This document shows, one piece after another, positions 1-30,415 of a stretch of DNA of 30,415 nt; position 1 is the first letter of the stretch; the number at the start of each line of letters is the position of its first letter. The DNA comes from Octopus sinensis. Lineage: Eukaryota. A program made the translations under genes and the position numbers. The notes beneath the pieces were generated by a model. It was not told the origin of the DNA. It saw nothing but the letters and a program-made list of their open reading frames with translations, and ran no database searches. The stretch lies in NCBI RefSeq assembly GCF_006345805.1, contig NW_021832908.1:1-30415 (forward strand). Direction: 5' to 3'.

Positions 1-71
1 CACAGTGTGACTGAACCCGGAACCATGTGGTTGGTAAGCAAGCCACTTACCACACAGCCACTCTTACGCCT
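1..71 (-). mobile_element. Head of tRNA-derived SINE family A (cut by window start)
   Basis: Reverse complement matches the head of the full copy at 4736-5147 (GGCG.AGGAGTGGCTGTGTGGTAAG...GGTTCAGTC), with Pol III A-box-like and B-box-like motifs. Confidence 0.85.
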
Positions 72-77
72 TTAAGT

Positions 78-329
78 AGGCCTGGCACGTAAAAAGCACC
101 ATCCGATCGTGGTCGTTTGCCAGCCTAGTCTGGCACCTGTGCCGGTGGCACGTAAAAAGCACCCACTACACTCATGGAGTGGTTGGCGTTAGGAAGGGCA
201 TCCAGCCGTAGAAACATTGCCAGATCAGACTGGGCCTGGTGCAGCCTTCTGGCTTCCCAGACCCCAGTTGCACCGTCCAACCCATGCCAGCATGGAAAGC
301 GGACGCTAAACGACGATGATGATGATGAT
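78..329 (+). mobile_element. 3' part of SINE family B with (GAT)n tail
   Basis: Closely similar to 880-1192: repeated GGCACGTAAAAAGCACC modules, GGTTGGCGTTAGGAAGGGCATCCAGC, CCAACCCATGCCAGCATGGAAA, ending TAAACGA(C/T)GATGATGAT. A short tandem tail is typical of RTE-mobilised SINEs. Confidence 0.75.
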
Positions 330-444
330 TAAAGAATAAAGATATTATGAGTTGGAATACTTTTACCGACTCCAGCTAACCCTTAATTGTTTTCAACTTC
401 AGCTCCACAGGCCTGGTCATAATTATCTCTAATATCAACACAAG

Positions 445-608
445 GCCTGATCACGTCAACCCCAGTACATGACTGGTACATATTTTATGGGTCCAAACAG
501 AAGGAAAAGTCATCTTCAGCAGAATTTGAAATTAGAATGTTAAGAATAAGAAGCAATGCCCCTAAGCATATTTTCCAATGTACTAACAATCCTGCCAACT
601 CACCACCT
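445..608 (-). mobile_element. Decayed copy of SINE family C
   Basis: Degenerate match to 26777-27006 (GTCAACCCCAGTACATGACTGGTAC...GAATTTGAAATTAGAATGT...CTGCCAACTCACC). Confidence 0.6.
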
Positions 609-609
609 T

Positions 610-644
610 AGTAATCATCATAATAATAATAATAATAATAAATA
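610..644. repeat. (TAA)n microsatellite
   Basis: Direct reading of taataataataat run. Confidence 0.9.
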
Positions 645-669
645 GAAGAGTGCCATATCATGTGAAATT

Positions 670-729
670 GGTTGAACAATATTTCGGCATCTAGTATGCC
701 TTCTACAGATGCCGAAATATTGTTCAACC
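670..729. other. Perfect 23-bp inverted repeat with 14-nt loop (60-nt hairpin)
   Basis: GGTTGAACAATATTTCGGCATCT (670-692) is the exact reverse complement of AGATGCCGAAATATTGTTCAACC (707-729). Confidence 0.9.
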
Positions 730-797
730 CAGCAACTAAAGTGAGATTGCAACCACGCATGTCTGGCCCTGTTAAGAATACCCCTGATGTTTCAGGC

Positions 798-1192
798 GAT
801 ATGATATGCTTGAGAAGACCTGTTGAGTCAAGTAAAACCGATATCGTAGCTGTGGCCAGTGACCCCTGACTGGCTCCTGTGCAGGTGGCATGTAAAAAGC
901 ACCATCTGAACGTGGTTGATGCCAGTATACCCATATTGGCTCTTGTGCTGGTGGCACGTAAAAAGAACCATCTGAACGTGATCGATGCCAGGCCCACCTG
1001 TCTGGCTCCCGTGACGATGGCACGTAAAAAGCACCCACTACACTCTCGGTTGGCGTTAGGAAGGACATCCAGCTGTAGAAACATCGCCAGATCAGATCAA
1101 GCCTGATGCAGCTGCTGGCTCTCCAGACCTCAGTCAAACCGTCCAACCCATGCCAGCATGGAAAACGGACGTTAAACGATGATAATGATGAT
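798..1192 (+). mobile_element. SINE family B copy with three internal GGCA(C/T)GTAAAAAG modules
   Basis: Same body and (GAT)n tail as 78-329. Modules at ~886, ~951 and ~1016. The 5' boundary is approximate. Confidence 0.7.
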
Positions 1193-1358
1193 CACACACA
1201 CAACGGGCATCTTTCAGTTTCCGTCCACCAAATCCATTCACAAAGCTTTGGTTGGTCCGAGGGTATAGATAACACTCGCCCAAGGTGCTACGTAATGGGA
1301 TTGAAACCGAAACCATATGGTTAGGAAGCAAACTTCTTACCATACCCTGCATACTGCG
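1193..1358 (-). mobile_element. Diverged head module of SINE family A
   Basis: Matches the reverse complement of 4740-4900 (TTTCAGTTTCCGTC.ACCAAATCCA.TCACAA.GCTTTGGT.GG...CCCAAGGTGC). Confidence 0.75.
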
Positions 1359-1384
1359 ATAGTCATTAAAATCTAAAAACATTC

Positions 1385-1458
1385 TTTCTGTGCGGCCTGG
1401 TACCAAATAATCTACGACCTGGGACTGGTTTGCAGCCCCGTAGTTGGAGAACCCCGCC
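1385..1458 (-). mobile_element. Terminal fragment of a hAT-Charlie-like non-autonomous DNA transposon
   Basis: Reverse strand reads GCGGGGTTCTCCAACTACGGGGCTGC...TGGTACCAGGCCGCACAG, resembling MER1/Charlie-type ends as I recall them. No partner end seen. Confidence 0.4.
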
Positions 1459-2719
1459 TTACAATATTTAGTTTCATCATTCCATACTTTAAATTCAAAT
1501 TCTTCTAGAATCAACGAAATGTTGATTCAATCGACTTTCTACTGCTACAGATTTGTGACATTGTGCCAAATTAAGAAAATGTTGGTCCCCGCCCATCTAC
1601 TAAGCTTCTTGACAACATAAAAATTTGCAGGAGTAAATTTGATCAAGTAACAAAATATTTATTTGAAGAAAGTATTGGATATTTTGCCGACTAGACCGTG
1701 TGTTTTTAATGGTGAAAGGAAAATGAGAAGTCACGGCATTGGGGCCTTTTCCGAAAGCAATCTGATTGAAATAGCTAGAACGGAGAATTGAACGTAGACA
1801 ATATAAGTGAAATAGCTATAACCGAGAATCGAAACATATTTCTAGACTCATCTCACCAACAACAGCCCAAAACAAAATATCTAATTAAACACAGAAAGGT
1901 GATGAGAATGAACTCGTGGCTGCTATCAGGATTTAAATGAATTAAACCATATGTTGCCGTGGAAATTATATATATTACATTACATTCCATATGGGTATAA
2001 TTTTATAATGTTATACAAATCTAAAAAAACAATTATTATTATTTATCAAATAACGATTATATACATCACTTGATTAAATTTTTAAGTTTGGTTATTTAAA
2101 ATAAATGTTTGTTTTTTTTAATTAATTAATTTTTGTGACACGAATTATTCACTAATCCAAAGCAGGTGCTAAACATACAAAGGGATACATATACATATAT
2201 ATATATATATAGATAGATAGATATATATATATATGTATATATTTTATTATCCTATAGTTTACCTTCAAAACGAAATTACAACAATTGTGAAGAAAGACTT
2301 TGAGTCTTGTCTTGTGATAATTAAAACAAAAAGGTAAACGTAATTAGAGTCGAAGTTGGAAAATATGTGCTAGAAATTCTTTATAATTTAGGACCAAAAT
2401 CAACATTAATGTTTAGTTTAACACAATATAAATTAGCTCTACTAACAGAAGCTTTATATTCAGAGGCGAAATCAGCTAAATAAACAAACTGAAGTGACAT
2501 ACCGAATCATTCTCTAAGAAGACCATGCTTGATGTAGGAATGACGCCTTTGACAGGAAGTTGGAAGTAAGGAAGAGACGGTGAATAGCTGTAAATGCCAC
2601 CTGTAAAATTTGTGCCGTGTTATTTTTGTCCGGAATTTCAATTTTGGGTGTCTTAAATGTATATTGGGTACTAAATATTTGTATACCGCTAATGCATATA
2701 TTTATTTATTTTTTTTTTA

Positions 2720-3115
2720 CTAGCAGTATCGCCCGGCGTTGCTCGGGTTTGTAAGGGAAATAACTATATAAGCATTTTTAAAGAGTTATAGCCAAAAAAT
2801 AGCAAAAAAATGCATTAAAAATGGAAAAAAAATGATGGGAAATTTTTTTTAAATCGTTGACTCATCGTAGACATTTTTAGAGAGTTACTTCCCTTATATA
2901 ATAGCGAAAAATGCATTAAAATGGAAAAAAATGATGGTAAATTATTTTTAAAATCGTAGACTCATCGTAGACGCGCGCTAATACCCAGAAGGGTTCGATA
3001 TGAATCACGACTATAAGATACCCGCTTTTGGTTACACTGTACCGCAAAATGTGGGAGTAGTTAGGAATCTAAATCGTAGGAGACAGACACACAACTTGAC
3101 TTTTATATATAAAGA
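2720..3115 (-). mobile_element. Non-autonomous Helitron, copy 1
   Basis: Minus strand starts TC (3115-3114) after an A. It ends CCCGAGCAACGCCGGG hairpin + CGATACTG + CTAG before a T. These are canonical Helitron termini with an A|T target and no TSD. Internal ~100-bp tandem duplication (2774-2872, 2873-2972). Confidence 0.85.
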
Positions 3116-3169
3116 TTTATTAAGACGGTGTCTTCATTAAGTCAAAACTGTTGAGAAATCTTCTTAGAA

Positions 3170-3255
3170 ATGTGTATGTGTGTGTGTGTGTGTGTGTTTA
3201 AAAAGCTATCTATCTATCTATCCATTTGTGTGTTTCCATCGCGCGCGCGCGTGTG
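3170..3255. repeat. (TG)n, (TATC)n and (CG)n simple repeats
   Basis: Direct reading. Confidence 0.85.
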
Positions 3256-3469
3256 TTAATAAAAATAATTTAATCGACAGAAGTTACAAAAGTGACTCAT
3301 AGGTCGAGAGTTTCGTGCATGTGTGCATGTACGTACGTTGTGTGTGTATACATTTAGTGTCTGTCGTATATATATATATATAAATAGTAAATCCCAAAAA
3401 ACGAAGAACAAGCATAACAAAAACAAACAACAACGCAAGGTCGTGGTACATACAAAGTATTAGCAGACG

Positions 3470-3620
3470 CTAATATATATGTATGTATGTATGTATGTTT
3501 GTATGTATGTATGTATTTATGTATGTATATATAATATATATATATATATTATATATATATATATATATACATACATACATACATACACAACATACATATT
3601 TATACATATGCATATATAAT

Positions 3621-3665
<45 letters not shown>

Positions 3666-3701
3666 TATATATACATATACATATATTATTATATATACAT
3701 A
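3470..3701. repeat. Compound (TATG)n/(TA)n/(TACA)n microsatellite
   Basis: Direct reading. Confidence 0.9.
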
Positions 3702-4217
3702 CTAGCAGTATCGCCCGGCGTTGCTCGGGTTTGTAAGGGAAATAACTATATAAGCATTTTTAGAGAGTTACCTCCCTTATAGATGCCAATTCGGGCTTTC
3801 TTAGCCATTTCTGTGTTTGGTGTCTTCAAGCCATGAAGTCGTTGTTCTAAAAGAACGCTGGTCTCCTTGACAACACTTTACGACGTTGATTTCCTTCACT
3901 CCCTTCCCCACAGCTTCACGAGGGAGGGAAGAAGGGGGAGAAGCGGAGAAGCAGGTGCAGGTGTGACCATGGACGCCAACTCCGCCGCCATCGACACACG
4001 AAAATTATGCATTAAAATGGAATAAAAAATGATGTTAAATTATTTTTAAAATCGTAGACTTATCGTAGACGCGCGCTAATACTCAGACGGGCTCGATATG
4101 AATCACGACTATAAGATACCCGAATTTGGTTAAACTGCACCGCAAAATGTGGGAGTAGTTAGGAATCTAAATCGAAGGGGACAGACACTCACACAACTAC
4201 AGTTTTATATATATAGA
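3702..4217 (-). mobile_element. Non-autonomous Helitron, copy 2 (same family as 2720-3115) with ~217-bp internal insert
   Basis: Identical first ~55 nt on the + strand (CTAGCAGTATCGCCCGGCGTTGCTCGGG...). Shared block from ATGCATTAAAATGG to TTTTATATATA(T/A)AGA. Extra sequence at 3782-3998. Confidence 0.85.
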
Positions 4218-4273
4218 TATATATATACATATACATATATATATATATTTTTTATATACATACATACATACAT

Positions 4274-4332
<59 letters not shown>

Positions 4333-4355
4333 TTATTATATACATATATATATAA
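4218..4355. repeat. (TA)n-rich microsatellite
   Basis: Direct reading. Confidence 0.9.
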
Positions 4356-4735
4356 TTTTCAGAATGAGAAAAATCCAAGGCTGTGAAAGATTTCAGAACA
4401 TATGCGCGCGCGCGTGTATGTGTGTGTGTTTCCCCGGAAAGAACTCTTGAGTGCGGACCAAGGAACTGACAACATAAAGTATCCAATCTGCAGGGCCTTC
4501 ATAGGTAAGATAACGGCCCTGGCACCGTCAACCCAAGGAGCACGGAGGAGCCTGAGCTCGTTGAAAAGGTGGCCACATGGTCACGTATGACCTTTAACCC
4601 AATCTGAGTATCCTCAAAGGATGACTGACAAATAACACCTTCGACATTCAGTTGTTGAAAGACAACGGCAATGCCAAAGACAGAATGGCCAAACTAAACA
4701 ACTGGCAGGGAGCAGTTGATAAATGTCAGCTATAT

Positions 4736-5147
4736 AGGCGCAGGAGTGGCTGTGTGGTAAGTAGCTTGTTTACCAACCACATGGTTCCGGGTTCAGTCCC
4801 ACTGCGTGGCACCTTGGGCAAGTGTCTTCTACTATAGCCTCGGGCCGACCAAAGCCTTGTGAGTGGATTTGGTAGACGAAAACTGAAAGAAGCCCGTCGT
4901 ATATATATGTATATGTATATATATGCGTGTGTTTGTGTGTCTGTGTTTGTCCTCCTAGCATTGCTTAACCGATGCTGGTGTGTTTATGTGCCCGTTACTT
5001 AGCGGTTCGGCAAAAGAGATCGATAGAATAAGTACTGGGCTTACAAAAGAATAAGTCCCGGGTGTCGAGTTGCTCGATTAAAGGCGGTGCTCCAGTATGG
5101 CCGCAGTCAAATGACTGAAACAAGTAAAAGAGTAAAAGAGTAAAAGA
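4736..5147 (+). mobile_element. Full-length tRNA-derived SINE family A (head, internal TA/TG microsatellite, tail ending (TAAAAGAG)n)
   Basis: A-box-like TGGCTGTGTGG and B-box-like GGTTCAGTCCC. Apparent 6-bp TSD CTATAT (4730-4735 and 5148-5153). Sibling copies at 12801-13180 and 27178-27680. Confidence 0.9.
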
Positions 5148-5749
5148 CTATATGGGAAGCTGAAAGTATGGTGCATCACAACGAGATTGCAGTGAATATC
5201 GTTGCTTTATGAATTTTCCACACGCAGGTGAAGTAAATGGAGAGGTTGTGTAGTGAAGTCATGCGGTATATTCGAGCGAAGTTGGCTGGGGTTCCCTCAA
5301 CTTTCAGCTAAGTCAAACTTGCACAGTAATTCCTCTAAGCTCCACGGATCAGCTTCAGACCATGCTGGTGGAGCTCGACATCAAAATTTGGGATTTGCGG
5401 AGGGTTAAAGTGGTAACAAAAACAGGACAGTAAGAACAAAACAGCAAAATCAAAGGGTAAGGGCTCGTGAGCCATAACGAGGGGAAATTGTGAACGCTGG
5501 AGAAACGAGCTTTGACAAGAGACAGGCAAAAGCGCGTCTTGTCTCTTGTAAAGCAAGAGGGAAAAGAAGATAGCCGCTGGTCACGTGTGAGCAACGAGAG
5601 AGTCAAGGAGGAAGAGTAAATGAGGGAGAGGGAGGGGGAGAAAGAGAACAGCGAAGGGGAGGAGAAGAAAAACAGAAAGAAGAAGGAATAATAGAGGGAG
5701 AATAGAGATAGTTGTAGAGTGCGCATCAGAATTATTAAGATAAAACTTA

Positions 5750-7125
5750 CTTGGAAATGGATGCGTGGTGTTCAATCATATAATAAATTACTTCCCACTC
5801 TTAAGCAGCCAATATACAGTTGTCCATGCGACGGGTCTTCCAAGAGAAGACCCGTCACAGAGAGGGTTTGACCATGAGATTTGTTAATGAACATGGCAAA
5901 ACTGACACGAAGTGGGAATTGCAGTCTTCTGAACGTAAATGGGATTTCTGCTCCTGATGTTAAATGGCGGAGTGTCGTCGGTGAAGTGAAAAGCCAACGA
6001 CGCGCCAGAAAGCCTCATTGCTACTTATGTACTGTCCCACCTGACAGTGCATCACCTCATCCTGGCAGTATTCTTGTTGCAGTCCAAACATTGCAGCGTC
6101 AGAACCCTTGTTCACATACTTACAAACGTACTTTATGGACGTAACGGAGTTGCAAAACTCAACGTTGATGTGGGCATGGAAAGTCTTTGACAAGATTGGG
6201 CAGTAGGGAACAATCCATCTATTATCAACCTCGTGCTGTCCGATAGTTGCTGTGAAACTACCATCTTCTGGTTTTCTCCGTCTGTATGATGGGTAACCAT
6301 CAGCACTCGTTTGAGTTTCTTGTAGGAACTTCCTTGGAAACCTTTTCGAACATACGCTGTCTTTCAAGCATGGTGAGTTTATGTTGAATCCATGCCCACA
6401 TGGACCATGCACCATGTTTGCCTTGACTATTTCGTATAGTACGTTGTGTAAAACTGGATTAGGAAGCTCTGCAGAGATTATATTGTCGATGTCAGTGGAT
6501 TTGATCTTCGTTGACAGCCAAAGTAGGATATGAGCATGTGGAAGGCCCCTTTTTTGCCATTCGATTGTGTACATGTCACACTGTATGGGTCCGAAGACTT
6601 GCCCTTTTTTATGAGCTCCATGAGAGTGACTAACTTCAGATGGAAAACTCGAGCGAGGAGGTCGTGCCTGTCTTTAGGCTTTTGACCGAAGAAGAGTTCG
6701 GCCTGAATCTCCTCCCATTTGGGATTGCATGTGAAAGTAAAGAACAGGTCAGGACTGCCGTAATGGCGGACAAAGGTCGTTGCATTCTGTGTTCTTGCAT
6801 GCATGTATCGGGGACTTCCAGTGAAGGTGAAGAGCAAGATGCAAACTCTTCCTATGCTTGTTGGAGCAGCATCATTGTTGCTGACATCTCGGAAATGGAT
6901 GTAGCAGTCAGAGCGCAATTTTTTTTTTTTTATGTGACCAAATGAAACGTTTTTCTCTCTGATTCCATTTTTGCGCACATGTCGACTGCAAATTGATGAA
7001 ACAGCTCTTGAGATTGGTGGAGGTGATTACAGCAGTTGTTTTGGGTCATAAATCGGTATGAGTAGAAGTCCATGCAGGATACTGGCTTGTTGAGATGTTC
7101 ATTACGATTTTAGTGCGATACTCAT
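5750..7125 (-). pseudogene. Helitron RepHel remnant: Rep (HUH) domain joined to the C-terminal motifs of the Pif1-like helicase
   Basis: Translated pieces: VSCMDFYSYRF..LFHQFAVDMCAKMESER, KKLRSDCYIHFRD, GSPRYM, PDLFFTFTCNPKW (motif 1), EWQKRGLPHAHILLW (HUH), KYVCKYVNKG, YISSNEAFWR. Another frame then gives IPFTFRRLQFPLRVSFAMFINKSHGQTL..SHGQLYIGCLRV (helicase V/VI). Frameshifts near 6930, 6605 and 5965. Confidence 0.92.
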
Positions 7126-7189
7126 TATTTTATAGATTACATTTAAATCTATTTTGCTTGCAATAATTTTTTAAACGATGCGAGTAAAT

Positions 7190-8450
7190 TTTCTAGTTTT
7201 TAGAGTTTATATTAATATTATTTATAGGAAAATATTTATTATTTGGTTTATCAATATTATTCATAGAATTTATTAGATCTTTGTTATTATTAACATTATA
7301 CTGGGGAAGAAAAGTTAATTTTTGTTTATAATCAGCCTTAAATAAAGCTTCATTATAGAATCTTGTATTTTGATTAAAGATTTCATGGTTAGCCGAAAGT
7401 GGTGATAAATGGGATGAAATACTATAAACTAAAGAATTTCTGACCACTTTTGGTGGATGGAAAAACTATTAACAATTTAAAGTTTGGTTTGTCTTGTGGA
7501 AATTTTTATAAAGACCGGTAGTGAGATCTAGAGTAACATCTAGGAAATTTTCTGGTCTTTAACATTACTAGAATTAGGCAAAATTAGTAAAGCATAATCT
7601 CTATAAATGTCTCCATCAATATTCTGAAATTCATCTTTAATACAGTATAATAAACACCTGCAATATCAGTAACCAGAGCAGAGTCATTAGATCCCATGGA
7701 AATATCAACCTTTTTGTCTATCCTTTCTCACCCAAAGTTTATCGTTAAATTTAATAATAGTTCTCCTTGCTGTTAGAATAATATCAATTTCATTTCTAGT
7801 TAGATTAGAGTTTTCATAGGAAATATAAGAACCTTATTGGGGAGAATTGGAGAGATAAGCAAGTAGTAATTATCGATATCAAATGGTGAAAAATAAATAT
7901 TGATTTTATCTTTAATATTAGTAAACCATTTAATAACTTCAGTAGTATTAGATCACAGGCTAAGTGATATTTTCGTCTTAATTCTATCAATAATGAGTTT
8001 ACTTATCCTTCCACTATCCGATTTAGTTAGGCAAATTAATCTGATAGAGGGTTTACTTACAAAATTTGCTTTATGTTCCTTAAGATTTATTTTAGGAATT
8101 CTCGGCATGAAAGATGCAGTCCTATTTTCTAAATCAAGGGATTTTGCAATACAATGCCCTTGTTTATTGATACCAAATAATTCCGAAGTCCGTGCTAGTT
8201 TATAATCCGTGTTTAGTTCATTATTAGATTGTTATAAGTGTTAAGATCAAGACAATATAAATTTCCTATTTTGTCAGCCGGAATTAAAATTCCAGGAGCT
8301 TTCTTCGGCTTTGCAGTAAATTCTTTAATTTACAGAAGTATTATTTTTAAATATATTCTTCTTGAATTTAATATTTTGTACAATACTTAATAAATCCTTT
8401 TCAAAATTTTCCAGATTTTTATAATGAGGGTTTTTTTTTTCTAGATTTAA
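7190..8450 (-). pseudogene. Penelope-like element reverse transcriptase remnant, frameshifted, GIY-YIG domain not seen
   Basis: Translated pieces: NLENFEKDLLSIVQNIKF, IPADKIGNLY, LKEHKANFVSKPSIRLI..KSDSGRISK, SNTTEVIKWFTNI, PFDIDNYY, DISMGSNDSA, DIYRDYAL, FLDVTLDL, HPPKVVRNS..SISSHLSPLSANHEIF. This order matches PLE RT motifs. Confidence 0.85.
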
Positions 8451-8452
8451 AT

Positions 8453-8530
8453 TCTCTCTGATTGCTTCGTCCCGATTTTGTTCTTTCAGTGACACTCCCA
8501 GCATCGATTTTTCCATAGCTCTTTTAAGCA
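8453..8530 (-). mobile_element. Short RTE-clade LINE C-terminal coding fragment
   Basis: KRAMEKSMLGVSLKEQNRDEAIRE resembles the RTE motif RAMERxMLGVSLRDRIRNEEIR. Confidence 0.55.
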
Positions 8531-8777
8531 ATTACCAGCCCCTGCTCTCTTCTCTCTTCGTCGTGGCCTAGGTTTTACTTCTTCGTACCTTTCTCATCCT
8601 CGTACTTCCAAACGCTTGCATTTCATCAACCCATGTATTATTAAATGTAATAATATAGATTATTTACATGTTTTAAAGTTACGAAACAATTTGTTGTTAT
8701 ATTAGAATTTTCTTTTCATCAAACTATTTCTCTGTCATTTATGACTTTATATATATATACTTTTATATATATATATA

Positions 8778-8993
8778 CATTCAAAATGTGACCCGTGTGT
8801 ACCGTTGGCGATTTTTTTTCCTCTGTCTTCCCTTCTCTGGATCTTTCCTTCTCCTATGTTTCCGACGAAGAGCTCCGCTCGAAACGTTAAACCCTCCTTC
8901 TTTCCTTCTTTCCTGAGCGTCCAATAATACTATATTTGTTCCACGTCCTCGCGTTGTTGTGTTTTCTCTTTGTGTTTTCATGTTTGGATTAAC
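8778..8993 (+). mobile_element. Small element between (TA)n runs, probable Penelope-type terminal repeat carrying a hammerhead motif
   Basis: Bounded by TA runs on both sides. Contains CCGACGA-A-GAGC.TCC.GCTC-GAAACGTT. Lies ~330 bp from the 5' end of the PLE RT remnant. Confidence 0.55.
8858..8892 (+). ncRNA. Candidate minimal type I hammerhead ribozyme (U4C core variant)
   Basis: Stem I GTTT/AAAC. Core CCGACGA (consensus CUGANGA) plus an extra A. Stem II GAGC-TCC-GCTC, then GAAA. Palindromic ACGT stem III. Putative GUU cleavage triplet at 8886-8888. Confidence 0.55.
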
Positions 8994-9004
8994 TATATAT
9001 ATAT

Positions 9005-10716
9005 AAACTTAGATAAACTTAGATATGTTTCGACCAAAGATTGGTCCAGGCCATGTCTAACTTAATAGCACCACCTGATAGGATTATTCGAATCCTGTTT
9101 AAGTCAAGTTTTGTTCAAGTAGTGAGTTCTTGTTGGGTGAGTTGTATCCAGTTTTGTTCAAGTAGTGAGTTCTTGTTGGGTGAGTTGTATCCAATTATGG
9201 GTGGCTTATCTGGTATTCTTTGAAGGAATCTATCCAGACTCTGTTTAAAGTTGATGGGATCCTTTTCCTCGTTGATCTCCCTCGGGACAATGTTAAATAG
9301 GGCAGGGCCTGTTGAGGAAAAGAAATTATGTTGCAGTGTACATGTATGTTGTGATCTTGAATTGGGCAGGGGACGTATAGCCCGTGGTCCAAGTCTTGTA
9401 TGAACCTTGAAGCTAATGTTTAGGTCGTTTGGGCAAAGATGGCGGTATATTTTCCACATCGTACAAAATGATGTACCGCTCACGGCGACGCTGGAGGAGT
9501 AAAGTTTCAAGGCTTTAAGGCGATCCCAATAATCGAGAGCAGCCATGCCTTCAATTTGTTTAGTGAGAGCCCTCTGGGGTGACTCAATTCTGGAGATGTT
9601 TTGTCTTGTGTGAGGAGACCACAGTGGGCAGCAGTATTCAAGGTGTGGTCGTACAAAGGAGGAAAAAAGTGGTATGATGACACCTTGTTCTCTGGACCGG
9701 AAAGTCTTAAGATCCAGGAACTCATCCTACGAGCTATATCGACCTTCTTGTTGATGTGTGCACTCCAACTGAGATCGTCATCAACAATTACACCCAAGTC
9801 TCTGATATTGTTAGAGGCTGTGAGCGGTTCCCCTGAAGAAGAAGAGAGTATGGTTGTTTTAGTGAGGAATTTCTTCCAAATGCATCAGCTCAAATTTTCC
9901 CTCATTCAGTTGCATTTGTTTTCTGTCTGCCCATTGACTCACAGCATATAGATCAGACTGGAGTTGAGTTCGGTCTGCTTCTTCATGACGATTTGCTGGA
10001 GCTTAGTGTCATCAGCGAATATTTTCACTTTGCAGTAATGTACGACACTGGAAAGGTCGTTTACGTAAATTATGAAGAGTAGCGGACCCAAAACAGTTCC
10101 CTGGGGAACACCGCTGGTGACTTTTGCTGGGTTTGAGGGACTCCATCAACTACAACATGTTGTGTTCTATTCGCCAGGAAATACTAATCAGTGTAGAACT
10201 TTTCCACGGATTCCAACATTTGCCAATTTTGAGAGAGAGTAGGATGTTATGGTCTACCCTGTCGAACGCTTTACTGAAGTCAAGATATATGACGTCAGAG
10301 TTCGAACCTGTTCCCAAGGCTTGAGTACATCTTCAATGTGGTGGTAAGAGCTGTGTTAGACAGTCCCTGCCACAGCGAAAGCCATGCTGATTTGAATTTA
10401 GGAGTTTGTGGGTCTCCAGGAAGTCAGCTATCCTTGATCTTAACACTCTTTCAAACACTTTAATGATGTGGGAGGTGAGAGTGAGATTGGGCGATAGTTG
10501 ACTGCGAGGGATTGTTTCCCTGTTTGAAAACCGGGATGACCGACTGGGATAGAAACTGTTTCGGTATATAACCTGCGTCTAACGAATTTCTCCAGGGGTT
10601 GGTCAGAGGGACTGCAAGTTGATATCTACATTCCTTCAGGAGACTGGCGGGAAATCTATCAGGGCCTACAGCAGAGTAATGTTTGACCTCATTTATTGCT
10701 GCTACGATGTCGGTGG
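9005..10716 (-). mobile_element. 5'-truncated CR1/L2-type LINE (RT and C-terminal region), frameshifted
   Basis: Translated pieces: [95 protein letters not shown]. 3' end has a 10-bp tandem (AAACTTAGAT x2, 9005-9024). A 43-bp tandem duplication lies at 9107-9193. Confidence 0.92.
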
Positions 10717-10736
10717 TATATATATATATATATATA

Positions 10737-10866
10737 TTGGGTTGGCAACTAAGTTACCGCCATTTTTTAAAATTAAAATTTTTTAAAAAGTTTAATAAAA
10801 AAATATATAACTAATTAATCAATAATGTATTCACCCTTGTTGTTTACATCTTCTTCCCAACGTTCT
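10737..10866 (-). mobile_element. 3' end of a mariner/Tc1 element
   Basis: TA then TTGGGTTGGCAACTAAGT terminal repeat. Reverse strand encodes ERWEEDVNNKGEYIID*, typical of a mariner transposase C-terminus. Confidence 0.75.
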
Positions 10867-11393
10867 TCATCAACAGTTCTTGTTGATGTTGAGGATGAGG
10901 ACGAATTTGACGGTGTGGTGCTGTCATTAACGGAACAGCAAAGGATGGAAGTAGAGAGACACAACGGGGAGTATGGACTGTGGAAGATTGACTTTGACTA
11001 GGAAAAGCTTCCACAAAATATTGAATTTAAAGAACTGAGAAAGAGGTATAACTTAAATATATTGGAGAGCAGGAGAAAGGGATCAAGTGATGTTACTTGA
11101 TGGGGCAGGTAACACATTTTCACCTTTTCATCTTTCATTATATCATACGTTTCGTTTTATTCTATTTTTTTTGTAATTGTTGTATGTCCCTCTATGTTTG
11201 CCCTTTGGGTAATAAAGAATAGATCCCATAATCTAATGAGACCGTGCTAGTCACAAGGCCAAACATCCCTGAAAGTTTCATCATCGAATTCAGCTGTTCT
11301 TGAGATACCTTGTCCAGGGGTCAACAAACAAACAAACAAGCACGACGAAGTGAAGACTAATATATATAGTCCATGTGTTTTATTGGCAAAATG

Positions 11394-11778
11394 GATGGAA
11401 GCACTCCGTCGGCTACGACGACGAGGGTTCCGGTTGATCCGAATCACGGAACAGCCTGCTCGTGAAATTAACGTGTAAGTGGCTGAGCACTCCACAGGCA
11501 CGTGCACCTTAACGTAGTTCTCGGGGATATTCAGCGTGACACAGAGAGTGACAAGCCGGCCCCTTGAAATACAGGTACAACAGAAACAGGAAGTAAGAGT
11601 GAGAGAAAGTTGTGGTGAAAGAGTACAGCAGGGATCACCACCATCCCCTGCCGGAGCCTCGTGGAGCTTTTTAGGTGTTTTTGCTCAATAAACATTCACA
11701 ACGCCCGGTCTGGGAATCGAAACCGCGATCCTATGACCGCGAGTCCGCTGCCCTAACCACTGGGCCATTGCGCCTCCA
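11394..11778 (-). mobile_element. Full-length tRNA-derived SINE family D
   Basis: Reverse strand starts GGAGGCGCAATGGCCCAGTGGTTAGGGCAGCGGACTCGCGG...GGTTTCGATTCCC (A and B boxes). Near-identical copy in opposite orientation at 24279-24633. Confidence 0.9.
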
Positions 11779-12097
11779 CAAATTGGCAAAATATGACCAA
11801 CCCCAAGTATAACAATATCTGTTTCAACACACGATTTCACAGCAAGAATCTTGCAAAACATACGTAAACGTGAATAATTTTTATTTTCCAATTATTCGGT
11901 TACAACTTAGGAGTTTTTCTATCTCGTCGCATTAATTTATAAGATATTTTGAAAGTAAATTTAAGTTTAGGAGAATGAAATTGTTCGTAAACTATACATT
12001 TTCGTTAATTTCCGTCTAAAAATAATTTATTCTGGAGATGTACTTGCATAGCAAGTAACTTGATCAGAGATCGTGTGCTGGAACAAAAACATTTGCA

Positions 12098-12203
12098 GCG
12101 TGGAAGGTGTTTATAAGCCATTTTGACAAGTTAAATTTAAATGTTGAAGTGAATCTAACGGTTTTTGTGTGTTTCTTAAATGGCTTAAAAACACCTTCCA
12201 CGC
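12098..12203. other. 26-bp inverted repeat (1 mismatch) around a 54-nt spacer
   Basis: GCGTGGAAGGTGTTTATAAGCCATTT (12098-12123) versus AAATGGCTTAAAAACACCTTCCACGC (12178-12203). Confidence 0.85.
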
Positions 12204-12276
12204 GACAATAATTTATTCGTACAAGGGAAATAACTCTACAAAAAGTTCTGTTTATTTGGGATTTATTTCCCTTGAG

Positions 12277-12450
12277 TAGACTGTGTAGCCGAATGGCTAT
12301 GAAATTCGCATTGCAACCAAGATGTCCCTGGTTCGATCCCATTGTCTAGCAATCAGGGAAACTTTGGTTGTTTTTTTTATATATACTATTTGTTTTGATT
12401 TATATCCTGTGAGGAAGACTGGGTAGACGGGAACTGTGCAGAATCATAGG
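12277..12450 (+). mobile_element. Diverged tRNA-derived SINE head (family A-related)
   Basis: A box TAGCCGAATGG, B box GGTTCGATCCC. Downstream GGTAGACGGGAACTG matches family A GGTAGACG(G/A)AAACTG. Confidence 0.55.
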
Positions 12451-12509
12451 TAGATTGTATCAGTATTTCAAAAAACACAACCTTCTTACACGCCTTATGC
12501 AGCTCATTT

Positions 12510-12640
12510 TGCCTAAGAGTTACGTTAAAGACACACATATCTGTGAAATTGCTCAGCCGCTACACGTTAATTTATGGACAAATAATTCGATCGGTCGTCG
12601 TCCTGAATTCTCAGCGTCGGATGACAAACATCCACAACCA
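12510..12640 (+). mobile_element. Decayed tail of SINE family D
   Basis: TGCTCAGCCGCTACACGTTAATTT matches TGCTCAGCCACTTACACGTTAATTT in 24539-24563. Confidence 0.45.
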
Positions 12641-12735
12641 TTTCCACAGGATCACAATCGTTAAATTGTGACTTGAGACAACATAAAATCAGAATGGCGT
12701 GAATCAATGAACCTGTTGCGCATGCTCGCCACATA

Positions 12736-13750
12736 TTGGGTCATCCCATAAATAATGCGGTTTTTTTTTAATACTTCATTTCATTTTTAAAATTAAAATA
12801 AGGAGTGGCTATGTGGTAAGTAGCTTGCTAACCAGCCACATGGTTCCGGGTTCAGTCCCACTGCGTGGCATCTTGGGCAAGTGTCTTCTGCTATAGCCCC
12901 GGGCCGACCAATACCTTGTGAGTGGATTTGGTGGACGGAAACTGAAAGAAGCCCGTCGTATATATATGTGTGTGTGTGTGTGTGTTTGTGTGTCTGTGTT
13001 TGTCCCCCCAGCATTGCTTAACAACCGATGCTGGTGTGTGTACGTCCCCGTCACTTTGCGGTTCGGCAAAAGAGACCGATAGAATAAGTACTGGTCTTAC
13101 AAAGAATAAGCCGATTTTCTCGACTAAAGGCGGTGCTCCAGCAAGGCCGCAGTCAAATGACTGAAACAAGTAAAAGAGTAACGTTCTTTTATCTAAAAAA
13201 AAAATCTTTCATTTTCTACAATGCTTTTCCAACTATCTGCTATCAAGGTTTCTCTTCCAGCATTCCGTGACGAAAAATACTCCACCAGTACAGTTCTGAC
13301 CTCGTCTACAGAATTCATATTTTTCCCATCCAAATGATTTCGAAAACTGCGGAATAAATTATAATCATATGGGGCAATGTCTGGCGAATATGGTGGGTGG
13401 GGCGTCGTTTCCCATTCAAACTGCTCCAGTCTTTGGAATGTCATCCTTGCTGTATGTGGCCAGGCATTATTCTGATGGAAGAACACCTTTGGTCATTTTT
13501 CTTCTAGCGCTGACTTCAATGACTGGTTGAATGACCAGATCAAAGCTAGTTCCGCAACAGTTACGATGGGGTTTTGTCCCACCAGGGTTGGCAGGACGTT
13601 CTCATCGAGCTCTACAGATCTTCCAGAACGAGGAGCGTCTTCTAAGCTACAGTTTCCGGCTCGGAATTTCTGGAACAACAGATTGGCTTACGCTTATACT
13701 CCGACCCCCCATATACTGCATGAATATTCCTCGCACTCTCCATTGCATTG
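12736..13750 (-). mobile_element. Internally deleted mariner transposon interrupted by a SINE
   Basis: TA + TTGGGTCATCCCATAAATAATGCGG terminal repeat at 12736. Transposase pieces FQKFRAGNCSLEDAPRSGRSVELDE (HTH region), FFHQNNAWPH and HPPYSPDIAPYDYNLFRS. The WVPHEL/first catalytic region is absent between them. The second TIR was not found. Confidence 0.85.
12801..13180 (+). mobile_element. SINE family A copy inserted into the mariner 3' end
   Basis: Collinear with 4741-5135, including the internal TA/TG microsatellite and the AAATGACTGAAACAAGTAAAAGAGTA tail. Confidence 0.9.
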
Positions 13751-13871
13751 TTTCATTTATTGCACTCATAAAGAAAAAAGTAAAGTTGACATATAATACA
13801 CACAATATTCACAAATATGTACATACAAAGAGTAAGGTCCTGAAAAGGAAGTGATATGCAAAGAAAGGTGC

Positions 13872-16800
13872 TCCAGAGAGGGGGATTTGAGAAATGAAGG
13901 GGAGGAAGGGGAGGTAGGAATGTTGAACATTCCAGAGAGGGGGATTTGAGAAATGAGGGGGGAGGGGGAAGTAGGAATGTTGAACATTCCAGAGAGGGGG
14001 ATTTGAGAATGAAGGGGGAGGGGGAGGGGGAAGTAGGAATGTTGAACATTCCAGAGAGGGGGATTTGAGAAATGAAGGGGAGGAAGGGAAGGTAGGAATG
14101 TTGAACATTCCAGAAAGGGGGTTTGAGAAATGAAAGGGAGGAGGAAGGGGAGTTAGGAATGTTGAACATTCCAGAGGGGGATTTGAGAAATGAAAGGGAG
14201 GAAGGGGAGTTAGGAATGTTGAACATTCCAGAGAGGGGGATTTGAGAAATGAAGGGGAGGAAGGGGAGGTAGGAATGTTGAACATTCCAGAGAGGGGGGT
14301 TTGAGAAATGAAGGGGAGGAAGGGGAGGTAGGAATGTTGAACATTCCAGAGAGGGGGATTTGAGAAATGAAAGGGAGGAAGGGAGTTAGGAATGTTGAAC
14401 ATTCCAGAGAGGTGGATTTGAGAAATGAAGGGGAGGAAGGGGAGGTAGGAATGTTGAACATTCCAGAGAGGTGGATTTGAGAATGAAGGGGAGGAAGGGG
14501 AGTATAGGAATGTTGAACATTCCAGAGAGGTGGATTTGAGAAATGAAGGGGGAGGGGGAAGTAGGAATGTTGAACATTCCAGAGAGGGGGATTTGAGAAT
14601 GAAGGGGAGGAGGGAAGGTAGGAATGTTGAACATTCCAGAAAGGGGGTTTGAGGAATGAAAGGGAGAAGGGGAGTTAGGAATGTTGAACATTCCAGAGAG
14701 GGGGATTTGAGAAATGAAAGGGAGGAAGGGGAGTTAGGAATGTTGAACATTCCAGAGAGGTGGATTTGAGAAATGAAGGGGAGGAAGGGGAGGTAGGAAT
14801 GTTGAACATTCCAGAGAGGGGGGTTTGAGAAATGAAGGGGAGGAAGGGGAGGTAGGAATGTTGAACATTCCAGAGAGGGGGATTTGAGAAATGAAAGGGA
14901 GGAAGGGGAGTTAGGAATGTTGAACATTCCAGAGAGGTGGATTTGAGAAATGAAGGGGAGGAAGGGGAGGTAGGAATGTTGAACATTCCAGAGAGGTGGA
15001 TTTGAGAAATGAAAGGGAGGAAGGGAGGTAGAATGTTGAACATTCCAGAGAGGGGATTTGAGAAATGAAAGGGAGGAAGGGGAGTTAGGAATGTTGAACA
15101 TTCCAGAGGGGGGGATTGGAGAAATGAATGGGAGGAAGGGGAGGTAGGAATGTGTGAACATTCCAGAGAGGGGGATTTGAAAATGAAGGGGAGGAGGGGA
15201 GGTAGGAATGTTGAACATTCCAGAGAGGGAGATTTGAGAAATGAGGGGAGGAAGGGAAGTTAGGAATGTTGAACATTCCAGAAAGGGGGTTTGAGAAATG
15301 AAAGGGAGGAAGGGGAGTTAGGAATGTTGAACATTCCAGAGAGGGGATTTGAGAAATGAAAGGGAGGAAGGGGAGGTAGGAATGTTGAACATTCCAGAGA
15401 GGTGGATTTGAGAAATGAAGGGGAGGAAGGGAGGTAGGAATGTTGAACATTCCAGAGAGGTGGATTTGAGAAATGATGGTGAGGAGAGGTGGAATGTTGA
15501 ACATCCAGAGAGGGGGATTTGAGAAATGAAAGGGAGGAAGGGGAGTTAGGAATGTTGAACATTCCAGAGAGGTGGATTTGAGAAAAGAAGGGAGGAAGGG
15601 GAGGTAGGAATGTTGAACATTCCAGAGAGGGTTTGAGAAATGAAAGGGGGAAGGGGAGTTAGGAATGTTGAACATTCCAGAGAGGTGGATTTCAGAAATG
15701 AAGGGGAGGAAGGGGAGGAAGGAATTTTGAACATTCCAGAGAGGGGGATTGAAAAGAAGGGGAGAAAGGGGATGTAGGAATGTTGAACATTCCAGAGAGG
15801 GGATTTGAGAAATGAAAGGGAGGAAGGGAGTTAGGAATGTTGAACATTCCAGAGAGGTGGATTTGAGAAATGAAGGGGAGGAAGGGAGGTAGAATGTTGA
15901 ACATTCCAGAGAGGGGGATTTGAGAAATGAGGGGAGGAAGGGGGGGAGGTAGTAATGTTGAACATTCCAGAGAGGGGGATTTGAGAAATGAGGGGAGGAA
16001 GGGAAGGTAGGAATGTTGAACATTCCAGAAAGAGGGGTTTGAGAAATGAAAGGGAGGAAGGGGAGTTAGGAATGTTGAACATCCAGAGAGGGGGATTTGA
16101 GAATGAAGAGGAGGAAGGGGAGGTAGGAATGTTGAACATTCCAGAGAGGGGGATTTGAGAAATGAAAGGGAGGAAGGGGAGTTAGGAATGTTGAACATTC
16201 CAGAGAGGTGGATTTGAGAAATGAAGGGGAGGAAGGGGAGGTAGGAATGTTGAACATTCCAGAGAGGGGGATTTGAGAAATGAAGAGGAGGAAGGGGAGG
16301 TAGGAATGTTGAACATTCCAGAGAGGGGGATTTGAGAAATGAAAGGGAGGAAGGGGAGTTAGGAATGTTGAACATTCCAGAGAGGTGGATTTGAGAAATG
16401 AAGGGGAGGAAGGGGAGGTAGGAATGTTGAACATTCCAGAGAGGGGGATTTGAGAAATGAAGGGGAGTAAGGGGAGGTAGGAATGTTGAACATTCCAGAG
16501 AGGGGGATTTGAGAAATGAAAGGGAGGAAGGGGAGTTAGGAATGTTGAACATTCCAGAGAGGTGGATTTGAGAAATGAAGGGGAGGAAGGGGAGGTAGGA
16601 ATGTTGAAAATTCCAGAGAGGGGGATTTGAGAAAAGAAGGGGCTAAAGGGAGGTAGGAATGAACATTCCAGAGAGGGGGTTTGAGAAATGAAAGGAGGAA
16701 GGGGAGTTAGGAATGTTGAACATTCCAGAGAGGGGATTTGAGAATGAAGGGGAGGAAGGGGAGGTAGGAATTTTGAACATTCCAGAGAGGGGATTTGAGA

Positions 16801-19800
16801 ATGAAAGGGAGGAAGGGGAGTTAGAATGTTTACATTCCAGAGAGGTGGATTTGAGAAATGAAGGGGAGGAAGGGGAGTAGGAATGTTGAACACTCCAGAG
16901 AGGGGGATTTGAGAAATGAAAGGAGGAAGGGGAGTTAGGAATGTTGAACATTCCAGAGAGGTGGATTTGAGAAATGAAGGGGAGGAAGGGAGGTAGGAAT
17001 GTTGAACATTCCAGAGAGGGGGATTTGAGAAATGAAGGGGAGGAGGGGAGGTAGGAATGTTGAACATTCCAGAGAGGGGATTTGAGAAATGAAGGGGAGG
17101 AAGGGGAGGTAGGAATGTTGAACATTCCAGAGAGGGGGATTTGAGAAATGAAGGGGAGGAAGGGGAGTTGGAATGTTGAACATTCCAGAGAGGGGGATTG
17201 AGAAATGAAGGGGAGGAAGGGAGGTAGGAATGTTGAACATTCCAGAGAGGGGATTTGAGAAATGAAAGGGAGGAAGGGGAGTTAGGAATGTTGAACATTC
17301 CAGAGAGGATTTGAGAAATGAAGGGGAGGAAGGGGAGGTAGGAATGTTGAACATTCCAGAGAGGGGGATTTGAGAAATGAAGGGGAGTAAGGGGAGGTAG
17401 GAATGTTGAACATTCCAGAGAGGGGATTTCAGAAATGAAAGGAGGAAGGGGAGTTAGGAATGTTGAACATTCCAGAGAGGTGGATTTGAGAAATGAAGGG
17501 GAGGAAGGGAGGTAGGAATGTTGAACATTCCAGAGAGGTGGATTTGAGAAATGAAGGGGAGAAGGGGAGGTAGGAATGTTGAACATTCCAGAGAGGGGGA
17601 TTTGAGAAATGAAGGGAGGAAGGGGAGTTAGGAATGTTGAACATTCCAGAGAGTGGGGATTTGAGAAATGAAGGGGAGGAAGGGGAGGTAGGAATGTTGA
17701 ACATTCCAGAGAGGGGGATTTGAGAAATGAAGGGGAGAAGGGGAGGTAGGAATGTTGAACATTCCAGAGAGGGGAATTGAGAAATGAGGGGAGGAAGGGA
17801 GGTAGGAATGTTGAACATTCCAGAAAGGGGTTTGAGAAATGAAAGGGAGGAAGGGGAGTTAGGAATGTTGAACATTCCAGAGAGGTGGATTGAGAAATGA
17901 AGGGGAGGAAGGAGAGGTAGGAATGTTGAACATTCCAGAGAGGGGGATTTGAGAAATGAAGGAGAGGAAGGGGAGGTAGGATGTTGCACATTCCAGAGAG
18001 GGGGATTTGAGAATTGAAAGGGAGGAAGGGGAGTTAGGAATGTTGAACATTCCAGAGAGGTGGATTTGAGAAATGAAGGGGGAGGAAGGGGAGGTAGGAA
18101 TGTTGAACATTCCAGAGAGGGGGATTTGAGAATGAAAGGGAGGAAGGGGAGTTAGGAATGTTGAACATTCCAGAGAGGTGGATTTGAGAAATGAAGGGGA
18201 GGAGGGGAGGTAGGAATGTTGAACATTCCAGAGAGGGGGATTTGAGAAATGAAAGGGAGGAAGGGGTGTTAGGAATGTTGAACATTCCAGAGAGGTGGAT
18301 TTGAGAAATGAAGGGGAGGAAGGGGAGGTAGGAATGTTGAACATTCCAGAGAGGGGGATTTGAGAAATTAAGGGGAGGAAGGGGAGGTAGGAATGTTGAA
18401 CATTCCAGAGAGGGGGATTTGAGAAATGAAAGTGAGGAAGGGGAGTTAGGAGTGTTGAACATTCCAGAGAGGGGTATTTGAGAAATGAAGGGAGGAAGAA
18501 GTTGGATGTTGAACATTCCAGAGAGGTGGATTTGAGAAATGAAGGGGAGGAAGGGGAGGTAGGAATGTTGAACATTCCAGAGAGGTGGATTTGAGAAATG
18601 AAGGGGAGGAAGGGGAGGTAGGAATGTTGAACATTCCAGAGAGGGGGATTTGAGAAATGAAAGGGAGGAAGGGGAGTTAGGAATGTTGAACATTCCAGAG
18701 AGGGGGATTTGAGAAATGAAGGGGAGGAAGGGGAGGAAGGAATGTTGAACATTCCAGAGAGGGGGATTTGAGAAAAGAAGGGGAGGAAGGGGATGTAGGA
18801 ATGTTAAACATTCCAGAGAGGGGGATTTGAGAAATGAACGGGAGGAAGGGGAGTTAGGAATGTTGAACATTCCAGAGAGGTGGATTTGAGAAATGAAGGG
18901 GAGGAAGGGGAGGTAGGAATGTTGAACATTCCAGAGAGGGGGATTTGAGAAATGAAGGGGAGGAAGGGGAGGTAGGAATGTTGAACATTCCAGAGAGGGG
19001 ATTTGAGAAATGAAGGGGAGGAAGGGGAGGTAGGAATGTTGAACATTCCAGAGAGGGGGATTTGAGAAATGAAAGGGAGGAAGGGGAGTTAGGAATGTTG
19101 AACATTCCAGAGAGGGGGATTTGAGAAATGAAGGGGAGGAAGGGGAGGTAGGAATGTTGAACATTCCAGAGAGGGGGATTTGAGAAATGAAAGGGAGGAA
19201 GGGGAGTTAGGAATGTTGAACATTCCAGAGAGGTGGATTTGAGAAATGAAGGGGAGGAAGGGGAGGTAGGAATGTTGAACATTCCAGAGAGGGGGATTTG
19301 AGAAATGAAGGGGAGTAGGAAGGGGAGTAGGAATGTTGAACATTCCAGAGAGGGGGATTTGAGAAATGAAAGGGAGGGGGAGTTAGGATGTTGAACATTC
19401 CAGAGAGGTGGATTTGAGAAATGAAGGGGAGGAAGGGGAGGTAGGAATGTTGAACATTCCAGAGAGGTGGATTTGAGAAATGAAGGGGAGGAAGGGGAGG
19501 TAGGAATGTTGAACATTCCAGAGAGGGGGATTTGAGAAATGAAAGGGAGGAAGGGGAGTTAGGAATGTTGAACATTCCAGAGAGGTGGATTTGAGAAATG
19601 AAGGGGAGGAAGGGGAGGTAGGAATGTTGAACATTCCAGAGAGGGGGATTTGAGAAATGAAGGGGAGGAAGGGGAGGTAGGAATGTTGAACATTCCAGAG
19701 AGGGGGAATTGAGAAATGAGGGGAGGAAGGGAAGGTAGGAATGTTGAACATTCCAGAAAGGGGGGTTTGAGAAATGAAAGGGAGGAAGGGGAGTTAGGAA

Positions 19801-22800
19801 TGTTGAACATTCCAGAGAGGTGGATTTGAGAAATGAAGGGGAGGAAGGAGAGGTAGGAATGTTGAACATTCCAGAGAGGGGGATTTGAGAAATGAAGGAG
19901 AGGAAGGGGAGTTAGGAATGTTGAACATTCCAGAGAGGGGGATTTGAGAAATGAAAGGGAGGAAGGGGAGTTAGGAATGTTGAACATTCCAGAGAGGTGG
20001 ATTTGAGAAATGAAGGGGAGGAAGGGGAGGTAGGAATGTTGAACATTCCAGAGAGGGGGATTTGAGAAATGAAAGGGAGGAAGGGGAGTTAGGAATGTTG
20101 AACATTCCAGAGGAGGGGATTTGAGAAATGAAGGGAGAAGGGGAGGAGGTAGGAATGTTGAACATTCCAGAGAGGGGGATTTGAGAAATGAAAGGGAGGA
20201 AGGGGAGTTAGGAATGTTGAACATTCCAGAGAGGTGGATTTGAGAAATGAAGGGGAGGAAGGGGAGGTAGGAATGTTGAACATTCCAGAGAGGGGGATTT
20301 GAGAAATGAAAGGGAGGAAGGGGTGTTAGGAATGTTGAACATTCCAGAGAGGTGGATTTGAGAAATGAAGGGGAGGAAGGCGAGGTAGGAATGTTGAACA
20401 TTCCAGAGAGGGGGATTTGAGAAATGAAGGGGAGTAAGGGGAGGTAGGAATGTTGAACATTCCAGAGAGGGGGATTTGAGAAATGAAGGGGAGGAAGGGG
20501 AGGTAGGAATGTTGAACATTCCAGAGAGGTGGATTTGAGAAATGAAGGGGACGAAGGGGAGGTAGGAATGTTGAACATTCCAGAGAGGGGGATTTGAGAA
20601 ATGAAAGGGAGGAAGGGGAGTTAGGAATGTTGAACATTCCAGAGAGGTGGATTTGAGAAATGAAGTGGAGGAAGGGGAGGTAGGAATGTTGAACATTCCA
20701 GAGGGGGGATTTGAGAAATGAAAGGGAGGAGGGGAGTTAGGAATGTTGAACATTCCAGAGAGGGGATTTGAGAAATGAAGGGGAGGAAGGGGAGTTAGGA
20801 ATGTTGAACATTCCAGAGAAGGGGATTTGAGAAATGAAAAGGAGGAAGGGGGGAGGTTAGGAGTGTTGAACATTCCAGAGAGGGGGATTTGAGAAATGAA
20901 GGGGAGGAAAGGGAGGTAGGAATATTGAACATTCCAGAGACGGGGATTTGAGAAATGAAGGGGAGGAAGGGGAGGTAGGAATGTTGAACATTCCAGAGAG
21001 GTGGATTTGAGAAATGAAGGGGATGAAGGGGAGGTAGGAATGTTGAACATTCCAGAGAGGGGGATTTGGGAAATGAAGGGGAGGAAGGGGAGGTAGGAAT
21101 GTTGAACATTCCAGAGAGGGGGATTTGAGAAATGAAAAGGAGGAATGGGAGTTAGGAATGTTGAACATTCCAGAGAGTTGGATTTGAGAAATGAAGGGGA
21201 GGAAGGGGAGGTAGGAATGTTGAACATTCCAGAGAGGGGGATTTGAGAAATGAAGGGGAGGAAGGGGAGGTAGGAATGTTGAACATTCCAGAGAGGGGGA
21301 TTGAGAAATGAAGGGGAGGAACGGGAGTTAGGAATGTTGAACATTCCAGAGAGGTGGATTTGAGAAATGAAGGGGAGGAAGGGGAGGTAGGAATGTTGAA
21401 CATTCCAGAGAGGTGGATTTGAGAAATGAAGGGGAGGAAGGGGAGGTAGGAATGTTGAACATTCCAGAGAGGGGGATTTGAGAAATGAAGGGAGAAGGGG
21501 AGTTAGGAATGTTGAACATTCCAGAGAGGGGGATTTGAGAAATGGTGGGGAGGAAGTGGAGGTAGGAATGTTGAACATTCAGAGAGGGGGATTTGAGAAA
21601 TGAAAGGGGGGAAGGGGAGGTAGGAATGTTGAACATTCCAGAGAGGGGGATTTGAGAAATGAGGGGAGGAAGGGAAGGTAGGAATGTTGAACATTCAGCA
21701 GAAAGGGGGGTTTGAGAAATGAAAGGGAGGAAGGGGAGTTAGGAATGTTGAACATTCCAGAGAGGGGGATTTGAGAAATGAAAGGAAGGAAGGGGAGTGA
21801 GGAGTAGGAATGTTGAACATTCCAGAGAGGTGGATTTGAGAAATGAAGGGGAGGAAGGAAGGGGAGGTAGGAATGTTGAACATTCCAGAGAGGTGGATTT
21901 GAGAAATGAAGGGGGACGAAGGGGAGGTAGGAATGTTGAACATTCCAGAGAGGGGGATTTGAGAAATGAAAGGGAGGAAGGGGAGTTAGCAATGTTGAAC
22001 ATTCCAGAGAGGTGGATTTGAGAAATGAAGTGGAGGAAGGGGAGGTAGGAATGTTGAACATTCCAGAGAGGGGGATTTGAGAAATGAAAGGGAGGAAGGG
22101 GAGTTAGGAATGTTGAACATTCCAGAGAGGTGGATTTGAGAAATGAAGGGGAGGAAGGGGAGGTAGGAATGTTGAACATTCCAGAGAAGGGGATTTGAGA
22201 AATGAAAGGGAGGAAGGGGAGTTAGGAGTGTTGAACATTCCAGAGAGGGGGATTTGAGAAATGAAGGGGAGGAAAGGGAGGTAGGAATATTGAACATTCC
22301 AGAGACGGGGATTTGAGAAATGAAGGGGAGGAAGGGGAGGTAGGAATGTTGAACATTCCAGAGAGGTGGATTTGAGAAATGAAGGGGAGGTAGGAATGTT
22401 GAACATTCCAGAGAGGGGGATTTGAGAAATGAAGGGGAGGAAGGGGAGGTAGGAATGTTGAACATTCCAGAGAGGGGGATTTGAGAAATGAAAGGGAGGA
22501 AGGGGAGTTAGGAATGTTGAACATTCCAGAGAGGTGGATTTGAGAAATGAAGGGGAGGAAGGGGAGGAGGAGGTTGAACATTCCAGAGAGGGGGATTTGA
22601 GAAATGAAAGGGAGGAAGGGGTGTAGTAGAATGTTGAACATTCCAGAGAGGTGGATTTGAGAAATGAAGGGGAGGAAGGGGAGGTAGGAATGTTGAACAT
22701 TCCAGAAAGGGGGGTTGAGAATTTGAGAAATGAAGGGGAGGAAGGGGAGGTTAGGAATGTTGAACATTCCAGAGAGGGGGATTTGAGAAATGAAGGGGAG

Positions 22801-24212
22801 GAAGGAAGGGGAGTTTGGAATGTTAAACATTCCAGAGAGGTGGATTTGAGAATGAAGGGGAGGAAGGGGAGGTAGGAATGTTGAACATTCCAGAGAGGGG
22901 GATTTGAGAAATGAAAGGTAGGAAGGGGAGTTAGGAATGTTGAACATTCCAGAGAGGTGGATTTGAGAAATGAAGGGGAGGAAGGGGAGTTAGGAATGTT
23001 GAACATTCCAGAGAGGGGGATTTGAGAAATGAAAGGGAGGAAGGGGAGTTAGGAATGTTGAACATTCCAGAGAGGTGGATTTGAAAATGAAGGGGAGGAA
23101 GGGGAAGGTAGGAATGTTGAACATTCCAGAGAGGGGGATTGAGAAATGAAAGGGAGGAAGGGGAGTTAGGAGTGTTGAACATTCCAGAGAGGGGGATTTG
23201 AGAAATGAAGGGGAGGAAGGGGAAGTTGGAGGTAGGAATGTTGAACATTCCAGAGAGGGGGATTTGAGAAATGAAGGGGAGGAAGGGGAGGTAGGAATGT
23301 TGAACATTCCAGAGAGAGGGGGATTGAGAAATGAAGGGGAGGTAGGAATGTTGAACATTCCAGAGAGGGGGATTGAGAAATGAAGGGAGGAAGGGAGGGG
23401 AGGTAGGAAGTTGAACATTCCAGAGAGGGGGATTTGAGAAATGAAAGGGAGGATGGGGAGTAGGAATGTTGAACATTCCAGAGAGGTGGATTTGAGAAAT
23501 GAAGGGGGGAAGGGGTGGTAGGAATGTTGAACATTCCTGAGAGGGGGATTTGAGAATGAAAGGGGAGGAAGGGGAGGAGGGAATGTTGAACATTCCAGAG
23601 AGGTGGATTTGAGAAATGAAGGGGAGGAAGGGGAGGTAGGAATGTGAACATTCCAGAGAGGTGATTTGAGAAATGAAGGGGAGGAAGGGGAGTTAGGAAT
23701 GTGAACATTCCAGAGAGGTGGATTTGAGAAATGAAGGGGAGGAAGGGGAGGTAGGAATGTTGAACATTCCAGAGAGGTGGATTTGAGAAATGAAAGGGGA
23801 GGAAGGGGAGGTAGGGTTGAAACATTCCAGAGAGGGGATTGAGAAATGAAAGGGGAGGAAGGGGAGTTAGGAGTGTTGAACATCCAGAGAGGGGGATTTG
23901 AGAAATGAAGGGGAGGAAGGGGAGGTAGGAATGTTGAACTTCCAGAGAGGGGGATTTGAGAAATGAAGTGGAGGTAGGAATGTTGAACATTCCAGAGAGG
24001 GGTTGAGAAACGAAAGGGGAGGAAGGGGAGGTAGGAATGTTGAACATTCCATAGAGGGGGATTTGAGAAGTAAAGGGGAGGGTGGGGAGGTAGGAATGTT
24101 GAACGTTCGAGAGAGGAGGATTTGAGAAGTGAAGGGGAGGAAGGGGAGGTAGGAATGTTGAACATTCCAGAGAGGGGGATTTTAGAAATGAAGGGGAGGA
24201 AGGGGAGGAATG
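13872..24212. repeat. Satellite array, ~175 copies of a 59-bp unit (CCAGAGAGGGGGATTTGAGAAATGAAGGGGAGGAAGGGGAGGTAGGAATGTTGAACATT)
   Basis: Direct periodicity over ~10.3 kb. The consensus has 46/59 purines on the + strand. Each junction-spanning unit contains GGAATGTT-G-AACATTCC. Confidence 0.98.
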
Positions 24213-24278
24213 TCACGAATGTGTTGAATGTCTGGAATTTCTGTAATAACTGGAATATCAGGAATGTCTGGAATGTCT
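24207..24278. repeat. Eight in-phase degenerate 9-mers (consensus GGAATGTCT)
   Basis: GGAATGTCA CGAATGTGT TGAATGTCT GGAATTTCT GTAATAACT GGAATATCA GGAATGTCT GGAATGTCT. Confidence 0.85.
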
Positions 24279-24633
24279 GCGGACTCGCGGTCATAGGATC
24301 GCGGTTTCGATTCCCAGACCGAGCGTTGTGTGTGTTTATTGAGCGAAAACACCTAACGCTTCCCGAGGCTCCGGCAGGGGGTGGTGGTGATCCCTGCTGT
24401 ACTCTTTCAGCACAACTTTCTCTCACTCTTACTTCCTGTTTCTGTTGTACCTGTGTTTCAAAGGGGCCGGCCTTGTCTCTTTCTGTGTCACGCTGAATAT
24501 CCCCGAGAACTACGTTAAGTGTGCACGTGTCTGTGGAGTGCTCAGCCACTTACACGTTAATTTCACGAGCAGGCTGTTCCGTTGATTCGGATCAACCGGA
24601 ACCCTTGTCGTCGTAACCGACGGAGTGCTTCCA
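24279..24633 (+). mobile_element. SINE family D copy lacking the first ~29 nt (A box)
   Basis: Reverse complement of 11394-~11749. Starts GCGGACTCGCGGTCATAGGATC. Confidence 0.9.
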
Positions 24634-24877
24634 CCACCATAGGAGTATGAGTGTGTATGTGTGTGCGTGTGTACGTGTGTGCAAGGGAGTTCACGCAAAC
24701 ATAAATATAATCCCAAAGCATATTATGGCGGTAAAGAGTATTTGCGTACCTTTTTTTTGTCACCGCCTTGAGGAATTTTAGACGAATGAATCGACCCCTG
24801 TGCTTCTTTCGTTTTTAAGCCTAGAATTTACTTTTTGTCTCTTTTGCCGAACTGCTAAGTTAAGGGAACGTAAACAT

Positions 24878-25365
24878 ATAACGAAAATATATCCTGAAAT
24901 CTGGCAGACATGCTTCTCTGCAGCTCATCCAGGTGCGAACCATACACCTGAATGTCCTCTTCTGGAATACGCTTTTCCTCTCAAATTCACAGAGGCTCAG
25001 AAAGAAAAGAACCAACGTCGGCTTATGTTACACTGAATTGCTGTAACTTGGGCAGAACATAGAGAGGGCTGGTTCTACTTTGATCGGTTTACCTCAACCC
25101 TTATTCTTGCAGTTATTAAATTAACATCGTTAAACTTTGTGTGAATGTATCTGCCATATAAGTAATGCACGCTTGCTGTTTCTTGTTTCATCGCAAAGAA
25201 CAGAATAAAAGTCTTACAATAATTCAACAACTGTTTTGAAAGGGAATGGAGACTTTCAGGCAGTTTCCCTTTGACAGCCATCGAACTTCTGTGTGACGAC
25301 AACAACCTTGGGGCTGTTGAAACAGTGAGGAAGCATGAGCATGCGCCTTGATTGTATTTACTGCT
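24878..25365 (-). pseudogene. hAT Charlie/Buster-type transposase fragment, decayed
   Basis: Translated pieces: IITAVNTIKAHA..SSLFQQ, HTEVRWLSKGNCLK (Charlie/Buster hallmark), TYMAD..KFNDVNL, PEEDIQVYGSHLDELQRSMSARFQDIF. Confidence 0.8.
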
Positions 25366-25377
25366 GTGATAATGTTC

Positions 25378-25545
25378 TTTATTACCCACAAGGGGCTAAA
25401 CATAGAAGGGACAAACAAAGGACAGACAAACGAATTATCGATTACATCGACCCAGTGCGTAAACTGGTACTTAATTTATCGACCTCGAAGGATGAACGGT
25501 TAAAGTCGACCTCGGCGGAATTTGAACTCGGAACGTAACGCTATA
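25378..25545 (-). mobile_element. SINE family C copy, head truncated
   Basis: Matches 26777-26950 (CGATTACATCGACCC...CTGGTACTTAATTTATCGACC...AAAGTCGACCTCGGCGGAATTTGAACTC). Confidence 0.85.
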
Positions 25546-25556
25546 ATCGATTTAAG

Positions 25557-25711
25557 CACTGTCGCAGCTAGAGTGTTGTGCCGCCCGGGGCGGCCCTTCC
25601 GTTTGCCGCCCCCAGACCCTACGAAAATACATATGGCCTACGGCAGAACAAAAGTGGTGTCCCCTTTAAAAGTGCCGCCCTACCGCCCCTCTCACCCCAG
25701 CTACGCTAGTG
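25557..25711. mobile_element. Possible small TIR element (Harbinger-like MITE)
   Basis: Imperfect terminal inverted repeats CACTGTCGCAGCTAG and CCAGCTACGCTAGTG, with GC-rich GCCGCCC subterminal motifs. No clear TSD. Confidence 0.35.
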
Positions 25712-25764
25712 GTTTTAAGCCTACCGCTTAGGTTATTTGTAACGAGTGGAAACACTGGGTTATA

Positions 25765-26272
25765 TCTCTCTATATAAAGGCAGTTTGCTCGTCTGTGGGT
25801 CTGGTGTCTGTCAGGTTGTACCCTCACGGCTTTCAACCGATTCTGCATGAACTTGACACACACATACGCCAATGTCATATTCAAAACTAACGCAGCTCCC
25901 GAAAATTTTGAAAAGTTCCCCCAGTTCTGAAAAAATCATAAATTCGACATGGGGTCGAGAATCTAAGCTTTTTATAGCAACACATTTTCTGTTTTAGTTT
26001 TCGCAACTTGCAATCAATTTTCACCAAACTCATTGTGAAGCTTAATGTTTACCCTAAGAACTTAATTCTGATGTTAGTTTTCCAATGCAAGACCTTACCA
26101 TCAGAAAAAATCGATGAAATCATCCATTTGGGAAATCGCGTTCAAATTCAAGATGACATATTTTCGACGATATCTTTCACAAATGGCAGGAATTTTTTTT
26201 TATTTCACAGCGAGCATCATGTCTGCTCCAGGGGCTCTACCATACCCGGGCAATGCCGGGCTATGCTGCTAG
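25765..26272 (+). mobile_element. Non-autonomous Helitron, second family
   Basis: Starts A|TCTCTCTATATAAAGG, contains ACCGATTCTGCATGAACTTG, and ends CCCGG-GCAATG-CCGGG hairpin + CTATGCTG + CTAG|T. Confidence 0.8.
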
Positions 26273-26564
26273 TTATAATAAACTTATGAAGCAGCGATGA
26301 CAGCCTTCATCGAAGCGTGGTCCTTCTACTGCTCAAAAACGAAATACTGACTGTATCTATTTCTGTCTCTTACAAATAATAGCTCTTTTAACAAAGAGTA
26401 ATCTTGACGAAGCATACATAAGCAAGAAATGTACCGTACTTTTTATTGCTTGGTAAAGAGGTTTAATCTAACTGTAAGTTAAGTTTGGTTATTCAATTAT
26501 GTTTCCACAATATATCTTCAATGTTATAACATTCACACATTTTGAAACATTTGTCGTACTCATT

Positions 26565-27006
26565 TTTTTTTACTACCCAAAGGAGCTAAAACACAGAGAG
26601 GGGACAAAACAAGGACAGACAAAGGTATTAAGTCGATTACATCGACCCCCAGTCTGTACTTAATTGATCGACCCCGAAAGGATGAAAGCAAAGTCGACCT
26701 CGGCGGAATTTGAACTCAGAACGTAACGACAGACGAAATACGGCTACGCATTTCGCCCGGCGTGCTAACGTTTCTTATTCTTTACTGCCCACAAGGGGCT
26801 AAACATAGAGGGGACAAGAAGGACAGACAAAGGTATTAAGTCGATTACATCGATCCCCAGTGTTATTAACTGGTACTTAATTTATCGACCCCGAAAGCGG
26901 AATGAAAGGCAAAGTCGACCTCGGCGGATTTGAACTCAGAACGTAACGGCAGGCGAAATATCGCTAAGCATTTCGACCGTTGCGCTAACGTCTTCTGCCA
27001 GCTCGC
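26565..27006 (-). mobile_element. Two head-to-tail SINE family C copies (26565-26776 and 26777-27006)
   Basis: Reverse strand has a tRNA-like head (TGGCAGAA.ACGTTAG, GAGTTCAAATCCGCC), then GAGGTCGACTTTGCCTTTCATCCTTTCGGGGTCGATAAATTAAGTACCAG, which resembles the Nin/Deu-type conserved SINE domain as I recall it. Confidence 0.85.
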
Positions 27007-27177
27007 TGGTACTCCTTTTTAGAGAATAAATGTTGTGCTTCCCATTCTTCATTTTAATTTTCCAGGTTAAAGTCCTGAAAAAAAAAACGAAGGGAAATTC
27101 CAATTTACATATAATTTAAAGGTTATCCCGATTTGATGTCTAAGAAATTAAGGTAAGCCTAAATATAATCTCACTAA

Positions 27178-27394
27178 CTCTCTTTTACTCTTTTACTTGT
27201 TTCAGTCATTTGACTGCGGCCATGCTGGAACACCGCCTTTAATCGAGCAATTCGACCCCCGGGACTTATTCTTTTGTAAGCCCAGTACTTATTCTATCGG
27301 TCTCTTTTGCCGAACCGCTAAGTGACGGGGACGTAAACACACCAGCATCGGTTGTCAAGCAATGCTAGGGGGACAAACACAGACGCACAAACAT

Positions 27395-27472
<78 letters not shown>

Positions 27473-27680
27473 ATATTATATATATAATATATATATATAT
27501 TATATATACATATATACGACAGGCTTCTTTCAGTTTCCGTCTACCACATCCACCCACAAGGCATTGGTCGGCCCGGGGCTATAGCAGAAGACACTTGCCC
27601 AAGATGCCACGCAGTAGGACTGAACCCGGAACCATGTGTTGGTTAGCAAGCTACTTACCACACAGCCACTCTTGCGCCTA
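27178..27680 (-). mobile_element. Full-length SINE family A with expanded internal (CA)n/(TA)n tract
   Basis: Reverse complement of 4736-5147. Internal microsatellite ~27390-27518. Possible decayed TSD TATAAT(G)CTCACT(A/G)A on both flanks. Confidence 0.9.
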
Positions 27681-28103
27681 AGTGTATAATGCTCACTGAT
27701 TTATACATAGTCATGCTTTGTAATCCTACCATTAATGCTATTTGTATTCCTAAGATGTTACAAGTATTTTTATCTACTGATAACACTATCAACGATTCTA
27801 TTCTAATGTTATATCTTCAAAGTGTTTTAGAAAATTTTTTGTATATTGTTATCTATTACAGTTTGTGTTCGTGCCTTAGCAACCTTATATTTGTTACTGT
27901 TATGTTTTGTAGCTGTTGTTGTTGTTTATAAATGGATGAATTAAACAGCGATAGAGTTACAACTGCAAGGATGAATTAACATTAAATATCAGTCTATCAA
28001 CGAACCTTTTTCGTTATATTTTGGCGGCTCAAAAATATGTGAACATTCTGAAGTATAATCTGAACGTGACGCATCTTTTTCTCCACCAGCTTGTAAGTAT
28101 AAA

Positions 28104-28217
28104 TTCACAGTGCGACCGATCTTTTCGAGCAAGAATTGGTCTTATCAGTCACTTGCGGACTCACCAATAAATTTGCGCGAAGACCATCATCCTCGACCTT
28201 GAGGGATTGCCATAGAA
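28104..28217 (+). mobile_element. Extreme 3' end of an RTE (BovB-like) LINE with 11-bp TSD
   Basis: 28105-28170 encodes SQCDRSFRARIGLISHLRTHQ*, the RTE C-terminal C2H2-like motif. GTAAGTATAAA is repeated at 28093-28103 and 28218-28228. Confidence 0.85.
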
Positions 28218-28380
28218 GTAAGTATAAAGTAAATCTATTTTAACCTCTTAAAGTATAAATCTGACAGAAATGTTGCTTTTGATTTTTGACCGGTAATTTT
28301 TCTTTACTTTGTGTTACTTTTCGGTTAATTAATCTGATCAGTTTTGAAAGTGACGCCTACTTTCTTTAAGAGTGACATTC

Positions 28381-29353
28381 TCTAGGAACTGGGTTGATGC
28401 CCTGCCTGTGGCCAATACTGGCAGTCAGGAACTGGGTTGATGCCCTGCCTGTGGCCAATACTGGCAGTCAGGAACTGGGTTGATGCCCTGCCTGTGGCCA
28501 ATACTGGCAGTCAGGAACTGGGTTGATGCCCTGCTTGTGGCCAATACTGGCAGTCTAGGAACTGGGTTGATGCCCTGCCTGTGGCCAATACTGGCAGTCA
28601 GGAACTGGGTTGATGCCCTGCCTGTGGCCAATACTGGCAGTCTAGGAACTGGTTTGATGCCCTGCTTGTGGCCAATACTGGCAGTCTAGGAACTGGGTTG
28701 ATGCCCTGCCTGTGGCCAATACTGGCAGTCTAGGAACTGGGTTGATGCCCTGCTGTGGCCAATACTGGCAGTCAGGAACTGGGTTGATGCCCTGCCTGTG
28801 GCAATACTGGCAGTCTAGGAACTGGGTTGATGCCCTGCCTGTGGCCAATACTGGCAGTCAGGAACTGGGTTGATGCCTGCCTGTGGCCAATACTGGCAGT
28901 CTAGGAACTGGGTTGATGCCCTGCCTGTGGCCAATACTGGCAGTCTAGGAACTGGGTTGATGCCCTGCCTGTGGCCAATACTGGCAGTCTAGGAACTGGG
29001 TTGATGCCCTGCCTGTGGCCAATACTGGCAGTCTAGGAACTGGGTTGATGCCCTGCCTGTGGCCAATACTGGCAGTCTAGGAACTGGGTTGATGCCCTGC
29101 CTGTGGCCAATACTGGCAGTCAGGAACTGGGTTGATGCCCTGCCTGTGGCCAATACTGGCAGTCAGGAACTGGCAGTCTAGGAACTGGGTTGATGCCCTG
29201 CCTGTGGCCAATACTGGCAGTCAGGAACTGGGTTGATGCCCTGCTTGTGGCCAATACTGGCAGTCTAGGAACTGGGTTGATGCTCTGCCTGTGGCCAATA
29301 CTGGCAGTCAGGAACTGGGTTGATGCCCTGCCTGTGGCCAATACTGGCAGTCA
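28381..29353. repeat. Minisatellite, 22 full 43/44-bp units plus one 15-bp truncated unit
   Basis: Unit AGGAACTGGGTTGATGCCCTGCCTGTGGCCAATACTGGCAGTC(T), counted from starts at 28384 to 29310. Short unit at 29165-29179. Confidence 0.97.
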
Positions 29354-29930
29354 GCTTAATCTGGATGATTGCATTCAGAGTGGAAGCCGACGTCTGTGGG
29401 GGATTGAGATGTCACTGTGATAGGCCTTCATGGTTTGTCTTGTCGCCTAAATGCCGGTCATTTCGTTCGTCACATCAAGCTAAACCTGACCATTAAAGGG
29501 GCCATAGCTCAGGCTAATATTTCCTCAGTTCTGGAGCCGGCGGAATTATCCAGAAGTGATGGGAAGAGACCAGGTGGTCTTACGCTTTGTCCCATGCGTA
29601 AGAGATAGGTGCCTCCTCTGGGGGCATCACAGTTGGTGACTCCTTTGTTCCCTTCAACATCCTGGATGCTGCTGTAAAAGGGAGGATCACTGCTTCGGTA
29701 GCCGAACGGAACAAAATCCTAAAGTATCGGGACTTGGTGGAACCATTTCTTCCAGCCTTTGGCGTTTGAGATGTTTGGAGCTGGACCGCTGACAACGAAG
29801 TTCTTGTCATCGTTAGTGGCTCTCGCCTTACCGAGACGTCGGGTGATGCTCGTGAAGACACTTGGCATTTCCAACGCTGTAACCTCGCCCATCACCCACG
29901 TGATGCCGTGATCGTGTTGGCTTGCTTCAC
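29354..29930 (+). pseudogene. CRE-clade non-LTR retrotransposon C-terminal remnant (zinc-knuckle and restriction-like endonuclease)
   Basis: Translated pieces: LNLDD, GLHGLSCR..AGHFVRH..LN, LEPAELSRSDGKRPGGLTLCP, ITVGDS, AERNKILKYRDL, FQPLAFEMFG, ETSGDARE..FQRCNLA. This follows the CRE-type RH..LN / DGKRPDG / K..KY / F.P.A.ET.G / QR.S.A pattern, with several frameshifts. Confidence 0.8.
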
Positions 29931-30009
29931 CAAGTCCCGTTAACCCTTATTGTGCGCGACCAATTGATGCATTAAGTGCTAAATTGATGTTTTCTTTCTT
30001 TCTTCGCTC

Positions 30010-30296
30010 ATGATTATGGCGATCTTTCGTCTCTAGTAGACCTTTCCGTCGATTTACACAACATACTGTCTGTCTCCCACACCCCATCAAACACACACAT
30101 ACACACACACATGTACATCAATGCGTCCCATGCACGGTAACTTCAAAAGAACTTCCCTCGTCATACAATCGCTTTCTCTTAGTCTCTTTCGCTCTCATTA
30201 CTTCAAAAGTTCCCGCAAGCCCATATGTAAAAAAAAAAATTTTTTTACGGAAATCGACGGAAAGGTCTACTAGAGACGAAAGATTGCCATGATTAT
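30010..30296. other. 46-bp inverted repeat pair (3 transition mismatches) around 195 bp; possible MITE or piggyBac-like internal repeats
   Basis: 30010-30055 versus 30251-30296. The 40-bp core ATGGCGATCTTTCGTCTCTAGTAGACCTTTCCGTCGATTT has 1 mismatch. TTAA-CCCTT at 29940-29948 resembles a piggyBac end. Confidence 0.8.
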
Positions 30297-30415
30297 ATTT
30301 TCTTTTGTTTGGGATTTATATTTTAATGTGGAATATTTATGTAATTAAGTATGCTGTGACAAAACTATTTCACAAATAAAATTTACAGGTTTACAACTCA
30401 TGCAAAAGAGAAAAA

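What the first reader, a model, noticed from the sequence alone, without database searches (positions are those of the whole stretch)
28381..29930. Minisatellite apparently born from the coding sequence of a CRE-clade retrotransposon
Seen: the 43-bp unit translates as (S)RNWVDALPVANTG. Directly after the last unit plus 6 nt of partial unit, the sequence continues as LNLDD and then the CRE zinc-knuckle/RLE remnant. Known, from memory of CRE alignments: this region reads roughly [19 protein letters not shown], so one unit + LNLDD reconstructs the native motif. Inference: the 5'-most 43 bp of a truncated LINE was amplified 22-fold, either by repeated template jumps during reverse transcription or by later slippage. 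The 15-bp short unit at 29165 joins AACTGG to (T)ACTGG, a visible microhomology deletion. This is a rarely caught birth of a tandem repeat from RT coding DNA.
Basis: partly seen in the sequence, partly recalled or inferred. Interest (0 to 1): 0.75.

Follow-up and report, generated by a model that had tools for sequence, protein, structure and literature searches.

The report
Minisatellite grown inside dead CRE retrotransposon
A 43/44-base piece of protein-coding sequence inside a dead, truncated CRE-type jumping gene has been copied head-to-tail 22 times; the origin is unusually easy to read, but minisatellites that arise this way are common.

Summary
Window 28381-29354 is a tandem array of 22 full units (43 or 44 nt) plus one 15-nt unit. 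Unit cores are about 99% identical.

One unit translates as SRNWVDALPVANTG. Read into the downstream LNLDD, it matches a conserved linker motif that is present in relatives of the element and is never duplicated in any of them.

The surrounding sequence (about 28324-29940) is a decayed, 5'-truncated copy of a non-LTR retrotransposon with a restriction-like endonuclease (RLE). Its relatives group with Repbase Cre-1_BM (LINE/CRE-II) and the classical CRE elements, with 200/200 bootstrap support. So the CRE call is supported.

One correction: the amplified piece is not the 5'-most 43 bp. At least 48-57 nt of collinear, in-frame element sequence lie upstream of the array, so the array is internal.

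The founder segment was bracketed by an imperfect direct repeat, TCTAG...TCAG. The 22 internal junctions are exactly those two forms (12 and 10). This favours slipped mispairing or unequal exchange after insertion over template jumping.

About 23% of human mini/satellites derive from transposable elements, so this is a tidy new example of a known kind. I could not test whether the unit forms arrays at other loci of the source genome.

The parts
28324..28380 (+). 5' end of the truncated CRE-II copy. It is linker coding sequence collinear and in frame with the first repeat unit (VN*SDQF*K*RLLSLRVTF) and carries three in-frame stops. No element homology lies further upstream.
   Evidence: tblastn with P0003 residues 11-44 gives one HSP at 28324-28425, 41% identity. 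hmmsearch starts at profile position 173 of 416. A 16-column family PSSM ranks this exact position 1 of 60,736 six-frame positions.
28381..29354 (+). The minisatellite: 22 full units of 43/44 nt plus one 15-nt unit. Each unit encodes SRNWVDALPVANTG in one frame. Junctions are TCAG (10) or TCTAG (12).
   Evidence: TRF, unit table, pattern scan with shuffles.
29166..29180 (+). Short unit GGAACTGGCAGTCTA, produced by deletion between the two ACTGG direct repeats of one unit.
   Evidence: Unit table, read directly from the sequence.
29311..29369 (+). Last unit, continuing without a break into native downstream coding sequence (NWVDALPVANTGSQLNLDD). This is the single-copy state seen in relatives.
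   Evidence: It aligns to Cre-1_BM 'SSYWLQAYPSSNTGTLLDNN'.
29368..29424 (+). Helix before the knuckle and first half of the CCHC knuckle (IAFRVEADVCGGLRCHCDR). It is frameshifted relative to LNLDD, a few codons are lost before it, and roughly 19 nt are deleted after it compared with the Octopus vulgaris copy.
   Evidence: tblastn with P0001, 74% identity over 19 aa; hmmsearch; sequence comparison with L001.
29420..29599 (+). Second half of the knuckle and the N-terminal half of the RLE (GLHGLSC...RH..LN...EP...DGKRPGG).
   Evidence: hmmsearch 81 bits, E=2.9e-26; tblastn with P0003, 62% identity over 58 aa.
29620..29940 (+). C-terminal half of the RLE domain, with further frameshifts (a stretch at 29741-29815 reads in another frame) and stops. 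The stop codon is at about 29938-29940.
   Evidence: hmmsearch; tblastn.

Best explanation
A CRE-clade non-LTR retrotransposon (Repbase 'CRE-II', Cre-1_BM-like) with a restriction-like endonuclease inserted here as a 5'-truncated copy. The copy kept only the end of the linker, the CCHC knuckle and the nuclease (about 28324-29940), and then decayed.

Within this dead copy, a 43/44-nt stretch of linker coding sequence was duplicated in place and expanded to 22 copies. The stretch encodes the conserved S-x-x-W-L-x-A-L-P-x4-G motif, 36 residues upstream of the knuckle's C.CG motif in relatives.

The founder stretch was bracketed by an imperfect direct repeat: ...ATTC TCTAG GAACTGG...ACTGGCAG TCAG CTTAAT... 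Slipped-strand mispairing or unequal sister-chromatid exchange between TCTAG and TCAG gives a first duplication whose junction is either TCTAG (44-nt unit) or TCAG (43-nt unit). Later out-of-register exchange expanded the array and mixed the two junction types. A secondary deletion between two ACTGG repeats made the 15-nt unit.

The unit length is not a multiple of three and the flanks are full of stops, so the array encodes nothing. It is most likely neutral DNA.

Shown: the array, its homology to a motif that is not duplicated in any relative, collinear element sequence on both flanks, and CRE and RLE membership of the family. Inferred: that the amplification came after insertion, and that it arose by slippage or unequal exchange.
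For: - Array and unit table.
- Unit equals native coding sequence. The alignment of relatives places RNWVDALPVANTG on 'SGxWLxAxPxxxxG'. It also matches Cre-1_BM 'SSYWLQAYPSSNTG' directly (E=3.5e-5 for the stitched remnant).
- Not duplicated elsewhere. The motif occurs once in 136 of the 154 relatives; the one apparent double was a chance regex match. The spacing from the motif to the knuckle (C.CG) is 36 residues in 127 of the 128 relatives where both could be located; the one outlier is the same chance match. The closest relative, an Octopus vulgaris copy (L001), has the sequence once and no tandem repeat.
- Internal position. Collinear, in-frame element sequence lies upstream and downstream.
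- Junction logic. The native 5' side reads TCTAG|GAACTGG and the native 3' side reads GGCAG|TCAG|CTT. All 22 internal junctions are one of these two forms.
- Turnover after origin. The CCT>CTT variant sits in non-adjacent units 4, 7 and 21, and the two junction types are fully interspersed.
- Precedent. 23% of human mini/satellites derive from transposable elements and expand by local duplication; short flanking direct repeats are one recognised starting point (PMC3389668).
Against: - The source genome could not be searched, so I cannot show that this is the only locus carrying the array.
- There is only one assembly. The copy number, and the three single-C deletions in short C runs, could be sequencing or polishing errors.
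- The two junction types differ by a single T. One could have come from the other by a simple indel rather than from two crossover points.
- The upstream match is short (16-19 codons with three stops), though it was a single pre-specified position with p about 1e-5 to 1e-4.
- Nothing in the sequence dates the first duplication relative to insertion.
Confidence: 0.75

Rival explanations
1. The array was made in one step during retrotransposition. The element's reverse transcriptase repeatedly switched back about 43 nt on its RNA template, or jumped between templates, so the copy was born with the tandem repeat.
For: Reverse transcriptases of RLE-type LINEs are known to jump between templates in vitro (established knowledge for R2). 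The array lies only about 50 nt from the 5' truncation point, near where cDNA synthesis ended.
Against: - The array is internal. Collinear element sequence resumes in frame upstream of it, so synthesis did not end in the repeat.
- About 22 consecutive identical back-jumps would be needed.
- There are two junction forms, fully interspersed, and a shared variant in non-adjacent units. These are signs of later array turnover.
- End-to-end template jumping joins template ends, not internal sites.
Confidence: 0.07
2. The 43/44-nt repeat is a dispersed satellite family of this genome. It is either a pre-existing satellite into which CRE elements insert, or a CRE-derived satellite now present at many loci, and this locus is just one member.
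For: The window is very rich in tandem repeats, including a 10-kb array of a 59-bp satellite. Many RLE-type LINEs target repeats (PMC4640811). The source genome could not be searched.
Against: - Element sequence flanks the array on both sides, in register with the unit. This rules out insertion into a pre-existing satellite.
- The unit is absent from the rest of the 30-kb window and from JGI metagenome contigs.
- A search of 5.8 billion predicted proteins with array translations from both strands found nothing.
- None of the 154 relatives carries a duplicated motif.
Confidence: 0.1
3. The array, or its length, is an assembly artefact: over-expansion or collapse of a short duplication.
For: The single-C deletions in units 9, 10 and 12 look like homopolymer errors of long-read data. 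Only one assembly was available.
Against: The units carry distinct substitutions, two junction forms and one internally deleted unit, in an irregular order. That is not what a mis-assembled perfect repeat looks like.
Confidence: 0.03

Closest known systems
Minisatellites derived from transposable elements (Ahmed & Liang 2012, PMC3389668; reviewed in PMC6947457; plant examples in PMC7004042 and PMC3648361)
   Same: An internal piece of a transposable element is amplified head-to-tail at the site of one copy. The array is flanked by the rest of the element and expanded by local duplication. Short direct repeats at the unit boundaries are a recognised starting point.
   Different: Here the donor is protein-coding linker sequence of a CRE-clade LINE in an invertebrate genome. 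The imperfect direct repeat TCTAG/TCAG accounts for both junction forms. Polymorphism and spread to other loci were not tested.
Cre-1_BM (Repbase; RepeatMasker class LINE/CRE-II) and the classical CRE elements (CRE1, CRE2, SLACS, CZAR)
   Same: RT-bearing relatives of the window copy match Cre-1_BM at E=1e-83 to 1e-101 from the reverse transcriptase to the knuckle. They group with it, and with all CRE references, at 200/200 bootstraps. The linker motif 'SSYWLQAYPSSNTGTLLDNN...CVCG...HGLSC' is shared.
   Different: The window copy has lost its reverse transcriptase, so it is placed only through its C-terminal domain and its closest relative. It does not lie in a spliced-leader or other RNA gene, unlike the trypanosomatid CRE elements.
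R2 retrotransposon protein (R2Bm 8GH6; R2Tg 9DOU, 9NL3)
   Same: The same C-terminal architecture: helical linker, CCHC knuckle and PD-(D/E)xK nuclease. The AlphaFold model of relative P0003 (pLDDT 93.7) has R2 proteins as its seven best PDB matches, probability 1.00, TM-score 0.44-0.60 normalised by the query.
   Different: It belongs to a different clade by reverse-transcriptase phylogeny. Only 16-18% sequence identity in the structural alignment.

Membership tests
RLE-type (R2 supergroup) non-LTR retrotransposon | A reverse transcriptase domain upstream of the C-terminal domain, in one reading frame | tested here: met
   Five longer relatives tested have Pfam RVT_1 (E=1e-13 to 1e-18) N-terminal to the shared domain. 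The best PDB sequence match is the R2Bm reverse transcriptase. L001 carries the reverse transcriptase collinearly. The window copy itself lacks it because of 5' truncation.
RLE-type (R2 supergroup) non-LTR retrotransposon | A CCHC zinc knuckle between the linker and the nuclease | tested here: met
   The cysteine and histidine columns are invariant or nearly so in 100 relatives. In the window the knuckle is recognisable but broken by a deletion of roughly 19 nt and a frameshift.
RLE-type (R2 supergroup) non-LTR retrotransposon | A C-terminal nuclease with the PD-(D/E)xK fold | tested here: met
   The model of P0003 matches the C-terminal region of R2 proteins. Weaker matches that follow include restriction enzymes and cap-snatching PD-(D/E)xK nucleases. 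E-P, R-P-D-G, D-x-T and K are conserved. In the window, RPDG has become RPGG and the following strand is frameshifted.
CRE clade (Repbase CRE group; RepeatMasker LINE/CRE-II) | Reverse-transcriptase phylogeny groups the element with CRE reference elements | tested here: met
   Fourteen references were taken from the published RLE-LINE alignment (PMC5678591 supplement). In blastp, Cre-1_BM is by far the best reference for 7 of 7 relatives. In a neighbour-joining tree on 400 columns, family plus Cre-1_BM gets 200/200 bootstraps and family plus all CRE references gets 200/200. L001 matches Cre-1_BM collinearly at E=3e-42. Caveats: few references, a distance method, and the window copy is placed only indirectly.
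CRE clade (classical trypanosomatid members) | Site-specific insertion into spliced-leader (mini-exon) genes | tested here: not met
   The window has no Rfam family and no tRNA. The 5' neighbour is the tail of another LINE-like reading frame. This feature defines the classical members, not the clade as Repbase draws it.
Minisatellite derived from a transposable element | Head-to-tail copies of a 10-100 bp unit that is not duplicated in the parent element | tested here: met
   array; motif present once in relatives, never duplicated.
Minisatellite derived from a transposable element | The array is flanked on both sides by collinear sequence of the same element copy | tested here: met
   Upstream. 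Downstream.
Minisatellite derived from a transposable element | Copy number varies between individuals (VNTR behaviour) | not testable with these tools
   No reads or other assemblies of the source species were reachable. Window reading frames are not on record in the contig index.

The most novel reading that the evidence does not exclude
The tandem array is a direct in-vivo footprint of the CRE-II reverse transcriptase stuttering on its own template during target-primed reverse transcription, through iterated internal template switching at the TC(T)AG microhomology. On this reading the copy was born as a minisatellite rather than growing one later.
Probability: 0.05. Interest if true: 0.55.

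Novelty: new member of a known kind. Interest (0 to 1): 0.25.

Why it matters
It is a clean worked example of how a minisatellite starts. The parent sequence is known and is never duplicated in relatives. Both flanks of the parent survive. The imperfect direct repeat at the unit boundaries predicts exactly the two junction forms seen. That makes the locus useful for teaching or for benchmarking repeat annotators, which may call it both 'LINE/CRE' and 'satellite'. It could also serve as a VNTR marker in the source species. It does not change what is known about retrotransposons or about how tandem repeats arise.

Tried and rejected
- Pfam on the stitched remnant found nothing. The C-terminal domain of this family has no Pfam model.
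- I guessed that the unit's 'WVDALP' is the R2 'HINALP/KxRINALP' motif and then rejected the guess. In the published RLE-LINE alignment the unit lines up with the 'S..W' helix further upstream (R2Bm STKWIRE). The HINALP equivalent is the later 'AVGLRLG' helix.
- A hairpin-driven slippage idea got no support. Three units folded as single-stranded DNA give z = -1.46, which is unremarkable.
- Higher-order repeats: TRF's longer periods (87-188 nt) only reflect near-identical units. The A/B junction series has 13 runs against about 11.9 expected (my count), so there is no block structure.
- hmmsearch with a 22-column sub-profile returned nothing on 10,000-residue frames. I replaced it with an ungapped PSSM scan.
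- Searches for other loci all failed: exact unit core in JGI metagenome contigs, 0 hits; four window reading frames in the contig index, none on record; array peptides from both strands against 5.8 billion proteins, none.
- Comparison of the 3' UTR with the Octopus copy showed no significant similarity. The 3' end of the element beyond the stop codon is therefore undefined.
- The source species was not identified. The closest relative found is an Octopus vulgaris copy at only 67% nucleotide and 53% amino-acid identity.

Full report
**1. What is there**

Tandem Repeats Finder reports a single array at 28381-29352, with consensus period 44, 22.0 copies and score 1601.

Cutting the array at the GGAACTGG anchor gives 23 entries: 22 full units and one 15-nt unit at 29166-29180. 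The units come in two forms that differ by one T at the junction:
- ...ACTGGCAGTCA|GGAACTGG (43 nt, 10 junctions)
- ...ACTGGCAGTCTA|GGAACTGG (44 nt, 12 junctions)

Three units are one base shorter through single-C deletions.

The 40-nt core occurs 19 times with 3 or fewer mismatches, against 0 in 100 shuffles, and nowhere else in the window. Across 22 cores there are only 5 substitutions and 3 one-base deletions.

The short unit reads GGAACTGG|CAGTCTA.

**2. The unit is coding sequence of a retrotransposon**

In one frame the unit reads SRNWVDALPVANTG. The last unit continues without a break into SQLNLDD (29313-29369) and then into a frameshifted remnant.

A protein search with one unit plus the stitched remnant found 41 relatives. 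The best is a 247-residue Octopus vulgaris hypothetical protein, at 53% identity.

In the alignment, the unit falls on a conserved block 'SGxWLxAxPxxxLG' immediately before 'L.LDD'. A profile search then found 1,154 relatives at E below 1e-10.

The consensus of 154 of them reads ...[50 protein letters not shown].HGLSC....

The motif occurs once in 136 of the 154 relatives:
- 135 have it once.
- One apparent double proved to be a chance regex match.
- 18 lack it; most of these are N-terminally short fragments and a few have variant residues.

The spacing to the knuckle (C.CG) is 36 residues in 127 of the 128 relatives where both motifs could be located; the one outlier is the same chance match. 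The Octopus locus (L001) carries the sequence once and has no tandem repeat.

It is not met.

**3. What kind of element it is**

Five longer relatives tested have Pfam RVT_1 upstream of the shared domain. Their best PDB sequence match is the R2Bm reverse transcriptase.

An AlphaFold model of the intact relative P0003, built on a 100-sequence alignment, reached pLDDT 93.7. Its seven best PDB matches are all R2 retrotransposon proteins, with probability 1.00 and E about 5e-6. Weaker matches that follow include restriction enzymes and cap-snatching PD-(D/E)xK nucleases. So 'zinc-knuckle/RLE remnant' is right.

For the clade, I took 14 reference sequences from the published RLE-LINE alignment of Mahbub et al. 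2017 (PMC5678591, supplement S5B).
- Seven RT-bearing relatives all hit Repbase Cre-1_BM (labelled LINE/CRE-II) at E=1e-83 to 1e-101, over about 420-485 aligned residues.
- Cre-1_HM, SLACS, CRE1 and CRE2 generally come next, ahead of most R2 matches and of Utopia/NeSL, R4/Dong and HERO.
- In a neighbour-joining tree on 400 columns, the family plus Cre-1_BM gets 200/200 bootstraps, and the family plus all CRE references also gets 200/200.
- The Octopus copy matches Cre-1_BM collinearly from the reverse transcriptase to the knuckle at E=3e-42.
- The window's own stitched remnant matches the Cre-1_BM linker and knuckle directly at E=3.5e-5.

The CRE call is therefore supported. Two caveats apply: the window copy has no reverse transcriptase left, and the reference set is small.

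Unlike the trypanosomatid CRE elements, this copy is not in a spliced-leader or any other recognisable RNA gene.

**4. The array is internal, not terminal**

Profile searches show that element homology in the window begins at profile position 173 of 416, at about nt 28330. In the Octopus copy, earlier positions are present.

The 16-19 codons directly upstream of the first unit, in the same frame, read VN*SDQF*K*RLLSLRVTF. They align to 'VSTADQFGKARLLAAQTKH' of P0003 in a single HSP that runs on into the first unit (28324-28425).

An ungapped family PSSM ranks this one pre-specified position first of 60,736 six-frame positions with 16 columns, and seventh of 60,706 with 21 columns.

So about 50 nt of native sequence precede the array.

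Downstream, the remnant carries several frameshifts, in-frame stops and a deletion of roughly 19 nt inside the knuckle. The copy is long dead.

**5. How the array most likely arose**

The native boundaries can be read from the two ends of the array:
- 5' side: ...ATTC TCTAG GAACTGG...
- 3' side: ...ACTGGCAG TCAG CTTAAT...

The founder segment was therefore bracketed by an imperfect direct repeat, TCTAG/TCAG, 43-44 nt apart. Every one of the 22 internal junctions is either TCTAG or TCAG.

Misaligned pairing between the two repeat copies, by replication slippage or unequal sister-chromatid exchange, yields exactly these two junctions, depending on where the exchange resolves. This is the classical route for minisatellites flanked by short direct repeats (discussed in PMC3389668).

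Two features point to continued turnover after the first duplication. The junction forms are fully interspersed (13 runs against about 11.9 expected). The CCT>CTT variant is shared by non-adjacent units 4, 7 and 21.

Repeated template jumps by the reverse transcriptase are less likely, for three reasons:
- Synthesis clearly continued in register past the array.
- About 22 identical back-jumps would be needed.
- Known template jumping joins template ends.

I cannot exclude that the very first duplication happened during reverse transcription. I also cannot exclude that one junction form arose from the other by a single-T indel.

**6. What could not be tested**

- Window reading frames are not in the contig index.
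- The unit is absent from JGI metagenome contigs.
- A search of 5.8 billion predicted proteins with array translations from both strands found nothing.

So the second refutation condition, that the unit is an independent satellite at many loci, stays open. The in-register element sequence on both flanks does already exclude the variant 'CRE inserted into a pre-existing satellite'. Copy number rests on a single assembly.

**7. Novelty**

Minisatellites derived from transposable elements are well documented. At least 23% of human minisatellites and satellites derive from transposable elements and expand by local duplication (PMC3389668). Reviews and plant studies describe the same process (PMC6947457, PMC7004042, PMC3648361).

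This locus is a neat new instance, with a coding-sequence donor from a CRE-clade LINE and a readable starting repeat. It is not a new kind of thing. Interest is low to moderate.

Noticed in passing
window 13872-24208: A 10.3-kb array of a 59-bp satellite: 176.7 copies, 90% matches, strongly strand-asymmetric (GC skew about +0.78, G-rich on the + strand). It generates many spurious long reading frames on the minus strand.
   Followed up: no
window 5960-6978 (-): A Helitron Rep remnant. Two overlapping reading frames hit Pfam Helitron_like_N (E=3e-28 and 7.5e-6).
   Followed up: partly
window 28021-28170 (+): The end of another LINE-like reading frame, finishing in a C2H2-type finger (...SQCDRSFRARIGLISHLRTHQ*; Pfam zf-C2H2 E=0.0055, below the curated cut-off). 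It lies about 150 nt upstream of the CRE remnant, so the CRE copy sits next to or inside another retrotransposon's tail.
   Followed up: partly
window 30010-30296: A MITE-like structure about 70 nt downstream of the CRE stop codon: 46-nt terminal inverted repeats, 93% complementary, 195 nt apart. It may interrupt the CRE 3' UTR, but no target-site duplication or family was established.
   Followed up: partly
window ~9115-10490 (-): A remnant of a different non-LTR retrotransposon. The reverse-transcriptase region gives weak tblastn matches to Dong/R2/R8 references at 9963-10485, and there are tail reading frames at 9115-9797 with no Pfam hit.
   Followed up: partly
window 13193-13486 (-): A 97-residue reading frame ending '...NAWPHTARMT...PPYSPDIAPYDYNLF...'. 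From memory it looks like the C-terminus of a mariner/Tc1 transposase. Pfam gave no hit.
   Followed up: partly
L001 8734-10744 (Octopus vulgaris OX597816.1, reversed): A CRE-II-like copy covering the reverse transcriptase, linker and RLE, lying between two BTB-domain genes. Its C-terminal 247 codons are annotated as a 'hypothetical predicted protein', which is probably a transposable-element fragment called as a gene.
   Followed up: partly
homologue list: The CRE-II C-terminal domain has over a thousand close relatives on short metagenome contigs (JGI, ENA, Logan), and one is labelled as a Methylomicrobium MAG protein. These are most likely eukaryotic DNA within metagenomes or bins.
   Followed up: no
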